Positions 1-64,000 of a DNA stretch of 64,000 nt are shown piece by piece (positions within the stretch are counted from its first letter, which is position 1; each line of letters opens with the position of its first letter). Origin of the DNA: Roseibacillus sp. (GTDB lineage Bacteria; Verrucomicrobiota; Verrucomicrobiia; Verrucomicrobiales; Akkermansiaceae). Under the pieces are notes generated by a model. The model made no database searches, was not told the DNA's origin, and saw only the letters and a list, made by a program, of their open reading frames with translations. The position numbers were made by a program, and so were the translations under genes. The stretch lies in assembly GCA_051251855.1 (NCBI GenBank), contig JBPOGI010000007.1, positions 128,001-192,000 on the forward strand, read 5' to 3'.

Positions 1-9
1 CACACATTG

Positions 10-540
10 CTAGGGAAAAGAGGAGCCTCCCGCTCCTCCCATAATCATCAATACGACAAAGAAAATGCACATACCCCCAAATAACCCCAAGACGATATAA
101 CCAATAATCAGTCCCGCCAGCGCCATACTATCACCCGTCTGCATATGCGCTCCATCCCGAATTTGCTTACGAGCGATATGCCCGAAAATGACGGCCGGAA
201 CCGCAAGAATAAAGCCTACCAAACAACCTAAGGTCAGCACCACCGAGCTAATCGCCAAAATCATACTCGTCAGTGCCATTCCATTTTGGACCGGCATCAT
301 CCCCGTCCCTGGATAGCCCTGCGGAGGCTGGGGCATTCCAATACTCGTAGGAGAATGATTCGCGGGTAAAACTTGGTTCTCTTGAACCAATTCAGCAACG
401 GTATAGAGAGGCTGCCAGTCCCCCATCCCTTCCCGCCAAACCAAAGTAGATGATGACAATTCCCCATTACGAAGCCTTTGCAGAACCCGCTCAGTCTCTT
501 CCGGTCCCTGCTGCGTTCCATTCAGTTCGAAATACCACAT
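10..540 (-). CDS. GYF-like (DUF4339) + DUF4190 membrane protein
   Basis: MWYFELNGTQQGP...LVWREGMGDWQPL is a GYF_2-type N-terminus; C-terminal NGMALTSMILAI...AVIFGHIARKQIR...ALAGLIIGY is DUF4190-like. Start moved to ATG at 540. Confidence 0.8.
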   Translation of the reverse strand: MWYFELNGTQQGPEETERVLQRLRNGELSSSTLVWREGMGDWQPLYTVAELVQENQVLPANHSPTSIGMPQPPQGYPGTGMMPVQNGMALTSMILAISSVVLTLGCLVGFILAVPAVIFGHIARKQIRDGAHMQTGDSMALAGLIIGYIVLGLFGGMCIFFVVLMIMGGAGGSSFP

Positions 541-656
541 CCTGCTTTTAATCCTCCCACAAACCCTTGATTCACCACAACCAAAGAGTCTGACGACAAC
601 GGGGAATGCTCCTTGCAAAAGCTCACACGTTGCACAATATTGCAGAACTAATCACT

Positions 657-3518
657 ATGCCGTCCTCCTTTATAAAATTCGCCCTGAAGAGCTCTCTCCT
701 CATGGCTCTCTCCTTGGCAGCACCTGGCACGGAACCCAATCTCACCATCGGGTTCGAGTCCGTTCTTTCCTGGCCTACCACTAGCGGACGTAGTTATCAG
801 CTCCAAGGATCCTCGAACTCTGGAGTCTCTTGGACCAACCTCGGTGCAGAACTCGAGGGCGACGATTCTAACCAAATCTACCTCACCTCCCCAGAAGAAG
901 AATGGACCGGATACCAGGTCCTTGAAACCATCCCCGGCACTCCTGCTCAACCTGCCAGCCCAGTCAACGGGAGCTTCGAAGACGGGAGCGGCACTATCGC
1001 GGACCATTGGAGCACCGGAGCTAACCAACCACCTCAGCGCTCTAACGCCGAAGCTCACACTGGCTCCTACTCCATGCACTCCTCGCTTTCCGTCGCAGAC
1101 GAAGGTCTCATAAGCCAACTCGTAGTGGCTGCAGGTGGCTCAGTTACCGGGGGATCCGGTCATGACTTTTCCTTTTGGGCCAAACAAATCTCCTCCGGTC
1201 CCTCCTACGTGCAACAATACGAAGTCGAGTGGCTCAATTCCTCTAACAATACCGTTGGAAGCTCAGGCTTACGAAGCTTCTCCGGCACCATCGGCAGCTG
1301 GATCGAAATCTCTGAGCCCAACCTCATCGCTCCTACTAGCGCGGTCGAAGCACGCATTCGTTTTCGCTTCGTTACCGGAGCTGTCACCGACGCCGATGGC
1401 GAAATTTTCATCGACGACATCACACTCGGAGAAGGCACCGAAGCAATCCCCGACACCATCAACACTCTTGTGGTGTCTAGCGAACCCGTCTCCATGCTGA
1501 GCTGGGACTCTCAGGCTAACGTCCCTTACCAACCCGTCGCCTCTACCGACCTCAGCAACTGGAGTAATATCGAATCCGAAATCATCGGCGATGGCGGGCC
1601 AAAGAGCTTCTTCGTTCCACTCACCAAGCCTGCCGAATTCTACCGCCTCCACTATCCCGAAGTCGTAGATCCCCTCGAAGGGACCGGCATCGTTTCCCTC
1701 TTCAATGCCAGCACTCCCCTCGAACCTGCCACTACTGTCGACACCCCCACCGCCCTCGTCACCTACATCGGCGACCGTGCTCGCGATCGGCATGCTCGGG
1801 AAGGAAACTTCATGGCCTACGATCATTACCTCTCTTGGTATTGGGAAGAGAGGTCCATGAACATCGAGATTGTGGACGAAGTGGCAAAAGGCGGCACCAC
1901 GGTCACCTTCAACTACACAACCCAAGCACCTCTCGGAGCGGCCGAATTTCGCGCCTTTTTCCGAGGGATTGGCACCGTTGCCGAATACCACCAAAACATG
2001 ATTGCGACCCTCGTGGGTCCAAATCAATACCGTGCGGTTCTCAACCAACAACAACCCGAGCTCCGCCCTATCCAAATCGGTGATCGGATCGAAATCGAAA
2101 TCAGCCAATTTCTCGCTGGCGCTCAAAACGGGCGTAACAACTACTACGGCACCACCATGCTCTACATCGTGGGACAAGGCATTGTTCCTTGGGAAGGAAT
2201 CACCGTCCCCGGGGGGCCGCCTCTCGACTCCTACCCTCTCCCGGAGAACGCATGGCTCGGAGGCCTCACCACCCTGCCCTATCAATACTCCAACGAGCCC
2301 GACAACCGCTTCAAGCAGATGGCGGGCAACTTGGCACCCATTAATACCCAACCCTTTCTATTAGGCCGCCGCCTTCATCACACTAGCTTCGACACCGGCT
2401 CTCACTCCGAACCAGGAAACCCCATTTTCACCGAACACGTGGCCAAACTCGGCAACCAATTCATCAACCGCAGTTGTATTTCTTGCCACACCAATAATGG
2501 TCGCGCTCTCCCACCTGCCATCGGTTCCTCCATGCTACAATCTGTGGTCAAAGTAGGCGACGATGCTAACGGTGCCACACACCCAATCCTCGGCGCGGTC
2601 CTGCAACCACAAAGTAACACCGGAAGCCCCGAAGGCGACGCAACGATCTCCGGTTACACCGTGACTAACGGTCAATATGGAGACGGCACCGCCTACTCCC
2701 TTCGCAAACCTAACTACACCTTCACCGGAACAACTCCGAGCCACTTCTCAGTTCGAGTCGCACCCCAACTCGTTGGACTCGGACTCCTCGAAGCGATCAG
2801 CGAAAGCACCATCCTCTCCCTTGCAGATCCCACCGACGAAAACGGCGACGGGATCAGCGGACGTGTTCAAACCGTCCTCGACACAACTACAGGCGAAACC
2901 CGCCTTGGCCGCTTCACCTCCCGAGCAAGCCAACCACGCCTCGTCGACCAAATTGCGGCAGCACTCAATACCGACATGGGAGTCACCACCTCCTTGGCTC
3001 CCATTCTAGATGGCCAGACCAGCAGCGGGTCACCCGAACTCTCCGACGCTGACCTCGATCTCATGAATCGCTACGTCGCCCTCCTCGGTGTCGGCGCTCG
3101 CCGCGACCTTGATGATGCGCAAGCTCTCGCCGGCGAACAAATCTTTGGAACCGCAGGATGCGCCTCCTGCCACACTCCCACCCACACCACGAGCGCCTTC
3201 CACCCCATGACGGAACTGCGCAATCAGACCATCCACCCCTACACCGACCTCCTCATTCACGATATGGGACCAGGCCTCGCTGATAACATGGGCGAAGAAA
3301 ATGCTTCTGGCTCAGAATGGCGAACCCCTCCCCTCTGGAACATCGGTCTCACAGCAGGAGTCAGTGGCGGCGAAGCCTATCTCCATGACGGGCGCGCCCG
3401 CACCCTCGAAGAAGCCATCCTCTGGCATGGCGGCGAAGCAGAAACCTCCAAGGAAAACTTCCGCACCCTCCCCGCAGCGGACCGCGCCGCTCTCATCAAG
3501 TTCCTCCAGTCCCTTTAA
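657..3518 (+). CDS. Secreted di-haem oxidoreductase family protein (DUF1111) with an N-terminal CBM-like module
   Basis: Signal peptide; NGSFE... CBM4/9-like jelly roll; two CxxCH motifs (CISCH, CASCH); APQLVGLGLLEAI, WRTPPLW and YLHDGRARTLEEAILWHGGE motifs. Start at ATG 657 preferred. Confidence 0.8.
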   Translation: MPSSFIKFALKSSLLMALSLAAPGTEPNLTIGFESVLSWPTTSGRSYQLQGSSNSGVSWTNLGAELEGDDSNQIYLTSPEEEWTGYQVLETIPGTPAQPASPVNGSFEDGSGTIADHWSTGANQPPQRSNAEAHTGSYSMHSSLSVADEGLISQLVVAAGGSVTGGSGHDFSFWAKQISSGPSYVQQYEVEWLNSSNNTVGSSGLRSFSGTIGSWIEISEPNLIAPTSAVEARIRFRFVTGAVTDADGEIFIDDITLGEGTEAIPDTINTLVVSSEPVSMLSWDSQANVPYQPVASTDLSNWSNIESEIIGDGGPKSFFVPLTKPAEFYRLHYPEVVDPLEGTGIVSLFNASTPLEPATTVDTPTALVTYIGDRARDRHAREGNFMAYDHYLSWYWEERSMNIEIVDEVAKGGTTVTFNYTTQAPLGAAEFRAFFRGIGTVAEYHQNMIATLVGPNQYRAVLNQQQPELRPIQIGDRIEIEISQFLAGAQNGRNNYYGTTMLYIVGQGIVPWEGITVPGGPPLDSYPLPENAWLGGLTTLPYQYSNEPDNRFKQMAGNLAPINTQPFLLGRRLHHTSFDTGSHSEPGNPIFTEHVAKLGNQFINRSCISCHTNNGRALPPAIGSSMLQSVVKVGDDANGATHPILGAVLQPQSNTGSPEGDATISGYTVTNGQYGDGTAYSLRKPNYTFTGTTPSHFSVRVAPQLVGLGLLEAISESTILSLADPTDENGDGISGRVQTVLDTTTGETRLGRFTSRASQPRLVDQIAAALNTDMGVTTSLAPILDGQTSSGSPELSDADLDLMNRYVALLGVGARRDLDDAQALAGEQIFGTAGCASCHTPTHTTSAFHPMTELRNQTIHPYTDLLIHDMGPGLADNMGEENASGSEWRTPPLWNIGLTAGVSGGEAYLHDGRARTLEEAILWHGGEAETSKENFRTLPAADRAALIKFLQSL

Positions 3519-3637
3519 AACAGGGAGCCCCAGGCTTCAGCCTGAGAATCAACACCTAGAAACGCTTTAGCACGTCCCCCATCAATCACCGGCTAAACAG
3601 CGCGGTCGTTTTTCACTCTGCGTCTTGTTCGCCTATT

Positions 3638-4441
3638 CTAATTCGGACCGACATGCCTAGGGAGTTCATCGCCCCCATTTTTTGGTATCTCTACTTCAGC
3701 AATCATCAAAAGGTCCTCAAGAAAGCTCGCGAGCACCCCGACATCGAGATCGGGTAAATCATAATTTTTGAATTCGTCTGGAAGACGATATTCGGAAGGG
3801 TTCTTCCGAACCTCTTTCTCAAAATCCTCCCGCACAAGCTTCTCAACATATTCAAACGATTCAGGATTTTGAACATCCACCATAGTGTAACCTTCATCGT
3901 TCACAACTTCCAAGACCCAAGTCGTGCCGTCTAGTCCCTCGTAAAGCGGCAGAAGCCGATGATCCAATTTCTTGAACGGATCACGGACTACATGCCATTC
4001 AGCAAGCTTTTCGAAGCCCTTCGCGGCTTTTTTACTCATCGCAATATGACCCGAAAGCTCTACCTCACCTGGCCCGTCGGTAATAACACATCTTCCACTG
4101 AGCCTCGCTACCGAGATTGTTGCTCCAGTCTCACTGCGTCTATATGTCAGGAACAAGGGCTTCGAAAACGAAGGAAATACAGCAGCCCTGAAGGTCACTT
4201 CACCTTTCGCTACTTGAGTTGATTGAAAGGACGGCAAATTTGCCGCTCTATAGTATGGGCCGTAGTATTTCTCTCGCCCTTTCGGAAAATAAGGCCTCCC
4301 CTTTGGGTCAGTAACACTTTCAGCCAATAAGTCCTCATCTCCCTTTTTGGTAGGATTTTCCGCAGAGGGTTTAACACGCTGCGGTTCTCCAGAGACAACT
4401 TGCACAACCACCAAAATCGCAAAAAAGGTGAGGAATTTCAT
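3638..4441 (-). CDS. Secreted hypothetical protein
   Basis: 267-aa ORF with N-terminal signal peptide filling the gap after rbfA; no family recognised. Confidence 0.65.
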   Translation of the reverse strand: MKFLTFFAILVVVQVVSGEPQRVKPSAENPTKKGDEDLLAESVTDPKGRPYFPKGREKYYGPYYRAANLPSFQSTQVAKGEVTFRAAVFPSFSKPLFLTYRRSETGATISVARLSGRCVITDGPGEVELSGHIAMSKKAAKGFEKLAEWHVVRDPFKKLDHRLLPLYEGLDGTTWVLEVVNDEGYTMVDVQNPESFEYVEKLVREDFEKEVRKNPSEYRLPDEFKNYDLPDLDVGVLASFLEDLLMIAEVEIPKNGGDELPRHVGPN

Positions 4442-4517
4442 GATATTCTGGCGAACGAGCCGCTAACTTCCTAACAGCCAAATATCGACGACTCAAGTCG
4501 TCACTCCAGCTAGTCAC

Positions 4518-4880
4518 CTATCCTTCTTCCGTCGATTCACCTGCGGTCGGAATTCTATCGACTTCCTCGAGCAAGTTCACGATATCCACTCCCCGCTCCG
4601 CCGAGACATCATGCCGGAAACTCAAAACAGGTGTGCAACGCAATCTCACACGGTTCGAAACTCTCTTCTGAATCATACCGTGCTTACGCCCCAAAAGCTC
4701 AAGCACAGGCTCAGATTCGCCGCCTAGAATGCCGACCCAGACTTTCGCTTCGCGCAAATCCTTGGTAACTTCAACCGCATTGACCGAAACCAACTGTCCC
4801 TTCCATTCAAAATCCTTCTGAATGATTGCTGATATCTCCCGCTTAAGGAGTTCATCGACACGTTGGAGACGCTGGGACAT
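4518..4880 (-). CDS. rbfA: Ribosome-binding factor A
   Basis: RLQRVDELLKREIS...VEVTKDLREAKV...LRCTPVLSF; lies directly after infB. Confidence 0.95.
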   Translation of the reverse strand: MSQRLQRVDELLKREISAIIQKDFEWKGQLVSVNAVEVTKDLREAKVWVGILGGESEPVLELLGRKHGMIQKRVSNRVRLRCTPVLSFRHDVSAERGVDIVNLLEEVDRIPTAGESTEEG

Positions 4881-4921
4881 AAAAGTAAGTTAAACTCGAA
4901 TCAGAAAAGACGCAACCGAAC

Positions 4922-7060
4922 CTATAGTTCGACCGGAATACTCTCTAGGGTGTAACACTGGATAATATCGCCTTCTTCGTAGTCGTTGAAGTTGCCCAAA
5001 CGAATACCACACTCGATACCCTGCTTGACCTCGCTCACCTCATCTTGGAAGCGACGCAAAGTCGACATCTTGCCATCGAAGACAGGAGTTCTGCCACGAA
5101 GGACACGTGCATGCGCATTGCGGGACACCTTGCCCTTTGCTATGACACAACCAGCGGCTTTGCCTTTCTTCACCTTGAAGACCTGCTTCACCTCGGCATG
5201 ACCAAGAATGTTTTCCCGCTTCTCTGGAACCAACAATCCAAGCATCGCATCGCGCACCTGATCGAGGAGTTCGTAAATCACAGAGAAGAGCTTAATTTGC
5301 ACTCCCTCAGACTTGGCTGCTTTCACAGCCTTTCCCTCCACCTTAGTATTGAAACCAAGAACCACCGCATCGGAAGAACTGGCGAGAAGAATATCGGATT
5401 CACTGATGGCTCCGGTAGCGGCATGAAGAAACTTCACGTCCACCTTTTCGGATTCAATGTCGCCGACTGCTTGCTGGATCGCTTGTACCGAACCCTGCAC
5501 ATCAGCGCGTAGAATGAGATTGAGCGTAGTCTTCTGACCCGTCTCAACGAAAGAAAGCATGTCTTCCATGCGGCTCTTCTTAGGACGAACGAGGCGAGCC
5601 TCGCGGCGCTCATGTTGACGCTCTTCGCCCAACTTCTTAGCTGCGCGTTCGGTCTCCATGATGACGAGTTCATCACCTACATGAGGTGAGTCGGAGAAAC
5701 CAAGAACCTCGATCGGGTAACCCGGAGGTACTTCCTTAACCTGTTCGCCACGGTCATTGATGAGACCTTTGATTTTTCCTGAGAAAGGACCGCAAATGAA
5801 CGGCTTGCCGACTTTGAGTGTTCCATTCTCGACAATGACGCTAGCTGTCGCCCCCTTACCCGCTTGGATACGAGACTCGATGACAATCGCGCGGCCATTT
5901 GCCTTCGGATTGGCCTTCAGCTCCAAGACCTCCGCCTGCAAGGCCATGAGTTCAAGCAATTCATCCATGCCATCACCAGTAACAGCGGATACCTCAAGAC
6001 ACTCAATATCACCACCAAAGTCAGTCGGGGTGAGTTCGTGCTCCATCAGTTGCGTCTTCACCCGAGTCGGGTCTGCAGCGGGAAGGTCGCACTTATTGAT
6101 CGCGACGATGATCGTCTTATTAGCAGCCTTGGCGTGGCTAATCGCCTCCTTGGTCTGAGGCATGATGCCGTCATCAGCCGCAATCACGAGAACGATAATG
6201 TCGGTGACATCTGCTCCCCGCGCTCGCATCGCCGAGAAGACAGCGTGGCCAGGGGTATCGATGAAGGTTACCGGACGGTCACCGTGGTCCACTTGGTAAG
6301 CGCCCACATGCTGAGTGATTCCACCCGCTTCGCCGGAAGTTACTTTCGACTTACGAAGATAATCTAAGAGAGAAGTCTTACCATGATCGACATGACCCAT
6401 GAAGGTGATAATGGGAGCACGAAGAACCATCTTGTCCTCCGGCTCTTCAATCTCAGGCTCGGGCTCCTCAATAACTTCCTCAACCTTATGAACTCCCCCG
6501 CCTTTTTCGCGCTTCTCGCGCTCGAAGACAAAGCCATGAACCTCACAAACTTTTTCCGCAATCTCAGGCTCAATCGCCTGCTTGGGACTCACAAAAATTT
6601 CCAGAGCAATGAGATCTTTCATGATCTCAAAGCCTTTCAGACCCATACGCGCAGCGAGGTCTTCCACAATAATGGGCGGCTTAAGGCTAATAGTCTTGCC
6701 GTCATCACCTTCTTCACTGGCAGTGTCGTCGCCTTCGCCATCAGCTGGAGGTGCTACTGAACTAGCCTCATCGAGAGAGACCAACTCACCATCTTCTTCC
6801 TTGATTTTAGAAATGGGGGCCAAGACATCCTTTCCTGATCTCTTGGTCTTTTTAATGGCAGACTTGGGAGCCGCATCGTCTTCAATTCCCAGATCGAGAG
6901 CCGCTTTCTTTTGTTTCGCGACCGTTGGTTCAGAGGCCTCGACAGCCGCCTGCTTGTCACGCTGCTTCTCGCGGCGTGACTTCTTAGGTGCTTGATCCTC
7001 GTCTAAGAGGCTCAGCACTTTTTTCTTCTTCTCGTCCTTCGATTTTCCGTCTTCTGCCAT
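4922..7060 (-). CDS. infB: Translation initiation factor IF-2
   Basis: [31 protein letters not shown]-domain motifs; C-terminal ECGI. Confidence 0.98.
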
Positions 7061-7103
7061 GCAATCGTTCCTTCGTTTTCACCGGTCGTCCCCAGATTTA
7101 TGT

Positions 7104-8495
7104 TTACTGTGATTCTTCTGCGGCCTCTTCGGGCGCAGCTTCTTCACTCGCATCTGAGGGAGCATCTTCTGCGGGGGATTCTTCCTCCACGTCAGCTCCG
7201 GTTACGGCGGCGGGCGCATCATCAGACGCGGCTCCTCCCCCGATTTTTTCCTGGGCTTTGCCCAAAATTTCTTCTGCTAAAGCGCGATCGCCTTCGAGCG
7301 CTACTTCGAGATACTCAATCGGCATCTGGGTGACCAAATCAGCGGTCGCTCCCCCTGCGCGGAACAATTTATCCGCAATCAAGGGCTCGATTCCGAGCTC
7401 GTCAGCCAAAGTCATCGCCGCGCCTGCAACACGTGCTTCGAACTGCTCGTGCTGAGTCTCGTCCTTGCGCACCTGCACATCCCAACCCACCAACTTGGAG
7501 GTAAGACGCGCGTTTTGACCACGACGGCCAATCGCTTTGCTTAAATCTTCTTCATCCACGGTGACGTGGATCACTTTGTCTTCCTCATTTGCCTTGAAAG
7601 TCCGAATGATCGCTGGCTTCAAAGCATCAGTGACAAAGTCCTGCAAATCTTCGCTCCAGCGGATGATATCCACCTTCTCATTGTTAAGCTCGCGAACGAT
7701 GTTCTTAACACGCGCACCACGAAGACCAACACAAGCACCTACCGGATCGACTTTGTCGTCATTGGTGCCTACCGCGACCTTAGTGCGATAGCCCGCTTCT
7801 CGCGCAATCGCTTTCAGCTCTACCGTGCGGTCAGAAATTTCAGCAACCTCGGCTTCGAACAAGCGACGCACAAAGGCAGGATGGCTGCGAGAAAGAATAA
7901 TCTCAGGGCCGCGAGCATCATTATCAACCGCAACGACATAGCAGCGAATGCGGTCACCCACGTTGTAATCTTCTGTCGAAACACGCTCACGGGAAGGCAT
8001 GCGAGCCTCGAACTTGCCGAGGTCGATCATAACGTCGTTCTTCTCGAAGCGACGCACTGAACCGCTGACGATATCGCCCGCTCGGTCCTTGAACTCATCA
8101 TACATCATCTCCTTCTCGGCGAGACGAAGACGCTGCATCATAGTCTGCTTAGCAGTCTGCACCGCAATACGACCAAAATTCTTGGGAGTGACATTGAACT
8201 CCATCCGATCACCCACCGCAGCATCAGCCTTTCGCTTTTGCGCTAAAGAAACAGGGACCTCGTTGAACTTATCCTGATGGTCGTCATCAGACACAACCTC
8301 AAGGTCAGCGAAAATTTTAGTTTCACCCTTCTTGGTATCAATTTCGGCCCGTAGAATCTCAATCGCATCGGCGCCAGGCACCATGCGACGATAAGCTGAG
8401 GTAAAAGCGTACTCCAAAGCTTCGACCACTCGCTCGCGAGTGATAGCTTTTTCCCGTTCGTAAAAATCGATGAGGGCAACGATGTCGTTGGTCAT
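7104..8495 (-). CDS. nusA: Transcription termination/antitermination factor NusA
   Basis: FGRIAVQTAKQ, S1 domain, AREAGYRTKVAV, DPVGACVG, AIGRRGQNARL. Confidence 0.98.
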   Translation of the reverse strand: MTNDIVALIDFYEREKAITRERVVEALEYAFTSAYRRMVPGADAIEILRAEIDTKKGETKIFADLEVVSDDDHQDKFNEVPVSLAQKRKADAAVGDRMEFNVTPKNFGRIAVQTAKQTMMQRLRLAEKEMMYDEFKDRAGDIVSGSVRRFEKNDVMIDLGKFEARMPSRERVSTEDYNVGDRIRCYVVAVDNDARGPEIILSRSHPAFVRRLFEAEVAEISDRTVELKAIAREAGYRTKVAVGTNDDKVDPVGACVGLRGARVKNIVRELNNEKVDIIRWSEDLQDFVTDALKPAIIRTFKANEEDKVIHVTVDEEDLSKAIGRRGQNARLTSKLVGWDVQVRKDETQHEQFEARVAGAAMTLADELGIEPLIADKLFRAGGATADLVTQMPIEYLEVALEGDRALAEEILGKAQEKIGGGAASDDAPAAVTGADVEEESPAEDAPSDASEEAAPEEAAEESQ

Positions 8496-8522
8496 AAGGT
8501 CTCGAGGTTAACCTCTTGAGAC

Positions 8523-8550
8523 AGAAAAGAGTGGGCCTTTAAACCCACCC
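8523..8550 (-). promoter_or_regulatory. rimP/nusA-leader-type attenuator hairpin
   Basis: Minus strand GGGTGGG-TTTAAAGG-CCCACTC-TTTTCT, ending about 28 nt upstream of the nusA start; resembles the conserved terminator-like leader of rimP-nusA-infB operons. Confidence 0.65.
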
Positions 8551-8660
8551 TTGGCCATTTCAAGAGATGTCTTCGGGCGAAGTCTTAGGGGCCATTCCCC
8601 TGCAAAGCAAGTGCGAAATCCCTGCTCGCTTCCGCTATTTCCTTCCGACAGGGTCAAATC

Positions 8661-9314
8661 ATGAAGGCAATCTCCCTCGACGCCGCCGGAACTCTCTTCG
8701 ACCTCTCCGAACCGGTGGGAGAAGTCTACACCCGTTTCGCCCACCAGGAAGGGTTCGCACTCTTACCAGCAGAGGTCGAAAAGAGATTCCGAGCCGCCTT
8801 TAAAGCCTCTCCAGCTCCTTCTTACGATGGAGACTCAGACGGTCACACTGCCGAACGCTCGTGGTGGAGAGCCTTAGTACTCCAAGCCACCGAAATCCCT
8901 CCATCAGAGGCGTTCGAACGCCTTTTCCACCAACTCTTCGCCCACTACGAAAAACCCTCCGCTTGGCAACTCTACCCCGACACCCTTCCCTTCCTTGAAA
9001 AGGCTTCTGCAAAATACCGCCTCGCTGTTGTCTCGAACTTTGACGACCGCCTCCATCCCATTCTCGACGGTCTCGGCCTCTCCCCCTTCTTCGAAATCGC
9101 CATCTCGTCCTCCCTAGCCCAGTCTCAAAAACCCGATTCCAGAATTTTCGAAAGATTACTAAAAGAACTGGCCCTTCCCCCTGAAGAAGTCCTCCACATT
9201 GGCGACTCGCTCAAAGCTGACTACGAAGGAGCCCTCCAAGTAGGAATGAAGGCCTTTCACCTGCAGCGTGCGAAGGGCCAGCTGCTTGCCCATGCAGCAC
9301 CAACCCTCTCCTAA
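8661..9314 (+). CDS. HAD-IA family hydrolase (REG-2-like)
   Basis: DAAGTL motif I, VVSNFD, KPDSRIF, HIGDSLKADYEGA. Confidence 0.9.
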   Translation: MKAISLDAAGTLFDLSEPVGEVYTRFAHQEGFALLPAEVEKRFRAAFKASPAPSYDGDSDGHTAERSWWRALVLQATEIPPSEAFERLFHQLFAHYEKPSAWQLYPDTLPFLEKASAKYRLAVVSNFDDRLHPILDGLGLSPFFEIAISSSLAQSQKPDSRIFERLLKELALPPEEVLHIGDSLKADYEGALQVGMKAFHLQRAKGQLLAHAAPTLS

Positions 9315-9335
9315 GTTTGCAAAGAAAAAGGAGAC

Positions 9336-10382
9336 TCAACTCATCATCTTCAAGAGTATAGGGAGCAAGAGCGCGAGCGCGATGGCGATGACCGAGCCCA
9401 GCAAAGCCTTCCCTGCATCCAAGAAAATCAACTTCGACACTTCTTTTCGGTTTCTTTGGCCTAAGCGCAAGGCGAGACCAATCTCCCGGCCAGCCAAAAG
9501 CCCCAAAAAGACCCAAGTTGTGCTCATTGGCAACTTTTCTGGCCACATTTTGAGAACATCAAGTTTGAAAAAGAGAAGCACAACCGCGTAAAGTAAGTCC
9601 ACAAAAGTGGCCGATCGAACATCCATCGTACTGGTCTTGGAGGTGACCACCTTTTGAATCTTCCCGCCTCGCTCGCGGAAAATCCATCCTTGTAACAAGA
9701 CCATCCCACCCAAGGAAAGAGCAAGGCCCCACCAAGTAAGTTCCCGCGGAAGATAACAAAAGATATTGGCGAGGTCCTGCACCAGCCACATCGACCAAAG
9801 GAACCCAGTAGTCCCCCACTGAAAGATGACCCAACCGAAATGCGGGTTATTTCGCTTTTCTTCAGGCTCAGCCGCAAAACGCTTCTCCACAGTCCCAACA
9901 ACAGCGCTAAAAATGAGAAGACCAAGAACAAATGCGATGGCGTAGCCAGAAAGCGACTTCTCCATCATCCCTTGGAAAAGATCGATCGCCCCTTTGGCGT
10001 CCTTCCCCTGTTGCGCCGCCACTAGACCCTTGAAACCGGTAAGAACAAGCAACGACGTGCTGACCGGAATGCCGTAGCGCGTCAGAATGACCAACACCAA
10101 AGGCGGGAGAATAAACAAAAAATGAAACGTGCCTCCATAGTCAGAAGGGAAAGGAATATTCTTTCCTGAAGCAGCAAGACGACCAAAGGCGGGATCTCCG
10201 CCATTTTGCAACCAACCCCAAACCACAGTTACCACTAAAATACTAGAAACCCAAAGCCAGAGAGCCCACCAAGGCCGTTTTGAATTTGAACTAATAAAGG
10301 TGCCCAGAGTCTGAATCGAATCATTGGCAACAATGGCATAAGCAGCGAGGCCGAAGCCTACGATCATGAAAAACTCGCTCAT
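9336..10382 (-). CDS. Multi-pass membrane protein, distant PiT (phosphate transporter)-like
   Basis: Many TM helices; ANDSIQTLGTF, GIPVSTS, QDLANIF and PMSTTW resemble the duplicated PiT signatures. Confidence 0.55.
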   Translation of the reverse strand: MSEFFMIVGFGLAAYAIVANDSIQTLGTFISSNSKRPWWALWLWVSSILVVTVVWGWLQNGGDPAFGRLAASGKNIPFPSDYGGTFHFLFILPPLVLVILTRYGIPVSTSLLVLTGFKGLVAAQQGKDAKGAIDLFQGMMEKSLSGYAIAFVLGLLIFSAVVGTVEKRFAAEPEEKRNNPHFGWVIFQWGTTGFLWSMWLVQDLANIFCYLPRELTWWGLALSLGGMVLLQGWIFRERGGKIQKVVTSKTSTMDVRSATFVDLLYAVVLLFFKLDVLKMWPEKLPMSTTWVFLGLLAGREIGLALRLGQRNRKEVSKLIFLDAGKALLGSVIAIALALLLPILLKMMS

Positions 10383-10590
10383 AAGCTAAGCCAATAAAGG
10401 AACGAGAGACGATCTCATCACACCACCTCGCACAAAATTCTCAAATCCACACATGAAGGCTCAAAGTCATAGGTTCTGCCCAACAGAATTCATTGATAGA
10501 GATGATATTCCAGACATTTTTCAGATGATTTTCTCAGGACTCTAAAGAGGCGAAGTCCGAGTGCATTCCGAGCCGAAAACGGAGCTCAAC

Positions 10591-11496
10591 CTACACCCCC
10601 GTCACTGCCAGCTTTGTGGCGACCACGGCATCGAGACAAACCGAATCACAATAACCTGCATGCTTGGCTTCGCAGCTCGAGCAGCAAAAATGACGTTCAT
10701 TGCAACGCATGTAACTGCAATTGATTTGGATATCGCAAGGCTCCTCGCACCACTTGCAGCGCGCAATAATTTTAGCCCCAGAAGTGCGGTTCACTTCCAC
10801 TCCAATGCGCTCATCAAAGACATAGCACTTCCCTTCGAAGCCTTCTCCCCTCGCCTCTTCATCCTTACCATAAGTCACAATGCCGCCGTGGAGTTGAAAG
10901 ACGTCTTCGAAACCTTCTCGCTTAAGAAAACCGCTGAACTTTTCGCAGCGAATCCCTCCCGTGCAATAGGTCATGATCTTCTTCCCCTCTAGGTCCTTAC
11001 GATGGTCTCGCACCCAGCCCGGCAAGTCACGAAAGCTTGGCACGTCTGGAAGCATGGCCCCCTCGAACCGGCCCATCTCCCATTCATAATCATTACGCGC
11101 GTCGATGATGACCACGTCGTCGTCCTTCATCATCTCCTTCCACTCCTTCGGGGCGAGATAGTCCCCCGTCACTTCACGGGGCGAAAAATCTTCCCCGCCC
11201 AATCCCAGTCTTACCACTTCATCACGAGCCTTAATGGATAGCTTTGGGAATACATGACCCTCCGCAGGATCCACTTTCCACTCCATACCCTCCGTCAAGG
11301 AATGCTCATCCATTACCTGTTGATATTCTAAGGTAGCCTCCCTTGTCCCCGAAACCGTTCCGTTGATCCCTTCCTTTGCCACCAGAATGCGCCCTCGCAG
11401 TTCCAAGCGCTCGCAGAGTTCCAACTGCCAACGATGGTAACTCTCCACATCCTCGATCTCGTTGTAGAAATAATAGAGCAGAATCCGAAAATCCAT
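10591..11496 (-). CDS. trhO: Rhodanese-domain tRNA uridine(34) hydroxylase (YceA/UPF0176)
   Basis: GRILVAKEGINGT, IDARNDYE, YCTGGIRCEK, LHGGIVTY, GKCYVFDER and Cys-rich C-terminus. Confidence 0.92.
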   Translation of the reverse strand: MDFRILLYYFYNEIEDVESYHRWQLELCERLELRGRILVAKEGINGTVSGTREATLEYQQVMDEHSLTEGMEWKVDPAEGHVFPKLSIKARDEVVRLGLGGEDFSPREVTGDYLAPKEWKEMMKDDDVVIIDARNDYEWEMGRFEGAMLPDVPSFRDLPGWVRDHRKDLEGKKIMTYCTGGIRCEKFSGFLKREGFEDVFQLHGGIVTYGKDEEARGEGFEGKCYVFDERIGVEVNRTSGAKIIARCKWCEEPCDIQINCSYMRCNERHFCCSSCEAKHAGYCDSVCLDAVVATKLAVTGV

Positions 11497-11551
11497 GGCC
11501 GGTTCTTATGGACAAAGACGGCCAAAAACGAAAGTCCGAAAAGACCGCCCG

Positions 11552-13291
11552 CTATTCGAACCAAACGCACTCGTAGCCACCCAGCTTCCAGTCGGTCTCA
11601 TCCAGCGTCTTCTTACGTCGAAGCAGATTCCGCATTGGCGCGTGCCCGAGAAGACCCTCCACCCACTCTTCCTCAACCTCCAAAGGATCCTCTGAAAAAT
11701 TAAACACACACAGGACCCGACGCTCCTGATCGAGAGACTCCCGCAAAATCGCGAACATATTCCCCTCTGTGGGCACGATCGTCTGAGCAGCGTCCGGATG
11801 AAACGCCGAACACCCACGCCTCACTCGCAACATTGACGCGTAGACATTCGCAATCCAGCCCGCCTCTCCATCAGGGTCATCAAGAAGCTCTTCGATTTCG
11901 CGCCAGCTCAACCTCCGCCGGTTGATATCACGACGCTCGCCCCCTTCCCGCTCGGGGCCCTCCGACCAATTGTGTTCCCCGACAATCGAGTGAAAGTAAA
12001 CTCCCGGAATCCCCGCCATCGCCAGCATCACCGCCTGCGAACAAATAAACCGTCGCGCACCCATTTCAGGATTACCGATCACCTCCATGGCACTCCGGTA
12101 GGTGACATTCATCTCGTAAGGAGCCTTCCCCCCATCAGGCAAGGCGCGATAACTCACCAAGCCTCCTCTCTCCTTCACCCGCTCAATCATCCAATCCAAC
12201 TCCTCAGCCGGAACCAAACCACTCAATGGACGCACTCCCACGCCATCGTGACTGGCCGTAAAGTTGAAATAATTACAACCCTCGGGTAAATTATCCAAAC
12301 CACTTGCCCACTTCTGGAGATACTGAGAATCCCCTTTTAAGAGCGCATGCAGAAGAAGCGGCGGTAACGCGAACTGATAGACCATTTGCGCCTCATCTCC
12401 TTCTCCAAAGTAAGAAACATTCTCCTCATGCGGCACGTTTGTCTCCGTCAGGAGAATTACGTGTGGGGCTACGATTCGCAAAACGTCACGAAAGAGCTTA
12501 ATCATCTCATGCGTCTCCGGAAGATGAATACAAGTCGTGTCCTTTTTCTTCCAAAGAAAGGCCACCGCATCCAAGCGCACAATACGAGCTCCCCGAGCCA
12601 CGTAGTCTAACAGAATATCCAAAAAGTCGAAAAGAACATCGGGACACTCCCAGTTCACGTCCACTTGGTCCGCACTAAAGGTTGTCCAAATATACTTTAC
12701 CCCCTCTGGCGTCTCGGTGGGTGACAACAAATCATGGGGCCTAGGACGCGTGACATTCTTGAGCCACTCCTGCTCAGGCTCCTCCTCAATAAAATATTCG
12801 CTGTAAGGCGCAATCCCTCGCACGTAGCTCTTAAACCAGTCGCTCTCCCGCGAACAGTGGTTCAACACCAAATCGACCATCAACTTGTAGTCGCGTCCAA
12901 TGCGCTCGACATCTCCCCACCCCCCCAAGGAGGGCTCCACCTCTCGATAATCAATCACCGAAAATCCCCCATCCGAACTCGAAGGAGAAAACGGCAAGAT
13001 ATGAATCCCATTCACGGCATCGCGCAGTCGTCGGTCGCAAAAATTTTTCAACGTTGAGAGAGGCTCCTCCCCCTTCCTCCGAATCATATCGCCATAGGAG
13101 ATCAAAACCACGTCCTGCTCCGTCCAGTTGACCGCATCTGCCCCCATTTCGTAACCATCACGAGGCTGCACCCCGTAGCGCCCTATCAGCATATAAAGCC
13201 GATCCGACAACTGGTCCGCCTTCTCTGGCCCGTAAATTCGGGCCAGTCGTAGCTTCATGCGGGAAAAGGTGGTCCTGCGAATTAACTTCAT
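11552..13291 (-). CDS. GH13_18 sucrose-phosphorylase-family enzyme, probably glucosylglycerate phosphorylase
   Basis: HILPF..SSDGGFSVIDY, WTTFSADQVD, RLDAV nucleophile, TETN acid/base, SHDG, PYEMN loop. Confidence 0.85.
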   Translation of the reverse strand: MKLIRRTTFSRMKLRLARIYGPEKADQLSDRLYMLIGRYGVQPRDGYEMGADAVNWTEQDVVLISYGDMIRRKGEEPLSTLKNFCDRRLRDAVNGIHILPFSPSSSDGGFSVIDYREVEPSLGGWGDVERIGRDYKLMVDLVLNHCSRESDWFKSYVRGIAPYSEYFIEEEPEQEWLKNVTRPRPHDLLSPTETPEGVKYIWTTFSADQVDVNWECPDVLFDFLDILLDYVARGARIVRLDAVAFLWKKKDTTCIHLPETHEMIKLFRDVLRIVAPHVILLTETNVPHEENVSYFGEGDEAQMVYQFALPPLLLHALLKGDSQYLQKWASGLDNLPEGCNYFNFTASHDGVGVRPLSGLVPAEELDWMIERVKERGGLVSYRALPDGGKAPYEMNVTYRSAMEVIGNPEMGARRFICSQAVMLAMAGIPGVYFHSIVGEHNWSEGPEREGGERRDINRRRLSWREIEELLDDPDGEAGWIANVYASMLRVRRGCSAFHPDAAQTIVPTEGNMFAILRESLDQERRVLCVFNFSEDPLEVEEEWVEGLLGHAPMRNLLRRKKTLDETDWKLGGYECVWFE

Positions 13292-13426
13292 TCATGGACC
13301 AGAAAGCAAATCCCGCGCCAGCCTCCAATGGCAAAATCAAAGCTGCCGCACTCTCCCGCGCTCAAATCACTAGCTACGACCCTCTTCTCGATCGCGATCA
13401 GCTACAGAGTTCATTCTCTCACCCAC

Positions 13427-14695
13427 TCAATTCACAATCGGCTTCAACCGAAAAAGCCCAGTCGTCGCCTGATATGCGTGATCAAAAGTCATCGTCTTGA
13501 ATTCATGGCCAGCCCCCCATGAGTCAGAAAAAATAACCAATCCCTTCTTTTCCTGATAGCCGATAATGGTCCGCATATGCCCTCCTTCAGTCTGTGGATT
13601 GAGATTCGGAGTCTCCGGGAAGCGCCCCAGCTGAAGGCCCCACAATAGCGGCACTCCCTCATCAATAGAGCTCTTGATATCTTTGATATAGCCTCGCAGA
13701 TCCATCGCTTTGCCAACTCGATAACCATCAGAACTTTGCTTAATCTCCGACAATTGCCGACGGCTCGAAATCATCGCAAGCACTTCCAACCGTGTCTTGA
13801 ACCGATAATCAATCTCATCGAGCTCCTTGGCCATCTGATAAGAGCTTGTGCCTCGACTGGGATCCGAACCAGCAATCTCCGCAATTTGGTGCATATCGAT
13901 ACCCACCCCATAGTATTCGAACACCCGCTGCGCCGACGCCACCACGCAGTAGCCCTTGTTCCCTTGGTCAACCATCGGGAAATCAGCGATGAAGGTATTT
14001 CCTTCCTCATCATTCCGAACGCGACTCCTGAGTTGGCTCAACTTCACTGCACACCCACCACGACGATTTCGCATCGCCTGAACGAGTGGACTCTTGCTCC
14101 TCGGACTTGCCAGTCTAAGACGCAAGAACGCGGGTGCCTGAGCCGTGCTTAGCGCACCCTCATTATGAGTCAGCAGCGCCAGCCCCTTCTTTGACTCCCA
14201 AAAATAACCTTCAATCGGCATCCCCTGCTTCGCATTCGCTTTGCGCGTTTGTGGCTTCGTTCCCAAAATCGAACCCACTTCTTTTCCACAAATAAGAAAG
14301 CGTTCCTTAAAATCCTTCGTCGAGATTCTCGCTGAATCGCCACGACTAAAAAGAGATAAGCTTACCACGCTAACCCTCCCCTTCTCGAAGTCCACCACCA
14401 CCTCATCCACCGGAACCTTCTTCTCAAAAAGCGACAGATCAATTTCGATGTTCGTGAACCGATAGCGGCTCAGTTTAGCGCGCGTCTTGTCCTTCGTCAG
14501 CCAGACCAACCCAAACTTATCATCCTCGTGAAAAGCTTTCGCCAAGTCTTTCGGAGTCAGACTCCAACACTCCGGAGCCTCAATCAATCGATTCAGTGCT
14601 ATCTCGGGAGTCGTCAGCTCGTCCTGCCCTACCATCACATCTGTGCCCAGAAGGAAAACCACCAGCGAGAAACGGCTTAATAGCGAAAAAACCAT
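13427..14695 (-). CDS. Secreted protein with C-terminal papain-like (C39-like) peptidase domain
   Basis: Signal peptide; DQGNKGYCVVAS (Cys), GGHMRTIIGY (His), FSDSWG (Asp). Confidence 0.75.
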   Translation of the reverse strand: MVFSLLSRFSLVVFLLGTDVMVGQDELTTPEIALNRLIEAPECWSLTPKDLAKAFHEDDKFGLVWLTKDKTRAKLSRYRFTNIEIDLSLFEKKVPVDEVVVDFEKGRVSVVSLSLFSRGDSARISTKDFKERFLICGKEVGSILGTKPQTRKANAKQGMPIEGYFWESKKGLALLTHNEGALSTAQAPAFLRLRLASPRSKSPLVQAMRNRRGGCAVKLSQLRSRVRNDEEGNTFIADFPMVDQGNKGYCVVASAQRVFEYYGVGIDMHQIAEIAGSDPSRGTSSYQMAKELDEIDYRFKTRLEVLAMISSRRQLSEIKQSSDGYRVGKAMDLRGYIKDIKSSIDEGVPLLWGLQLGRFPETPNLNPQTEGGHMRTIIGYQEKKGLVIFSDSWGAGHEFKTMTFDHAYQATTGLFRLKPIVN

Positions 14696-14826
14696 CTCCT
14701 AGACAACCATAGCCCCCTTCACCAACACCATTCAAAAATGGCAGAACCATGCTGCTCCTCACTATCCCTGAAAAAATCCATCATATTGGACTGGCGCACA
14801 GGAAACCGGCAAAGACAATACCTCCC

Positions 14827-15582
14827 ATGTATCAATCACTCGAAGCCGAACTCCACGACGTCTTCTGGGACGCAGAAGGCCCCGCTGCGGAGCTGGCGCT
14901 CCTCCGAGACTTCCATCAACGACACCCAGGAAAAGCGCTCGAGCTCGGTTGCGGCTCGGGCCGACTCCTTCTCCCCCTCCTCAAAGAAGGCTTCCAAATC
15001 GAAGGACTCGACAACGCGCCTGAAATGATCGCGCTCTGCGAAGAATCTGCTGCCAAACAAGAACTCACCCCAACGCTTCACTGCTGCGATCTCTTTGCCC
15101 TGCCCTCCGAAGCACAATATCAGGCCATCACCATCCCCGCCTTCACCCTACAACTTCTCCCCGACCCCATTGCGGCAGTCATGCATCTGCGAGAGCGCCT
15201 CCCCGTGGGCGGCGGGCTCTACTTCTCCGTCTTCTATCCTTGGGCCGAGGTCGAAAACGAACTCCCCGAAAACGAATTCTACCCTGATCACAGCCTCACC
15301 TTGCCTAACGGAAAAAGGGCCAGCATCGAGACCAAACACCGTATCGACAAAGATGCTCAAATCCTCACCCGAAGCCATCGCTACCAGATCTCTAACCGAG
15401 ACGACATCGAACGCCAACACGAGTCCACCCAAGTGATTCGCTACTGCGTCGAAGAAGATTGGCTACACCTGTTAGATGCTGCCGGCTTTCAGCTAATGGA
15501 CACCTTCTGGGACTTTCTCCCGAAACAAGACGAAGAAGATGAGAGCGCAGGCGTAACCACTTTTTTCGCCGAGAAGAAATAA
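14827..15582 (+). CDS. Class I SAM-dependent methyltransferase
   Basis: ALELGCGSGR motif I, GLDNAPEMI; ATG 14827 preferred as start. Confidence 0.85.
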   Translation: MYQSLEAELHDVFWDAEGPAAELALLRDFHQRHPGKALELGCGSGRLLLPLLKEGFQIEGLDNAPEMIALCEESAAKQELTPTLHCCDLFALPSEAQYQAITIPAFTLQLLPDPIAAVMHLRERLPVGGGLYFSVFYPWAEVENELPENEFYPDHSLTLPNGKRASIETKHRIDKDAQILTRSHRYQISNRDDIERQHESTQVIRYCVEEDWLHLLDAAGFQLMDTFWDFLPKQDEEDESAGVTTFFAEKK

Positions 15583-15611
15583 AAAAGAGCCACCGCATAC
15601 CGCGACGACTC
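15581..15611 (-). terminator. Rho-independent terminator after ftsH
   Basis: Minus strand GAGTCGTCGC-GGTAT-GCGGTGGCTC-TTTTTT (stem with G-U pairs). Confidence 0.7.
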
Positions 15612-15638
15612 TCTTCATTAAGCTTCTAAAAGTCCGCG

Positions 15639-17951
15639 TTACGCAGGAACTCCCACGATGTCCCCGGCGAGAGGCTCATCGTCATCCTTTGAAGAGGAGT
15701 CGCTCTTACTCGCGGCTGCTTTCGGAGTATCATTGGGAACCTCTGGTGGCTTGGGGGACTTAGGAGGGTTGGTCATCGAACCCGTGTCCATCAACTCAAC
15801 AATATGAGCACCATCTAAAGTCTCAAACTCCATCAAGGCGTCGGCAATCACATCCAAATCGTTTCGATGCTTGGTCAGAAGCTCCGTTGCTTTGGCGTAG
15901 GCCTCATCAATGATACGCTTAATCTCGGCATCGATCTTCTGCGCAGTCGCTTCGGAGTAGTTCTTCGACTTGCCCATATCACGCGCAAGGAAAACTTCTC
16001 CGCCACCACCGTCGCCATACTCGACCATTCCCAGGGCTTCACTCATACCCCACTCACAGACCATGCTGCGGGCTAGGTTCGTTGCCATGTGAATATCTCC
16101 ACTGGCACCGCTGGCCACATCATCAAGGACGATCGCTTCAGCAACACGTCCACCCATCAAGACGACCAACTCATCGAGCATCTCCAGCTTGTGATAGCTA
16201 AACTTGTCCTTTTCAGGCAGGAACATCGTAGAACCCAAAGATGGTCCACGAGGAATGATAGTCACCTTGTGAAGGGGATCGGTATTCTTAAGAATCACGT
16301 TCAAAATCGCGTGACCCGCTTCGTGATACGCCGTTTTACGCTTGTCCTCTTCGCTCAAAGCCAAGGAGCGACGCTCACGTCCCCAGCGGACTTTATCGCG
16401 TGCCTCCTCGAGTTCAGGAAGAGTGACTGCCTTCATATTCTTACGAGCAGCTAACAAGGCAGACTCGTTAATCAAGTTCGCCAACTCTGCTCCTGAGAAT
16501 CCAGGGGTTCCTCGTGCAATAACACCAAGGTCGACATCTGCTGAAAGCTTAATCTTCTTGGAGTGCACGCGAAGAATTTCGGCACGGCCTTTCACGTCCG
16601 GCAGAGAGACAGTCACCTGGCGGTCGAAACGTCCAGGGCGAAGCAAAGCAGGGTCGAGCACATCAGGACGGTTCGTCGCCGCAATGATAATAATTCCTTC
16701 TTGGGTATCGAAACCGTCCATCTCTACGAGGAGAGCGTTGAGAGTTTGCTCACGCTCATCGTGACCACCACCCATGCCGTGTCCACGGTGACGACCAACA
16801 GCATCAATCTCATCGATGAAAATCAGACAAGGAGCATTCTTTTTCCCCTGCTCGAACATGTCGCGCACCCGGCTGGCACCGACTCCAACGAACATCTCCA
16901 CAAAGTCAGAACCACTAATCGAGAAGAAAGGCACGTCCGCCTCACCCGCAATGGCGCGAGCGAGAAGAGTCTTACCAGTTCCAGGCGAACCCACCATCAG
17001 AACACCCTTGGGGATGCTACCTCCAAGCTTCTGGAACTTACGAGGGTCGCGAAGATACTCTACAATTTCTTGAAGTTCTTCTTTCGCTTCCTGAATACCA
17101 GCAACGTCTTTAAAGGTGACCTTGCCCTTTTCCATCGAAAGAAGACGGGCCTTGCTCTTGCCAAAATTCATAGCTCCCCGACCGGCAGATTTCATCTGGT
17201 GGCGGAACAGGAAGAACAGGAGAAGCAACAGAATGAGAATGGGAAGAAAGCTCAGTAGAATTGACTGCCACATGCCGCTGTCTTTCTCCAACACCGCACC
17301 ATTGCGATAGAGATATTCCAACTCCTTATACATGTAGTTCGGCACCTCAACTTTGAAGCGCGCCATTTCAGGATCCTTGCCATCTTCAGAAGAAGCGACC
17401 TCAACCTGCTTCTTGCTACGACCTACGATCACGGCATTGTCGCTTCCAGGTGTGGTGACGATTTTTAGTGATTCGGGACCGCCATCCAAGACCACTGCGT
17501 TCTTCCAGAGAAGCGACTTAAAGCTTTTGAAGGACATCTCGACGCCATTGGTCTCAGTCCCCTCTTCATACTTGGCAAGGTCTCCCACCAAGTCAGAGAG
17601 ACTTTCTCGTGTCACTGAGAGAGAAACAGGCACTTGGAAGTTCTCACCTTCAGTCCATTTACCCTCAGGAGCCTCCTCTAAATAGTAGCCATTAATCACC
17701 GAGCCCGCTGGGCCTCCAGATTCCACAACTTTGAGTGGTTTCTTATCGTCTCCCATCACAACTTGGTCGTTGCGAAGAAGATCCTGAAATTCAGGCCAAG
17801 CGACTTTGTTGACTTTGCCATCATTACTCATCGTGAAAGCAAGCACGATGATGGTGACGGCGAGGCCAAAGAGAAGAAAGACGCGCCAGTTCGAATTCGG
17901 CTCGCTAGCAGGCTTTTTCGAATCGCGGGGAGGATCAGGTTGATCAGACAT
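15639..17951 (-). CDS. ftsH: ATP-dependent zinc metalloprotease FtsH
   Basis: Two TM helices, GSPGTGKT Walker A, FIDEID Walker B, SRH, HEAGH; start at MSDQPD (17951). Confidence 0.97.
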
Positions 17952-18192
17952 ATATGAACGGTTGCGTTTCAAAGGCGAGAATGACCCTCGCCCTTTGGGT
18001 GGGCACCATACTCTAGCTTTCCTAATTGGAAAATGCCTTTTTCTGGCGCATTTCGGGGCATTTCGCTCCCCTGTGTGCAAAAAATTACGTCAGCGAAGGG
18101 CAAAAGCCGCTACCGCCGCCGTCTTGGGCTTTGAAAAAAACCTCTCGAATAGCAAAAGAGCACCAATCTCCAATAGAAACAGGCCTCAAAAG

Positions 18193-18921
18193 TTACCCTG
18201 CCTGCTGAGTGATGACGACTTCCTCATAGGGCTGAATCACCACAAAACCGTCTCCTTCGAACTTCATCTGGAAACTCTCACCGCTGCCTCGTCCGATAAA
18301 ACTCCGGAGAGAAACGTCGGTTTTGAACTCAGGTTGAAGATTCCCGCTCCATGCAACCGTCGCATTAGGATCCGTAAAAACAGGGTTGCCAGGGGTCACT
18401 CGGAGGGTTCTTGGCTCATAGTGACTGGTAATCGCCAACATACCTTCACCAGAAATGAAGACATTGAAAAGTCCGCCCGACATCATCGCAGCCATCTTCT
18501 TCATCATCGAAATCTTATGAGTCAGGCTGCTCTCGAAGGCCAACATATCGTTGCCATTCACATAGAGGCTCTCTCCATTCAACTTGATAATGCTCACTTT
18601 TTTCCCCGAGTCAGCGAGATAGAGCTTACCGTTTCCGTCAGCGTAGGTGATCTGCATCCCCTCGCCCGACACTGCCTTTTTCAAAAGACCACCCATTCCT
18701 TGGTCAAGTGCACCCTCACGAGTGAATTTAATATCACCCTGATAAGCGACCATCGCGCCCTTCTTCATATTCACACGCCCATTGAGGTTCACCTCCAACA
18801 GGCGCTCAGTCTCCTTCTCGAAAAAGCCATGGCCTTTATCTTTTTCAGAGGTGGATTGAACGAACTCGTCGAGACTGTAGCTCACTGGGCTACCGGTTGG
18901 CATAGGAGGTGGCGTTGTCAT
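18193..18921 (-). CDS. AIM24 family protein
   Basis: KKGAMVAYQG, LKKAVSGEG, GGLFNV, DPNATVAW, GRGSGESFQMKFEGDGFVVIQPYE. Confidence 0.9.
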   Translation of the reverse strand: MTTPPPMPTGSPVSYSLDEFVQSTSEKDKGHGFFEKETERLLEVNLNGRVNMKKGAMVAYQGDIKFTREGALDQGMGGLLKKAVSGEGMQITYADGNGKLYLADSGKKVSIIKLNGESLYVNGNDMLAFESSLTHKISMMKKMAAMMSGGLFNVFISGEGMLAITSHYEPRTLRVTPGNPVFTDPNATVAWSGNLQPEFKTDVSLRSFIGRGSGESFQMKFEGDGFVVIQPYEEVVITQQAG

Positions 18922-19009
18922 AGCAACTTTCTTCTAAACCAATCCGCCCTTAAACCTAAGTCAAAAGGTGGGCATGACTTCATCGATAGAAAAAGACCGC
19001 TTAAGCCGA

Positions 19010-19810
19010 CTATTCCTCAATAATCTCACGAAATCTTCTGACTGTGAGCGCTTTTCCCGTGTCCGTATCAACATCAACAATCATACCACCCAGCTCCACA
19101 GGCCCCTTCGCGATCGGGAAGCGGGTCGGCATCCCCGTCCGGAAACGCCAGACTACACTATCGACCGCCCGGCCCAGCACCGAATAATGAGGCCCACACA
19201 TCCCCGCATCCGTTAGCACCGCCGTCCCTCCCGGTAGAATTCGCTCATCAGCCGTCTGGACATGGGTATGAGTCCCTGCCACCGCTGAGACTTTACCGTC
19301 GAGATGGTGTCCAAAACCGATTTTCTCGCTGGTAGCTTCCGCATGAAAATCCACAAAGATCACCTTCACCCCCTCTGCGCGCAAGCGGTTTACTTCCTTC
19401 TCGGCACGAGTGAACGGATCTTCCAGCGGTGGCTGCATAAAGACCCGCCCCTGCGCATTGACCACCGCGACTTTTCCCTTGTCAGTTTCTAGGACCACAC
19501 TGCCAGCGCCCGTTGTTCCTTCCGGCCAATTGATAGGCCTCAGCAACCGAGGCTCCGTCGGAAAGTAGTCCACAATCTCCTTCTGATCCCAGACATGGTC
19601 CCCCGTTGTCACCACCGCAATTCCCGCCCGCAGCAAGTCGATCGATAGCTTGGGCGTAATTCCCCGTCCCCCCGCAATATTCTCGCCATTGGCGATTACG
19701 AAATCAATTTCTTCCTCTTTCCTCAGCTCCGGGAGCCGACGGTAAATCGCCTCCCGACCGGGCTCCCCCACAATATCCCCCAAGAACAAAATCCGAATCG
19801 CCTCTCCCAT
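19010..19810 (-). CDS. YmdB-like (TIGR00282) metallophosphoesterase
   Basis: ILFLGDIVGEPGR, NGEN, DFHAEATSEK, GTHTHVQTADE. Confidence 0.92.
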   Translation of the reverse strand: MGEAIRILFLGDIVGEPGREAIYRRLPELRKEEEIDFVIANGENIAGGRGITPKLSIDLLRAGIAVVTTGDHVWDQKEIVDYFPTEPRLLRPINWPEGTTGAGSVVLETDKGKVAVVNAQGRVFMQPPLEDPFTRAEKEVNRLRAEGVKVIFVDFHAEATSEKIGFGHHLDGKVSAVAGTHTHVQTADERILPGGTAVLTDAGMCGPHYSVLGRAVDSVVWRFRTGMPTRFPIAKGPVELGGMIVDVDTDTGKALTVRRFREIIEE

Positions 19811-19878
19811 GCCCTCGAGCAAACCGTATCTCCCCACAAACAGCAATCCAAAGCCGTGAATGCGAGACGAGAATTTCG

Positions 19879-21084
19879 TTACAGAAACAAACTCGCAATC
19901 GAGGCGCTCATCAAATTAGAACACGTCGCCGCGTAAACCGCAAAAAGCCCCAGCCTCGCAATCTCCGGCCGGCGCTCCGGAGCCATCACTCCGAGCCCGC
20001 CCAGCAAAATCGCAATCGAGGACAAATTTGCAAATCCACAAAGGGCAAAAGTCATAATCCCGTGAGAGCGAGTGGAAATACTTTCGGCAGCTTGAAAACC
20101 CTCCAGTGACTTAAAGGCGATAAACTCGTTGGCTACCAACTTCGTTCCAATCAAGCTTCCTCCTTGAGAAGCTTCATGCCAAGGAATTCCAAGCAACCAA
20201 GCCACGGGAGCAAAGGCCCAGCCAAAAAGACCCTCTAAAGACCAATCTGCCTTAAACCACTTCCCAGCCTCCCCAAATCCAAGATTGATCACCGCAATCA
20301 ATCCAATAAACGCCAACAGCATCGCTCCCACATTGAGGGCCAACTGCATTCCGCTCGAAGCCCCCTGCGCAGCGGCGTCAAAGACATTGGCCGGTTTCTC
20401 CTCCTCATCCTGATAAACCTTAACGTTCCGAACCGGCTTCCCCGTTTCTGGCAAAAGCAGCTTCGCAAAAAGAAGCCCTCCCGGAGCCGACATAAAGGAA
20501 GCCGCGATAAGGTAATTCAACTCGACCCCCATGCTCGCATAGCCAGCCATCACCGAACCCGCAATACTGGCAAGTCCTCCTACCATCACGGCAAAAAGCT
20601 CAGAACGGGTCATGCCCGCAATATAAGGCCGCACTACCAGCGGAGCTTCTGTCTGCCCAACGAACACGTTGGCCGCAGCCGAAAGTGATTCCGCATGGCT
20701 CGTCCCAAGAAGCTTACTTACCAAACCACCGAACAAGGTAATGATCCAATTCATTACTCCTAAGTAATAGAGGACCGCAATCAGCGAACTGAAAAAGACA
20801 ATCACCGGCAACACGTTGAAGGCGAAAAAGAAGCCCAAAGAAAAGTCCCCCGCTGGCCCAAAGAGAAATTCAATCCCCTCCTGCCCCGCACCAATAATCG
20901 CCCCCACAAACTCGCTCATCCATCTCAGAGCCGTTCGCCCCCACGGGACAAATAGGACGACCACCGCCACCAAAAACTGCAATGCAAAAGCTCCGCCCAC
21001 CGCTCTCCATCGAATTGCCTTCCGGTCCTTCGAGAGGAGAAAGCCCAATCCGAGCAAAGCTACGATGCCGAGAATTCCAGTCAC
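19879..21084 (-). CDS. nupC: NupC/CNT family nucleoside transporter
   Basis: [34 protein letters not shown] motifs; GTG start. Confidence 0.9.
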
Positions 21085-21113
21085 TGGTTATTAGAGCATT
21101 TCATATTCCAATT

Positions 21114-23651
21114 TTACTTCCGGCGCTCCATCGCCTCCAAAGCCTTTTCGGCCAAGAAAGAAGTGTCGTCATTGGAATCTTTCGTCAATGGCTCAATCAA
21201 GGCCATCGCCCAATTCTCGGAGCCCCGCGCCAATATACTAATAAATTCTTTCTTCTCTCGTGAGTCCTTCAACTCTTTCGAAAGGGCCTGCCACATCTTC
21301 TTCTCACTCCCGTCATCATACTCGGCATCACCCTTCAAAAAGCTGATCACAGAATCAAAAGCATGGCTTCGCAAAAAGGTCTCATTCTCTCCCCTCATCG
21401 CACCGATGTGTTGCTCAAACAGTGAGTCGTCACGCCAATTTGCAAGCGCGGCATAAGCAGAGACCTTGAGAGAATTATCACTCGAAGAGAGAGCCTCCTC
21501 CACCGCCTCTGCGGCCTCAGGAGCTCCGGTTGCCCCGAGAAGCCGAAGGAAGGTTTCACGAGGTCCCTTTTCCATAGAACCTTTGAAAGCCGTCACCAAA
21601 TCCTTAGCTGCAGGAGAGTTGTTTGTCTGCGCGACCAAATAGCGTTTAACCGCTCGCTCAGAAGCCCCCCGCACATCAACCGATGGCGAAGACGAAATCA
21701 ATTTATAGAGATCGGAGAGGTGGCGACCGGAAAGATTTTTCCCTGTTGCATCTATCGCCGCTACCACCGCGTCCTTTTCCTTCGATTCTTTTGCGAACTT
21801 CAGAAGATAAGGAACTGCAGCCTCATCCCCCCTCTTGCCGACGACTTGGAACAATTTGGTCCGGACCTGCTCATTGAGCTTCCCCGTGGAGGCGAACTCG
21901 GCAATCCGGCGATCAATATTGGTCCCATCGGTCGAGCTCGACAAATAGAGAGTCTGGTAAACAGCGCCCTTATCTTTATCAAAGTCCACCTCAGCCGAAG
22001 CAGACAAGAAGCCTTCGAGATGTTCTTTGCTAAGCGGAATTTCCGAAACCGTAGGGTCCGTAGCCTGTAACATCAAATCCTGCAGTTCCTTCTCCTTCTT
22101 GCTGGTCCCCATCACATTCATCAGGAGCACACCAGAGATAATAATTGCCACTCCAAGAACAGCGGCGATAGCGATGCGAACCGCATTCCCCGAGCCCTTG
22201 GCAGACTTGAGTTGGTTCGAGGGAGAAGGCGCGGAAGTCGGAGTCGAAGAATCAGTAGACATAGGGGATGTTTGAGAGAGTTGTGCCGCCAGCTGTGTCG
22301 TCAGTTGAGGCTGTGGCGGAGGAGGAACTTGAGCTACTTCTGGTGTTACTGGCGCCACCGGAGTGGTATATTGGGCCGCATGAACAGGAACCGGGCCCGT
22401 CGTAGCTCGCACGACCTGCGCTCCCGTATGAATAGAAGGCTTGGCTCCTTCCGGTGGCGTGATCGCCTGAGGAATCACCATCTTGACGCCACTTGATACG
22501 GACTGTGTAGGAGGTTCTCCTTGTAAGGGTTCTGAAGGAATTGCTGCCGCTACCGGAACCTCCGCTACCGGAACCTCCGCTGGCGGTTCCGTGTTCATAG
22601 GTCCTGTGATCAACTTGGCACGAACGGGAGCACTTTCCGTCACCGCTGCAACCTCTCCCTCGGGGGCCGCCGCTGCAGGCACTCGAGCGGATGGCAGAAC
22701 AGGCACAGGACCCGTCAATCGACTAGGCGTTCCGGACCCACCTTGATTCGTCTGCTCCACCGGAAGACTCGACGCAGAAACCACATCAACGGCCACCGGA
22801 GCGGTCTGCGGAACTGGTTGCTCAAAAGCTAAAAAGCGCTCCAAAGATTCGCGCGCATCATGGGGTCGCTCATCAGGGGTGCGCGCAATATGCCACTCCA
22901 CCCACTGACAAACCCAGTCCGGCAAATCAGGACGATACTCCTTGAGCTTGTGAAACTCATTCTGCAAATGCGCCGCCATAACCAAGGGGGCCGTCTCACC
23001 ATCAAAAGGATAGTGTCCCGTCAAACAGAAGAAGAACACACAGCCTAACGAGTACATATCCGTGCGCTGGTCGAGGGGAACACGCTCGAATTGCTCCGGC
23101 GCCATAAAGTGAATCGATCCAAAGACCGCGTCACCATGATCAATCGTCTGAAGAGACGGAGCTGCAGAAAATTTGGCCAACCCAAAATCCACCAACTTCA
23201 CTTGAAATTTTCCGGAAGGCAACCAAGTCACCATCACATTCGAGGGCTTGATATCACGGTGCACCAAATCCAATTCTTGTGCCGCAATGAGAGCCTCTAA
23301 ACACTGGACCGCGGTCTCGCGAAAGTCAGGCCAAGTCATCGTCCCTCGCTCCACCATTTCATCCAAGGTGCGACCCGAGAGAAGTTCCATCACAACATAG
23401 GGCCCATCCGTGTCCACCCCAGCATCATAAACGGTCACAATATGAGGGTGCTGCACTGAGCATAAAGCTACCGCCTCCTTCAAGAGCGCTTTAGTTGCCT
23501 CATCTTCCTTATCATTGGGATCAAATCCTTCCTCCGTTAAGACCCGCTTGATCGCGACTTCACGATTCAGGTTACGATCGTAGGCACGGTAAACGGCCCC
23601 GACTCCTCCTTGCCCGATTTTTCCCCTAATCTCGTATCGTTCTTCGCTCAT
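21114..23651 (-). CDS. Membrane Ser/Thr protein kinase with Pro-rich linker and C-terminal HEAT-like repeats
   Basis: GQGGVGAV, VAIK, HRDIKPSN, DFG, APE; one TM helix followed by helical repeats. Confidence 0.92.
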   Translation of the reverse strand: MSEERYEIRGKIGQGGVGAVYRAYDRNLNREVAIKRVLTEEGFDPNDKEDEATKALLKEAVALCSVQHPHIVTVYDAGVDTDGPYVVMELLSGRTLDEMVERGTMTWPDFRETAVQCLEALIAAQELDLVHRDIKPSNVMVTWLPSGKFQVKLVDFGLAKFSAAPSLQTIDHGDAVFGSIHFMAPEQFERVPLDQRTDMYSLGCVFFFCLTGHYPFDGETAPLVMAAHLQNEFHKLKEYRPDLPDWVCQWVEWHIARTPDERPHDARESLERFLAFEQPVPQTAPVAVDVVSASSLPVEQTNQGGSGTPSRLTGPVPVLPSARVPAAAAPEGEVAAVTESAPVRAKLITGPMNTEPPAEVPVAEVPVAAAIPSEPLQGEPPTQSVSSGVKMVIPQAITPPEGAKPSIHTGAQVVRATTGPVPVHAAQYTTPVAPVTPEVAQVPPPPQPQLTTQLAAQLSQTSPMSTDSSTPTSAPSPSNQLKSAKGSGNAVRIAIAAVLGVAIIISGVLLMNVMGTSKKEKELQDLMLQATDPTVSEIPLSKEHLEGFLSASAEVDFDKDKGAVYQTLYLSSSTDGTNIDRRIAEFASTGKLNEQVRTKLFQVVGKRGDEAAVPYLLKFAKESKEKDAVVAAIDATGKNLSGRHLSDLYKLISSSPSVDVRGASERAVKRYLVAQTNNSPAAKDLVTAFKGSMEKGPRETFLRLLGATGAPEAAEAVEEALSSSDNSLKVSAYAALANWRDDSLFEQHIGAMRGENETFLRSHAFDSVISFLKGDAEYDDGSEKKMWQALSKELKDSREKKEFISILARGSENWAMALIEPLTKDSNDDTSFLAEKALEAMERRK
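22547..22581. repeat. 15-bp tandem repeat x2.3 in the kinase linker (AEVPV)
   Basis: ccgctaccggaacct ccgctaccggaacct ccgct. Confidence 0.8.
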
Positions 23652-23893
23652 GAATTAGTGAACCCGCGACTATCCTTGAAAATACCGCTGGAAACTTCAA
23701 AGCAAAGTTTTCTCTTTCTGAACGATACTTCAGTAGTAAAGAGACCGAATTCTCGAATTTTTTCGAGCTCAAGACTTCAAATACTTCCCGTTGACTACAT
23801 TCCAAGGAGCACGACTATTGATTACCGATAGCTCGAACACCTCACTCGATAGAACCTTCACGCGCCTCCAGTATCTGGTCAAGACCACCCCCT

Positions 23894-26302
23894 ATGAAGT
23901 TCGTTCAACTGCCACTCCAAAGCTTCCAAGCCCTACTTCTTGGCAGCTCATCCCTCACATTCGGGGCCATAGGCAACGCACAGGGCGAGCAATTTAACCT
24001 CCCCGAACTCCTCGAAGACACCCTTGCCTTCTACTGCTACGATTGCCACAACAGCTCAATTAAAAAAGGAGGCCTCAATCTCGAGGACACCCCTTTCAAT
24101 CTTACCGACCCCCACCACTTTGAGAAATGGGCCCACGTTTTCGACCGCGTCGAAAGCGGCGAGATGCCCCCCCAAGAAGAAGAGCAGCCCGACAAAAAAG
24201 AGACCGCCGCCTTCCTCAAAGAACTTTTCCCCACCCTTCTCCAAGCAGATAGAAAGGCGATCGAAGCTGAAGGTCGCGTTCACAGCCGGCGACTCAGCCG
24301 CCCCGAATACGAGAACACCCTTCACGACCTTCTCGGGATCCGCATTCCCCTCGCCAAACTTTTGCCCAACGACGAAAGCGACGGAGAATTTCAAACCGTT
24401 GCCGACGCCCAGCAGCTCAGCCACTTTCACCTCAATCAATACCTTCAAACCGCCGACACCGCCCTCCACATCGCACTGAGCCGCAGTCAAAGGGGGCTCA
24501 AACCTTACTCCCGCAAATTTTGGCCCGATCGCCTGATCGAGCCCGGCAACTTTCGAGGCGGCAATTACCGAGGCCCCCAGAAAAAGGATGGACGCATCTA
24601 CAGCTGGAGCCGAGGAATCGCTTTCAATGGCCGGTTGGAAGCCACCCGCGTCCCCGAAGGAGGCTGGTACCGCATCACCATCAAGAATCTTCAAGCCATC
24701 AACCCCGGCGAAGACGGAGTGGTTTGGGGCACCCTCAAAACAGGGGCCGGCATTGCCAGCGAGGCCCAACTCTTCCTCGCTCAATCCATCGAAGCCACCT
24801 CCAAGCCTCGCGACGTTATCTGTGATACTTGGATGGAAGAAGGCCACCTCCTCGTACTCGAACCCAAAGAAGGAGGCGCAAAATCAGTTTTCCAAAAGCC
24901 ATCCCGCAGCCACCCTTACTATCACAACCGTGACCTCCAAAAAGAAGGCTACACTGCCTTCGCCTTCGACCGCATAGAGATGACCCGCATCTACCCCGGA
25001 GGTTATCGACAGGCCCTGCGCGATAAGCTTCTCCCCGGCATCACCTTTAGCGACGGCCGCCCCGTCCTCACCAACCCTACTTCAGAAATCAACCGGCTCA
25101 TTGCCACCTTTGCCAGCCAAGCGTTCCGCCGTCCCGTCAAGGAGAGCCAACTCACTCCCTATCAAAGCCTCGCCCTCCAGCGATATGAGGAAACCGAAGA
25201 CCTCTTCGAAGCTCTTCACGAAGGCTATCGCGCCATTCTCTGTTCTCCTCACTTCCTCACCTTCGTTGAGGCACCCGGCCCCCTCAACAACCACGCCATC
25301 GCCTCCCGTTTGAGCTATCTTCTTTGGTCCAGCCTTCCGGATCCCACCCTGCGCAAACTGGCCGACCAAGGCCAACTCACCAAACCCAAAGTCCTCACCG
25401 CGCAAATCGATCGCATGCTCGCCGACCCCAAGTCCGAGCGCTTTATCGAGAACTTCACCGACCAATGGTTACAGCTCAATGAGATCGACTTCACCTCGCC
25501 AGATCCACGCCGTTTCCGCAAATTCGATGACAGCTTACAAGCATCCATGCTCCTTGAAACTAGAGCCTTCTTTCGCGAACTGTTAGACAAAGACCTCTCC
25601 GTTCGTCACTTCGTCGACTCCGACTTCGGCATGCTCGATACCCGACTCCAGCGCCACTACCTCCTCGACCATCTCAAGCTCACTCCTGGAGGCGGCATAC
25701 AAAAGGTCGCACTCCGTCCCGAGGACCGCAGTGGACTCACCACCCAAGCCTCCATCCTCAAAGTCACCGCAGACGGCTCCGTCACCTCTCCCGTTATTCG
25801 CGGGGTCTGGATTGGCGAACGTATTCTCGGACTCCACATTCCTCCGCCACCCGCCAACGTCCCCGCCATCGAGCCCGACATTCGTGGTGCCATCAGTATC
25901 CGCGATGAACTTGAAAAACACCGCGCCGACCCCTCTTGTGCCGCCTGCCACACCAAGATCGACCCCCAAGGATTTGCCCTCGAGAGCTTCGATCCCATTG
26001 GCCAATCCCGCACCTACTACGGTAAAAACGCCAAATCAGCCACCGTCGACCCCAGTGGCATCACCCCTGATGGAGAGACTTTTCCTGATGTGGAAGGCTG
26101 GAAAAACATCTACGCCAATCGCCCCCGCATGCTTGCCAAAGCCTTCCTCAACCACTTCCTCACCTACGCGACAGGTGCCGACTCACGCTTTGCCGACCGT
26201 CCTACCATCAACCGCATTCTCAACGAAACGAAAGACCACGACTACGGTCTTCGTTCACTCATTCACGCCGCCCTCACCAGCGATATCTTCCTCCAAAAAT
26301 AA
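23894..26302 (+). CDS. Planctomycete-type cytochrome c / DUF1592-family (PSD) protein
   Basis: CYDCH and CAACH haem motifs, GEMPP, RRLSRPEYENT, ASRLSYLLW, TSPVIRGVW. Confidence 0.9.
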   Translation: MKFVQLPLQSFQALLLGSSSLTFGAIGNAQGEQFNLPELLEDTLAFYCYDCHNSSIKKGGLNLEDTPFNLTDPHHFEKWAHVFDRVESGEMPPQEEEQPDKKETAAFLKELFPTLLQADRKAIEAEGRVHSRRLSRPEYENTLHDLLGIRIPLAKLLPNDESDGEFQTVADAQQLSHFHLNQYLQTADTALHIALSRSQRGLKPYSRKFWPDRLIEPGNFRGGNYRGPQKKDGRIYSWSRGIAFNGRLEATRVPEGGWYRITIKNLQAINPGEDGVVWGTLKTGAGIASEAQLFLAQSIEATSKPRDVICDTWMEEGHLLVLEPKEGGAKSVFQKPSRSHPYYHNRDLQKEGYTAFAFDRIEMTRIYPGGYRQALRDKLLPGITFSDGRPVLTNPTSEINRLIATFASQAFRRPVKESQLTPYQSLALQRYEETEDLFEALHEGYRAILCSPHFLTFVEAPGPLNNHAIASRLSYLLWSSLPDPTLRKLADQGQLTKPKVLTAQIDRMLADPKSERFIENFTDQWLQLNEIDFTSPDPRRFRKFDDSLQASMLLETRAFFRELLDKDLSVRHFVDSDFGMLDTRLQRHYLLDHLKLTPGGGIQKVALRPEDRSGLTTQASILKVTADGSVTSPVIRGVWIGERILGLHIPPPPANVPAIEPDIRGAISIRDELEKHRADPSCAACHTKIDPQGFALESFDPIGQSRTYYGKNAKSATVDPSGITPDGETFPDVEGWKNIYANRPRMLAKAFLNHFLTYATGADSRFADRPTINRILNETKDHDYGLRSLIHAALTSDIFLQK

Positions 26303-26325
26303 CCCTTTCCCAATATTTTCGAACC

Positions 26326-27600
26326 ATGGCCAGCTTTCACATTCATACCGGAGCTCAGCTCTCCCGCCGTCACTTCTTGCGCAACGTCGGCATCGTCATG
26401 GGCCTCCCCTTGCTTGACGCAATGACGCCCGCCTTCGCTGCCGCACCAACCCGCGCACCCAAACGATTTGTCGGCATCAGCCTCTCCTTAGGCCTCCACT
26501 CCCCCAACCTCGTTCCCAAAGACGCCGGCCGCGATTACACCCCCTCCCGTTATCTGCGCTCGGTCCAAGACCTACGCGATCAATTCACCGTCATCTCCGG
26601 CACCTCCCACCCCGGAGTCGGCGGAGGACACCGGGCCGAATCCTCCATCTTCACCGCTTGCCCAAACAAAGGCAGCGGCAGCCGCAATACCATCTCCTTG
26701 GACCAATTGATGGCGAAACACCTCGGACACGAGACCCGCTTCCCCTCCCTCACCCTCAATACCGGCGAACAAAAGAGCCCCTCCTACACCGAGAACGGCT
26801 CCATGATCCCCGCCATCGACGACCCCCGCCAACTCTTTGCGCAACTCTTCATCGACGACAAACCAGCAGTCCGCCGACGTCAGACCGAACTCCTGCGAGG
26901 AGGAAAAAGCATTATGGATATCGTCGGAGCTGAGGCCAAAGCGCTCCAACGCGAAGTCGGAGCTGGGGACCGCGATAAACTCGACTCCTGGTTCACCAGC
27001 GTGCGAGAGCTGGAACAACGCCTCGAAATGAACAAAGCTTGGGTCGAAAAGCCCAAACCCAAAGTCAAAGGCCAACCCCGCACCCCAGACAACAACAACG
27101 CTGCCGACATCAAACGTGCTATGCTCGACACCATTGCCATGGCTCTCCAAACCGACTCCACCCGCTTCATCACCCTCCATTGCACCACCAACGGCGTGCG
27201 TAGCATCGAGGGTGTCGACGAAAGCTACCACGGCCTCAGTCACCACGGTCTCGACGAGGAAAAGCTGACCCAACTCACCTTGGTCGAACAAGCCATGATC
27301 AACTCTTGGGGTAACTTCCTTCGTCAACTTAAAGACAGCGAGTCTAATGGACGCACCCTGTTAGACGACACCATGGTCATCCTCACCTCCAACCTCGGCA
27401 ACGCTTCCTCTCATGACAACCGCAACATGCCTGTCCTCTTCGCGGGAGGAGAATTTGTCCACGGCCAGCACCTCGCCTTCGACCAAAAGGACAATTACCC
27501 CCTCCCCAATCTCTACCTCAGCGCCCTCAATTCGATTGGCATCATGCAGGACAATTTCGCCACCAGCACCGGCGCCATGAAAGGCCTACAGATGACTTAG
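26326..27600 (+). CDS. DUF1552 family protein (Tat-like signal)
   Basis: LSRRHFLR..GLPLLDAM, ISLDQLMA, YHGLSHH; usual partner of DUF1592. Confidence 0.9.
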   Translation: MASFHIHTGAQLSRRHFLRNVGIVMGLPLLDAMTPAFAAAPTRAPKRFVGISLSLGLHSPNLVPKDAGRDYTPSRYLRSVQDLRDQFTVISGTSHPGVGGGHRAESSIFTACPNKGSGSRNTISLDQLMAKHLGHETRFPSLTLNTGEQKSPSYTENGSMIPAIDDPRQLFAQLFIDDKPAVRRRQTELLRGGKSIMDIVGAEAKALQREVGAGDRDKLDSWFTSVRELEQRLEMNKAWVEKPKPKVKGQPRTPDNNNAADIKRAMLDTIAMALQTDSTRFITLHCTTNGVRSIEGVDESYHGLSHHGLDEEKLTQLTLVEQAMINSWGNFLRQLKDSESNGRTLLDDTMVILTSNLGNASSHDNRNMPVLFAGGEFVHGQHLAFDQKDNYPLPNLYLSALNSIGIMQDNFATSTGAMKGLQMT

Positions 27601-27686
27601 CTCCCCGATAGGAGGGTCGACTTTCGTCGAATGACAACGCCCCAAACTCTTTCCTACAACTTGCTTTCACCACCAAGCCGGAGAAC

Positions 27687-27714
27687 AAAAAAGACCGACT
27701 GTTTCCAGTCGGCC
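27687..27714 (-). terminator. Rho-independent terminator after the read-through ORF
   Basis: Minus strand GGCCGACTG-GAAA-CAGTCGGTC-TTTTTT, 26 nt beyond the stop at 27741. Confidence 0.8.
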
Positions 27715-27740
27715 TTCTCAAAAAATAACAAGTCGAAGGT

Positions 27741-28439
27741 TCAACCCTTTTTTAAGATTTCAGGGAGCTTCTTGTCGCTATAGTGCGTCTTCACGACCTT
27801 TTCATCGACAACAATTTCAACCTTCGCTCCAATCAGCTCATCTGCACGGCGACCGCCGGGCGTTACTGGACCGCCTCCTCATCCGCCACCCGATTTGGAT
27901 GTCGAAACCCGTTCCAAACTCACCGTGCTACTGAAGCCTTCGGAGCGTTTCTTTGGATAAATGGTGTAGAGGTCAAGGGAACCCGTTTTCTCGGTAATCT
28001 TCCCCTTGCCCGAATTCGTACCCTTGCGATAATAAATCGTATAATTCGCGGTGACATCTTCCATTACCTCACCCGAACCGTTCAGCACATTAATCGTGTA
28101 TCCCGTAGGAGTGACTGCGCTTCGCATCGTGTCCGAACGAGTGGACTGTCGCTCGCCCTCAAACTCTTTCAGTTGAACCGTGGTCGCGCTTGCCGCAGCA
28201 AGAACCACTCCGTTTTCGCGAATATACGTTTGGTCTTCCTCACAAAGGAGAGAGACCTTAAACTTCACCTCTGAACCATTGTCACGCAGGACCGTAACGG
28301 TATCAGACTTGGAACTATAGCCAATCGCCTCACCGACGAACGACTTGGACTTATCCGCGCTATGGAAGGTCCGCTCCTCAAGGGCAGACGCCGGTAGCAC
28401 CGCCAAAAGGCAGAGGGGTATGAGACGTTTCATTTTCAT
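27741..28439 (-). CDS. Secreted SHD1-like-domain protein, candidate selenoprotein (in-frame UGA at 27881-27879; 232 aa if read through)
   Basis: Signal peptide; ...SKSGGG-UGA-GGGPVTPGGRRADELIGAKVEIVVDEKVVKTHYSDKKLPEILKKG-stop. The frame stays open for 45 codons after UGA up to the terminator. 186 aa if UGA is a true stop. Confidence 0.7.
27844..27861 (-). promoter_or_regulatory. Candidate bacterial SECIS hairpin
   Basis: GC-C-CGGC-[GGUC]-GCCG-U-GC; upper stem begins 20 nt and the loop 24 nt after the UGA. Confidence 0.55.
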
Positions 28440-28572
28440 ATTCCCTCCTACATTAGGACCAAAATCCTAGAAAACGAGGCAAAAATCGCCTCCACCTCCC
28501 TGTCTGCGACAGCATTTCCAACGCATCGTGGGCTTGCCCAAAGCGAAAAAAAGCCTTATCGCACGCGCAACA

Positions 28573-29172
28573 ATGTCTTTACCCGCTATTTCCCAAGTCG
28601 CCGGCACCGCCGTTCCTGTTCTCGGTAACGATATCGACACCGACCGTATCATCCCTGCCCGCTTCATGAAGTGCGTCACTTTCGACGACCTCGCCGAAGG
28701 CATGTTCTACGACGTGAAAAACAATCCCGAGACCGGCGAGAAAACCGACCACCCCCTCAACGACAGCAAATTCGAGGGAGCTTCTATCCTTCTTTCAAAC
28801 TCCAACTTCGGCTGCGGTTCCTCTCGCGAGCACGCCCCTCAGTCCATCTACCGCTCCGGCTACCGCGCTGTCATCGCCGAGTCCTTTGCCGAAATTTTCT
28901 TCGGAAACTCCACTACCTTGGGAATGCCCTGCGTTTGCGCCAGCCACGCAGACATCACCGCCCTTTCGGACTTTGTCACCAAAGCTCCCGAAACACGTAT
29001 CACCATCGATATCGACACCCTCAAGGTCCACTACGCTGACATTTCATTCCCCATCACCCTTCCCAATTCCGCTCGCAGCGCCCTCACCACCGCGAAGTAC
29101 GACCCCTTGGCTGAACTTCTCGAGAACAACGAAGCCATCGAAAAGACCGCCGACGGCCTCGCTTACGTTTAG
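28573..29172 (+). CDS. leuD: 3-isopropylmalate dehydratase small subunit
   Basis: NDIDTDRIIPARF, NFGCGSSREHAP, SFAEIFFGN; leuC is not adjacent. Confidence 0.96.
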   Translation: MSLPAISQVAGTAVPVLGNDIDTDRIIPARFMKCVTFDDLAEGMFYDVKNNPETGEKTDHPLNDSKFEGASILLSNSNFGCGSSREHAPQSIYRSGYRAVIAESFAEIFFGNSTTLGMPCVCASHADITALSDFVTKAPETRITIDIDTLKVHYADISFPITLPNSARSALTTAKYDPLAELLENNEAIEKTADGLAYV

Positions 29173-29187
29173 TCCGACTTCGATCCG

Positions 29188-30579
29188 CTATTTCTTCTGC
29201 AAGCGCCCGCCCGTTCTTCGGCCCGGGCCTATTTTCTTTTGGAAATCATCGCCCAAGTCAGCCCGCATCTCCTCGGCCAGCCTCTGCATGCTCGCCAAGA
29301 TCGCCGGATGCTGATCAATCACGTTTTCGGTCTCCCCGATATCCTCATCCACGTTGTAGAGTTCCAAATCCGACTTGGGCCACAAGTAGGTCCCTCGCAT
29401 GCCATCCTGCCCCGGCTCACTGCGTTCATCGCGCCATTTGTGGGGAAAAATCAGCTTCCATGGCCCCATTCGCATCGCTTCCAAATTGTTGCGGCCATAA
29501 TAGAAAAAGTAAGCCTCCTGCACTGGCCCCTCCACCGCTCCCGAGAGCATGGGCCAAGCATCCTCTCCATCAATCGCGTGCTCTGGCAAAGGAACCTCGA
29601 GTAACCCCGCGATGGTTGGCAACAAGTCTATCGTCATCCAAAGCTCATTCCTCACTAAACCTGCCTCAAATTGAGCTGGCCAACGCATCACACAAGGCAC
29701 CCTCACCCCGCCTTCCCAACTCGTACCCTTGCTTCCCCGTAAAGGCCCCACCAAGCCGCCATGATTCCCATAGGTCATCCACGGCCCGTTATCACTCGTG
29801 AAAATCACCCAAGTATTCTCCGACAACTTGAGCTCATCCAACGTCTTCAAAATTTCCCCCGTGGACCAATCAATTTCTTGCATCACATCTCCATACAAAC
29901 CGTTGGACGAACTCCCCGCCCGTTCCGGCGACACATAAAGTGGCACGTGCGGCTGGGGATGAGCTAAATAGAGAAAGAAGGGACGCTCCTGGTTCTCCCG
30001 AATGAATCGCACCGAACGCTCCGTCAGCCACTTCGTCATATAGGTCTGGTCCTCCACCGTCACAATCACCTCATCGTCTTCAATCAAAGGAAGACGAGGC
30101 CATTTGGGTTTCATTTCAACCGGTCCACTCGGCCACATGTCATTGGAATAGGGATAACCAAAGTAATCATCGAAACCATGATGTACCGGCAAGAACTGCG
30201 GATAATGCCCCAGGTGCCACTTCCCAAAAGCCGCCGTCGCATAACCCGCCTGCTGGCACACCTCCCCCAGAGTTACTTCGTCTTCATGAATGCCATTCTT
30301 GCTCCCAGGCCCCAGCGCCCCCGCGATATCGATTCGGTTAGCATAACACCCCGTCAAAAGCGCCGCCCGCGAAGCAGAACAAACCGCTTGCGCCACATGA
30401 AAATCGGTAAACCGAATCCCCTCCTCCGCCAGCCGATCAATATTTGGCGTCGCCCACCCCTCCGCCCCCTGACAACTCAAGTCCCCATAGCCTAAATCAT
30501 CACAATAGATGAGCACGATATTTGGCCTCTCAGCGAGGATCGGAAGAACCAGAGCAAACAAGAGAATCAAAACTTTCAT
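29188..30579 (-). CDS. Formylglycine-dependent sulfatase (S1, arylsulfatase A-like)
   Basis: RPNIVLIYCDDLGYGD, CSASRAALLTG, GKWHLG, FTSDNG; signal peptide. Confidence 0.95.
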   Translation of the reverse strand: MKVLILLFALVLPILAERPNIVLIYCDDLGYGDLSCQGAEGWATPNIDRLAEEGIRFTDFHVAQAVCSASRAALLTGCYANRIDIAGALGPGSKNGIHEDEVTLGEVCQQAGYATAAFGKWHLGHYPQFLPVHHGFDDYFGYPYSNDMWPSGPVEMKPKWPRLPLIEDDEVIVTVEDQTYMTKWLTERSVRFIRENQERPFFLYLAHPQPHVPLYVSPERAGSSSNGLYGDVMQEIDWSTGEILKTLDELKLSENTWVIFTSDNGPWMTYGNHGGLVGPLRGSKGTSWEGGVRVPCVMRWPAQFEAGLVRNELWMTIDLLPTIAGLLEVPLPEHAIDGEDAWPMLSGAVEGPVQEAYFFYYGRNNLEAMRMGPWKLIFPHKWRDERSEPGQDGMRGTYLWPKSDLELYNVDEDIGETENVIDQHPAILASMQRLAEEMRADLGDDFQKKIGPGRRTGGRLQKK

Positions 30580-30692
30580 GACAACTTGTAACCCAGACTC
30601 AGCAAGTAAAGGAAGCACTCAGAGCCCATTGAACCAGAGCCATTCATGCAATTCGCGTCCTAGGTCATACAACTGAAGCAGAAGTTCCTATT

Positions 30693-31802
30693 TCAGACCG
30701 TTGCCCGAAAGACAGAAAACTTCGTCCCGAGGTGCGCAGGATGAGTCAAGGTTTGGAACTGGCGGATAAAGTTCGAATCGACTTGGCCGTCCATTTTGGT
30801 GAGGAAACTGGCGGCGGCTTTGGTGAGAAAGTGGCCTTGGCTGGTGAGCGGTTGGGGGTTGAGGCCGATGGCCTGTGCATCTTCCTCCAAAGCGGTGAAA
30901 TCAACATGGGCGGTGATGTCAAGTTGGCCCAGATTGACCAGCGGATCTTCGTCAGCTTGGTGGCGACCATACGTGCGCAGGGTGCCCGTGGTGCGAGAGG
31001 GATGGTAGAGGTCGTTACGTTCGAAACCGTAGTCAAAGAGAAGAATCTCTCCAGAGGTAAGGACGGACTTCATTTCGGCAAGCAAAGGAGAAAGCGAAGG
31101 GCGGAGTTCGGTTTCGTAGCCTTCGCTGAATGTGTCTTTTACAAGAGCAAGTCGGTCCGAAAGCTCAGAATCGGGCTCGGCGAGTTCAAAGCGGAGGCTT
31201 TCCCCCTCTCTAGCCACCCGTTTTTCCAGCCATTGCCCTTTTTCCCAGCGGATGAGCCAAAAGGACAACGCATCAATGAGTTCGTTTCCAATCACTAAAC
31301 CCGGCTGCGGGGTCAACTCCTTTGCCTTCGCCACCACCTCAGCACCTTCCAAAGCCTCCGCCAGCGCCGCTCGCTTCTGCGGAAGGGGCTCCACCACTGC
31401 GTATTGCAGGGCTTGAGCAAATTCTCCTCCAATTCCCTGCCCTCCGGCCAAAATATCTTTCGCCAAGTCTCCCTGCTCCGCTCCCCACTCCACGACACGA
31501 AAAACCGTCGGCTTCTCCTGCTGTTCCCAAGTCGCGAAGGCATATTCCGCCAAAATCCTCCCAAATAGGGGCCCCACCGAAACCGCCGTGAAAAAGTCCC
31601 CTTCTTTCCCTGTTCGTGACTGTTGGGGACGCGCATAATAGCCCCAATCGGGATGGTACAGCACCAAATCAAAGAACTTTCGGAACGAAATCGGGCCCTC
31701 GGCGTCGATTTCAGCCATGACTTCCTCCGTCAAACGCGCAGTTGCCCCTTGGCCATCTCCTAGGTAAGACTGTGCTCCAGAAAGCTCCTCTGTGGGCTGC
31801 AT
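30693..31802 (-). CDS. MidA/NDUFAF7-family SAM-dependent methyltransferase
   Basis: GYY...GDFFTA, VEWGAEQG, NELIDAL, DYG, DITAHVDF. Start uncertain. Confidence 0.9.
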   Translation of the reverse strand: MQPTEELSGAQSYLGDGQGATARLTEEVMAEIDAEGPISFRKFFDLVLYHPDWGYYARPQQSRTGKEGDFFTAVSVGPLFGRILAEYAFATWEQQEKPTVFRVVEWGAEQGDLAKDILAGGQGIGGEFAQALQYAVVEPLPQKRAALAEALEGAEVVAKAKELTPQPGLVIGNELIDALSFWLIRWEKGQWLEKRVAREGESLRFELAEPDSELSDRLALVKDTFSEGYETELRPSLSPLLAEMKSVLTSGEILLFDYGFERNDLYHPSRTTGTLRTYGRHQADEDPLVNLGQLDITAHVDFTALEEDAQAIGLNPQPLTSQGHFLTKAAASFLTKMDGQVDSNFIRQFQTLTHPAHLGTKFSVFRATV

Positions 31803-31811
31803 TCCTTTCTC

Positions 31812-34301
31812 ATGAACAAGAAGCGAAACCAACGCAAGACCAAGCAGCCCTTTTACAAGCGCCGGGGTATCTACCTCTTCCTATTGGTCTGCACCCTAGT
31901 CGGAATCGTCGTCACCCTCCTGTTCTATCAAGTCTACCTGAAGCCCTTCCGCGAACGCGCCCTTGATAACTATGACTACAGCAAGGTCGATGATGTTGAG
32001 ATCCCCAGCCAGATTTTTGACCGCAACGGCGTCCTCATTGGCCGTTCTTACGAGGAAAACCGTTCACTGGTGACCATCGACAAAATTCCTTCCGTCTTCA
32101 TCAACGCCCTCCTCGCTCAGGAGGATCAGCGCTTTTGGCAACACAAAGGCGTCGACTGGACGGGTGTCTTGCGCGCTGTTTACCTAAACGTCAAAGCCGG
32201 CGAAACGACTCAGGGAGCCAGCACCATTACCATGCAACTGGCCCGCAACGCCTTCAACCTGCAGAAAGAGGCTGATGAACGCGGCGAGTCCGGTATCGAG
32301 CGCAAGATCGTAGAAGCATTTGTCGCTACCGAAATCGAGAAAACCTACGTTGGCAAGGTCTCTCCCGACGAGAGGGTCACTCGCAAGCGGAAGCTGCTCG
32401 AGATGTATCTCAATCGCGTCCACTTCGGCAAAGGCTATTACGGCATCCGTGCTGCCGCGCTGGGATTCTTTGGAAAAGAGCCCGAGGACCTTTCTATCTC
32501 CGAGAGTGCCTCCCTCGTAGCTTGTATTAAAAATCCCTACTGGATTAACCCCATCAAGAATCCCGAGCGTAACCAGAAGGATCGCAACCATGTCTTCACC
32601 CGTATGTTCGCGGAAGGAACCATCCCTTCCCGCGAAGAATACGAGCGTCTCTCGGCTGCCCCTGTGGTCACCAATCCCCGACCACTCCGCCGAGGCACTT
32701 CCCACCTTTACGATAAAGTAGTCGCCCTGACTCGAGATGTCGTGGGTGACGACGCCATGTCCCGCGGTGGCTTCTCCATCTACACGACCGTCGACAAGAA
32801 AGTGCAGGAATCGGCCCGCCAAAGCCTCCGCGAACAACTCCTAGAAATAGAACAAGTCGAAGGTTACAGCCATCCCCTTCTCTCCGAACATAAACGAGAA
32901 GATCTAGAAGCCCCTGAGTATCTTCAAGGAGCCGTCCTTGTGACAGACAGTAGCACGGGAGCAGTCATCGCGCACGTGGGTGGCCGCGAGTTCTTACACT
33001 CACAATACGACTTCATCGAGTCCGGCCGTCGCCCCATCGGCACCGCTTTCTTGCCCGTTGTCTACGCAGCGGCTTTTGAAAACGGACGCTCACCCGCCAC
33101 CTTACTTGACGACCTCCCTATTGATGCTCGCGAAGTCGCACTGGGAGGATCAGAAGGAATTCTCGGCGAATGGGGTATCGAGATCATGGACCCCGTTTAC
33201 GAGGGAGAAATCACCTGTCGGCAAGCCCTACGCGATTCCAAGATTGCCGCCAGTGTACGACTGGGATTGGACGTCGGGGTCGCCACCGTGGCCAACCAAG
33301 CGAAAAAGTTTGGCCTTCCTCTCGAGTCTGGCGAAATGCTGGCCCGCCTCCTCCTCGGTTGGGAGCAAAATTCCCTTTGGCAAGTATCTCGCATGTATTC
33401 CTCCTTTGCCCGCAACGGCCAAGCACCTAAGAATCTCTACTACATCGAGAGCATCAAAGACATCGATGGCAAAGAAGTTTACCGAGCACCTCGCACTAAA
33501 TCAGAAACAGAAGAAGTCTGCTCCTCCTCCTCAGCTTTCCAAGTGCACTCCATCCTCGCAGACACTACCCGCAAAGGCAACCTGAGTGGCAAAGCCGGGG
33601 GCCTCGTAGAGCCCGAGTTCTCCATTGTAAAAACAGGCACTAGCCACAACTTCTCCGATGCCTGGTCCGTCGGCTACAACGGTCAGCTGACCTGCGGCGT
33701 CTGGGTCGGATTTTTAGAAGGTCGCAAACCCATCTACGATTACGCCTTCTCCAAAGAAGCCTCCTTACCCATCTGGACCGATACCATGAACACCGTGGCC
33801 AACGAGTTTCCTGGTGAGCGTATCCGCATGCCCGCAACTCTTACCGCAGTTGGCCTTTGTCAGCGCTCAGGACGCAAAGTCACCCGCTATTGTTACGACA
33901 GTGTCTTTGATCCTGAGCTTGGAGTCAGCCTCGCCTCCACTTCCTACCCCGAGTATTTACGGGTAGGAGAAGCCGAAGTCGGGCTTTGCCCAGTACATGG
34001 CGCTGGAGGGGTCACCCCTTCCGCTAAATTCGCTCCCGATACCGAAGGCCTGCGCCAGCGACGACTTTCTGTCACCCCCATTCAAGTCCTCGCCACCGCG
34101 CTTCTTGGCGATGACCCCTATGGTTCCAAGACCCCGACCCCAGCGAAAGTGGAAGAAGAGGAAGAACCCCAGGAAGAAGATGGCGACTCTCTTGTCAGTA
34201 AAAAAGCTAGTTTCGTCGCCAAAGAAACTCGAAAAGGTGAAAGGGAAGCGACCATCAAATTGCGACCTCCTCCTCGCATCCCCATTTCGGACGAACTATG
34301 A
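31812..34301 (+). CDS. Class A penicillin-binding protein (GT51 transglycosylase + degenerate transpeptidase)
   Basis: TM anchor, EDQRFWQHKGVD, GASTITMQLARN, RKIVE; TP domain has GTAFLP in place of GSxxKP but keeps KTG. Confidence 0.9.
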   Translation: MNKKRNQRKTKQPFYKRRGIYLFLLVCTLVGIVVTLLFYQVYLKPFRERALDNYDYSKVDDVEIPSQIFDRNGVLIGRSYEENRSLVTIDKIPSVFINALLAQEDQRFWQHKGVDWTGVLRAVYLNVKAGETTQGASTITMQLARNAFNLQKEADERGESGIERKIVEAFVATEIEKTYVGKVSPDERVTRKRKLLEMYLNRVHFGKGYYGIRAAALGFFGKEPEDLSISESASLVACIKNPYWINPIKNPERNQKDRNHVFTRMFAEGTIPSREEYERLSAAPVVTNPRPLRRGTSHLYDKVVALTRDVVGDDAMSRGGFSIYTTVDKKVQESARQSLREQLLEIEQVEGYSHPLLSEHKREDLEAPEYLQGAVLVTDSSTGAVIAHVGGREFLHSQYDFIESGRRPIGTAFLPVVYAAAFENGRSPATLLDDLPIDAREVALGGSEGILGEWGIEIMDPVYEGEITCRQALRDSKIAASVRLGLDVGVATVANQAKKFGLPLESGEMLARLLLGWEQNSLWQVSRMYSSFARNGQAPKNLYYIESIKDIDGKEVYRAPRTKSETEEVCSSSSAFQVHSILADTTRKGNLSGKAGGLVEPEFSIVKTGTSHNFSDAWSVGYNGQLTCGVWVGFLEGRKPIYDYAFSKEASLPIWTDTMNTVANEFPGERIRMPATLTAVGLCQRSGRKVTRYCYDSVFDPELGVSLASTSYPEYLRVGEAEVGLCPVHGAGGVTPSAKFAPDTEGLRQRRLSVTPIQVLATALLGDDPYGSKTPTPAKVEEEEEPQEEDGDSLVSKKASFVAKETRKGEREATIKLRPPPRIPISDEL

Positions 34302-35419
34302 ACGAATCATCGCAGGAGCCTCTCGACTCCACAGGCTCCTGGGCGCCCTTCATGTGCCCCTCGTGTAGAGGCCTTTTTCGCTCTCCGACGGACAAAGCGG
34401 GTGACGCTCAATGCCCCCTTTGTGAATTGGACCTTACTGTCCCACGAGGAAAGCCTCCAGCCCGCAGCCAGGAAACTCCTGAGGTAAGCCCAACTCGAAA
34501 ACGAAGACGAAGTTCGAAAGCCAAGCGTCACAATTGGGAGAACGCACAGTCTCAACCCCAAAGTCGCGGCACTTCCAAAGGAATCATCTTCACTTCAATT
34601 TTCCTATCTTCTATCGTACTTGTAGCAGCGGTATTGCTTCTCCTCAAGGACAAGGAACGACGCCTAGGCTCTCCTCAAAAAGAGAGCCCCCTTTCTGAGG
34701 GGGGCCGAAGTCTCGACTCACCTTCGAGAGACTCCTTCTTTGACTTTTCGACGAAGTCGGCAAACAAGGCAAAAGAACCACTGTTAGAGATCGAGACCGC
34801 TGACCTTCAAATGGCTCGGGAAGCTGCCAGCGCCTTTCTCAGCTGTGAGAGTATCGACGAACTTGCTCCTCTGATTCGAGACCCTGAGCGAGTCATGCCC
34901 TTGCTTCGAGAGTTCTACCGACAAACACCCTACCAAGCCACTGAGGCCATTGCAGTTGACGAAGAAGGAGTCGCTCAAGTTGCCAAACGTTTTACGAGCT
35001 TCAACATCGTCCTCAAAGACTACTCCACGCGAGCCATAGCTGTTGAGCTAACCAAGACCGAAGCCCTCGTCGACTGGGAAAGCTGGGTGGGATATTGCGC
35101 CATCCCTTGGGAAACATTTGTGGAGTCAAAAATTACCGAACCAACGGAAGTTCGTGTCGAAGTCAAGCGTGCCTATTACTACAATTTCAACTTCAGAGAC
35201 GACAGTAAATGGGCCTGCTTCCGGCTCGCAACAACGAGCGATGCCCCCGTCATTTATGGTTACGCACCCCTCACTGAGGATTTTGTCAGCAAGCTCCCAG
35301 GCGCGAGTAAGCCAGGGGCCACATTTGTCCTCAAAATTCGTTTTCCTGACACTGCAGTCACCTCAAACCAGGTCATCATTACCGACTTCCTTCAGTCAGG
35401 CTGGGTCCTCGGCCTTTAG
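34298..35419 (+). CDS. Hypothetical membrane protein with N-terminal zinc ribbon
   Basis: CPSC...CPLC, one TM helix, VDWESWVGY motif; ATGA overlap with the PBP stop. Confidence 0.75.
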   Translation: MNESSQEPLDSTGSWAPFMCPSCRGLFRSPTDKAGDAQCPLCELDLTVPRGKPPARSQETPEVSPTRKRRRSSKAKRHNWENAQSQPQSRGTSKGIIFTSIFLSSIVLVAAVLLLLKDKERRLGSPQKESPLSEGGRSLDSPSRDSFFDFSTKSANKAKEPLLEIETADLQMAREAASAFLSCESIDELAPLIRDPERVMPLLREFYRQTPYQATEAIAVDEEGVAQVAKRFTSFNIVLKDYSTRAIAVELTKTEALVDWESWVGYCAIPWETFVESKITEPTEVRVEVKRAYYYNFNFRDDSKWACFRLATTSDAPVIYGYAPLTEDFVSKLPGASKPGATFVLKIRFPDTAVTSNQVIITDFLQSGWVLGL

Positions 35420-35438
35420 AAATATTTACCCCATCCCC

Positions 35439-36782
35439 ATGACTCCCCTAGAGAAAGCCCTTCAACTCAATTTAGACCCCTCAATCTACGGGGTTTTTGC
35501 CGAAATTGGCGCCGGCCAAGAAGTCGCCAACTGGTTCTTTCGCGCCTCAGCTTCAGCAGGAACCGTCGCCAAATCGATTTCGGCCTATGACATGACCATG
35601 AGCGATGCCATCTACGGGAAATCTAGTAGATACGTCTCGCGAGAACGAGTGAAAGCCATGCTCGATCATGAATACCAAGTTCTCACCGAACGCCTCACTC
35701 CCCAACGAGGAGACAACTCCACCTTCTTTTCCTACTGCAATACCGTTCGTGCTCGGGGCTATAATGATACTGCTGAGTGCCATGGCTGGATGGGATTGCG
35801 CATGCAAACTAAACCTGGAGGACCTGCTGGAGACATCCTCCTGCACGTCCGCCTTCTTGATGACGAAAATGTCGACCAGATGGAGGCTCTTGGCACGGTG
35901 GGTCTCAACCTCATTCACGGAGCCTTTCACCACCGCGACAGCCTCGAAGACTTCGTAGCCCGCCTCGTAGACGGCTTGGCTCCAGGAAGGGTCGAGATCG
36001 ATATGCTCAAGTTCATTGGTGAACCATTCCATTACATCGACAATCGGATCTGTGCCCTTCAGCTCGTGACCGGCGGCCTTACCAAAACAGCCATGTTCCT
36101 TCCTGATGGCGATGTCGTGCAGCCTGCAGAGGTTCTCTACAAAAAGTCCGTTCTCCTTTTGCGTGGCTCCTTCAACCCAGTCACCAATCTACACCTTGAT
36201 ATGTTGGAGCAGGCTAAGGAAAATTTCCACGCCGATGAGAACGTCATGGAGATTTGCGAAATCTCCATGAACAACCTCCTCCGTGGAGAGGACATCGACT
36301 ATCTGAACTTCTTGGACCGCGTGGATGTCTTACAGGCCTTGGGCAAGACCGTAGTGATCTCAAATTGCCCCGAATTCTACCGAGTGGTGGCTATCTTACG
36401 GCGCTACACAAAAGAGCCCGTCGGCGTGATTCTATCTATTGGGCTCCTCAACGAGCTCTTTAAGGAGAAATGGTCTCAGCACTTAGATGGAGGCATTTTG
36501 GAATCCTTCGGACGTCTCTTCAAAGACCAGGTCAGACTGCTTGTCTCCCCATGGAAAAACCGAAAGACAGGAGACTTCGTCACCGCAGAGAACTTCCACG
36601 CCCCCGAGAAATTCACCGCGTTTTATCAGTTTCTTTATTCGAACGGTTACATTGTTGATCTCCCTTGCGGCGACGCCACCCTCCTCGATTGGACACCGCG
36701 CGACCTTCAGGAAATGAAGGAGCAAGGCAATCCCGCTTGGACCGACCTCGTCCCCACAGAAGCTCAACTCACCCCTTCTTAG
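35439..36782 (+). CDS. Nucleotidyltransferase-like protein (NMN adenylyltransferase-like)
   Basis: YGVFAEIGAGQEV, SAYDM..SDAIYG, and LRGSFNPVTNLH HIGH-like motif. Confidence 0.7.
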   Translation: MTPLEKALQLNLDPSIYGVFAEIGAGQEVANWFFRASASAGTVAKSISAYDMTMSDAIYGKSSRYVSRERVKAMLDHEYQVLTERLTPQRGDNSTFFSYCNTVRARGYNDTAECHGWMGLRMQTKPGGPAGDILLHVRLLDDENVDQMEALGTVGLNLIHGAFHHRDSLEDFVARLVDGLAPGRVEIDMLKFIGEPFHYIDNRICALQLVTGGLTKTAMFLPDGDVVQPAEVLYKKSVLLLRGSFNPVTNLHLDMLEQAKENFHADENVMEICEISMNNLLRGEDIDYLNFLDRVDVLQALGKTVVISNCPEFYRVVAILRRYTKEPVGVILSIGLLNELFKEKWSQHLDGGILESFGRLFKDQVRLLVSPWKNRKTGDFVTAENFHAPEKFTAFYQFLYSNGYIVDLPCGDATLLDWTPRDLQEMKEQGNPAWTDLVPTEAQLTPS

Positions 36783-36790
36783 TTTGCACC

Positions 36791-37702
36791 ATGAACTCAT
36801 CTTCGCCCGTCACCCGACGCGCTGCCCTGCTGGCCAAAGTATTCTGCATCTTCCCGATATACTCCGGATGCGGCAATATTGCGAACAAACCATTGTTACA
36901 ATCCTTGCTGCCTGATCCCGGCCCGGTTTGGTGTCGTTGCCGATGGGGCTCGTGGCTCCAATGCTACCTCAATGACTACGTAGGAAACTCCGTCTTCTAC
37001 TTCGGGGACCTCGATCCGAAGCTGAGCTGGATCATGCAAAAAACCCTCCGACCCGGAGACCAGTTTATTGACGTCGGTGCCAATATCGGGCTCCTTACCT
37101 TTTTAGGTTCGCAGCTCGTTGGTGATTCCGGCCGAGTCCTCGCTGTCGAACCTCAACCAAAAGTGATCTCCTGCCTCGAAAATGCCCTCGAACGAAACGA
37201 GAGTAAAAACATCACCCTTGCGCGCTGTGGCGTGGGACAAGAACCCGGACAACTCGACCTTCATGTCCCTGCCGGAAACCTCGGCTCAGCATCCTTCGCC
37301 GAGCTTCCAGGCGAAGCGACCGAAAGCTTCCAGGTTCCCGTGCGGACCCTTACCGACTTGCTCCAAGAGCACGATTTTCAAAGCGCGCGCCTGGTCAAAT
37401 TGGACGTCGAAGACTGGGAAGCCGAAGTGATCGCTGGTGCCGAAGAGGTTTGGAAAGACTCCCCCCCTCCGGGAATCATCTTTGAGTTCCGTGAAAAGAA
37501 GCGCATCCCTGACACCGAAGTCGGCAGACGCTTGACCGCCCTCGGCTATCACTTCTACCGCATCCCCCGCAATTGGTTTCGACCTCAGCTCATACGCAGT
37601 GACGAAGGCTTCTCCAAAGAAGTCACGCACGACGTCTTTGCAGTACACGAGTCCACCTCTTGCTTAGACTTGGGCTTTTCGGAACGAGAAATTGTCGAGT
37701 AG
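36791..37702 (+). CDS. FkbM family methyltransferase
   Basis: FIDVGANIG, AVEPQP, LVKLDVE. Confidence 0.88.
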   Translation: MNSSSPVTRRAALLAKVFCIFPIYSGCGNIANKPLLQSLLPDPGPVWCRCRWGSWLQCYLNDYVGNSVFYFGDLDPKLSWIMQKTLRPGDQFIDVGANIGLLTFLGSQLVGDSGRVLAVEPQPKVISCLENALERNESKNITLARCGVGQEPGQLDLHVPAGNLGSASFAELPGEATESFQVPVRTLTDLLQEHDFQSARLVKLDVEDWEAEVIAGAEEVWKDSPPPGIIFEFREKKRIPDTEVGRRLTALGYHFYRIPRNWFRPQLIRSDEGFSKEVTHDVFAVHESTSCLDLGFSEREIVE

Positions 37703-37713
37703 ACTTCCCAAAA

Positions 37714-38145
37714 ATGAATCCAGCCGTTCCCCCTCTCCCCAACAAGGATGATGAACACCTCAAGATTCTTTCGATTTTCCACTACGTTATGGCGGGACTG
37801 TTGGCGCCGACCATTTTCGTTCTCATCGCTCAATTTTTGATGCTGGATAGCCTGATGACGAACCCAGGCTTCTGGGGAGGCAACGCAGACCCTCCTCCTC
37901 AGGAAGCTCTTGGTATTATTCGCGCCTTCTTTGTCGTGACCGGATTTTTCATCCTCCTCATCGTCGTTCTCAACATCCTTTGCGCCCGTGATTTAAGAAC
38001 CAACAACAACCGCACCCTTTCCCTCATTGTTTCAGGTGTCAATTGCCTGAACTTTCCGCTCGGCACCACCCTCGGAGTCTTCACCCTTATTGTTCTCATG
38101 CGCCCTTCAGTCATTCAGCGCTATCAGTTCAAGCAACCCTACTAA
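37714..38145 (+). CDS. Small membrane protein
   Basis: HLKILSIFHYV...NCLNFPLGTTLGVFTLIVLMRPSV; several TM helices. Confidence 0.75.
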   Translation: MNPAVPPLPNKDDEHLKILSIFHYVMAGLLAPTIFVLIAQFLMLDSLMTNPGFWGGNADPPPQEALGIIRAFFVVTGFFILLIVVLNILCARDLRTNNNRTLSLIVSGVNCLNFPLGTTLGVFTLIVLMRPSVIQRYQFKQPY

Positions 38146-38250
38146 CTTTTCCTTTTCAGGAAGCGGTCGACTCTTCCTGACCATCAGCAGCCCCCACTCA
38201 CAAGATTCGGACTTGGGGTTTCCCTATCCTTTCCCTAGCCTCTGCCTCAG

Positions 38251-39552
38251 ATGAATTTCCTCGACGCCTCCGCCGTGCTGCTCACCTTGGCCGCACTCTT
38301 TGCCTACTTAAATCACCGCTTCATCAAACTTCCGACAGCCATCGGAATCATGCTCATCGGGCTCTTCTTCAGCATCACCTTCATCCTCTTCGGCGACTTC
38401 ATCCCTGTCATCTCTTCCGCTGCAGATAGATTCGTCGAAGGCATCGACTTCGATACCACCCTCATGCAAGGCATGCTCAGCTACTTGCTCTTTGCGGGAG
38501 CTCTCCATGTCAACCTCAACGACCTCAAGGACCAAAAAGCACTGGTCGCCATCCTCGCCAGCGTGGGCGTCATCTCCTCAACCTTCATGGTCGGAGGGGT
38601 CTTCTACTACCTCTTTCCCCTCTTCGGCTATCAAGTCCCCTTCATTTGGTGCCTTGTCTTCGGTTCCATCGTCTCTCCCACCGATCCAGTTGCCGTATTA
38701 GGAATTCTCAAAAGCGCCAAAGCGCCCAAGACCCTCGAAACCAAAATCACTGGAGAAAGCCTCTTTAACGATGGCGTTGGCGTCGTCGTCTACCTAGCCC
38801 TCCTTGGCCTTGCGGTCAGCGCAGGTGGTCATGGTGATGAGGCCCATGGTGCCCACGGCGACACTGGTGCTATGGGCATCGCCAAACTCTTCGTTTGGGA
38901 AGCCGGGGTTGGGATTCTCTGGGGAGGTGCTCTCGGGCTTGTCGGCTACTTCCTCCTTCGCTCCATCGATAATTATCAGGTCGAAGTGCTTATCACTCTC
39001 GCTCTGGTCACTGGCGGCTATCGGGCTGCTTCCGCAATGCACATTTCTGGCCCCCTTGCCATGGTCGTCGCGGGCCTCATGATCGGCAACCACGGTCGTC
39101 TTCTCGCCATGAGCGACACGACCCGTATCCACCTCGACAAATTCTGGGAACTCATCGACGAAATCCTCAATGCCGTCCTCTTTCTCCTCATTGGTCTCGA
39201 ACTTTTCGTTCTTAAGCTCTCCGGTCCCGCCATCACCGCAGGACTCGTCGCCATTATGATTGGACTCGGCGCTCGCTTTCTTGCGGTCTGGCTCCCTGTC
39301 ACCCTTCTCAAGCGAACACGCACCTTCTCTCCAGGTGTGATTCGAGTCCTCACCTGGGGAGGGATTCGTGGCGGAATCTCTGTTGCCCTCGCCCTTGGGC
39401 TTCCCAAGGACTCCGATTACCGCGACCTCTTTCTCGTCATGACCTATGTCGTCGTCATTTTCTCCATCTCAGTTCAGGGGCTGACGCTTGGTCCTGTCGT
39501 TAGAAAGCTCGTCACTTCTCAATCGGGTCCAGATCCTGAGAATTCTCATTAA
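38251..39552 (+). CDS. CPA1 family Na+/H+ antiporter (NhaP-like)
   Basis: SPTDPVAV, GESLFNDG, WGGIRGG; many TM helices. Confidence 0.93.
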   Translation: MNFLDASAVLLTLAALFAYLNHRFIKLPTAIGIMLIGLFFSITFILFGDFIPVISSAADRFVEGIDFDTTLMQGMLSYLLFAGALHVNLNDLKDQKALVAILASVGVISSTFMVGGVFYYLFPLFGYQVPFIWCLVFGSIVSPTDPVAVLGILKSAKAPKTLETKITGESLFNDGVGVVVYLALLGLAVSAGGHGDEAHGAHGDTGAMGIAKLFVWEAGVGILWGGALGLVGYFLLRSIDNYQVEVLITLALVTGGYRAASAMHISGPLAMVVAGLMIGNHGRLLAMSDTTRIHLDKFWELIDEILNAVLFLLIGLELFVLKLSGPAITAGLVAIMIGLGARFLAVWLPVTLLKRTRTFSPGVIRVLTWGGIRGGISVALALGLPKDSDYRDLFLVMTYVVVIFSISVQGLTLGPVVRKLVTSQSGPDPENSH

Positions 39553-39576
39553 TTGAAAATTCCTCGCAAGATTCTC

Positions 39577-39606
39577 TTGCCAATTTCCCGCTCACCCTTT
39601 AACACT
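39577..39606 (+). promoter_or_regulatory. Probable sigma70 promoter of the tRNA
   Basis: TTGCCA-17 nt-TAACAC(T), followed by a GC-rich discriminator CGCCGCCC. Confidence 0.45.
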
Positions 39607-39617
39607 CGCCGCCCACT

Positions 39618-39705
39618 GCTCGGGTGGCGGAATTGGTAGACGCGCCAGACTAAGGATCTGGTGTCCTTTACGGATGTGGGGGTTCGAGTCCCCCCTCGAG
39701 CACCA
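39618..39705 (+). tRNA. tRNA-Leu, anticodon AAG
   Basis: Acceptor stem GCTCGGG/CTCGAGC-A-CCA; D loop GGAATTGGTAGAC; anticodon arm CCAGA-CTAAGGA-TCTGG; long variable arm; GGTTCGAGTC T loop. Confidence 0.93.
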
Positions 39706-39713
39706 TCTTTTTT

Positions 39714-39750
39714 GAGGGACTTGTGAAAAATCACAAGTCCCTCTTTTTTT
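39714..39750 (+). terminator. Rho-independent terminator after tRNA-Leu
   Basis: GAGGGACTTGTGA-AAAA-TCACAAGTCCCTC-TTTTTTT, a perfect 13-bp stem. Confidence 0.9.
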
Positions 39751-39933
39751 GGGCTAATGTCTTCTTCCCCAGAAATCTCAAAACTTATGCACGATATCGA
39801 GCTGGCTAAGTCTGCATTTTGCTCGAAACGACCGCTTTCCACGGCACCCGATAGAGACTCAATATGCGGTATCTGAAGATACTCGGAGCCTGCGAGTCAA
39901 GATTGACACAACGCAAGCAAATCGAGAGCCCTG

Positions 39934-40032
39934 ATGACCACACAAGAGAAAACTAGCGAAGTCATCGACGCGCTCCGCCACGCCTACGAGATGGAAATTG
40001 AAACCGTTGAAAACTATCTGGCCGCTTTTTGA
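39934..40032 (+). pseudogene. 5' fragment of a ferritin-like protein gene
   Basis: MTTQEKTSEVIDALRHAYEMEIETVENYLAAF-stop resembles helix A (L..AY..E.ETV.NYL) of ferritin-like proteins; ends after 32 aa. Confidence 0.6.
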
Positions 40033-40062
40033 AACAGTCTTGTCAAACTTCTCCGCTTCGCC

Positions 40063-40665
40063 TCAGAAAAGCTCGTCCTGAATGAGTCCTTGAGGCTTCT
40101 TAAGAAGCGGGTTTTCACACTCGCGAATCGTAAGGACTCCCTCAGCTACTTCTTGCAAAACCTCCTCCCCTGATAAATATCTCGCCGAATCCTCGGCACT
40201 TAGAACGACCGGCATGCGATGATGAATCGGTAACACTAACCGATTCGCCATCATCGTAAGCATGGAGAAACAGCGCCCAAATTCCGGCTGCTCTTCCCAT
40301 ATTCCCGCCATCCACAGTAACTCGCCATCAGGGCTCTCAAAACGATAGCTCTGCTTTTTCCCCTCCGGTCCTTTCCATTCAAAATAACCCGCCACCGGAA
40401 TCAAACACCGCCTCGTCTGATAAGACTCCCGCCACATTGAACTCTCCAAATTGTCTACCCGCGAATTATTCACCACCCCTATATTTTTTCGGCGAAAACC
40501 CCAACTCATCATCTCCACCTCTCCATCACTTCTCACAACCGGCGCAGCATCTGTTCGACGAATCAACCGGCGCTCCACAAACGCCTCAAGTTCCTTCACC
40601 GCTTCTTCCTTGAGAGAACCCGAGAAACTCCCTGTTTTCCCCCCCATCTCATAAGCATTGCACAT
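40063..40665 (-). CDS. SOS response-associated peptidase (SRAP/YedK/HMCES-like, abasic-site protein)
   Basis: Catalytic Cys2 (MCNAY), NSR, RRCLIPVAGYFEW, AGIW, IHHRMPVVL. Confidence 0.9.
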   Translation of the reverse strand: MCNAYEMGGKTGSFSGSLKEEAVKELEAFVERRLIRRTDAAPVVRSDGEVEMMSWGFRRKNIGVVNNSRVDNLESSMWRESYQTRRCLIPVAGYFEWKGPEGKKQSYRFESPDGELLWMAGIWEEQPEFGRCFSMLTMMANRLVLPIHHRMPVVLSAEDSARYLSGEEVLQEVAEGVLTIRECENPLLKKPQGLIQDELF

Positions 40666-40867
40666 CCTACTTTCACTTTAATGCAGTCACTCCTTGGCCG
40701 CCACGCTCAAAAACGATCTTATCGAGTCCAAAAGATAAAAGCGTCTTGCGGATGAGAATTCGTCGCGAGTCTCCTTTCTTCCTGCTAAAAAACAACACCT
40801 GTTCGTCTCAGTGACCACTCCGCAACCTCTGCGACTCTGCGTTGCACGAACCACCCTCTACCCTCTC

Positions 40868-41377
40868 ATGATTCCCGACAACGCCGTCCTCCAGCTCGCC
40901 TCCCTCCTGATTGCCAAAGAACCCACCCCCGACCTCTTAGCTACTCTTCAAAACCCCGCCGTCAGCGAAATACTCATCGCCCTCGAGCCCTCAGCCAAAG
41001 AACTCCTCACCCGCCCTTGGACCGAAAAAGACTACGAAGAAGCCGCCGTCGAATTCTGCCGTCTCTTCATCCTCAACCCCGCCGTCCCTGCTCGCGCTGC
41101 TGCATGGATCGAAGACAAACCCGACGAGATCGCAGGCCGCATCCAATTCATGCTCGACCAAGGCTTCCTCACCCTGCCCGAACCCTATGCCAACCTCACC
41201 CCCGACCACCTCTCCGTCCTCCTCATCATCCAATGCTCTCTAGGCGAAGAAGACGACGGTCAATTCTGGGCCGACAACCTCGCCCCCTGGCTACCACGCT
41301 TCGGTAAAAGGCTCCGCAAAGACTCCCACTCCCCCCTCTACCGCCTCGTCGGTCATCTTCTGAAAACCACCCACTAA
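40868..41377 (+). CDS. TorD/DmsD-like molecular chaperone
   Basis: VEFCRLFI, P..AAW, PDHLSVLL, F..NLAPWLPRF, Y..VG pattern of the TorD family. Confidence 0.65.
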   Translation: MIPDNAVLQLASLLIAKEPTPDLLATLQNPAVSEILIALEPSAKELLTRPWTEKDYEEAAVEFCRLFILNPAVPARAAAWIEDKPDEIAGRIQFMLDQGFLTLPEPYANLTPDHLSVLLIIQCSLGEEDDGQFWADNLAPWLPRFGKRLRKDSHSPLYRLVGHLLKTTH

Positions 41378-41598
41378 AGGGAGGGCATCGACGGCCCCGC
41401 CGCGCAGCAACTCACCATTGATTAATCCGCAGCTTTTTCTAGTCGCTGAAAAAACGTCTTGGATAGAAGAGACCTCTCTTCCCATCTCACCTTCAGCCTC
41501 AAGAATGAAAGTCCCGTCCGTTTGGAAAAGAAATGGCCTCCCAATAACTAATCAAGCGGTCCGAGCCTATACAGTTCCAGCAATCTAACCTTTCCAAC

Positions 41599-41617
41599 CG
41601 CGACCTATTTTGTCGCG
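41599..41617. promoter_or_regulatory. Candidate WYL regulator operator 1
   Basis: CGCGAC-CTATTTT-GTCGCG inverted repeat ending 29 nt before the WYL start. Confidence 0.65.
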
Positions 41618-41646
41618 ACCTCACGGCATCCTGACATCATCACGCT

Positions 41647-42654
41647 ATGCCGCGAGCTTCTCATCAACAGACCATCTACCGCCAATGGCTCATCTTGCGG
41701 AAGCTGACCACCCGTCGCCCGGGAATCACAGCTCGGGAGATGAGGGACTATCTGGAAGGTGAAGACGTCCCCGTCACCAAGCGCACTGTCGAGCGTGACC
41801 TCAACGAACTCTCTCGCATCTTTCCCCTAGAGACCAGCGAAGGTAGCCCGCCCATCGGCTGGCGTTGGCGTAAGGATGCGGTGCAAGAGTTGCCGGGGCT
41901 CGAGCTCGTTGATGCGCTTTCCCTCTCGCTGGTGGGAGACCTTCTCAACCAAACCCTCCCCGCCAGTCTTCACCCCTCGATCAGCGCCCGCGTGGCCGAG
42001 GCTAGGGGCAAGCTGGATGCCCTTCCCAATCACTCCGTGTCCGCTTGGTCTCAAATGGCGCGCTACCTTCCGCCCGGCCAAGTGCTCCTCAAACCCACCG
42101 TCGACCCCGACATCTTGCATGCCGTCGAGGAAGGACTGGTAGGACAACGGCAACTCAGCGTCTGCTATCAAGCTCCCGCTGCATCCGAAGCATGGAGCAC
42201 TCACATGCACCCGGTGGCGCTTCTCTCTCATGGCTCTACCCCCTACCTGTTAGCGAGCCTAGGGAAAGGAACCGAAATCTGGCAATATCCCCTACACCGC
42301 TTCCTATCAGCCGAGCTCACTGAGACTCCTTCCTGGCGACCACCCGGCTTCGAACTCGACGAGTTCCTCGCGCAAGGACAGGCCAGCTTTGGAAAAGGAA
42401 AAACAATCCGCCTCGAAGCCCAGCTTGACGAATCACTCGCCAAGCTTCTTCGGGAAACTCCGCTCACGGACTCCCAAACCATTCGCGAAAAAGACGGTCG
42501 CTTCCTCCTCAAGGCCTCCGTTCAATATTCCTGGCAGTTGGTCTTCTACATTCTCTCGCAAGGCCCCAAGATCACCGTCCTCAAGCCCAAGTCCCTTCGC
42601 AACGAAATCATCGCCAGCCTTCAGTCCGCCCTCCAGAACTACAACCCGTCCTAA
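41647..42654 (+). CDS. HTH-WYL-WCX transcriptional regulator
   Basis: wHTH (VTKRTVERDLNEL), WYL (HPVALL...YLLA...YPLHRF), WCX (ETPLTDSQ...ILSQGPKITVLKPKSLR). Confidence 0.92.
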   Translation: MPRASHQQTIYRQWLILRKLTTRRPGITAREMRDYLEGEDVPVTKRTVERDLNELSRIFPLETSEGSPPIGWRWRKDAVQELPGLELVDALSLSLVGDLLNQTLPASLHPSISARVAEARGKLDALPNHSVSAWSQMARYLPPGQVLLKPTVDPDILHAVEEGLVGQRQLSVCYQAPAASEAWSTHMHPVALLSHGSTPYLLASLGKGTEIWQYPLHRFLSAELTETPSWRPPGFELDEFLAQGQASFGKGKTIRLEAQLDESLAKLLRETPLTDSQTIREKDGRFLLKASVQYSWQLVFYILSQGPKITVLKPKSLRNEIIASLQSALQNYNPS

Positions 42655-42658
42655 TTCC

Positions 42659-44170
42659 ATGCGCCAACTCTCCAAATCCAAGATCATCGCCTTCCGTCAA
42701 TGCCCCAAACGGCTCTGGCTCGAACTCCATCGCCCGGAACTCCGCGACGACTCCGGCAGCGAGTTCGCTTTCGCAGTCGGCAATCAAGTCGGAGACATTG
42801 CTCACCTCATCTACGACCCCGAACAAAAGGGCCAGCTCATCGACATCCAGGAGATGGGATGGGACACCGCCTACTCAGTCACCGCCGATTGGTTAGCGGA
42901 CCAAGAGGCCCCACTTTTCGAAGCCGCACTCCGCATGCGCGGCGGGATCGCCCTCGCCGACGTCATGCTGCCCCAACGCGATCAGAACGGACTCCAATGG
43001 AACATGATTGAAGTCAAAGCCTCCACTGGTCCCAAGGACTACCACCACGACGACATCGCGGTGCAAGCCTACGTCGCCCGCGAGTCAGGAATCCCGCTCT
43101 CAAAAGTCTCCTTAGCCCACGTCGATATCACCTTCGTCTACCCGGGAAGCGGCGACTACCAAGGCCTGCTCAAGGAAGTCGACATGACTGAAGAAGCCAG
43201 CTCTCGGACAGCGGAAGTCGCGGGCTGGTTCGACGAAGCCCAAGCCATCGCCGCCCAAACAGAAGAGCCTCGCATCGAGCCCGGCCCGCAATGCCATAGC
43301 CCTTTCACCTGCGGGTTCTGCAAGCACTGCATTCCCGAAAAACCTCTCATGGACTACCCTCTCACCTCCTTCTATCGACTGGGTGCTGCAGGCATCGAAA
43401 CACTCGAGGCCGCTGGCTACAACGACGTGCGAGACGTGCCCGCCGACCAGCTCAGCTTCATCAACCAGCGCATCCGAGAGCACACCATCAGCGGCGAAGC
43501 CTACTTCGACCAAAAAGGAGCGGCCGGCGACCTTGCCAAACACCGGGGCGAGCCCCGCTTCCTCGACTTCGAGACCATCGCCTTCCCCGTCCCCATCTGG
43601 GCCGGCACGCGCCCCTATCAGCAGCTCCCCTTCCAATTCAGCCTTCACCACTTGGAGCGCTCTGGCGAAGTCCATCACCGCGAATGCCTCGACACCTCCG
43701 GAGACGATCCCCGCCCCGCCATCATCAAAGCCCTTCTCGACCACTGTGGCGACTCCGGGGACAGTGGCCCCATCTTCGCCTACAATGCCCCCTTCGAGAA
43801 AAAGGTCATCAAAGACCTCATCACCGCCTTCCCCGTGGAAGCCATCGGCCTCACCAATATCCTCAGCCGCATCGAAGACCTCCTCCCCATCGCCCGCAAA
43901 CGCTACTACCATCCCAGCCAACACGGCAGCTGGAGCATCAAAGCGGTCCTTCCCGCCATCTGCCCGGACCTCAGCTACAACGACCTCGAAGGCGTGCAAG
44001 ACGGAATGATGGCCCAACAAAGCTACCTCGAAGCCATCGCCCCCACCACCAACCCCGAGCGCCGCGAAGAAATCCACAAACAACTCCTCGCCTACTGCCT
44101 GCTCGACACCCTCGGCCTCGTAAGAATGTGGCAATTTTTTAAGAGCCAGCCCCTATCCAGAAACGCATGA
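42659..44170 (+). CDS. DUF2779 protein: RecB/Cas4-like nuclease fused to RNase H-fold exonuclease
   Basis: LSKSK..QCPKRLWL, ADVML..IEVKAST..DIAVQ, QC...CGFCKHC, then LDFET, YQQLPFQFSLH, YNAPFEK, WSIKAVLP, YCLLDT. Start ATG 42659. Confidence 0.85.
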   Translation: MRQLSKSKIIAFRQCPKRLWLELHRPELRDDSGSEFAFAVGNQVGDIAHLIYDPEQKGQLIDIQEMGWDTAYSVTADWLADQEAPLFEAALRMRGGIALADVMLPQRDQNGLQWNMIEVKASTGPKDYHHDDIAVQAYVARESGIPLSKVSLAHVDITFVYPGSGDYQGLLKEVDMTEEASSRTAEVAGWFDEAQAIAAQTEEPRIEPGPQCHSPFTCGFCKHCIPEKPLMDYPLTSFYRLGAAGIETLEAAGYNDVRDVPADQLSFINQRIREHTISGEAYFDQKGAAGDLAKHRGEPRFLDFETIAFPVPIWAGTRPYQQLPFQFSLHHLERSGEVHHRECLDTSGDDPRPAIIKALLDHCGDSGDSGPIFAYNAPFEKKVIKDLITAFPVEAIGLTNILSRIEDLLPIARKRYYHPSQHGSWSIKAVLPAICPDLSYNDLEGVQDGMMAQQSYLEAIAPTTNPERREEIHKQLLAYCLLDTLGLVRMWQFFKSQPLSRNA

Positions 44171-45363
44171 ACAACCTTCAAACCGAAATTAGCCATCTCC
44201 TTATCAAAACCGAAGAAATATGCCGACGCTTCGAAGAGGTAGAGAAAACGACCGGAGCCGGATTTAACCTCCTCCATCTTCTCAACATGGGTCACTACGA
44301 AGCAAAAACTCACACCCCCATTTTGACAGACCTTCTGAACCCTCAGGGTTCGCACGGTCAAGGTGACGTCTTTCTCAAATTGTTTCTTACAGTGTGCTTC
44401 GAGAAAGACTTAGGCTTTATGTCGAAAGCCTCCGGGATCGTGGTCACGGAGGAAAAATACATCGGACGAGTAAATAGCGAACAAGCGTCTGGGGGTAGAA
44501 TAGACATTTTCTTAGAGTCATCACAAGGTGAACTCCTAGCCATCGAGAACAAAATCTACGCTAACGAACAGGACCAACAACTGCAACGCTATCTCAACTA
44601 CGTGAGCAGAGCCAAAGAGAACGGACGCGTTATCTACCTCACCCTCGACGGCCAAGAACCCGGTTCCATCAAAGGTAACAAGCCTGAAATTCTCTCGTGT
44701 ATCTCCTATCAATCACACATCGTCGACTGGCTCCGACTCTGTCGCAAAGAGGTCACAACGATTCCCACGATTCGCGAATCCCTCACAATCTATATCAACC
44801 TCATTTGCGAACTCACCAACCAAAGCCCCAACCAAGAAATGAATAAAGAGATTATGGAGTCAGTGTTAGAATCGCCTAGTAGTTTAGCGGCATACCTCGC
44901 TCTTCCGAAGGAAAATGAAATCCAGCAGTCCATCTTTGACAATAAAGTTGAAGAGATAAAACGGATTGCAAAAGAGCATTCGCTAGGCTTCTCGTTGTCC
45001 GAAAAAAAAGTAGCGGACCAGTATTTTGGTTTCAATTTAAAGTCCGAAAGCTGGTCAGATTTTTGGATCTGCTTCAACTTTGATAGCGCAAATTGTAAAA
45101 ACCTATTATTTGGATTTCAAGACGATGGTAGGCTTATTGAAGAAGAGCGGCAAACACTCAACCAAATGGTCTCGTCTCAATTTGGTGAAAGCACTGTTAG
45201 GAAAACCAAAATGTGGCCAGCTTGTCCGTTTTGGACAAAATATAGGAATTGGCACGGTGAAACTCTATCAGAAGTCGCTTACGGCAGCTTTCTCGAAGAT
45301 TTGGAAGAACAAGTGGCAACTTTCAAAAAGCTCGGTGACGAATTCGCAAGAACGACGCACTAG
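44167..45363 (+). CDS. PD-(D/E)XK nuclease (PDDEXK_4-like)
   Basis: E..HT.IL..LLNPQGSHGQG, GRIDI, IENKIYA.EQ..QL.RY, YLTLDG; ATGA overlap with DUF2779. Confidence 0.88.
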   Translation: MNNLQTEISHLLIKTEEICRRFEEVEKTTGAGFNLLHLLNMGHYEAKTHTPILTDLLNPQGSHGQGDVFLKLFLTVCFEKDLGFMSKASGIVVTEEKYIGRVNSEQASGGRIDIFLESSQGELLAIENKIYANEQDQQLQRYLNYVSRAKENGRVIYLTLDGQEPGSIKGNKPEILSCISYQSHIVDWLRLCRKEVTTIPTIRESLTIYINLICELTNQSPNQEMNKEIMESVLESPSSLAAYLALPKENEIQQSIFDNKVEEIKRIAKEHSLGFSLSEKKVADQYFGFNLKSESWSDFWICFNFDSANCKNLLFGFQDDGRLIEEERQTLNQMVSSQFGESTVRKTKMWPACPFWTKYRNWHGETLSEVAYGSFLEDLEEQVATFKKLGDEFARTTH

Positions 45364-45527
45364 AATCTAGTGGCAGAAGTTGTCACTCAAATGGTTCATG
45401 ACCGATTTTCTGAGGCTCGCAGACTGTACTAGGCCCAATGAGAGGTTTCTCATCAAGCCTTCCGACAATTACGAGTGGACCCATTCCTATTCACCCGTTA
45501 GAACAAGCCTTCTTCTGTAATTCACAC

Positions 45528-48500
45528 ATGAAAACACTCAAGTGCTGCCAGCCTCGCCAATCCGTTCTTGATGGTTCGGAAGACTTTGTAGTCAACCTCT
45601 CTGCCCTTCAGGAACTGAGCGAGGCCGAAGCCAAAGAGTTTCTCGATGCCAACGTCCTCACCTCCGGAATGGAGGAACTCATCAGCCAGTCCTTCGACAG
45701 GCTAGCAGGCGGGCCAAGCCGAGGCATCTTCAAGCTCTCCGAGTCCATGGGCGGCGGAAAGACCCAGAGCATGATTGTCTGCGGACTTCTCGCTCGTTTC
45801 CCGGCACTTGCAGCGAGCCTCCACTTTGCCAAAGCACCCAAAAACGTCAATCCCGACCACGTCATCGCCTTCACTGGCCGAGATACCGACAAGAACATCT
45901 GGATCACCTTGGGCGAGGTATTCGATGCCGACTTCGTGGAAGACTCCGCCCCGTCGGAAAAGCAGTGGGCCGCTTTGCTTAAGGGAAAGAGCGTTCTCTT
46001 TCTCTTGGACGAACTCGCCTTCTATCTCGTCCACGCCAGCACCAAGGGCGACAAGGAAGAAGGAGCTCGTTTCTCAAAAAGAACCTCCATCGCCCTGACC
46101 AACCTCTTCGGAGCAGTGCGAGATCACAAGGAGGCCTCGCAGTCAGCAGTTGTCGTCGCTGACCTGCAAAAAGACTGGGACCAAGGCCACGAAGAATTGG
46201 CTAAGATCATGCGCTCCGATGCCACCTTGGGCGGCACCATTCAGAGTGCGGACAACGAGATGAGCAAAGGAGCAGTCTCCATCTCACCGGTTGATAACAC
46301 CAAGGACGAACTCTACTCCATCCTTCGCAAACGCCTCTTCAAGGACATCGCGGTCTCCGATGCAGAAAAGAAAGAAGTCATCGATGCCTATTTCAACGAA
46401 CTGCAAACCGCCAAGAAGGCCGGGCTCATAGAGCGAGCCTTGCCTACCATCCGCGAGGAACTCGAAGTCTCCTATCCTTTTCACTTTTCGACCAAGCACC
46501 TTATCGAGACCTTCAACGACAATCCCGGCTTCCAAAAGACCCGCGACGTCATCCGTCTCATGGCCTCAATCGTTCGCTCGATTTGGGAACAAGGCGACGC
46601 AGCCGTCTCACAACACCTACTCCTCTCACTCGCCTCTCCCGACCTCAACGTCTCAGCCGTTGCTTCTCGCTTTAAGGAAATCAAACGCTCCCTCGAAGGA
46701 GCCCTTCAGACCGATCTCGCCAACGGCGGCACCTCCTACGCGGAGAGCCTCATGTCGGAGACTGACGGCCTCTCATTGCCTGCCGCGAAGTGGATCTACG
46801 CCGCCTCCCTCTCCGATACGCGACCACATGGCCTTTCCAAAGAAGAGCTCGCCGAATACATGGCCGCTCCCGGAGTCGACATCTCCGGCCTCGGCTCCGC
46901 CTTGGAGGAGCTATCTCGCACCAGTTGGTATCTCGACCAGTTCCGCAGCGGGCGCTTCTTTTTCAATAAGGTCAAGAACCTCAATGCCCAGATCAACTCC
47001 CACTACAAGCTCTGCTCCGATGCCGATCGAGACGACTTGATCGAGGACAAGCTCCGCGAAATGTTCGATCCTCGGGACAAGCGTTGTTATCAAAACCTAG
47101 AAATTCACCCCGACCTTTCCAAAGTCCGCCTCAGCCGCGACAAGACAACCCTTCTCATCTGCCAACACGACGCGGACTACCAAGCCTTCTTTCAGAACGA
47201 AAAGTTCAAGAACCGCGTCGCCATCCTTACCCTCCTCGACCCCGCCGGACTCCTCCGAATTCGTAACCACGCCAAGCGCTTTTGGGCCATCCGCGAAGTC
47301 CTTAAGGACATGACCAAGGATGACCAACAGTTTGAAAAGGCCAAAGGCGAGCAGACCAACATTCAGACCGAGCTCTTCATGGCTCTCCGTTCGCTCTATG
47401 CACGCCTCTTCTACCCCCTCGGCGATCCTACAACGGGAGACACCAAGCTAACCGACACCACTCTCCTCGACTCCTTTCAAGACGACCTTACGGGCCAAAA
47501 CATTAAGTTCGAGGGCGACAAGAACAGCTCCAAGGGAGAACTCGTCGTCGAGAGCACCCTCCGCTCAGTAGCCAAGTTCCACGTCATCCCAACTGCCACC
47601 GGTGGCGACAAGCTCAAGGGCTACAAGTCCCTCCGCACCCGCTTCGAGCAATTCCTCTTCCCGTCTTCCGGACGCGCCTCTTGGGATCAGCTCATTGATG
47701 GCGCAGCCAGCCGAGGCATCATGGTCTGGACCGAGCCCGGCACCTCTGAGCGGATGAAGGACGCCCTCCTCACCGCAGGAGAGTGGCGTCAGGAGGCGGG
47801 ACAAATCCTCAAACCTCCCTTCGTGGAACTCGCGACCGTTCACATCGATTATGATCGCAATGCCAAGACCGGCAGCATCACCACCACCGACATCAAGCTC
47901 ATTCACGGTGACAGTCTCTTCGTCTCCGAGGACGGCGGACCGGAGAAAAAGATCAAGCACGACGAGGCCTTCGTCTCCGACGCCATGACCCTCGTCTTCC
48001 AATGCCGCGACTCCACCGGCAAGAATCAGGATGGCACGCCCTACACCATTCAGAATCAGGTCACCCTTAAGCACGAGTTCCTCGATTGTAGCACCCCGGG
48101 CCATCGCACCCTCAAGCTCGGGGTCGTGCCCACTGATTCCATCGTCAAGTGGACCGCCGACGGGAGTGATGCAGCCAACAACGGACAGCCCTATTCCGCT
48201 CAAGGCATCGACGTGCCGGAGGGAGCGACCGTGAAAGTCTTTGCGGAAAAGAACGCCACTCACAACGAGCTCTCCATCCCAGTCCCCAAAGACGATGCCG
48301 GCGATGACGATGACCAGCCCACCACCGGACTCGATCTCGACCTCCCCGCCAATCTCTCCTCTCAAGCCATGCGCAAGATGGAGCTCTCCACCCGCTTGGC
48401 CGTGCACGGACTTCTCAGCAAGCTCCCCCCCGGAACCACCATCTCCGGGGCCCGCGCTAAGGTCGTCAAGGCCGCTACCGACAATCGGGTTGCCGTCTCT

Positions 48501-48689
48501 TGGGACGGGAAGACCGAAGTCTCTCCCGAGCGCATCTTCAAGGCTTACGAATTCCTCGATGCTGAACTGCAGGATGCCGAGTGGGAACTGGAGGCGACTG
48601 GTAAAATCGTCTTTCCGTCTGGACGGGAGTTCTTGGATTGGCAAAAAGAGACCTCCTACAAGATCGCACCCGGATTCATCACCCAATGA
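45528..48689 (+). CDS. DUF499 AAA+ ATPase (anti-phage restriction-like system)
   Basis: SMGGGKT Walker A, LLDEL Walker B, ILRKRLF, SYPFH, FQKTRDVIRLMA; C-terminal Ig/FN3-like (WTADGS). Confidence 0.9.
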   Translation: MKTLKCCQPRQSVLDGSEDFVVNLSALQELSEAEAKEFLDANVLTSGMEELISQSFDRLAGGPSRGIFKLSESMGGGKTQSMIVCGLLARFPALAASLHFAKAPKNVNPDHVIAFTGRDTDKNIWITLGEVFDADFVEDSAPSEKQWAALLKGKSVLFLLDELAFYLVHASTKGDKEEGARFSKRTSIALTNLFGAVRDHKEASQSAVVVADLQKDWDQGHEELAKIMRSDATLGGTIQSADNEMSKGAVSISPVDNTKDELYSILRKRLFKDIAVSDAEKKEVIDAYFNELQTAKKAGLIERALPTIREELEVSYPFHFSTKHLIETFNDNPGFQKTRDVIRLMASIVRSIWEQGDAAVSQHLLLSLASPDLNVSAVASRFKEIKRSLEGALQTDLANGGTSYAESLMSETDGLSLPAAKWIYAASLSDTRPHGLSKEELAEYMAAPGVDISGLGSALEELSRTSWYLDQFRSGRFFFNKVKNLNAQINSHYKLCSDADRDDLIEDKLREMFDPRDKRCYQNLEIHPDLSKVRLSRDKTTLLICQHDADYQAFFQNEKFKNRVAILTLLDPAGLLRIRNHAKRFWAIREVLKDMTKDDQQFEKAKGEQTNIQTELFMALRSLYARLFYPLGDPTTGDTKLTDTTLLDSFQDDLTGQNIKFEGDKNSSKGELVVESTLRSVAKFHVIPTATGGDKLKGYKSLRTRFEQFLFPSSGRASWDQLIDGAASRGIMVWTEPGTSERMKDALLTAGEWRQEAGQILKPPFVELATVHIDYDRNAKTGSITTTDIKLIHGDSLFVSEDGGPEKKIKHDEAFVSDAMTLVFQCRDSTGKNQDGTPYTIQNQVTLKHEFLDCSTPGHRTLKLGVVPTDSIVKWTADGSDAANNGQPYSAQGIDVPEGATVKVFAEKNATHNELSIPVPKDDAGDDDDQPTTGLDLDLPANLSSQAMRKMELSTRLAVHGLLSKLPPGTTISGARAKVVKAATDNRVAVSWDGKTEVSPERIFKAYEFLDAELQDAEWELEATGKIVFPSGREFLDWQKETSYKIAPGFITQ

Positions 48690-49540
48690 GACCTACCCCA
48701 CCAGAGATTCCATCCTTCGGCGTCGTCGATCCTGATGGCGAGCACGGTGTCCTCACCACGGACTCTGGGGCCCCTCGTTGCCTGCTCACCTTGGTCGCCC
48801 GCACGGAACGCGGCTTTCCCCGTCACGAGCTTGCCGCTATCCCAATGGCTACTTGGCGACAACTCTCCACCGTAGTGCAGAAGGAACTCGCCCGGGGCAT
48901 GGACCCCGAGGAATTGGGTTCCTCCAAGGCTCCTCTCTTTCGCTCCGGCGAGCAAGCTCTCAGCCCCCTCGTCACTCGGGAACTCGCCGTTCTCTTTTGG
49001 GCCTTGATGGAGGATGGCGAAGGCACCCACATCGACGCCCTTTTGACTGGCTGGCGTCAGCTCGCCCGCGAGGAGCGTTGGTGGCTCTATGCTCGGGCCA
49101 GTAATCCGAGCCAGAAGCAGGGCCGAGGTTGGCGACGGGCACTTTACTTTGCCCTCACCGACCCCGCAGACACCCGCACCGCCCCCCGCATGCTAGACAT
49201 CATGGACGCGGCGGATGCTCAAAAAAAAAGCTTGGGGACCAAACGCAAAGTCGACTATCGCGACAGTCTCAAGAAGAAAGCGGCCAGCAAGAAGACAGCC
49301 AAAAAGACGACTCCCAAGAAGGCTCCCCAGAAAACCGTCAAGAAAATCGCGGCCAAGAAGACCGTGAAAAAAGCGAACACGAAGCCCTCCCCACCGAAGG
49401 CGAAGACCCCGCCCTCTCCCCCGACAAGAGCGAAGAAGAAGAGCACAAGTCTGAAAAAATCAGCCCCTCGCAAGACCTCGAAGACCCCGGTAAAAAAAGC
49501 GACAGCCAAGAAGGCGACGAGCCGCCAGACCCGCCCGTGA
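48686..49540 (+). CDS. DUF3780 protein with Lys-rich tail (zero frame); alternative -1 frame product ends at 49560
   Basis: RELAVLFWA, W..LAREERWWLY, GWRRALYFAL; ATGA overlap with DUF499; A9 run at 49221-49229. Confidence 0.85.
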   Translation: MRPTPPEIPSFGVVDPDGEHGVLTTDSGAPRCLLTLVARTERGFPRHELAAIPMATWRQLSTVVQKELARGMDPEELGSSKAPLFRSGEQALSPLVTRELAVLFWALMEDGEGTHIDALLTGWRQLAREERWWLYARASNPSQKQGRGWRRALYFALTDPADTRTAPRMLDIMDAADAQKKSLGTKRKVDYRDSLKKKAASKKTAKKTTPKKAPQKTVKKIAAKKTVKKANTKPSPPKAKTPPSPPTRAKKKSTSLKKSAPRKTSKTPVKKATAKKATSRQTRP

Positions 49541-49564
49541 ATCAGCTCGAATTATTCTAACTCC

Positions 49565-52500
49565 ATGCCCACCCCTCCTCAGAAGAGCCTCCTCGAAGTC
49601 CAATTCCCCATCGGCCAATTATCACTGGAGAGTTACATTGAGAGAAAAGCCGGCGCATCTCAGTTTCTAAATAGCCTTGGCAAGTGGTGGGGCTCTAAAC
49701 CTTTGGTCCTCACTAGAGCTATCATTCTCGGCTCTCTCTTTGAAGCTGACGATGACCCGGAACGCTGGCCCGACGATTTGGAGATTTTCCTGCGACTGAT
49801 GGCGTTTGACAATGCCGGAATGTGGAAACGCAAAAAGAAAAAGCTGCCTGCTTCTCTTTGTTATACATACGCCCAAGAAAACGAACTTCCCCTCTTTCGT
49901 GATCCAACGACGTGGGCCAAAGGTTTTTCTCCCGAAAACCGAAAAAGGCAACTCGCTTTGGAGAAACGGGCCTTCTATGCACTCGACCACGCAGACCAGC
50001 GGCCTTTTTGCTTCCGAGTCGAAGAAATCGAAGGACCACCCGAAGAGAGCTGGCAGGAGATCAATTCTTACTGCGGAACAAATGCTCATTCTCTAACAGA
50101 ATGGGTCGAAGAAATGTCACAACGCCGCTTCGGACGTAAGCTCAGAGTCGGTGACGCTTTCAGTGGGATGGGGTCCATCCCCTTTGAGGCAGCCGAGCTG
50201 GGCTGTGATGTCTATGCGTCCGATCTCAACCCTGTCGCCTGCCTACTTACTTGGAGTGCCCTCAATGTCCTCGGCAGCGATACTAAATTCCATGAAAAGC
50301 TTTCTGCCGCTCAGCAAAAAATTTATCAGGAAATTGACGAGTGGTATCTCGAGTCTGGCCTCGAAACCAGCGAGGAAGGCTGGCGAGCTGCTTTTCATCT
50401 CTACTGTGTCGAGGTCGAGGTGCCCGAGTGGGACGGATGGAAAATTCCAGTAGCTCCATCTTGGCAAGTCGACACACAACATGGAGCATGGGTAGAATTA
50501 GTCCCAATCCACGAAGAAAAGAGGTTCGATTTTAAAGTCTGCTTCGACCGAGAAGGGTATGACCTTGCTCGGAAAGGCTCGAAGCAAGGAACTGACGTCG
50601 TCTGCCCCGGAGTTCTTTGGGAAATTCTTCATGAGAAGAAGAAGGCAGGAAATACTACTCGTTCGATTAAACTCTCTACCCTAATCGAAAACCATGGCGG
50701 ACTGAGAAAGTGGGAGAAATCCGACATCATCCCAAAAGAGGGTGATTTTTTTAGCGAGAGACTCTACTGCATTCGCTGGATTAAGCCCGTTGTTTACGAT
50801 GACCACCAAGGAAACGAAATAGTAGCTCAAGAACTCATCTACCGAGAACCCCTTTCCCATGACCTTAATGCCGAAGCCGAAATTGTTCAGAAAATCGCAG
50901 GCTCTCTAGAGGAATTACACGAGGACGGTTGGATTCCAAACTGGAGAATTCAGAACGGAGAAAAAACACGTGAGCTCATACGTACCCGCGGATGGACACA
51001 TTGGCATCATCTTTTCACTCCAAGACAACTGTTGATGGTTGCCGAGCTCTCACGTCGAGTTGAAGGATCTGAAGTCGACATTCGAATGGCCCTGACATTA
51101 GGAATTGGAAAGCTTGCGGATTATGGCAGCAAACTAGCACATTGGCTGCCATCCGATAGTGGAGCTATTGGGGGCTCCAAACAGACATTCTACAACCAAG
51201 CATTTAATACCTTTTTCAATTTTCCTGCACGAGGGTGGATCCAACTTAAACCTCAAGTATGCCTAACTCATCGTTGCTTGGGTCCATTCACAGGCTCATG
51301 TGATACAAAAGTTGGTGATGCCCGCTACAGTGAAACAGACTGCGACCTTTGGATCACCGACCCTCCTTATGCTGATGCCGTCAACTATGAAGAGCTGTCC
51401 GAGTTCTTCCTCGCTTGGTATAAGCCCCACCTTCAAGCCTGCTTTCCCGATTGGTATACTGATTCCAAGCGAGACAAGGCTGTCAGAGGCGAAGACGCTT
51501 CGTTCCGAGTATCAATGGCCGAGTGCTATTCGCGCCTAGCACAGAAGATGCCAGCAGATGGCCTTCAAGTGCTCATGTTCACCCACAAAGACACCGACGT
51601 CTGGGAAGACCTCGCCTTAATCATGTGGTCGGCAGGATTACAGGTGAAGCAAGTCTGGAGCGTCGCAACTGAAACCCCGGGCGCAGGCATTCGAGTTGGA
51701 AACCATGTCCAAGCCACCTACAACATGGTGCTCCGCAAACGCCCCGCAGACGCACCGATGGGCTTTGTCGACCTAGTCATTCCACAAATCAAAACACGGG
51801 TGGAAGAAGTGATTCGCCACATGCGGGACAGTCAGATTCAGTCCGGCGGGTTAAACTGCGGCTACACCGATACCGACTACCTCCTTGCTGCCCAAGCGGT
51901 CGCCGCCGAGGTGGTCACTGGCTTCTCCAGCATCGACGGCATCGACCTCGACGAAGAACTCCGCACCCCGAACAAGGAGCGTGGCAACTCCGTCCTGAAG
52001 GACATGATGAACCAAGCGAAGCGCACCGCAGTGGACTTCCTCGTGCCCTTGGGCCTAGAGGAACACCTCCGCCGCTCGCCGGATGGCACAAGTGCCTACC
52101 AATTCTGGCGCAATCTTTCACCGGAGGAAAAATTCCTTCTCAAGTCCCTCGAACTGGAAGCGGGCGGAGTCGGCAAGATTGGAGCCTTCCAAGACCTCGG
52201 TCGCGCCTACGGCATCGCTGACTACGAAGACCTCCTCGGCCCCGTCGTCGCCAACGAAGCCCGCAGCAAGCTCCCAAGCGAGTTTCCCCGCGCCGACCTA
52301 GCCCGCTGGGAAGACTTGCCCGCCAACGAGCGCACCCACTTCCCCCACAGCGTGACCCGCCACCTTTACCAAGCTCTCAAGATGCTCTCCGAAGGAGCGG
52401 ACGCTGACCGAGCCGTCAAACACCTCGTCGATAGCACCAACTTCTGGTCCGACCGTCAGGGCAAACACCTCGTCATCCTCGCCTACCTCTACCAAACCAC

Positions 52501-52579
52501 CGAAGCCAACCAAGCCTGGCAAGACCTCCGCCCCCTACTGCAAACCTTACGGTTGGCAGTCGAGAACCATCGCGCTTAA
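49565..52579 (+). CDS. DUF1156 adenine-specific DNA methyltransferase
   Basis: LGKWWGSKPL, DAFSGMGSIP (motif I), DLNPVA, TDPPY (motif IV). Confidence 0.92.
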   Translation: MPTPPQKSLLEVQFPIGQLSLESYIERKAGASQFLNSLGKWWGSKPLVLTRAIILGSLFEADDDPERWPDDLEIFLRLMAFDNAGMWKRKKKKLPASLCYTYAQENELPLFRDPTTWAKGFSPENRKRQLALEKRAFYALDHADQRPFCFRVEEIEGPPEESWQEINSYCGTNAHSLTEWVEEMSQRRFGRKLRVGDAFSGMGSIPFEAAELGCDVYASDLNPVACLLTWSALNVLGSDTKFHEKLSAAQQKIYQEIDEWYLESGLETSEEGWRAAFHLYCVEVEVPEWDGWKIPVAPSWQVDTQHGAWVELVPIHEEKRFDFKVCFDREGYDLARKGSKQGTDVVCPGVLWEILHEKKKAGNTTRSIKLSTLIENHGGLRKWEKSDIIPKEGDFFSERLYCIRWIKPVVYDDHQGNEIVAQELIYREPLSHDLNAEAEIVQKIAGSLEELHEDGWIPNWRIQNGEKTRELIRTRGWTHWHHLFTPRQLLMVAELSRRVEGSEVDIRMALTLGIGKLADYGSKLAHWLPSDSGAIGGSKQTFYNQAFNTFFNFPARGWIQLKPQVCLTHRCLGPFTGSCDTKVGDARYSETDCDLWITDPPYADAVNYEELSEFFLAWYKPHLQACFPDWYTDSKRDKAVRGEDASFRVSMAECYSRLAQKMPADGLQVLMFTHKDTDVWEDLALIMWSAGLQVKQVWSVATETPGAGIRVGNHVQATYNMVLRKRPADAPMGFVDLVIPQIKTRVEEVIRHMRDSQIQSGGLNCGYTDTDYLLAAQAVAAEVVTGFSSIDGIDLDEELRTPNKERGNSVLKDMMNQAKRTAVDFLVPLGLEEHLRRSPDGTSAYQFWRNLSPEEKFLLKSLELEAGGVGKIGAFQDLGRAYGIADYEDLLGPVVANEARSKLPSEFPRADLARWEDLPANERTHFPHSVTRHLYQALKMLSEGADADRAVKHLVDSTNFWSDRQGKHLVILAYLYQTTEANQAWQDLRPLLQTLRLAVENHRA

Positions 52580-52582
52580 TCC

Positions 52583-55324
52583 ATGGCTCTCCAAAGATTC
52601 AGCTCCAGACGCGAACGGCTCTTCGATGCCTTCCTCTCGAAACGTTTACCAGAAGCCACGAGCTATGACCGCATCGCGGGCTACTTTCAGTCTAGTCTTC
52701 TTTCTCTAGCAGCCGAGGAGTTCAAGGCCATCAAAACGGTCCGTATCGTCTGCAATACGGAGGTCAATCCAGCTGATGTCCATGCCGTCCGACAAGCGGT
52801 CGGTCCGAGACAAGAAGAGTTGCAAGCAGCCCTCCTTCGCATGGTCTGGAACAATGGGAACTTTCCACACGTCGTCGACGTCTACGGAGAGAAAGCAAAG
52901 AAGAGACTGCGCCTCTTGCAAGACCTCATAAAAGGCGATCCCAAAACTGGTCGCAGCTTGGAAATCCGCATCGTGCCCGACAGTGAGTTTGGCTTCATCC
53001 ACGGCAAAGCCGGAGTGCTTCGTTATCCAGACGGCAAAGCGACCTCCTTCATGGGAAGTGCAAACGATACTCGGCGTGCTTGGATGGAAAACTACGAACT
53101 CGTCTGGGAAGATGACGAGCCTGAAAGTGTTGCTTGGGTGCAGGAAGAGTTCGACGCCCTCTGGGACCGAGGCTTCCCCATCAGTGAGTTCATCGTCAAG
53201 CAGATGGGCCGTCTAGGAGAACGAACGGTAATCGAACACGTAGGCTCCTGGCAGCAGAAGCCAGAGATTGCCGCCGTCCTCGCCGAAGTTCCCACCTGCA
53301 CCGAGTTGTTCGGATTTTGGGACCACCAGAAATACTTTATCAAGAAGGCCTTCGACGAACATCGTCTCTACCAAAAGCAATCTGGCCGGGGTGCCCGCTT
53401 CCTGCTTGCGGATGGTGTAGGACTAGGAAAAACCCTCCAGCTTGGCGGACTTGCCAAATTGATCGGAACTCTCGATAAGGAGCCTATTCTCATCATTGCC
53501 CCCAAGGCGGTCGTGAGCCAGTGGCAGGAAGAGATGATGGACAAGCTAGCGGCCCCCAGCGCGGTCTGGACCGGCAAAGGCTGGCTCACCGAGCGAGACG
53601 AATTCCACCCTGCTACCGAAGACGATGTCACCAACTGCCCACGCAAGATCGCCATCGTTCCCACCTCCGTCATTCTCAGCGCTGCGAGAAGCAAATTGAA
53701 CGGCAAGCTCACCGAAGACCTTCTGAAGATGAAGTTCAGCTGTGTGCTATGGGACGAAGCTCACAAGATCCGTCGCTCCAACCTCAAGGAGCCAAAAGTC
53801 TGGCAAACACCCGAGAAGAACCTCCTCTACGATTGGGCGCTCAAACTCTCCAAGCAAACCAAGTCCATGGTCTTGGCTACTGCTACCCCAGTGCAAATCC
53901 ATCCGGTGGAACTTTGGGACCTCCTCGCTGTCTTAGCAGAGGGAAACCCTCAGGTCCTCGGCTCGGACTTGAGCCGGTGGAAGGATGCCACCAATCCGGT
54001 AATGTTCGACATTCTAGCCGGTCGCGTGAAGGTGGAGAATCCTTACGAGAAATGGGAATGGTGGAAAGATCCTGTTCCCGGAGAAGAAGAACGAGACGTC
54101 TTCCGGCTCATCCGAAGTTCATTGGAGCTAGCAGCGACCAAAGACACCGCAGTAAATGCTGACTTCGACGAAATCGATGAATTTGATCGAGACGAACTCG
54201 CTCAAATTGATTTACGAGAACTTAACCCCTTCACCATTCGGGTCATCAAGCGCTCCCGGGAACGCCTGGAGCAAGAGGGTAAACTTGTCAAAATTGAGCT
54301 GGTAGCCGTGGACGACGAGCGCCCAGTAGTCTCCACCCATAGTGTCCGGCAAGCGCTGGAGCTGGCGGAAGAATTTTCACAAGAACTCTACGAAAAAACA
54401 AAGGCTGCTGGCTTCATTAATACTGGCCTGCAACGGCGTGTCGGTAGCTCAGTCTATGCCGGGCTCAAAACCGCCGAACGCATGCTCGAAGAGAAAGATG
54501 TCGAGGACGAAGAAGGATTGGACGAAACAGGAGAAAGCCTTTATCCTCTAACTGAAGTCGAAAGAGAATTGTTAGAACGCCTCCGTGGTCACCTGGCGAG
54601 ACAATGGGAACAAGAGGGCGATCCCAAATTCGACCGTATTCTAGAGACCTTGACCTCGGACTTTGAAGGAGAGACCTGGTTGAAACTAGGAGCTCTTGTC
54701 TTCAGCCAATACTACGACTCCGCTTTCGCGCTTTGTGAGTTTCTTGCCAAAAACTTGGATATCCCTATTGGCCTCTATGCGAGTTCCAGTTCATCAAAAC
54801 TCTTTGAAGATGGGAAGGTGCAATCTGTCGATCGGGATCTACTCAAGGAAAAGGTCAAAACTGGAGTCCTCAAGCTCATGGTAGGAACTGATGCCGCAAG
54901 TACAGGCCTAAACCTACAAACCCTTGGCAGCCTCATCAACCTCGACCTCCCTTGGAACCCCACGACCCTTGAGCAACGGAAAGGCCGGGTGCAGCGAGGA
55001 ACCATGGGCAAGAGAATCCCCTTCTGCAACCTACGTTACGATGAAGGGGTCGAGCAAAGACTCTTCAACGTTCTGACCGGTCGGATCCAGGAGATCACCA
55101 ACATCTTTGGCACCGTCCCAGACTTCATCACCGACCGCTGGGTCACCGACATGCTGGAAAATCGCGACCTGAAGGAAAGCGACCTCGTCACCCTCATCTC
55201 CGACCAAGAAACCAGCCCCTTTAGCGTCAAAGAGACCTACGAGTATCTCGATGAAGAATGGGAAAACACCGCCGAGGTCCTCAACTCCCGAGAAGCAGTC
55301 GCGGTGTTCTTAAATGGCTGGTAA
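52583..55324 (+). CDS. PLD-nuclease/SNF2 helicase fusion
   Basis: YDRIAGYF, IHGKAG..GSAN PLD-like motif; ADGVGLGKT, DEAH, TATP, GLNLQ, LEQRKGRVQR. Confidence 0.92.
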   Translation: MALQRFSSRRERLFDAFLSKRLPEATSYDRIAGYFQSSLLSLAAEEFKAIKTVRIVCNTEVNPADVHAVRQAVGPRQEELQAALLRMVWNNGNFPHVVDVYGEKAKKRLRLLQDLIKGDPKTGRSLEIRIVPDSEFGFIHGKAGVLRYPDGKATSFMGSANDTRRAWMENYELVWEDDEPESVAWVQEEFDALWDRGFPISEFIVKQMGRLGERTVIEHVGSWQQKPEIAAVLAEVPTCTELFGFWDHQKYFIKKAFDEHRLYQKQSGRGARFLLADGVGLGKTLQLGGLAKLIGTLDKEPILIIAPKAVVSQWQEEMMDKLAAPSAVWTGKGWLTERDEFHPATEDDVTNCPRKIAIVPTSVILSAARSKLNGKLTEDLLKMKFSCVLWDEAHKIRRSNLKEPKVWQTPEKNLLYDWALKLSKQTKSMVLATATPVQIHPVELWDLLAVLAEGNPQVLGSDLSRWKDATNPVMFDILAGRVKVENPYEKWEWWKDPVPGEEERDVFRLIRSSLELAATKDTAVNADFDEIDEFDRDELAQIDLRELNPFTIRVIKRSRERLEQEGKLVKIELVAVDDERPVVSTHSVRQALELAEEFSQELYEKTKAAGFINTGLQRRVGSSVYAGLKTAERMLEEKDVEDEEGLDETGESLYPLTEVERELLERLRGHLARQWEQEGDPKFDRILETLTSDFEGETWLKLGALVFSQYYDSAFALCEFLAKNLDIPIGLYASSSSSKLFEDGKVQSVDRDLLKEKVKTGVLKLMVGTDAASTGLNLQTLGSLINLDLPWNPTTLEQRKGRVQRGTMGKRIPFCNLRYDEGVEQRLFNVLTGRIQEITNIFGTVPDFITDRWVTDMLENRDLKESDLVTLISDQETSPFSVKETYEYLDEEWENTAEVLNSREAVAVFLNGW

Positions 55325-55339
55325 AATGAAAACGAAACC

Positions 55340-56332
55340 ATGATCTACGACGGAAAAAACAAGTTTACGGAATGGAAATTCCCTAAGGAGAAGGATATCG
55401 AAGAAGCAATTCAGAAGGTTCGCTCAGAGCTTTTCGGTTCCTCAAGAATCTACCTGGAAGTTAAGAAATTAATCGGCAAGAAGGGCGGCCAGATGAACAT
55501 TCCGGATGCCTACGTCCTAGATTTATCGAGCGCCAAGGCACCCAAACTCTTTGTGGTAGAGAACGAGCTTTCGAGCCACGATCACTTGCGGCACATCGCG
55601 GTTCAGATTCTACAGTTTTCGTTAGCCTTCGAGACAAATCCACACCGTGTCAAGGAAGTGCTCAGAGGAGCGCTCAAAGCGGACCAAGAAGCGGAAGCCA
55701 GGGTTCATGCTTACGCGACCTCCAACGGCTTTGATAACATCGACTACCTCTTGGAACAGATGGTTCACCGTAAAGAGGCATTTAATGCCCTAGTCATCAT
55801 TGATGAACTCAACGACGAGTTAGAGAACATCTTGAAAGAGAAATTCCGCTTCCCGGTCGAGCTTCTCACCCTTGAGCGATTTCGAAGCGAAAAGGGAGAA
55901 GTCTTTTACAAATTTGAACCCCTACTTGGAGACGTCGACTCATCGGACGAGGGCTCCACGTTGCCTCAGCTCGACCCTGCGGAGCTGGACACAGTTGTCG
56001 TCCCTGCACAGGAGGAAGGATTCACTGAGACCTTCATCGGAGAGAATCGCTGGCACCACATTCGAATGAGTGCAGCAATGATTCCCCAAATCAAATGGAT
56101 TGCAACCTACAGGGTTGCCCCCCTTTCTGCGATTACCCACGTGGCTAAGGTAGCTAAAATTCAGCCCTACAAGGACACGGGAAAATACGAGCTGCTTTTC
56201 GAGGGACCGCCCGAAGAATTGAAGAAGCCAATTCGACTCATTCCCAAAAGTGCCGTGAAATCGGTTCAAGCCCCCCGCTACACAGCCCATCAACGACTGA
56301 TTAACGCAAAGGATCTCAACGAAGCATTTTAA
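55340..56332 (+). CDS. Putative PD-(D/E)XK endonuclease with C-terminal PUA-like domain
   Basis: E.DIE...IPDAY...VVENEL...Q nuclease-type motif; C-terminal VVPAQEEGF...WHHIR...WIATYRVAPLSAITHVAKV. Confidence 0.65.
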   Translation: MIYDGKNKFTEWKFPKEKDIEEAIQKVRSELFGSSRIYLEVKKLIGKKGGQMNIPDAYVLDLSSAKAPKLFVVENELSSHDHLRHIAVQILQFSLAFETNPHRVKEVLRGALKADQEAEARVHAYATSNGFDNIDYLLEQMVHRKEAFNALVIIDELNDELENILKEKFRFPVELLTLERFRSEKGEVFYKFEPLLGDVDSSDEGSTLPQLDPAELDTVVVPAQEEGFTETFIGENRWHHIRMSAAMIPQIKWIATYRVAPLSAITHVAKVAKIQPYKDTGKYELLFEGPPEELKKPIRLIPKSAVKSVQAPRYTAHQRLINAKDLNEAF

Positions 56333-56370
56333 TAGTGTCGCAGTCGGCTAAATCAAAGTGAGAACGGGCT

Positions 56371-56389
56371 CGCGACCCATTCTGTCGCA
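56371..56389. promoter_or_regulatory. Candidate WYL regulator operator 2
   Basis: CGCGAC-CCATTCT-GTCGCA; 16 of 19 positions identical to operator 1; 22 nt before the next ORF. Confidence 0.6.
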
Positions 56390-56411
56390 CAACTAGCTTC
56401 TCCTCTCTCTT

Positions 56412-57554
56412 GTGCTTCAGATTCCGCTAACTGTGCTTGAGAAATGGGCCTTAGACCTCTTTCAAAAAGAAGAAGCTGAGCCTCAGCTCTACCCGGATTT
56501 TGAGCAGTTTCTTCTGGGGACGTATCGTCGGGCTCGACACGACGAAGCAGTGGATTCTGCTTTTGGGCTGGGAAGTCCTTTCGCTGAAGAATTTTCACAG
56601 TTTCTCACTACCATCCCCTGCCCTGACTTTCTTGCCGACGAGGCTCAGAGTGATTTTGCCTACTATCGCGAGATGTTCGATGAGGGCTTTCCTCACAGTT
56701 TTCTCCTCCGGTATGTTGGCGAACGCCGGGAGGGACTCAAACGTGAGGAAGCGTTCAATCGCGTCTTCTCTGACTTGGACTTGGAAGATCAATTCGAAAT
56801 TCTCTACGACTACCTTCTCGCCCACGGAGAGTCAGAACACACCGCTACAGACTGCTCTCTCAATGCTCTTGGTGAAATTCCGCTGACGGACGCGTTGCCT
56901 ATCTTCCAAGAAAGAGAACGAGAAGAGGAGCGGATGCGAGGGCTGGGGTTTTCTCCTGACCGAGCCTACGCGTATGCCAAAGCCATTTCTGAAGACTGCT
57001 CTTCGGAGCAAGCCGGCCTCTACTCTTGGTATTTCGAGAAACAAATGCAGTGGAAGCTAGAACGAGAGTGGGCACAGGATCTCGCCAAGGAGTTTGCGCG
57101 CATCGCTCCCCTCTACGCTTCTCTTTACGAAAACAAAAACTACGAAACCAACATCGATGCCTTCACTCATGTCGAGGCTTCTCACCACTGCCATCAGCAA
57201 AACTTAGAAGAGGACTTTCGCGAACTCTTTATGACCGTTGCCGAACGGCTTCAGCCTCAAAAGAAAAAGGGCGAAGAGGTGCAGTTCTACAGCCAAGTCG
57301 AAACCCTCACTCGCAAGATCGGTCGAGGCGAAATAGCACTAAACGACCTCCCTGGGACCCCACCCCCTAAGCCAGAGAAATGGCGCGTCGCTCTTCGTCG
57401 CTACCGACGAGAGGAAAAAAGGGAATGGGAAGAAATCTCATCCGAGCCCGATCTCTCGCAGGACTTCCACCAAGATCCCGCCATTGCTCGAGCGACCTCT
57501 TCCTTTGAAGATAGCTTGAAGAGAAATGCCATTGATGGTGACTCCGTTCATTGA
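56412..57554 (+). CDS. Hypothetical acidic, helical protein
   Basis: 380-codon ORF (GTG start, uncertain) filling the gap; no family recognised. Confidence 0.6.
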   Translation: MLQIPLTVLEKWALDLFQKEEAEPQLYPDFEQFLLGTYRRARHDEAVDSAFGLGSPFAEEFSQFLTTIPCPDFLADEAQSDFAYYREMFDEGFPHSFLLRYVGERREGLKREEAFNRVFSDLDLEDQFEILYDYLLAHGESEHTATDCSLNALGEIPLTDALPIFQEREREEERMRGLGFSPDRAYAYAKAISEDCSSEQAGLYSWYFEKQMQWKLEREWAQDLAKEFARIAPLYASLYENKNYETNIDAFTHVEASHHCHQQNLEEDFRELFMTVAERLQPQKKKGEEVQFYSQVETLTRKIGRGEIALNDLPGTPPPKPEKWRVALRRYRREEKREWEEISSEPDLSQDFHQDPAIARATSSFEDSLKRNAIDGDSVH

Positions 57555-57643
57555 GTTTTCTGCTTTCGTTACAAACTCTTAACACTTCTCGTCGCTTTCA
57601 ACATCAAAGCTTCATGTGAAGGTCTTTAGCTAGGGCCATCATT

Positions 57644-59509
57644 ATGAAAGCGAGACCAAAAGCAAAAGCCAACCCTCCTCGCCCTTCTTGCAAACGCAAG
57701 AACGACGAAACCGAAAAAACCACTGCCCGTCGTGTCACATCACGGTCAATCATCGGAAACTCTCATCCGAGACTTCTTCTCCCAGCACTAGGATTGAGCT
57801 TCTTCGTCTTTACTCCAGCCTTCGCCCAGCGCCCCGACCAAAGCTCATCGAACAACGACCGGTCAGCGGGCCCTCAAACTCCCAGAGCGATGTCACGCGC
57901 ACCTCGTCAGGATGAGGGCTCTCCCCGAGGCGAACGACGAGAACGTCCCGAAGCAGACCTCGATCTTCCCGCCGAAATCGCCCCTATCGATGGTTACGGA
58001 AACAACGAAGCCAATCCCTTGCAGGGAGCCGCAGAGCAACCCTTCATTCGCCTTGCCGAGCCAGCCTATGCCGATGGCGAAAGTGAACCCTCGGGAGAAG
58101 ATCGTCCCAATGCCCGTGCCATCTCAAACGCGATTTGCGCACAGGAAGAAGATATCCCCAACGCCCTCGGAGCCACCGACTACCTTTGGCAATGGGGTCA
58201 ATTCGTCGATCACGATATCGTCGAAACTCCCACCATCGACCCAGCCGAACCCTTCAACATCACAATTCCGGAAGATGATGTGTGGTTCACCCCTGGTTCC
58301 GAGATGAGCCTCAACCGCTCCTTCTACGAAGAACACAGTAGCCCACGCGAACAAGTCAATGCCATCACAGCCTATATTGATGGCTCGATGGTCTACGGCT
58401 CTGATGAAGTGCGCGCTTACGCCCTTCGAGCTCTCGACGGCTCGGGTCACCTCGCAGTGACCACGTCCGACAACGGGGACCTTTTGCCCTACAACTTCAC
58501 TGGACTCGACAACGCCCCCGCCTCTTCACCCAACTTCTTCTTAGCTGGAGATGTGCGAGCAAACGAACAAGTCGGATTAACAGCATTACACACCCTCTTC
58601 GTTCGCGAGCACAACCAATGGGCCGACCGCTTTCTCGACGAGAATCCCGCTGGCACCGGCGAAGAGGCTTACCAGTTCGCGCGCATGGTGGTTACGGCGG
58701 AGATTCAAGCCATCACCTACCGTGAGTTCCTGCCTATCCTGTTAGGTCGGGATGCCCTTCCGCCCTATCGCGGATACGACACGGAGGTCGATGCAAGCAT
58801 CAGCAACGAGTTCGGAGCAGCAGCCTACCGCATGGGCCACACCATGCTCTCATCCCAGTTGCTGCGGTTAGATGCCAGCGGAGAAGAGGCAGAAGAAGGC
58901 AACCTGTCTTTATCGGAAGCATTTTTCAATCCTGATCATATTGAGGAGAACGGAATAGACAGTCTCTTACGCGGTCTTGCCGGCCAAATTTGCCAAGAGC
59001 TGGACGAAAAGGTAGTCAATGATGTCCGCAACCTCCTTTTCGGTGCCCCCGGTTCTGGCGGCTTCGACTTAGCGAGCCTGAACATTCAGCGCGGTCGCGA
59101 CCACGGCCTGCCCGACTACAACACCATGCGGCGCGAAGCACGCCTTCGTCCTGTGCGCCGAGTGGGCGAGATCAATCCCGAGTTAGCGGAAGAACTAGAA
59201 TCTGTTTACACCTCACCCAACCAAGTCGACTTGTGGGTAGGCTGTCTTTGCGAACCGAAAGTGCCCGGCGCCATGGTGGGCCCTCTTTTACAACGAGTGC
59301 TTGCCAACCAATTCCGCCGCTTGCGCGACGGCGACCGCTTCTATTACGAAAGTCATCTTCCCCGCGAGATGAAGAGAATGATCGAGAAGCAAACACTCGC
59401 GACCATCATTCGGCGCAATACCGATATTGGTGACGAACTGCAAGACAACGTCTTCCTTTCAGAGGAAGCAGCTCCCCAACCGAATCGACGACCCAGCCGC
59501 CGACGCTAG
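57644..59509 (+). CDS. Secreted animal-type haem peroxidase (peroxidase-cyclooxygenase superfamily)
   Basis: WGQFVDHD, TAYIDGSMVYGS, GDVRANE, REHN, AYRMGH, NIQRGRDHG, DGDRFYYE. Start uncertain. Confidence 0.92.
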   Translation: MKARPKAKANPPRPSCKRKNDETEKTTARRVTSRSIIGNSHPRLLLPALGLSFFVFTPAFAQRPDQSSSNNDRSAGPQTPRAMSRAPRQDEGSPRGERRERPEADLDLPAEIAPIDGYGNNEANPLQGAAEQPFIRLAEPAYADGESEPSGEDRPNARAISNAICAQEEDIPNALGATDYLWQWGQFVDHDIVETPTIDPAEPFNITIPEDDVWFTPGSEMSLNRSFYEEHSSPREQVNAITAYIDGSMVYGSDEVRAYALRALDGSGHLAVTTSDNGDLLPYNFTGLDNAPASSPNFFLAGDVRANEQVGLTALHTLFVREHNQWADRFLDENPAGTGEEAYQFARMVVTAEIQAITYREFLPILLGRDALPPYRGYDTEVDASISNEFGAAAYRMGHTMLSSQLLRLDASGEEAEEGNLSLSEAFFNPDHIEENGIDSLLRGLAGQICQELDEKVVNDVRNLLFGAPGSGGFDLASLNIQRGRDHGLPDYNTMRREARLRPVRRVGEINPELAEELESVYTSPNQVDLWVGCLCEPKVPGAMVGPLLQRVLANQFRRLRDGDRFYYESHLPREMKRMIEKQTLATIIRRNTDIGDELQDNVFLSEEAAPQPNRRPSRRR

Positions 59510-59537
59510 CTGCGAAAAGTAACATTTGAATCCCCAT

Positions 59538-59575
59538 GGCCCTTTCATCGTTCTCGATGGAAGGGCTATTTTCTT
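59538..59575 (+). terminator. Terminator hairpin between convergent genes
   Basis: GGCCCTTTCATCG-TTCT-CGATGGAAGGGCT-ATTTTCTT. Confidence 0.7.
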
Positions 59576-59594
59576 AAGAGTGCCCTAAAGTCGT

Positions 59595-59852
59595 TTAGTT
59601 CCCTACACCGCCGCCATTTTTGAGAGCGGCCGCTCTCCTCTTTGTATCATTATCAGAAATCGACTCTCCGTTCTCATCATCCAAGCCAGTGGCCTGCCTG
59701 TTCACACTCCGCTCTCCCTCTCTTTCGCTTCTCTTCTGCTGATACGAAGGCACCATCTCCATTCCAGGGATAGGAGCCATCCACCAACCAAAGTACTGCC
59801 CACTCACTAGGAGGACCGCACCCGCAAAAATAAGAGTAATCGCTGATTTCAC
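59595..59852 (-). CDS. Small membrane-anchored hypothetical protein
   Basis: 85-aa ORF (GTG start) with N-terminal hydrophobic helix, ending just before the terminator. Confidence 0.45.
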   Translation of the reverse strand: MKSAITLIFAGAVLLVSGQYFGWWMAPIPGMEMVPSYQQKRSEREGERSVNRQATGLDDENGESISDNDTKRRAAALKNGGGVGN

Positions 59853-59960
59853 TTCGGTAGAATATCACAATTTCCAAAATTAAAAAAGGAGCGTTCTTGG
59901 GTGAGGCGAAATCACAGTGTATCCTTGATTCTTAGCCTGACAGTCCTGAGTCTACTTGTC

Positions 59961-60917
59961 TTGAAGGCGAAAAACATTCTCATCACGGGAGGAGCTGGCT
60001 TCATCGGCTCCCACCTTTCCGAACTTCTCATTGAAGAGGGTCACCAAGTGACCATTTTGGACGATTTCAACGACTACTACGATCCCGCCAACAAAGAAGC
60101 CAACCTCGCTCGCTTTCAGGATAAAGTCACCGTCATCCGAGCCGATATCCGTGACGCTGTCGCCGTAGAAAGAGCCTTTGCCGCGGGAAACTTCGATAGC
60201 GTCGTTCACCTAGCAGCACGAGCCGGCGTACGCCCCTCAATCTCGGATCCCAAACTTTACGTCACCACTAACATTGACGGCACCTTCAACCTTCTTGACG
60301 CCTGCCGCTATCATGAAGTCCCTCAGTTCATCTTCGCCTCTTCCTCTTCCGTCTACGGTGTGAACGAGAAGGTTCCCTTTGCTGAGACAGACGCCCTCAC
60401 CCGCACCATTTCCCCCTACGCGGCCACTAAACTCGCCTGTGAGCAGATTTGCTCGAACTACGCGCACTTGTTCGGCATTCGCATTATGTGTCTGCGCTTT
60501 TTCACCGTCTACGGACCCCGTCAAAGGCCCGACCTCGCCATCAACAAATTCACCAAGCGCATTCTCGCTGGCGAACCAATTCAACGTTATGGTGACGGCA
60601 GTAGCCGAAGGGACTACACCTTCATCAGCGACATCGTAGCCGGCATTCAAGCATCACTCACATATGAAGGGAGTAATTTCGAAATCGTTAACCTCGGAGG
60701 ATCACACACCACCACCTTAAGCGAGCTCATCGAAACCCTTGAGGACGTGATTGGCCAAGAAGCGATTATTGAAGAACTCCCTGACCAACCCGGCGACGTG
60801 CCTCAAACCTCAGCCGATGTCTCCAAGGCAAAAGCCATCTGGAACTGGGAGCCACAGGTCTCGATCAAGGACGGCCTCACCCAATACGTAGAATGGTTCC
60901 GCGAGCGAGGGCGCTAA
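59961..60917 (+). CDS. NAD-dependent epimerase (UDP-glucuronate 4-epimerase-like)
   Basis: TGGAGFIG, HLAARAGVRPS, ASSSSVYG, YAATK, RFFTVYGPRQRPDLA; TTG 59961 probable start. Confidence 0.9.
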   Translation: MKAKNILITGGAGFIGSHLSELLIEEGHQVTILDDFNDYYDPANKEANLARFQDKVTVIRADIRDAVAVERAFAAGNFDSVVHLAARAGVRPSISDPKLYVTTNIDGTFNLLDACRYHEVPQFIFASSSSVYGVNEKVPFAETDALTRTISPYAATKLACEQICSNYAHLFGIRIMCLRFFTVYGPRQRPDLAINKFTKRILAGEPIQRYGDGSSRRDYTFISDIVAGIQASLTYEGSNFEIVNLGGSHTTTLSELIETLEDVIGQEAIIEELPDQPGDVPQTSADVSKAKAIWNWEPQVSIKDGLTQYVEWFRERGR

Positions 60918-61053
60918 AGGACTGCCACAAGCCTCTCAATCACTGAAGCGATTTAACAAGCACTGTCACGACCGCTCCTTCATCCCGTCTTCGGTCACGA
61001 ACACTATAGAAGCCATGCTCGCTCCCTGAGGGACCTTCTCCTTCGCTCTCTTT

Positions 61054-62571
61054 ATGAAACAGCTTTCGCCAACTCGCCTATTCCTCGTTTTCCTTCTCGG
61101 AATGACGGTCTTTCGCTTGCTTTGGCACGCCCTCCTCAATCCCATGGGTATTATGGGTGACGAGGCTTACAACTGGGACTGGGGGCGTCACCTCGCTTGG
61201 GGTTACTATTCCAAGCCTCCTGGCTCGGCTTGGCTTCATGGCCTCGTGGGCTTTCTCAGCAACGACTCTTTATTCGCGATCAAAGCGACCGCCACCCTTC
61301 TCGCCGGAGGCAGCGCCCTCCTCTTCTTCTTCACCCTGAGGCATGTCTTCACCGAACGTTTCGCCTTTTGGGTCGGGCTCCTTTACCTCCTGTGCCCCGG
61401 CCAACAAATGGTTTCTTCCATCCTCACCGCCGACGCCCAACTCCTTCTTTATTGGAACCTGGCCCTCTTCGCCACTGCTCGGATTCTATTTCCCAAGGAA
61501 TCCCAATCTTCGAACTCTCTCAATTTTCTCCTTCTCTTCCTTGCGCTCGCTCTCGGCCATCTCGCCAAGCAGATGATGCTGATTCAGATTCCGCTTCTGC
61601 TGATGGCGGTGGCTTGGATTCGCCCCACTCTTTTTAAGAATCCCCTGCTCTACCTCGTCCCGATTGCCTCCTTAGTCAGCCTCATTCCTCCCCTCTACTG
61701 GAATGCTCAAAACGACTGGATCACAGTCGAACACACCGCCCATCACTTCGAGTCTGAGCAATTCTCTCTCCTAGCCATCCTAGAACGTTTCGGCGTGCTT
61801 CTTCTACTTTCCTCAATCTTGCTCACTCCCTTAGCGGTGGCTGCGATACCTCGTTCGTTACGACTTTGGATTCGAGAAAGAAGAAGAATCGCCCCCAAAA
61901 CAGCATTCTTCATTCTCTACGGAGCACTCCCATTCGCCATCATGTTCACCATGACCTTGCGGCAGGACGTTAACCCCAACTGGCCTGCTGCTTACCACGG
62001 AGGCACCTTGGCCCTAGCTGGAATCTTCTTTGCTTTCCGAGGGGAAGAACTCACCAAAGCTTGGCGCGTTTCAATGAGAATCGCCGTCGCCACCACCGCT
62101 CTCATTGTCGTCGGCTTTCCGGCAGCAGAATTGCTTTTCAAGGTCACCCCTCTCAAGGCCCAGCGCCGCACCTACTGGGGATACCCTGAACTATCGGCGA
62201 AGATTTCCCAACATAACCCCGAAGGCAACCACGCTATTATTTTGAGAGGCCACCGCGATGGCGCCTCCGAATTCGCCTTTAATATGCCAGGCAAACCTGA
62301 AGTTCACGTTTGGAACGAAAAAAACAGAATCGCTCACCAATACGACTTCTGGCCCGGCCCCGATGTCGGCACCCCCACCCTTCTCATCATCGAGAGGCGT
62401 CGAGAATCGAGTAAAGCAACACCGAGCGACCGAATGCGAGAGTCATTCGACGACATCGAGTTTCTTGGCGAGTATGGACTTCACCCCTCGCGAGACTACC
62501 CTCGCTTTAAAGTCTATCGAACTTCGCCCCTTAAGTCCTGGCCTTCGCCGATTGAGAGTTCGCGGCGATAA
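61054..62571 (+). CDS. GT-C glycosyltransferase (ArnT/GT39-like)
   Basis: DEAYNWDWGRHLAWGYYSKPP, many TM helices, WNAQNDW, NWP. Confidence 0.85.
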   Translation: MKQLSPTRLFLVFLLGMTVFRLLWHALLNPMGIMGDEAYNWDWGRHLAWGYYSKPPGSAWLHGLVGFLSNDSLFAIKATATLLAGGSALLFFFTLRHVFTERFAFWVGLLYLLCPGQQMVSSILTADAQLLLYWNLALFATARILFPKESQSSNSLNFLLLFLALALGHLAKQMMLIQIPLLLMAVAWIRPTLFKNPLLYLVPIASLVSLIPPLYWNAQNDWITVEHTAHHFESEQFSLLAILERFGVLLLLSSILLTPLAVAAIPRSLRLWIRERRRIAPKTAFFILYGALPFAIMFTMTLRQDVNPNWPAAYHGGTLALAGIFFAFRGEELTKAWRVSMRIAVATTALIVVGFPAAELLFKVTPLKAQRRTYWGYPELSAKISQHNPEGNHAIILRGHRDGASEFAFNMPGKPEVHVWNEKNRIAHQYDFWPGPDVGTPTLLIIERRRESSKATPSDRMRESFDDIEFLGEYGLHPSRDYPRFKVYRTSPLKSWPSPIESSRR

Positions 62572-62577
62572 CGACGC

Positions 62578-64000
62578 TCAGCCCAAGTCAGGCCGACCGT
62601 AAAGCGTATAGCCTGTCGAATCATCGACCTGAACATCGAAAATCTCGCCAGTCATACGCTCCACATCGCCATCAAAGATGACGATTTTATTGTGCACCGT
62701 ACGTCCACTCAGCCTGGCCTTGTTCGTCTTGCTTGGCCCCTCGCAAAGGACCTGCTGACGGGTTCCAATGAGAGCAGCATTCTTAGCCGTGGTGAGTTCA
62801 TTCTGAACACGAAGAAGCTCCTGATTCCGCTCCTCCTTCACCTTCTCAGAGAGCTGCCCCTCCATCTCAGATGCCGGCGTGTCTTTGCGCTTCGAATAGC
62901 GAAAGATGAAACTATTATCGAAGCCAATATGCTTCACACAATCGACCGTCGCTTGGAAGTCTTCTTCTGTTTCGGTCGGGAAGCCCACGATGATGTCGGT
63001 AGTGATCGCCATATCAGGCCGAGCCGCTTGCATTTTTTCACAAATCGCAATGAACTTCTCATTCTTGTAAGGACGACGCATCGCCTTCAAAATCCGGTCA
63101 CTACCACTTTGCATCGGAAAGTGAATGTGCGAACAAAGCTTGGGGAGGTAGGTGAACGCCGCCACCAAATCATCCCGATAACCAATCGGATGTGGACTCG
63201 TAAATCGAATACGCTCGATACCTTCCACCTCATGCACAGCCTCTAACAACTGCACGAATGGTGACTTACCATCGACCTTAGGAAACTCGGTTCGGCCATA
63301 GAGATTTACAATTTGCCCCAGCAAAGTAATTTCCTTCACCCCTTCGTCACGAAGGTGCTTCACCTCATCGACAATCTGGGTGATGGGACGCCCCCGCTCC
63401 TTTCCTCGAGTGTCTGGGACGATGCAAAAACTACAACGCATGTTGCAACCTTGCATGATGCTCACGAAAGAACTCGCCCTCTTCTCAGCAGAAGGGACAT
63501 GGTCACGGATCGTATTCTGGCTTCCGTCTTCCTCTTCAATATCGACCAGCCCCTCAGAAACAGGCTTAGGTTTACCGTTACTGCCCAAAGGACGAATGTG
63601 AACTTCTTCTTCCACTCGCGAGGTCACCATCTCAGCTCCGACCTCATCCATCCGACCCACCAGACGAGTTTTGAGAATCCCATCCACATGGTGAAAAACT
63701 CGGTGATACTTCTGAGTCCCCACCACGACATCGAGATGAGGGATCCTATCAAAAAGCTCCGCTCCTCGGCTCTGAGCCATGCAGCCCATAAATCCGTAGA
63801 CTACATGGGGCCGCTCCTCGCGGTGCTTCCCCATCATCCCCATCTTGCCCAAGGCCTTTTGCTCCGCCTGATCCCGCACCGAGCAGGTGTTTACCAGAAT
63901 GGCATCGGCATCGGTTTCATCCTTCGTCAGAGTGTAGCCTCCGTCCACGAACTCACGAGCAACCTGCTCGGAGTCGCGTTCGTTCATCTGTCATCCGTAG
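62578..64000 (-). CDS. miaB: tRNA i6A37 methylthiotransferase MiaB, 5'-partial, with in-frame UGA at the conserved Cys (candidate selenocysteine)
   Basis: YG-UGA-QMNERDSE, NTCSVR, GCMAQ, CNMRCSFC radical SAM motif, TSPHP, DIIVGFP, TRAM domain. Confidence 0.95.
63947..63979 (-). promoter_or_regulatory. Candidate SECIS element of miaB
   Basis: ACGCG-ACUC-CGAGCA-[GGU]-UGCUCG-U(bulge)-GAGU-UCGU; upper stem begins 20 nt and the loop 26 nt after the UGA. Confidence 0.7.

Follow-up and report, generated by a model that had tools for sequence, protein, structure and literature searches.

A gene on the minus strand of a 64,000-nucleotide stretch of a Roseibacillus sp. contig (hereafter, the window) very probably encodes a selenoprotein. 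Comparative sequence evidence indicates that its internal UGA codon would be read as selenocysteine (Sec), giving an exported protein of 232 residues. As far as this can be checked, the evidence also supports the protein being a member of a sizeable new selenoprotein family, outside the current catalogues.

An open frame beyond an in-frame UGA

The coding sequence starts as a minus-strand ORF of 186 codons (28439..27879), closed by a TGA at 27881..27879 within a run of glycine codons (GGT GGC GGA TGA GGA GGC GGT, i.e., SKSGGG-UGA-GGG). Past this codon, the frame reads GGGPVTPGGRRADELIGAKVEIVVDEKVVKTHYSDKKLPEILKKG, remaining open for 45 codons up to a second TGA at 27743..27741. The initial annotation had drawn attention to this halt inside a glycine run and to the open frame behind it, as well as to a strong terminator 26 nt after the stop, and sequence and translation bear out both observations. 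The terminator stem begins at 27714, 26 nt past the stop, and a terminator scan places the hairpin at 27710..27693, followed by the T-run. This hairpin is the sole conserved part of the 3' flank when the window is compared with the orthologue. Translation may start at either M1 (28439) or M3 (28433), the latter fitting the length of the public gene call (184 aa). A Shine-Dalgarno-like AGGAGGG motif is located at 28449..28443, and a promoter scan upstream of the gene returned no sigma-70-type site.

Table 1. Position of the predicted selenoprotein gene and its features in the window.
Feature	Position	Strand	Description and basis
Complete selenoprotein gene (predicted)	27741..28439	-	232 codons plus stop; Sec at codon 187
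Putative signal peptide, residues 1-19	28383..28439	-	MKMKRLIPLCLLAVLPASA, followed by LEE; n-h-c pattern with AxA
SHD1-like small beta-barrel domain, residues 20-79	28203..28382	-	Fold match to 2hbp
Ig-like beta-sandwich, residues 84-222	27774..28190	-	AF2 model, fold matches
UGA codon 187, putative Sec, in disordered Gly-rich loop GGG-U-GGG	27879..27881	-	TGA in 13 loci at the same column, Cys in the Cys forms
Post-UGA coding extension, residues 188-232, 45 codons	27744..27878	-	Synonymous excess versus the orthologue and contig X5
Candidate bacterial SECIS hairpin, GGUC loop at 27854..27851	27861..27844	-	Stem 27861..27855 / 27850..27844; -9.3 kcal/mol
True stop TGA	27741..27743	-	TAG in the closest orthologue, TAA in metagenome contig X5
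Intrinsic terminator, ggccgacug-gaaa-cagucgguc plus T-run	27687..27714	-	Sequence; terminator scan

The extension varies in the way that protein-coding sequences do. Of its 45 codons, 23 are the same in a 78%-identical orthologue, 16 differ synonymously, and 6 non-synonymously; the nucleotide differences are distributed 6/1/21 by codon position. An independent metagenome contig (X5) keeps the internal TGA and ends on TAA; its 7 other changes are synonymous without exception, as are its three differences in the extension. Of the sequencing runs listed for the locus, none is of RNA, and two (X6 and X7) do not reach the UGA. The terminal stop thus varies among stop codons (TGA, TAG, or TAA), whereas the internal TGA stays constant. 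Judging from these substitutions, the extension is under purifying selection. Conservation past the UGA, on which the initial annotation had made its proposal depend, was found at the protein level for the 45 codons in homologues.

Evidence for selenocysteine decoding

A search of named genomes with the single protein retrieved no relative; a query built from a 4-row alignment succeeded. Among 61 related genomes, 10 carry an in-frame TGA within a full-length match. In two others (G018 and G034), the TGA is located just beyond the reported end of the match and was found by translation, bringing the count to 12 genomes, and a further locus (L057) is the thirteenth. These 13 TGA loci, from at least 12 genomes and several families, range in identity from 78% down to 29%, and all place the codon at the same column of the Gly-rich loop. 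Five stop-free homologues (L028, L034, L038, L040, and L046) show CC, CxxC, or CxC at the UGA column, and such homologues always have Cys, and neither Trp nor Gly, aligned to the UGA. The initial annotation had considered that homologues might carry Gly at this position, with the UGA unique to the strain; Cys is aligned instead, and the TGA is common to 12 genomes.

The Sec forms also differ among themselves, with CU, UC, U-x4-C, and C-x4-U loop variants among the relatives, three of which (L029, L030, and L031) have an exact G/A-C-U-G on a flexible segment. The earlier description of a lone Sec, without a CxxU motif, therefore holds for the window copy, which is devoid of a partner Cys close to the Sec, and for its closest relatives, but not for these other members, and a chalcogen pair is the commoner state. 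At the level of the family, the loop contains two or more Cys in 28 of 81 full-length representatives and none in 51. In a tree computed on 160 pre-loop columns, Sec and Cys forms interleave within supported clades, and the clade of the window (support 98) groups three Sec rows with a Cys orthologue. About one-third of the best 150 cluster representatives (47) resemble UGA-truncated calls, their 'Sec' label being derived from Gly/Cys-rich C-termini and not from DNA. An even, phylum-wide sample contains family members in 20 of 201 genomes, with the TGA form in the window's genome only, and the Sec form is, therefore, taxonomically narrow.

Absence of the Sec machinery, which the initial annotation had named as fatal to its proposal, was also looked for. 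The genome encodes a tRNA-Sec (63.9 bits, anticodon tca), selA (456 bits), selB (331 bits), and selD (376 bits), all of them above curated cut-offs, and selD itself carries a Sec-UGA. Across the related genomes, selA is present in 12/12 with the UGA form, in 1/6 with Cys or other full-length forms only, and in 30/61 overall.

The GGUC-loop hairpin reported earlier at 24 nt after the UGA is also found again (gcccggc-GGUC-gccgugc), its loop lying 24 nt past the A of the UGA and its full stem having one internal C.U mismatch (27859/27846). The stem consists of a 4-bp upper part, the mismatch, and 2 further pairs, which makes it the weakest among the SECIS hairpins of the family. A GGUC apical loop is also found in the fdhF SECIS of E. 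coli. More generally, SelB- and bSECIS-dependent decoding of the fdhF/selD type resembles the present case in its in-frame UGA, coding-region hairpin, 4-nt GG-U loop, 24-nt spacing, and MFE (<= -7.5 kcal/mol), and shows no mechanistic difference from the window gene. Published bSECIS criteria are a loop of 3-9 nt, an upper stem of at least 4 bp, a G in loop positions 1-2, a spacing of 16-37 nt, and an MFE <= -7.5 kcal/mol (PMC13188914, Fig. 2 legend), and the window hairpin is within all four of these published criteria. An Rfam scan of 27650-27950 (E up to 10) returned no SECIS family, and only three terminator-driven chance matches (E ~1 or more).

A perfect stem of at least 6 bp with a GGUY cap, 17-24 nt past the UGA, is present in 11 of the 13 Sec-form genes (-10.4 to -15.6 kcal/mol) and in 0/7 of the Cys or other forms examined. 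One Sec form (L039) is devoid of a GGUY hairpin and has a borderline one, at -7.3 kcal/mol. The stem sequence differs between lineages, with two-sided changes in 9 cells versus 3.4 in shuffles, a value reached in 0/500 shuffles. Throughout the genome, a GGUY-capped hairpin of at least 6 bp at +21..+28 follows 140 of 175,662 TGA trinucleotides; chance placement is excluded, since this background is 0.08%, against 11/13 for the family UGAs. In the same genome, the Sec-UGA of selD is followed by acgca-GGUCU-ugcgu, and the Sec codon of fdhA also has a GGUY-capped hairpin downstream. The window hairpin overlaps the codons for P-G-G-R-R, a peptide that Cys-free relatives retain via other codons, without the hairpin. 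Being laid on conserved codons, it is a place where RNA and protein constraints coincide.

It is very unlikely that the UGA is an ordinary stop, giving a 186-residue product and leaving the next 135 nt untranslated. This is how translation table 11 and all public gene calls have it (10/10 close database homologues are called at 184-186 aa and end at the UGA), and TGA is used normally in the Roseibacillus genome, where it closes 462 of 2,036 long ORFs (23%). Nevertheless, an ordinary stop fails to explain why the 45 codons are conserved as protein down to 29% identity with a third-position bias, why full-length Cys homologues exist, why the form co-occurs with selA, and why the extension supplies three strands of the modelled fold. 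Equally slim is the chance of read-through as another amino acid, through either a reassigned code (UGA as Trp or Gly) or near-cognate suppression. The GGA TGA GGA context hints at Gly, and PMC13462651 reports UGA-to-Trp reassignment for some Verrucomicrobiota. However, TGA terminates 23% of the long ORFs and the selenoprotein gene itself, the aligned residue in stop-free homologues is always Cys, a SelB-type hairpin follows the codon, and the UGA form is confined to genomes with selA (12/12). A recent GGA>TGA nonsense mutation, pseudogene, or assembly error, for which one G>T change in the Gly-codon run would suffice, has a negligible probability and is refuted by the TGA common to 13 loci, at least 12 genomes, and the independent contig X5, in addition to the purifying selection acting beyond it.

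Architecture of the predicted protein and novelty of the family

The protein appears to be exported, judging from its n-h-c pattern ending in AxA. An equivalent hydrophobic N-terminus is found in 18/18 aligned homologues, and residues 1-16 have an AF2 pLDDT <50. Modelled by AF2 on an 18-row alignment (mean pLDDT 85.9, pTM 0.76), the protein is all-beta with two short helices. The final three strands of its sandwich (197-199, 201-211, and 214-220) are encoded past the UGA, which agrees with the initial annotation in that the extension would provide beta strands completing a beta-rich domain. Strands 197-220 have pLDDT values >90, the 10-residue block means are 90-96 across residues 201-230, and the Sec loop (residues 185-191) is below 50.

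Residues 20-79 align with the Sla1 SHD1 domain (2hbp) at Z 8.3 and rmsd 2.0 A over 58/66 residues in VIA-align, and a profile search of the PDB gives the same entry as a weak match (E=0.043), but no significant relative. Pfam SHD1 (PF03983) is absent from the window protein and sub-threshold in 3 of 18 members (best E=0.0049). The domain is, therefore, named 'SHD1-like', and not a proven member, the fold matching while the Pfam scores remain under the threshold. In the protein atlas, the Cys orthologue (P0004) falls only in 'hypothetical protein' clusters from Verrucomicrobiota, some with SHD1, and related Atlas clusters have SHD1 in 15-28% of their members. For the sandwich, VIA-align retrieves GH2 Ig domains (Z 10-11), CsgC 2y2y (Z 9.3, 95/95 aligned), and Amuc_1102 7dsz (Z 8.6), and Foldseek retrieves arrestin/ApaG-type sandwiches. 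These matches, with Z values of 8-11 to generic Ig-like sandwiches, give no functional information.

The proposal of a new family stands as far as it can be checked. A Pfam/NCBIfam scan at E 0.1 or 1 assigns the window protein to no family, thioredoxin families included, and yields none of relevance for 18 members. No family fits in the 119-family inventory of 2026 (PMC13188914 Table 1). Those defined by CDD or PANTHER only (cd02966, cd02970, cd10141, cd01144, and PTHR43551) were set apart by their names in that table, which are thioredoxin-like, ferredoxin-like, BtuF, or Fe-S and suit the present fold poorly. The families of Haft and Tolstoy 2025 were compared via their NCBIfam identifiers in the same table only, and the GOS_A and GOS_B sequences, once compared, turned out to be unrelated. 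As a positive control, NF041383, a true VPGUxxT thioredoxin-like selenoprotein, was detected in the same genome at 314.8 bits. In the literature searched, no paper combines 'SHD1' with 'selenocysteine', and none on selenoproteins of Verrucomicrobia, Akkermansiaceae, or Roseibacillus describes such a family; the available parts of deep-Sep (PMC12013277) and BSepDB (PMC13326102) mention neither the phylum nor SHD1.

Several known systems can be compared with the window protein. DUF1573 (PF07610), a domain widespread in PVC bacteria and Bacteroidota, folds as a beta-sandwich. Together with the 'Hypothetical protein DG' (GUxG), it is listed ('UGC') in PMC13188914 Table 1 and counts among the poorly characterised Sec-Gly selenoproteins, both having a Gly beside the Sec, as here. 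PF07610 and NF049953 match neither the window protein nor the 18 aligned members. Thioredoxin-fold selenoproteins (UxxC/CxxU), which account for most of the 119 catalogued prokaryotic families (PMC13188914), also share features with the present family: Sec and Cys interchange at a single site, many are exported, and Sec-Cys pairs occur, in this family among the relatives. In contrast, the window protein combines an Ig-like sandwich with an SHD1-like domain, its motif is GGGUGGG without a partner Cys, and the Sec would be located in a disordered poly-Gly loop, instead of at a helix N-terminus.

A crude, genome-wide scan for TGA followed by a GGUY hairpin was also run. It returned 191 candidates, mostly noise, and skips the window site owing to its mismatch, which restricts its use to generating leads; it turned up a second candidate selenoprotein family. 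FG-GAP/ASPIC proteins were a further side observation.

Proposed mechanism and significance

During translation, SelB carrying Sec-tRNA(Sec) would bind the GGUC-capped hairpin 24 nt downstream, and Sec would be inserted at UGA-187 in place of termination, followed by 45 further codons. The exported product would count 232 residues (~213 after removal of the signal peptide), and comprise an adaptor domain of the SHD1-like type followed by an Ig-like beta-sandwich, with the Sec on a disordered, Gly-flanked loop joining the third-last strand to the second-last. Under selenium limitation, translation would end at the UGA, and the resulting 186-residue product, devoid of the three final sandwich strands, is probably non-functional. 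The Sec (in relatives, the Cys-Sec, Sec-Cys, or Cys-x-x-Cys pair) would provide the cell envelope with a reactive chalcogen centre carried by a flexible arm.

The likeliest activity, tentatively and at somewhat less than an even chance, would be thiol/selenol-disulfide exchange with a partner, possibly docked via the SHD1-like domain. Two known types of protein invite comparison. CsgC (CxC) and the N-terminal domain of DsbD from E. coli carry a redox-active Cys pair on an Ig fold and, like the window protein, are exported Ig-like sandwiches. The CsgC structure 2y2y ('oxidised form') aligns at Z 9.3, a size of Z that is common among unrelated sandwiches; there is no sequence relationship with either protein, and both are devoid of an SHD1-like domain and of a long Gly-rich loop. 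Animal thioredoxin reductase has a C-terminal Gly-Cys-Sec-Gly redox arm, matched by the G/A-C-U-G relatives, and the mode of action proposed here relies on just such a mobile arm with a vicinal selenenylsulfide. Nevertheless, the arm is an internal loop in the present family, the proteins are small, bacterial, and exported, without a flavin domain, and the window copy reads GGGUGGG, without Cys.

A less probable, though reasonable, possibility is that the protein is a periplasmic chaperone or scavenger, whose Gly-rich Sec/Cys loop binds soft metals or metalloids, for example Cu(I), Hg, Zn, or As. The CU, UC, CC, CxxC, and GGGCxGGGC loop motifs of the relatives are also typical of metal sites, and a single selenolate in a mobile loop could act with a second molecule to bind a metal. 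In addition, several CU-motif selenoproteins of PMC13188914 Table 1 are associated with metals or organometals (MbdU, SaoC, SaoL, and HgcA). However, metal-transport or resistance genes are found nearby in 0/17 loci, the 18-row alignment shows no conserved His, Met, or Asp ligands around the loop, and 51/81 full-length relatives are without any loop Cys, and the scaffold, therefore, does not need a metal.

A further, rather improbable, reading is a swinging selenol arm on a new kind of envelope protein. The SHD1-like domain would dock on a partner or cell-surface structure, and the lone Sec would bond to another molecule through a selenenylsulfide or diselenide, serving either for catalytic shuttling or for reversible covalent tethering or cross-linking. 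The gene neighbourhood (131 flanking frames at 17 loci) reveals no conserved partner. leuD adjoins the selenoprotein gene within the genus only, and a sulfatase is nearby in 2 loci, both from sulfatase-rich genomes. If the swinging-arm reading is true, it would be a structural or tethering use of Sec outside the cytoplasm, unprecedented among bacterial selenoproteins, and, with the FG-GAP/ASPIC proteins, it would suggest that marine Verrucomicrobia have a large extracytoplasmic selenoproteome still to be explored.

The selenocysteine reading, as such, represents a well-supported addition to the bacterial selenoproteins, a list in which this phylum hardly figures. The setting is unusual, with the Sec on a disordered poly-Gly loop of an exported Ig-like/SHD1-like scaffold, and not on a thioredoxin fold. 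All close public homologues are labelled 'hypothetical protein' and annotated ~45 residues short, and annotation pipelines and selenoproteome surveys, therefore, miss the family. The GGUC-capped SECIS, common to selD and fdhA, offers a lineage-specific search model. Finally, a single scaffold that occurs with Sec, Cys-Sec, CxxC, or no Cys, with repeated switches, constitutes a system for studying the advantage of Sec versus Cys in the oxidising envelope.

Probable recoding of the internal UGA

The initial annotation had described a minus-strand frame that seems to stop within a glycine run, yet runs on for another 45 codons to a stop shortly before a terminator, with a GGUC-looped hairpin behind the UGA; sequence and translation bear out each of these points (table). 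Glycine codons flank the internal TGA on both sides (GGT GGC GGA TGA GGA GGC GGT). The gene-level mechanism is very probably canonical SelB/SECIS recoding. The Sec machinery, on whose presence the selenoprotein proposal depended, was found in the window's own genome (G000; 13 contigs, 95% complete): tRNA-Sec (63.9 bits; anticodon tca by ARAGORN), selA (456 bits), selB (331 bits) and selD (376 bits, with an in-frame TGA of its own) all score above their curated cut-offs. As a consistency check without a statistic, the related genomes being non-independent, selA occurs in 12/12 genomes with the UGA form, in 1/6 limited to Cys or other forms (G004, of the window's genus) and in 30/61 overall. Reassignment of UGA in the genetic code is ruled out, because TGA is in ordinary use as a stop, closing 462 of 2,036 long ORFs in G000.

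Features of the locus and of other loci in the same genome (C-numbers, contigs outside the window)
Feature	Position	Strand	Basis or relation
ORF, 186 codons to first TGA	start 28439 or M3 28433; TGA 27881..27879	minus	sequence and translation
Continued frame, 45 codons past internal TGA	to TGA 27743..27741	minus	translation
Intrinsic terminator	26 nt after TGA 27743..27741	minus	sequence and terminator scan
GGUC-looped hairpin	27861..27844, loop 24 nt after UGA	minus	sequence
Terminator-like hairpin, T-rich tail	28476-28498	minus	~40 nt upstream of gene start
DUF1552 (HXXSHH) protein	26326-27600	plus	neighbour
LeuD-like aconitase C-terminal domain protein	28528-29172	plus	neighbour
Sulfatase	29188-30618	minus	neighbour
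Small SHD1-like-only paralogues	C11:42056-42313; C1:1583739-1583990		similarity search
L082 and tandem copy	C6:418951-422808; C6:423042-426857		
Shorter L082 copy	C6:415996-417720		
L083	C10:234048-234560	minus	
L084	C1:1811910-1812782		adjoins selA

In 11 of the 13 Sec-form genes (members with an in-frame TGA in the Gly-rich loop), the UGA is followed after 17-24 nt by a perfectly paired 6-8 bp stem with a GGUC, GGUCA or GGUUC cap; at the equivalent place, a GGUY hairpin is found in none of seven Cys or other forms. The window hairpin has one C.U mismatch (-9.3 kcal/mol, against -10.4 to -15.6 in the other Sec forms with a GGUY hairpin), and that of one locus (L039) is borderline. The stem sequence varies by lineage (ggc/gcc, gcc/ggc, cuac/gug, gugc/gcgc); in a gapless alignment, 76.6% of cells are paired and 9 are changed on both sides versus 3.4 in shuffles, a level reached in 0/500 shuffles, these figures being lowered by the presence of both 4-nt and 5-nt loop registers. 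GGUY-type hairpins at +21 to +28 stand behind 140 of 175,662 genomic TGA trinucleotides (0.08%). The hairpin agrees with all four published criteria of the bSECIS model, as worded in PMC13188914 (legend to Fig. 2). Rfam offers no model matching the hairpin region. The Sec codons of selD and fdhA (SRAUHAPT) in G000 are likewise followed by an acgca-GGUCU-ugcgu hairpin and a 7-bp GGUY hairpin, respectively.

The SECIS loop and 3' stem (window 27844-27861) also serve as the codons GGC GGU CGC CG(N) of G-G-R-R. Two Cys-free relatives (L058, L059) keep PGGRRKD as ggg ggt agg agg, without a hairpin; P-G-G-R-R is therefore a protein feature overlaid by an RNA signal, and RNA and protein constraints coincide on the same 12 nt.

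The terminator-like hairpin upstream of the gene has no minus-strand gene directly upstream of it, leuD lying on the plus strand, and may reflect either a structured 5' leader or chance; the terminator scan found 2 sites, this one among them, versus 1.4 expected. The neighbouring genes are typical PVC-type gene content, and the neighbourhood comparison revealed no linkage of any of them to the selenoprotein across genera.

Conservation past the UGA

A comparison of homologues past the UGA, with Cys-containing members to be looked for, had been proposed, and both were observed. With the read-through product as query, full-length matches containing a TGA in frame came from 10 of 61 related genomes, at 78% down to 29% identity. 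In two further UGA-form genomes (G018, G034), direct translation placed the TGA just past the end of the reported match, and a scan of named genomes supplied a thirteenth locus (L057). All 13 TGAs share one Gly-rich-loop column of the 18-sequence alignment, with GGGUGGG (window, L026, L027), GGGUGGA (L057), G/A-C-U-G (L029-L031), UC (L032, L033, L036, L037) or C-x4-U (L039) at the Sec site. TGA-free full-length members occur in six genomes, and five such genes have Cys in the Sec column or close to it: DDCC, CSTC, CPKC (twice) and CKPECNHC. The DDCC gene (G004, same genus as the window) occupies the same slot adjoining leuD; a tandem paralogue in G023 and a gene in G046 lack Cys at the Sec column. 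These counts concern 19 full-length rows, set apart from rows matching the first 75-170 residues only (two in G043 and one in G054 included), as the N-terminal domain of the family has many paralogues.

Numerous small paralogues, with open frames of 130-180 aa, match the SHD1-like domain only (residues 1-90), a module that these genomes reuse widely. In L035 (G042), two in-frame TGAs are spaced by 6 codons (VGURSSGGURSS), apparently through duplication of 18 nt, and a single GGUUC hairpin lies 18 nt past the second and 36 nt past the first. One SECIS may here serve two Sec codons, or the assembly may be in error (G042 is 83% complete, in 670 contigs).

Relative to the orthologue at 78% identity, 23 of the 45 codons beyond the UGA are identical, 16 differ synonymously and 6 non-synonymously, with 6, 1 and 21 nucleotide differences at codon positions 1, 2 and 3; among the first 186 codons the three classes number 61, 81 and 44. 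Past the second stop the two sequences diverge, the terminator hairpin excepted. Contig X5, from an independent macroalgae metagenome of a different study, covers 27669-28031 and, as a single supporting observation at low depth (3.5), keeps the internal TGA, has TAA for the terminal TGA, and otherwise shows 7 listed differences, all synonymous and third-position, 3 of them within the extension.

Size and range of the family

Among 1.84 billion cluster representatives, a profile search found 5,518 matches at E <= 1e-3, many of the weak ones probably SHD1-like domains only, and 76 at E <= 1e-30. Among the best 150 representatives, the C-terminal segment is present in 81, whose loops hold at least two Cys (28), one (2) or none (51), the Cys-free loops being of an aromatic 'GYYW.DG' type instead. 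The segment is absent from 69, of which 47 end exactly in the loop (tails ...SGGG, ...AGC, ...QCTGGG), a signature of calls truncated at UGA that makes them candidate Sec forms by a protein-level label; the other 22 are fragments or ambiguous. The named protein collection contains 10 close homologues (63-100% identity), all of them 184-186 aa long and bearing no name other than 'hypothetical protein'. The closest named relative is an 'uncultured Roseibacillus sp.' MAG (78% identity), others being Akkermansiaceae, Verrucomicrobiales and Verrucomicrobiia MAGs, and the locus is present in seawater metagenomes.

In an even sample of the phylum (201 genomes), 20 contain family members at E <= 1e-12, with the TGA form in the window's genome only and Cys-free aromatic-loop forms at 11 translated loci; the scaffold therefore occurs broadly across the phylum, and the Sec form is concentrated in the window's order. 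A FastTree phylogeny of 163 rows, computed on the 160 columns that precede the loop and leaving out six representatives that were long or poorly covered, shows loop types to be clustered (0/500 shuffles gave as low a value). Sec and Cys forms interleave, and well-supported branches alone require at least 13 Sec-label changes, a number resting on inferred labels for database rows. The window's clade (support 98) unites three Sec rows and a Cys orthologue.

Predicted structure, possible function and novelty

AlphaFold2, run on an 18-row alignment, predicts a small barrel (residues 22-61) and a beta-sandwich (residues 86-220), with a mean pLDDT of 85.9 and a pTM of 0.76. The expectation that the extension completes the beta-rich domain is upheld by this model, in which it supplies the last strands (197-199, 201-211, 214-220) and a terminal helix (block pLDDT 90-96); a protein ended at the UGA would be three strands short. 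The Sec loop (residues 185-191) has a pLDDT below 50. In VIA-align comparisons with 48,161 chains, residues 20-79 match Sla1 SHD1 (2hbp; Z 8.3, rmsd 2.0 A, 58/66 aligned), and residues 84-222 match GH2 Ig-like domains (Z 10-11), oxidised E. coli CsgC (Z 9.3, 95/95 aligned), Akkermansia Amuc_1102 (Z 8.6) and ApaG (Z 7.8). Foldseek likewise points to arrestin/ApaG-type sandwiches. On these models, all such matches are fold-level resemblance, and a sequence search of the PDB returned no relative with a solved structure.

The exported Ig-like domain, which follows an SHD1-like adaptor domain, would carry a reactive chalcogen, either unpaired or with a Cys partner, on a flexible loop flanked by glycines. 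The loop may tentatively be viewed as a mobile arm performing thiol/selenol-disulfide exchange, a function slightly favoured over the main alternative, the reading of the Sec/Cys loop as a soft-metal site. Gene surroundings and fold do not discriminate between the two.

Other loci in G000 also resemble selenoprotein genes. L082-type proteins (~1,286 aa; FG-GAP_3, UnbV_ASPIC, AhpC-TSA and TPR domains) have one in-frame TGA ('TPDTGDLUSVYWRQ'), then a GGUY-capped hairpin at +21. They have matches at E <= 1e-30 in 10 of 41 related genomes; among the 46 matches listed, 37 contain one or two in-frame TGAs (to 32% identity), 8 none and 1 a TAA. L082 may represent a second uncatalogued family, because its Pfam identifiers are missing from the 119-family table of PMC13188914. 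L083, an exported Redoxin/TlpA-like protein (171 aa; WGGUGGC, a UxxC motif; GGUY hairpin), probably belongs to one of the known thioredoxin-fold selenoprotein families, with weak model matches only. L084 is a known VPGUxxT family thioredoxin-like (seleno)protein type 2 (motif VPGUGPC).

The proposal of a new selenoprotein family was sustained in the sources covered. No Pfam or NCBIfam model matches the protein or any of the 18 members; the same NCBIfam library detects L084 as a positive control (NF041383, 314.8 bits; cut-off 275). Table 1 of PMC13188914 gives a domain identifier for each of its 119 families, and none of those, as tabulated there, fits the protein. GOS_A, which alone among the older families has no model, is unrelated by sequence, going by supplementary file 4 of PMC2398784. 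The full-text literature covered, outside which lie Haft and Tolstoy 2025 and possibly parts of the BSepDB supplement, contains no paper tying SHD1 or these taxa to a selenoprotein family. The protein is judged to represent a new, sizeable family within an established kind of system.

Follow-up and report, generated by a model that had tools for sequence, protein, structure and literature searches.

Locus and candidate recoding site

The window analysed here is a stretch of 64,000 nt from Roseibacillus sp. (contig JBPOGI010000007.1). It contains a locus of four genes with the following features, given in window coordinates.

45438..48689, + strand: DUF499 AAA+ ATPase, 1083 aa (Pfam PF04465, E 2.4e-18; PADLOC DUF499, E 1.5e-117)
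48686..49540, + strand: DUF3780 gene in standard decoding, 284 aa, core plus basic Lys/Ala/Pro/Thr tail
48686..49219, + strand: DUF3780 core, 178 aa, common to both predicted products
49221..49229, + strand: A9 slippery run (CAA AAA AAA A), putative recoding site
49228..49560, + strand: -1-frame tail, 110 codons plus TAA, accessible only via a one-base slip in the run
49538..49540, + strand: frame-0 stop TGA, 20 nt ahead of the -1 stop
49543..49557, + strand: QLELF, clamp-binding-like motif at the C-terminus of the predicted -1 product, past the frame-0 stop
49565..52579, + strand: DUF1156 N6-adenine methyltransferase, 1004 aa (Pfam PF06634; PADLOC DUF1156_MTase, E 1.7e-224; NCBIfam NF042963, 964 bits)
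52583..55324, + strand: PLD/HKD nuclease-SNF2 helicase fusion, effector, 913 aa (Pfam PLDc_2, SNF2-rel_dom, Helicase_C; PADLOC PLD_Helicase, E 6.2e-206)

With all four genes in one locus and on the plus strand, the operon is identified by its domain content as a Type-2 BREX-related (BR) system, also described as the DUF499 / DUF1156 / PLD-helicase / DUF3780 anti-phage system. Such systems comprise a DUF499 ATPase, an N6-methylase, a helicase with an N-terminal HKD/PLD nuclease and a standalone DUF3780 protein (PMC12839542). The same four-gene operon is present here, and in both cases DUF3780 is a standalone protein whose alpha+beta core lacks structural homologues, encoded between the ATPase and the methylase. 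DUF3780 was proposed there to be a modified-base reader, and the words frameshift, slippage, clamp, recoding and DnaN do not occur in that paper (PMC12839542).

The ATG of the DUF3780 gene at 48686 overlaps the DUF499 stop as ATGA. The gene product matches Pfam PF12635 with 69.9 bits (cut-off 27; E 3.1e-19; residues 50-172) and PADLOC DUF3780 with E 4.3e-16. It belongs to a divergent long-tailed clade with ~30-35% identity to the short DUF3780 subfamily, and its score against NCBIfam NF042961 ('anti-phage-associated DUF3780') is 67.3 bits, below the equivalog cut-off of 200 bits; the DUF499 ATPase scores 499 bits against NF042962, under the equivalog cut-off of 1200. The family is present in only three of 401 genomes of the phylum sample and in none of 14 control genomes. 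The AlphaFold model contains well-predicted blocks over residues 11-130 of the core (mean pLDDT 80-93), and most residues of the frame-0 tail from about residue 185 have pLDDT below 50. A Foldseek search with the core detected no structural homologue in PDB at E <= 0.001.

At the end of the core the gene reads GCT CAA AAA AAA AGC, so that nine A's occupy 49221-49229. Frame 0 continues to the TGA at 49538-49540 and yields the 284-aa protein. The -1 frame has no stop between 49129 and the TAA at 49558-49560, where it ends with PPVNQLELF, 4 nt ahead of the methylase ATG, so that a slip inside the A9 run would give a product of 181 + 110 = 291 aa. The run, the two open frames, the 291-aa length and the zero-frame heptamer A_AAA_AAA at 49222-49228 (any A9 run contains one, whatever its phase) had been described in an earlier reading of the sequence alone, and they were re-derived here from the sequence.

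The A9 run itself is not rare: the 4.96-Mb genome contains eight A/T runs of at least 9 nt where about 12 would be expected, and no run reaches 10 nt. What goes beyond chance is the combination of the run with an open -1 frame and a terminal motif kept in relatives. One other A9 run lies in a long ORF of this genome (G000:C11:29335), and is unremarkable, being read in frame within an ORF of 849 codons; by eye, this ORF looks repeat-rich (TPR-like). The genome's own dnaX gene, considered as a possible in-genome precedent, provides none, since it consists of one ORF and contains no long A run.

Conservation of the run, the second frame and the terminal motif

The comparison set contains 109 sequences (108 loci and the window), most of them from metagenome contigs and many of them closely related, so that the counts below overstate the number of independent observations. 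The core is well conserved, with 58 invariant columns in the DUF3780 alignment (A1). An A run at the end of the core is present in 47 of the 109 sequences; among these, the terminal motif Q..[LM][FL] is encoded in the -1 frame in 38 loci, in frame 0 in four and in the +1 frame in one, and it is absent or cut off in the remaining four. The run is A9 in 33 and A10 in five of the 38 loci with a -1 motif. A further locus of this kind, L004, comes from a Rhodopirellula MAG, a member of another phylum, and ends with PPNQLELF, which brings the total to 39 of 48 run-bearing loci. The common layout of the 39 loci is an A9 or A10 run and a -1 frame ending with Q[LIM]x[LM]F. Core identities among the loci that need a shift go down to ~45%, and the loci come from two phyla.

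In the 33 sequences of the -1-tail alignment (A3) the Q and L of the motif are invariant and F is present in at least 90%. The DNA alignment of 26 sequences (A4) has the A run as its sole near-invariant element. In 31 of the 38 loci the -1 stop has an ATG nearby, at -4 to +6 nt. In relatives, conservation extends to the run, to the two open frames and to the -1-frame QLxLF end, which is what the sequence-only reading had proposed to check at the DNA level.

The exceptions are of several types. The four loci with an in-frame motif tail have A7, A10 or a run in another phase; they include L001 (A7), L055 (A10) and L060 (A10). L039 retains A9 in a different phase. The motif is in the +1 frame in L043, the end is disturbed in L030 and L044, and the motif is missing from every frame of L005 and L035. 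Among the 120 listed homologues, five called ORFs carry a -1-type tail after AQKK, with the ends QLALF, QLDLF, QLDLL, QLELF and QLDLL, and the KK junction followed by an in-frame motif tail occurs in several representatives of 50% clusters.

Origin of the -1 tail

Relatives without the A run encode a similar C-terminus in frame. The run-less loci L051, L069 and L072 end with QQLDLF, KQEKLF and PQMPLF, respectively. The short DUF3780 subfamily has a C-terminal LF in 119 of 120 proteins, with the consensus end RKRRPRPVEQDLFxLPLF followed by ~4 aa. Distant members of the family that lack the run have an in-frame end made of a basic patch and DLFxLPLF, and on this basis we identify the -1-frame tail as the ancestral DUF3780 C-terminus. 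The -1 stop is placed at the ancestral end of the gene, beside the methylase ATG.

Tests for selection on the two frames

When the frame-0 protein was kept and synonymous codons were resampled in 28 loci, only one -1-frame stop was observed versus 65.2 expected; the +1 frame, used as a control in the same resampling, contained 36 stops versus 25.4 expected. For frame 0, five stops were observed versus 17.1 expected, the +1 control having 37 versus 85.6. A selected role of the basic tail is unproven, since the depletion of frame-0 stops is no stronger than that in the +1 control. Codon-order shuffles had no power for this question, with only ~0-3 -1-frame stops expected per locus.

The substitution pattern changes at the run. 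By codon position 1/2/3, the core has 246/182/676 substitutions and the tail 187/224/202. Changes that are silent in one frame alone number 173 for frame 0 versus 27 for the -1 frame in the core, and 51 versus 48 in the tail. Of the 12 core changes in the closest strain variant, 11 leave the frame-0 protein unaltered. In the tail of this variant, four of six changes are silent in the -1 frame and none of the five sense-codon changes is silent in frame 0, the sixth change being TGA to TAA, which preserves the frame-0 stop; this TAA, found in strain variant X5, is synonymous in the -1 frame too. The tail indels of the closest variant are of 12, 12 and 6 nt. Codon-usage fit and GC3 do not distinguish the frames (scores of 0.066 in frame 0 and 0.099 in the -1 frame, genome 0.078 +/- 0.115), and the similarity of tails across clades after removal of the motif is near zero in both (median z over 150 pairs 0.19 in frame 0 and 0.29 in the -1 frame). 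The elements conserved within the -1 tail are the terminal motif and, in one subclade, a basic patch. The openness and composition of the basic frame-0 tail are largely a consequence of the -1 frame.

The -1-tail net charge ranges from -18 to +11 among relatives. The suggestion of the sequence-only reading that the gene makes isoforms of opposite charge, one of them a DNA mimic, is not supported as a general feature; charge switching is lineage-specific.

The second frame does not behave as a gene of its own. In 14 of the 38 loci the -1 frame near the run lacks any ATG, GTG or TTG codon, and in nine of 38 a -1 stop lies directly against the run; in the remaining loci upstream -1 starts are present, and they are not conserved. 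A separate small -1-frame gene was rejected on these grounds.

We also considered that nothing functional is encoded here, the -1 ORF being either a by-product of a T-poor, AAG-rich tail or a consequence of an assembly error in a true A10 run. The tail is indeed strongly T-poor (AT skew 0.445), which tends to leave all frames open; shuffles lead one to expect merely 0.2-3 -1 stops per locus, and the +1 frame is open for 48 codons here as well. However, the motif lies past the frame-0 stop and yet is kept in 39 loci, the depletion of -1 stops is not shared by the +1 control, and the -1 stop coincides with the ancestral end of the gene, beside the methylase start codon. A9 recurs across independent assemblies and studies: three assemblies of this locus (X1, X4 and X5, the last from another study) all have A9 without an indel in the run, although contigs hide rare length variants, and the same run is found repeatedly in relatives. 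An assembly error was rejected accordingly, and we regard the absence of any function as very improbable.

Three of the features by which programmed recoding is recognised were found together at this site: a conserved slippery run, a coding-conserved second frame homologous to the C-terminus of unsplit relatives, and a second frame that is not self-initiating (14 of 38 loci). We therefore predict from conservation that the DUF3780 gene probably carries a programmed recoding site with two products.

Transcriptional slippage, ribosomal frameshifting and phase variation as possible mechanisms

Transcriptional slippage is associated with homopolymeric runs of A with n > 7 or T with n > 8, the A9 run of Thermus being a known example (PMC3711429). 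The run here exceeds this length, as it does in all 38 loci with a -1 motif, where it is 9 or 10; it is the length that is kept rather than the phase, which differs in L039. RNAalifold predicted no conserved base pairs around the run (0 pairs in 26 sequences, from -60 to +45), and neither a conserved flank nor an upstream element or 3' stimulator was found by the run in the same sequences. The caveat of the sequence-only reading, which saw no convincing 3' stimulator, is borne out, and the absence of such elements weakens the ribosomal version of the slip.

We propose the following scheme. Standard decoding of A9 would produce the 284-aa protein with a disordered basic tail and no terminal motif. 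Reading would pass into the -1 frame after a one-base slip in the run, most likely through insertion of an extra A in the mRNA by RNA polymerase, as on the A9 run of Thermus dnaX; -1 ribosomal frameshifting on A_AAA_AAA may also contribute. The shifted product would be a 291-aa isoform with a different linker and the QLELF end, the ancestral DUF3780 docking peptide and a probable ligand of the beta sliding clamp. The proportion of DUF3780 molecules able to dock relative to those unable to do so would then be determined by the site. Within this scheme, we infer the level of the slip, its efficiency and the role of the basic tail.

A different source of the -1 product is phase variation at the DNA level, in which slipped-strand mispairing at replication would switch between A9 (basic, motif-less) and A10 or A7 (in-frame motif tail) with no RNA or ribosomal slip. 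Two loci, L053 (A9) and L055 (A10), have no mismatches over 2,390 nt and differ solely by the run, although this difference could also come from an assembly error or cDNA-derived records. Added to the A7 and A10 variants, this pair implies that the run length varies in DNA too, or in the records, and phase variation could supply the -1 product. In-frame variants in four of 47 loci and in five of 120 proteins, as well as the in-frame motif tails behind the KK junction in several cluster representatives, are consistent with this, and homopolymer switching of restriction/modification genes is well known (PMC3711429). On the other hand, the shift-requiring state is found in 39 of 48 run-bearing loci, with 33 A9 and five A10 runs among 38, and it extends over two phyla at core identities reaching ~45%. 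Typical contingency loci have a wide spread of tract lengths and frequent ON alleles. The sequence-only reading had named a phase-variable tract as its alternative: the A9/A10 pair speaks for it, whereas the three assemblies of this locus, all with A9 in their contigs, and the nearly fixed length of the run speak against it. Phase variation as the only mechanism is in our view improbable, while less so than the absence of function.

A putative clamp-docking peptide

The beta-clamp-binding consensus is QL[SD]LF or QxxLxF, and C-terminal motifs of this type are present in MutS, Pol II/IV/V and Hda. The NQLELF end before the -1 stop fits this consensus. As in these proteins, Q-[LIM]-x-[LM]-F is at or near the C-terminus and follows a disordered linker; in contrast to them, the putative motif belongs to a defence protein and is reached only after a frame change. 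Among 7,514 genomic ORFs of at least 150 codons, two end with Q[LIMV]x[LM]F, namely MutS and the -1 frame of DUF3780. The likeness to clamp-binding peptides noted in the sequence-only reading is supported, and MutS of this genome, which ends with PQMDLFG, is the only other long ORF with such an end. The MutS motifs QMSLL, QLSFF and DLPLF are described as clamp-binding (PMC8034640).

Clamp docking obtained weak support when the complex of DnaN from this genome with the C-terminal 45 aa of the -1 tail was predicted, with a score of 0.60 versus 0.02 for the best of three controls; the controls with unrelated partners scored 0.00-0.02. Of the solved complexes, 116 of 157 reach the mark used, as do two of 215 mismatches; scores that reach it at <=0.60 include only 18 of the 157 solved complexes but both passing mismatches. 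Runs with purpose-made alignments agreed in at least 68% of contacts, and the pLDDT of the partner was ~40 (>=40). The pass of the DnaN-tail pair could reflect model memory of solved clamp-peptide complexes. On the consensus and this model, binding of the QLELF end to the beta clamp is somewhat favoured.

The slip could also be real and the Q[LIM]xLF peptide could dock on the DUF499 ATPase, the methylase, the HKD-helicase or another host factor. The motif is encoded beside the methylase gene throughout the family, the xLF core is common to many short linear motifs, and a literature search found no link between a BREX-type system and the clamp; the low partner pLDDT and weak clamp score leave room for such a partner. 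Nevertheless, both family flavours, Q[LM]xLF and DLPLF, match the clamp pentapeptide validated in MutS proteins (PMC8034640), MutS has the only comparable end in this genome, and the unrelated-partner controls scored near zero. Moreover, the motif is unchanged as the system crosses phyla (a homologue named for Bradyrhizobium has 76% identity to the Chloroploca query), and such constancy fits a universally conserved host target. We consider docking on another partner unlikely, if clearly less so than phase variation alone.

A further-reaching reading, with a probability of roughly 0.35, is that a programmed poly-A slip in a horizontally mobile BREX-related system fixes the fraction of DUF3780 carrying a beta-clamp docking peptide, which would tie the system to clamps left on replicating DNA. 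In that case the complex of ATPase, methylase and nuclease-helicase could be steered to replicating phage DNA, the basic motif-less isoform being a free or competing form. Maintenance methylation could be coupled to host replication forks, in the way that DNMT1, the maintenance methylase of eukaryotes, is linked to PCNA. The switch between restriction and fork-coupled methylation suggested in the sequence-only reading is speculative.

Comparison with known recoding and switching systems

A close parallel is the dnaX gene encoding tau and gamma, where Thermus thermophilus uses transcriptional slippage on A9, E. coli a -1 frameshift on A_AAA_AAG, and two-ORF dnaX genes have A10 (Antonov et al. 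2013, PMC3711429). Both dnaX and the DUF3780 gene have a conserved intragenic poly-A run, a common N-terminal part with two C-termini, homologues fused in frame, and one isoform with a partner-docking C-terminal region and the other without. They differ in that DUF3780 is another family, from a mobile anti-phage system, with no stimulatory structure found and a slip that is predicted from sequence; also, both DUF3780 frames continue over 50-150 codons without a stop, whereas gamma terminates soon after the shift.

IS transposases (orfA/orfAB) and the GeneTack clusters likewise combine an A_AAA_AAA-type or An motif conserved within a gene cluster with a fusion product made via a -1 shift or mRNA indels (PMC3711429; PMC4066793). 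Clusters named in these studies include magnesium chelatase, DUF111, DUF772 and spore germination protein, and DUF3780 is not mentioned in the text of either (PMC3711429; PMC4066793). The shifted part of DUF3780 would be a short linker with a docking peptide, in contrast to the catalytic domain of those cases.

The locus also resembles other defence loci with homopolymer tracts. Phase variation at such tracts occurs in restriction-modification and BREX/Pgl methylase genes. The DUF3780 locus shares with them natural frame-changing length variants (L053/L055, L001 and L060), but its tract is in an accessory subunit rather than the methylase, its length is nearly fixed at 9, the core is intact in both states, and the 'off-frame' state, with its conserved ORF, predominates.

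The finding bears on the question of how BREX and BREX-related systems locate replicating foreign DNA and keep their own DNA methylated, for which the conserved clamp-docking-like end of DUF3780 points to a concrete replisome contact; literature searches combining transcriptional slippage with a clamp-binding motif, or a clamp motif with defence, returned nothing relevant, and in the texts searched DUF3780 is named by one paper and its preprint. Most of the family encodes the peptide in frame, and in this clade it lies behind the conserved predicted slip site. Beyond the familiar dnaX, prfB and IS-element examples, the site would represent recoding that is deeply conserved in a defence gene of at least two phyla. 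Gene callers annotate one product only, and catalogues therefore miss the motif across the A9 clade.

The DUF3780 gene and its two reading frames

The operon in the window is the "Type-2 BREX-related (BR)" system as described in the main text of PMC12839542, where a standalone DUF3780 protein is the hallmark of the system, with a suggested role as a reader of modified bases. That main text uses none of the terms frameshift, slippage, clamp, recoding and DnaN. The operon comprises the following genes.

45438-48689, DUF499 AAA+ ATPase
48686-49540 (frame 0), DUF3780 protein (PF12635, E 3.1e-19)
49565-52579, DUF1156 N6-methylase
52583-55324, PLD/HKD-SNF2 helicase

The system is sporadic: of the 401 genomes sampled from the phylum, 3 contain the core, one of them the window's genome. 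The DUF3780 gene begins at ATG 48686, which shares the sequence ATGA with the stop codon of the upstream ORF, and at 49217-49231 it reads GCT CAA AAA AAA AGC with nine A's at 49221-49229. Frame 0 ends at TGA 49538-49540 and yields a protein with a Lys/Ala/Pro/Thr-rich tail; the -1 frame has no stop between 49129 and TAA 49558-49560, where its product ends with PPVNQLELF, and the downstream ORF begins at 49565. The positions and product lengths (284 and 291 aa) of the sequence-only reading agree with the window sequence. In the predicted model the core is confident and a last helix (residues 166-186) spans the run-encoded residues; beyond approximately residue 185 the confidence is low, with pLDDT <50 for most residues. 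No structural homologue of the core was found in the PDB (Foldseek, E <= 0.001).

The +1 frame after the run (49229-49375) is open for 48 codons and encodes an Arg-rich peptide, whose length and end are not kept in relatives. Loss of one A from the mRNA at the run would lead into this frame and give a third isoform.

Conservation of the run and the -1 frame

The protein search yielded 255 homologues at E <= 1e-3. Among the best 120 of 255, the core up to AQKK is highly conserved and common to all, and the tail after AQKK is basic in 115. Five homologues (P0039, P0045, P0077, P0086 and P0103) have a neutral or acidic tail with the ends QLALF, QLDLF, QLDLL, QLELF and QLDLL, respectively. Their called ORFs part from the basic-tailed homologues exactly at the run, and their tails correspond to the same DNA read in the -1 frame.

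The DNA-level set contains 28 genome-contig and 80 metagenome loci and the window (109 sequences, mostly metagenome contigs or MAGs, many of them kin). The run is found at the end of the core in 47 of them.

Reading frame of the C-terminal motif Q..[LM][FL] in loci with the run
-1 frame: 38 loci (33 with A9, 5 with A10)
Frame 0: 4 loci (L001 with A7; L055 and L060 with A10; L039 with A9 in another phase)
+1 frame: 1 locus (L043)
Absent or cut: 4 loci (L030, L044, L045, L006)

In L004, a planctomycete locus (Rhodopirellula sp. MAG), an A9 run lies farther downstream (L004:1536-1544); frame 0 continues as a long basic tail for about 100 residues past the run, and the -1 frame ends with PPNQLELF, nearly identical to the window's end. 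This likeness suggests that the recoding layout spread horizontally between phyla. With L004 counted, the -1 motif is found in 39 of 48 run-bearing loci; the A run, the two open frames and the -1 QLxLF noted in the sequence-only reading are conserved in relatives.

Core identity among run-bearing loci ranges between about 45% and 82%. Alignment of 33 -1-frame ends shows Q and L without variation and F in at least 90% of the sequences, and an RRKKKK patch about 6-9 residues ahead of QIDLF is retained in one subclade. In 31 of 38 loci the -1 stop has an ATG close by (-4 to +6 nt), and therefore the -1 frame ends at the expected gene end, abutting the methylase. Four loci of one subclade (L065, L048, L061, L062) share a short LWEHxExL..EA stretch just after the run in the -1 frame, over which frame 0 reads as low-complexity Ser/Gly/Lys.

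Selection on the -1 frame

When the frame-0 protein was held and synonymous codons were resampled from local usage in 28 loci (ten of the 38 were left out for want of flanking ORFs), 65.2 stops were expected in the -1 frame and 1 was observed; the +1 control showed no depletion (36 observed, 25.4 expected). Frame-0 stops numbered 5 versus 17.1 expected, a depletion no stronger than that of its +1 control (37 versus 85.6). In the tail of the window's gene, read by eye, all seven T-ending frame-0 codons precede a C-starting codon.

In 15 disjoint pairs, substitutions at codon positions 1/2/3 number 246/182/676 in the core and 187/224/202 in the tail. Tail changes in six close pairs include 51 silent only in frame 0 and 48 silent only in the -1 frame, both classes being enriched over changes silent in neither (53 versus 70.1 expected); the core control gives 173 and 27, respectively. 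In the nearest strain variant (contigs from another study), 11 of 12 core changes are silent in frame 0. Of its 6 tail changes, 4 are silent in -1; the five that hit sense codons all alter the frame-0 protein, and the other one converts the frame-0 stop TGA to TAA and is silent in -1. The tail indels of this variant are 12, 12 and 6 nt.

A separate gene in the -1 frame was rejected. In 14 of 38 loci the -1 frame has no ATG, GTG or TTG anywhere from its last stop before the run to 25 codons beyond it, and a -1 stop (GCT GAA, read as TGA) abuts the run in 9 loci; therefore entry into the -1 frame must occur within the run.

Ancestry of the motif and the probable kind of slip

Three loci of similar core identity without the run (L051, L069, L072) have the in-frame ends QQLDLF, KQEKLF and PQMPLF. 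The short DUF3780 subfamily (4,395 matches; NCBI name "anti-phage-associated DUF3780") has the in-frame end RKRRPRPVEQDLFxLPLF followed by about 4 residues, and terminal LF is present in 119 of the 120 proteins listed. A loose C-terminal Q..LF-type pattern was found in 26 of 148 representatives of 50% clusters, many of the remainder being fragments or stopping just after the core. Since xLF ends are in frame both in run-less loci and in the short subfamily, a basic patch plus xLF peptide is the ancestral C-terminus, which in the A9 clade is reachable only via the -1 frame.

The run is the only conserved element around the junction: the upstream peptide varies by subclade (AQKK versus PxEKK), and RNAalifold on 26 sequences (-60 to +45) predicted no pairs. 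The run length stays 9-10, though AAG is the commoner Lys codon in the genome (56%). A runs longer than 7 are known transcriptional slippage sites, Thermus dnaX using A9, according to the text of PMC3711429. For these reasons RNA polymerase slippage, alone or together with -1 ribosomal slippage on A_AAA_AAA, is favoured as the probable mechanism.

Run length also varies at the DNA level, or in the records: contigs of two sister records, L053:2122-2242 and L055:2940-3060, match over 2,390 nt with 0 mismatches, the one difference being A9 versus A10, so that the motif tail is in frame only in L055; in-frame variants with A7 and A10 also occur. Pure phase variation is a less probable reading; it fits poorly with a run length held at 9-10 across the 38 loci and a shift-requiring state in 39 of the 48 with the run. 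The window locus has A9 in contigs of three runs, rare variants being invisible in contigs.

Another A9 of the same genome (contig C11, 29335) lies within an 849-codon ORF that is repeat-rich (TPR-like) by eye. The run is translated in frame (..HEKKTS..), each of the other two frames closes about 40 codons on, and the frames at that run gave no sign of recoding.

Possible partner of the motif and role of the tails

The beta-clamp-binding pentapeptide consensus fits Q[LIM]x[LM]F at the C-terminus. Among 7,514 stop-to-stop ORFs of at least 150 codons in the genome, only two place Q[LIMV]x[LM]F no more than 3 residues from the stop, the DUF3780 -1 frame and the following gene.

Contig C7, 523055-525577, minus strand, MutS (Pfam MutS I-V; ends with PQMDLFG)

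MutS proteins use QMSLL, QLSFF and DLPLF, the last being needed for replisome localisation in Caulobacter, as given in the text of PMC8034640; the short DUF3780 subfamily likewise carries DLPLF-like ends.

A complex of the genome's own DnaN (23-row alignment) with the C-terminal 45 residues of the -1 tail (33 rows) was predicted with a score of 0.60 (runs 0.55, 0.60 and 0.60), graded "weak support"; the best of three controls scored 0.02. At least 68% of contacts agree between runs, and the partner pLDDT is at least 40. Among 157 solved complexes 116 reach the mark, and among 215 mismatches 2 do; at <=0.60 only 18 of the 157 do so, together with both passing mismatches. These counts hold only roughly here, our own alignments having been used. 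The pass may reflect likeness only, because clamp-peptide complexes have already been solved. We put the odds that the -1 tail motif binds the beta clamp at slightly better than even; alternatively, it may contact another subunit of the defence system.

Of the two oppositely charged tails proposed from the sequence alone, the basic frame-0 tail is found in most relatives (all but two of 38, +9 to +41; L074 +1), and the acidic -1 tail is specific to the lineage of the window, the net charge of -1 tails ranging from -18 to +11. Frame-0 basicity is not independent evidence, because it is a mechanical consequence of an E/Q/K-rich -1 frame, and vice versa. Neither tail has cross-clade similarity outside the motif. 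The suggested switch between restriction and fork-coupled methylation is a hypothesis.

Poly-A recoding that gives two C-termini is already known from dnaX and IS elements. The DUF3780 family is absent from the recoding cases named in the literature searched; Antonov et al. 2013 (PMC3711429) name magnesium chelatase, DUF111, DUF772 and spore germination protein. In searchable literature 'DUF3780' occurs only in PMC12839542 and its preprint. The probable recoding of DUF3780 adds a potentially important pointer to the sliding clamp.

Flanking genes

A 330-aa ORF (55340-56332, plus strand) directly 3' of the helicase gene has no match in Pfam, PADLOC or NCBIfam and could encode an uncharacterised accessory protein of the system. 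Upstream of the system, 42389-45363 (plus strand) holds a DUF2779 / Cas4-like nuclease gene and a PDDEXK_4 gene, the latter matching the candidate defence family PDC-S26 (E 5e-98). GC falls to 0.43-0.46 at 44500-45500, and the upstream region therefore looks like a defence island.

Follow-up and report, generated by a model that had tools for sequence, protein, structure and literature searches.

The window, the whole stretch of 64,000 nt that was analysed (contig 128001-192000, Roseibacillus sp.), ends inside a minus-strand miaB gene with an in-frame TGA at codon 11, and the window edge lies 7 nt upstream of that TGA. The reverse complement of window 64000..63940 reads C TAC GGA TGA CAG ATG AAC GAA CGC GAC TCC GAG. 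An earlier note, made from the letters and a list of open reading frames, had read this as Y-G-stop-Q-M-N and remarked that the list misses it; the letters are as it gave them, with the TGA at 63993..63991 (-), and the listed 469-aa ORF does begin at the ATG two codons 3' of the TGA (63987..63985). The true start had been expected upstream, and the genome past the window edge has an in-frame ATG 10 codons 5' of the TGA; between the upstream gene and this ATG stand a terminator-like hairpin and a T-run. Read in this frame the N-terminus is MPKVFIKTYG-U-QMNERDSE, canonical for MiaB. The features are as follows.

62578..64000, minus strand: in-window part of the miaB coding sequence (translation, NCBIfam/Pfam profiles, 7MJV alignment)
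62580..62578, minus strand: TGA stop of miaB, which at full length has 481 codons plus this stop
Contig 192023..192021, minus strand: miaB start ATG; 23 nt of coding sequence (codons 1-7 and two bases of codon 8) fall outside the window
63991..63993, minus strand: in-frame TGA, codon 11, proposed U11, aligned with the Cys of YGCQMN, residue 27 of 7mjv_A
63985..63987, minus strand: ATG of Met13 (M of QMN), false start in ORF callers and public annotations
63946..63978, minus strand: SECIS-like hairpin within miaB itself, spanning positions 16-48 (numbering starts at the U of the UGA; RNAfold)
63972..63954, minus strand: conserved 8-bp hairpin core, positions 22-29 with 33-40
63962..63964, minus strand: apical loop GGU, positions 30-32, 26 nt past the UGA
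63883..63885, minus strand: Cys47 codon (NTCS), second conserved N-terminal Cys, aligned with 7mjv_A residue 63
63781..63783, minus strand: Cys81 codon (GCMA), third conserved N-terminal Cys, aligned with 7mjv_A residue 97
63424..63447, minus strand: radical-SAM motif C193-x3-C197-x2-C200 (translation; Pfam Radical_SAM)

With the TGA read as C, the product scores 448.9 bits against the TIGR01574 MiaB equivalog (NCBIfam; cut-off 355.3), and the MtaB and RimO models stay below their cut-offs (316.5/357.05 and 296.3/356.95, respectively). Its UPF0004 (PF00919, 3-102), Radical_SAM (PF04055, 187-361) and TRAM (PF01938, 419-477) domains follow the plan of Cys-type MiaB (TIGR01574; Bacteroides uniformis 7MJV-7MJZ), with which it also shares the CxxxCxxC motif and the second and third N-terminal Cys. 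Relative to 7MJV (alignment E = 8e-91), roughly 40 extra residues separate the N-terminal domain from the radical-SAM domain, leaving query 108-165 and chain 123-141 unaligned. U11, C47 and C81 are exactly the set found in the N-terminal domain, aligned to Cys 27/63/97 of 7mjv_A; two of the three N-terminal Cys of MiaB are thus present as Cys and the first is UGA, which agrees with the earlier placement of the UGA on the Cys of GCQMN, and the set is complete only if UGA stands for Sec or Cys. In Cys-type MiaB the first ligand codon is UGC or UGU, whereas in Roseibacillus sp. it is UGA followed by a SECIS-like hairpin. A review states that the three conserved N-terminal Cys of MiaB ligate the auxiliary [4Fe-4S] cluster, and describes the role of this cluster as debated, either a sacrificial sulfur donor or a carrier (PMC5372745); the ligand identities in 7MJV are taken from the alignment together with this statement. 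The genome has only one miaB, along with miaA (TIGR00174, 217.8 bits vs cut-off 148.65; C1:704847-705650). Its other methylthiotransferase is RimO (TIGR01125, 466.3 bits), a paralogue that shares the domain plan of MiaB, also has an auxiliary cluster and, in contrast to MiaB with its UGA, keeps a plain Cys at the equivalent site (SLGCAKN) and has no in-frame stop.

A lone in-frame stop near the 5' end is how a recent nonsense mutation or a miscalled base would appear in one genome. A pseudogene or an assembly or sequencing error is nevertheless effectively refuted by the sharing of the TGA among relatives together with the codon-level conservation described below: 47 further species-level assemblies, produced by many studies, have TGA at this codon, the remainder of the gene is intact, as the note had held when arguing against a pseudogene, the product passes the MiaB equivalog cut-off, and the genome has no second miaB. 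Logan contigs from two seawater runs also cover the TGA unchanged, with no other letter listed, although these are contigs and possibly the assembly's own source, not independent data. Contigs of run X5 leave the TGA uncovered, and in run X6 those of a relative about 89% alike span it at depth 4-6, where no difference is listed. The question of TGC or TGT in the reads is thus addressed weakly, by contigs rather than raw reads and with runs X1-X4 as the possible source of the assembly.

Could the UGA be a real stop, closing a 10-codon leader peptide, with MiaB made from Met13 and lacking its first ligand, or with the leader serving in regulation? An in-frame ATG does stand two codons 3' of the TGA, and public gene callers give exactly the 469-aa product. 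That ATG, however, supplies the Met of QMN, a universal motif, and occurs in 81/81 forms, Sec and Cys alike; it is therefore part of the conserved motif and no dedicated restart site. The 10 codons 5' of the UGA preserve the exact MiaB N-terminal peptide, being invariant or nearly so in amino acid and using 2-4 synonymous codons each (48 Sec forms), which means that translation runs through them in the frame of the remaining gene. A truncated protein would also miss one of the three conserved ligands, and TGA is confined to selB-positive genomes, where it is always accompanied by the hairpin. Termination at this codon is accordingly regarded as very improbable.

The machinery for selenocysteine was the check that had been proposed first, and selA, selB, selC and selD are all in the genome. 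SelA, SelB and SelD score 455.6, 331.1 and 375.9 bits, all above curated cut-offs, SelD is of the Sec type with its own in-frame TGA, and the 94-nt tRNA-SeC(tca) is the sole tRNA with anticodon UCA. Two further genes, one FdhA-like (Pfam matches include Molybdopterin) and one of the ArsC family, likewise carry an in-frame TGA and a GGU-loop hairpin, and the loops of all four hairpins open with GGU, 18-32 nt past the UGA. The FdhA-like, ArsC-like and MiaB genes were picked by eye from a scan of the whole genome for in-frame TGA codons accompanied by a GG-loop hairpin, which gave 1036 candidates and is far too permissive to serve as a selenoproteome census. Among related genomes of the first sample, selB is present in 12/12 that have TGA-miaB, and 0/31 selB-negative relatives have TGA in miaB.

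Reading of the UGA without Sec-tRNA(Sec), either by near-cognate tRNA-Trp or tRNA-Cys or under a UGA=Trp code, was also weighed. All forms have C directly after the UGA, a context in which termination is leaky. UGA-to-Trp reassignment is reported for some Verrucomicrobiota (PMC13462651, abstract). This explanation is nonetheless highly unlikely here, as miaB itself terminates in TGA, the only UCA-anticodon tRNA is tRNA-SeC, codon 11 aligns with Cys and not Trp, and TGA is accompanied by the hairpin and selB, neither of which passive read-through would need. A UGA=Trp code was rejected on these grounds.

The hairpin that had been noticed, ACUC-CGAGCA-GGU-UGCUCG-U-GAGU with its loop 26 nt past the UGA, is present. 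For window 63993..63944 (-) RNAfold gives a minimum free energy structure of -19.2 kcal/mol (z = -2.57; equalled by 1/200 dinucleotide shuffles), with a bulged helix that spans positions 16-48. Its resemblance to bacterial SECIS elements, that is, a small G-containing loop just 3' of the UGA, extends to the published bSECIS model, which calls for a loop of 3-9 nt with G in the first two loop positions, an upper stem of 4-16 bp, a distance of 16-37 nt from the UGA and an MFE <= -7.5 kcal/mol (PMC13188914, Fig. 2 legend); the values here are a 3-nt loop (GGU), a 6-bp upper stem (CGAGCA/UGCUCG), 26 nt and -19.2 kcal/mol. The GCAGGU apex is, as claimed, identical in the E. coli fdhF and miaB hairpins: in fdhF (NC_000913.3) the TGA at codon 140 is followed by GGUUGCAGGUCUGCACC, with GCAGGU beginning 15 nt past the UGA. 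Genes of the E. coli fdhF type, served by SECIS and SelB, have the UGA aligned with a Cys of homologues and a hairpin directly 3' of it with a small loop starting GG or GU, as in miaB. A search of the miaB hairpin region with Rfam cmscan (E <= 10) returned chance-level matches alone (TLS-PK6 and osmY) and says little.

Relatives show where selection acts on this RNA. Codons +8 to +11 (GAG CAG GTT GCY) are frozen in TGA forms only, the Sec forms having GAG in 48/48, CAG in 48/48 and GTT in 46/48, then GCT or GCC; Cys forms use GAG (17) or GAA (15), CAA (19) or CAG (14), GTC (22), GTT (7) or GTG (4), and GCC (16), GCG (11) or GCT (3). Adjoining codons vary freely in Sec and Cys forms alike. The GGU loop is invariant in 48/48 Sec forms. 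In line with the conservation check that had been suggested, TGA forms retain the hairpin and in Cys forms it has decayed, with 92.3% of helix cells paired across 39 distinct Sec-form sequences vs 56.0% across 31 distinct Cys-form sequences; when the partners are slid, pairing in the Sec forms falls to 21.5-43.6%. The conserved peptide DSEQVA by itself accounts for some of this pairing, as the Cys forms still pair at 56%. Pair 24-38 shows C-G in 14, U-A in 13 and U-G in 6. Base-pair covariation is thin, with both sides changed in 1/8 pairs, 3 pairs that never vary and a score of 0.117 vs 0.091 for shuffles, a modest gain reached by 4/500 of them, so the case for an RNA structure is mainly the synonymous freezing and the contrast with Cys forms. 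Imperfect hairpins occur among the 39 distinct Sec-form sequences: A.C at 26-36 in 10, pair 24-38 unpaired in 6, and pair 23-39 unpaired in 6, Roseibacillus sp. included, where a bulged-U register takes its place.

Alternation of UGA with Cys in relatives had been named as a check, and TGA and TGC/TGT alternate at exactly codon 11. A first sample gave 31 loci from 61 related genomes (TGA in 12, TGC/TGT in 19), and at species level 80 loci, from named assemblies of Roseibacillus, Oceaniferula, Akkermansiaceae MAGs and others, divide into 47 TGA, 29 TGC and 4 TGT (33 Cys); the two sets overlap and their counts are not additive. Because the sequences are related, such counts overstate independence, and a maximum-likelihood tree of the 80 MiaB rows places the number of events at about seven: it needs 7 switches between Sec and Cys, with a bootstrap 5-95% range of 7-7, and starred branches force no fewer than 6 of them. 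Two TGT forms (L079 and L088) nest among Sec sisters with the hairpin sequence still present, and Cys forms 92% identical to the Sec form occur in the same genus (Roseibacillus persicicus and R. ishigakijimensis). In an even phylum sample of 301 genomes, no TGA-miaB outside this genome was found among the matches listed (150 of 210 matching), which does not contradict 47/80 because the home family is represented there almost only by Akkermansia. Sec-to-Cys reversions are rare in bacteria according to a 2026 review (PMC13188914), and the pattern in MiaB adds apparent cases.

The apparent stop at miaB codon 11 is thus very probably read as selenocysteine, and the seleno-MiaB interpretation of the earlier note gains support from the Sec machinery, the upstream start, the Sec/Cys alternation and the retention of the hairpin in TGA forms. 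We give a probability of about 0.9 to an intact, expressed miaB whose UGA is decoded as Sec through SelB and the hairpin, yielding full-length MiaB with Sec11 as a predicted cluster ligand. In the proposed mechanism, the ribosome would begin at the ATG ten codons 5' of the UGA, the hairpin within the coding sequence would recruit SelB with Sec-tRNA(Sec) at the UGA, and the product would be the 481-residue protein. By homology, Sec11, Cys47 and Cys81 would together hold the auxiliary [4Fe-4S] cluster in the N-terminal domain, on which the methylthio group is built before its transfer to C2 of i6A37 in tRNA. Insertion at U11 is predicted from homology and Fe-Se ligation by Sec11 from the Cys homologues only, and an effect of selenium on MiaB catalysis would be a further deduction. 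In selenoproteins of the fdhF type Sec sits on a metal-ligand position, as proposed here for Sec11; in FdhH, Sec binds Mo. The metal in those proteins is Mo or Ni, whereas the MiaB case would involve a [4Fe-4S] cluster.

Sec might instead be inserted chiefly for regulation, the UGA and SECIS acting as a gate that ties MiaB, and hence ms2i6A, to selenium or tRNA-Sec with no improvement in cluster chemistry. Placement of the UGA at codon 11, near the 5' end, would make failed insertion cheap, and the 7 Sec/Cys switches suggest that the forms are nearly interchangeable. A feedback loop is conceivable because tRNA-Sec reads a U-starting codon, has A36-A37-A38 in Roseibacillus sp. and carries i6A37 in E. 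coli (PMC5699536). Against a gate, the Sec falls exactly on a metal-ligand position and not on a neutral site, and RimO, with the same kind of cluster, keeps Cys in the same genome, so any benefit or gate would be specific to MiaB. Catalytic or ligand Sec is usually found on just such a position, and a mainly regulatory role is judged unlikely.

Beyond Sec insertion itself, we tentatively entertain, as possible though doubtful, a joint reading for marine Akkermansiaceae in which a selenolate-ligated MiaB cluster alters methylthiolation and selenium status feeds back on tRNA modification. If true, selenium could shift the redox potential or the oxygen tolerance, or change how readily the cluster undergoes methylation, consumption and rebuilding. 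Feedback between selenium status and anticodon-loop modification would arise because MiaB synthesis would need tRNA-Sec, itself a tRNA of the class that MiaA and MiaB modify. In the boldest version, selenium instead of sulfur might be passed on, giving methylseleno-adenosine in tRNA.

MiaB is a textbook radical-SAM enzyme. In the literature searched (selenoprotein, MiaB and methylthiotransferase topics) no report of Sec-MiaB was found, nor was an experimentally demonstrated selenolate ligand on a radical-SAM [4Fe-4S] cluster. Radical-SAM methylthiotransferases are absent from the selenoprotein tables of PMC13188914 and PMC9312934; there is no mention of MiaB, RimO, MtaB, UPF0004, TIGR01574, methylthio or thiotransferase in PMC13188914, whose supplements might list further families, of MiaB or methylthio in PMC9312934, or of MiaB or methylthiotransferase in bioRxiv 10.1101/2022.07.06.499078. 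Known radical-SAM selenoproteins are TIGR04167 (rSAM_SeCys, GxxU) and TrsS (NF045646), with predicted Sec (PMC13188914). They belong to the same superfamily as MiaB and likewise have predicted Sec, but neither is among the 24 NCBIfam families matching Roseibacillus sp. MiaB at E <= 0.001, and their function is unknown, whereas the MiaB enzyme and reaction are well known and its Sec would lie on an auxiliary-cluster ligand. If the reading is true, a radical-SAM methylthiotransferase joins the selenoproteome in aerobic marine heterotrophs, while most Fe-S-linked selenoproteins are predicted in anaerobes.

Public collections store TGA-miaB genes as 469-aa versions beginning at the Met13 ATG. This truncation by gene callers would leave the N-terminal annotation wrong in about fifty species, which a curated selenoprotein model for MiaB would mend. 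Sec-MiaB would also offer a natural Se probe on a debated cluster, open to EXAFS, 77Se NMR and Mössbauer comparisons, and clean comparative biochemistry is possible because Sec and Cys forms are 92% identical within one genus.

The TGA that the earlier note read in miaB, on the minus strand at the 3' edge of the window (codon 11, 63993..63991), is present as claimed: reverse-complemented, the final 61 window bases open C TAC GGA TGA CAG ATG AAC and continue in frame through GAG CAG GTT GCT. The listed 469-aa ORF (62578..63987, minus strand) begins at the ATG two codons past the TGA and does miss it. Beyond the window edge the open frame reaches an ATG ten codons 5' of the TGA, confirming a true start a few codons upstream, and the N-terminus becomes MPKVFIKTYG-TGA-QMNERDSEQVAREF... 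in a gene of 481 codons. Forms with TGA at the YG-C-QMN codon (Sec forms) are stored in public collections as 469-aa proteins, and those with TGC or TGT there (Cys forms) as 481-aa proteins.

With C put in at the TGA, the protein scored 448.9 bits against the NCBIfam MiaB equivalog TIGR01574 (cut-off 355.3) and stayed under the respective cut-offs of the MtaB and RimO models. Its domains and one unaligned segment are:
Residues 3-102: UPF0004 (Pfam)
Residues 187-361: Radical_SAM (Pfam)
Residues 419-477: TRAM (Pfam)
Window about 63520..63700, minus strand, residues about 108-165: acidic linker, unaligned to 7MJV
The closest solved structure is Bacteroides uniformis MiaB (7MJV, E = 8e-91), from which Roseibacillus-type MiaB differs by the linker, roughly 40 extra residues joining the N-terminal domain to the radical-SAM domain; because of it, matches to more distant relatives split in two (1-130 and 159-480). 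The radical-SAM motif is C193/C197/C200, and the Cys/Sec positions of the N-terminal domain number exactly three (U11, C47, C81), which lie opposite Cys 27, 63 and 97 of 7mjv_A in an ungapped alignment. According to the available part of PMC5372745, three conserved N-terminal-domain cysteines ligate the auxiliary [4Fe-4S] cluster of methylthiotransferases, on which the methylthio group is assembled; the earlier assignment of the GCQMN cysteine to this trio agrees with that statement and with the alignment.

All four genes proposed as a check on selenocysteine use, selA, selB, selC and selD, were found. ARAGORN predicted one 94-nt tRNA-SeC(tca), and SelA, SelB and SelD scored 455.6, 331.1 and 375.9 bits, respectively, each above its curated cut-off. 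The genome's own selD carries one in-frame TGA, and a crude scan for in-frame TGA genes picked out an FdhA-like and an ArsC-family gene (G000, whole genome; C, contig; L, single locus):
G000:C7:93151-93153 (L129:91-93), plus strand: SelD, selenoprotein candidate, TGA in SSCAG-U-ASKLS
G000:C1:1403243 (L127:1075-1077), plus strand: FdhA-like 905-aa formate-dehydrogenase-type molybdopterin oxidoreductase, TGA in CSRA-U-HAP
G000:C9:312528 (L128:34-36), plus strand: ArsC-family gene, 119 aa, TGA in YHYPN-U-GSSKNA
G000:C6 (L015:1501-2862), minus strand: RimO paralogue, TIGR01125, 466.3 bits
The FdhA-like protein has Molybdopterin, Molydop_binding, Fe4S4 and other Pfam domains, and the ArsC-family TGA occupies the N-terminal redox Cys position. 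Hairpins follow the SelD (ACGCA-GGUCU-UGCGU), FdhA-like (GGUCGCC-GGUCU-GGCGGCC) and ArsC-like (CCUUGGC-GGUC-GCCGAGG) codons, with loops all opening with GGU at 32, 18 and 23 nt after the UGA, respectively. By its gene content, the genome is one that uses selenocysteine. Reading UGA as Trp, a code reported for some Verrucomicrobiota in the available part of PMC13462651, does not fit: the stop codon of miaB is itself TGA, codon 11 lines up with Cys, and tRNA-SeC is the only tRNA with a UCA anticodon. The genome has miaA and a single copy of miaB; in RimO the counterpart of Sec11 is still Cys, so within this genome the Sec swap is specific to MiaB.

The predicted UGA/Cys alternation was found in relatives at precisely the YG-C-QMN codon, in two overlapping samples. 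The first comprised 61 related genomes, 59 of them with a miaB match; exactly one in-frame TGA occurred in 12 of the 59, and among 31 inspected loci the codon was TGA in 12 and TGC/TGT in 19, all 12 TGAs falling on it. In the second (80 species-level loci from named assemblies of Roseibacillus, Oceaniferula, Haloferula, Luteolibacter and Akkermansiaceae MAGs) it was TGA in 47, TGC in 29 and TGT in 4. The Cys forms of R. persicicus and R. ishigakijimensis are 92% identical to the Roseibacillus sp. protein. Within the first sample selB was detected in 12/12 TGA-miaB genomes and no selB-less genome had the TGA; even so, MiaB is of the Cys type in seven selB-positive genomes of the same family. 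In an even phylum-wide sample (301 genomes, 210 with a match), no TGA outside the Roseibacillus sp. genome was seen among the 150 matches listed, so the Sec form looks restricted to marine members of the family, as far as sampled.

Codon usage on both flanks of the TGA indicates selection at the protein level. Upstream, the 48 Sec forms retain the ten-codon peptide (M/V)P(K/R)VF(I/L)KTYG, and for most of its residues they draw on two to four synonymous codons. This pattern, together with recurrence of the TGA in 47 other assemblies, excludes a sequencing error or pseudogene, the latter already disfavored in the earlier note. The Gly codon before the UGA is GGA or GGG only in 48/48 Sec forms, and Cys forms add GGC (12) and GGT (5); a preference for a purine before the Sec UGA may be involved, with these counts confounded by relatedness.

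Downstream, the miaB transcript is predicted (RNAfold) to form a bulged helix that spans positions 16-48 (numbering starts at the U of UGA) and is capped by a GGU loop, 30-32 (-19.2 kcal/mol; z = -2.57; 1/200 shuffles folding equally well). The GCAGGU apex was verified as common to this hairpin and E. coli fdhF (NC_000913.3). The hairpin agrees on 4/4 points with the bacterial SECIS model as outlined in the available text of a 2026 review (PMC13188914): an apical loop of 3-9 nt with G in its first two positions, an upper stem of 4-16 bp, a UGA spacing of 16-37 nt, and MFE <= -7.5 kcal/mol. Codon choice at +4 to +7 is free in Sec and Cys forms alike. At +8 to +11 the 48 Sec forms use GAG (48/48), CAG (48/48), GTT (46/48) and GCT/GCC, and the 33 Cys forms GAG 17/GAA 15, CAA 19/CAG 14, GTC 22/GTT 7/GTG 4 and GCC 16/GCG 11/GCT 3, with identical amino acids despite the codon differences; Roseibacillus Cys forms have CAA GTG at the hairpin site.

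Covariation, suggested earlier as a check on the hairpin, was borne out in part: pairing is kept and true covariation is limited. Across the 8-bp core (22-29 with 33-40), standard pairs filled 92.3% of cells in 39 distinct Sec sequences vs 56.0% in 31 distinct Cys sequences, and 21.5-43.6% when partners were slid by 1-3 columns. Pair 24-38 was C-G in 14, U-A in 13, U-G in 6 and unpaired in 6 of the 39, three core pairs did not vary, 10/39 had an A.C mismatch at 26-36, and 4/500 shuffles matched or beat the covariation score. The Roseibacillus lower stem adopts a register with a bulged U. A true stop at the UGA followed by re-initiation at Met13 leaves the upstream peptide conservation, the hairpin and the TGA-selB link unexplained; the ATG past the TGA encodes the M of QMN, occurs in 81/81 forms, and so is no special restart signal. 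Five lines thus agree that the TGA is real and recoded (a Sec-using genome, TGA/Cys alternation, selection on both sides, selB co-occurrence and a sole miaB copy), and the miaB UGA is very probably recoded as selenocysteine.

A midpoint-rooted IQ-TREE phylogeny (careful setting) of 80 MiaB rows, with the Cys/Sec residue masked as X, required 7 Sec/Cys changes (bootstrap 5-95% range 7-7), at least 6 of them forced by well-supported branches. Several Cys forms sit inside Sec clades, a placement suggestive of reversion from Sec to Cys, with the direction being inferred since the tree is midpoint-rooted only. Two TGT loci, L079:631-687 and L088:631-687, retain the hairpin sequence amid TGA sisters (L082, L084 and L086) and have the look of recent conversions from Sec to Cys; the available text of PMC13188914 describes this direction as rare in bacteria. 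One MAG locus, L070, was left out of the tree because its frame is broken again, by a stop or TGA, about 236 codons past the Sec codon (631-633).

The Sec/Cys polymorphism at this MiaB Fe-S ligand position is genuine and conserved, and it comes with a bona fide SECIS-like element. A search of mostly open-access literature yielded no account of MiaB or another methylthiotransferase that contains Sec; none appears in the available text of selenoproteome reviews of 2022 (PMC9312934) and 2026 (PMC13188914, supplements apart) or of a preprint (bioRxiv 10.1101/2022.07.06.499078). TIGR04167 and TrsS are the only radical-SAM selenoproteins listed in the available text of the two reviews, and Roseibacillus sp. 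MiaB has no selenoprotein-specific NCBIfam model. Sec-MiaB is very probably an uncatalogued selenoprotein family.

From these genetic signals we infer Sec insertion and Fe-Se ligation. Translation would start at the upstream ATG, SelB with Sec-tRNA(Sec) would bind the hairpin and UGA-11 would be decoded; Sec11, Cys47 and Cys81 would then hold the auxiliary cluster of an enzyme that methylthiolates i6A37. Selenium may tune this cluster, or its supply may gate MiaB synthesis. As i6A37 is present on E. coli tRNA-Sec (PMC5699536, available part) and the tRNA-Sec here has A36-A37-A38, a feedback loop linking MiaB and tRNA-Sec is conceivable.

One further gene lies just outside the window:
L013:2655-3266 (miaB region running past the window edge), minus strand: gene upstream of miaB, encoding 203 aa
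A strong terminator-like hairpin with a T-run separates it from the miaB start; miaB is therefore likely to be transcribed from a promoter of its own. The 203-aa protein has a signal-peptide-like N-terminus and ends in ...MRFYF; judged by eye, it looks like a candidate outer-membrane beta-barrel.
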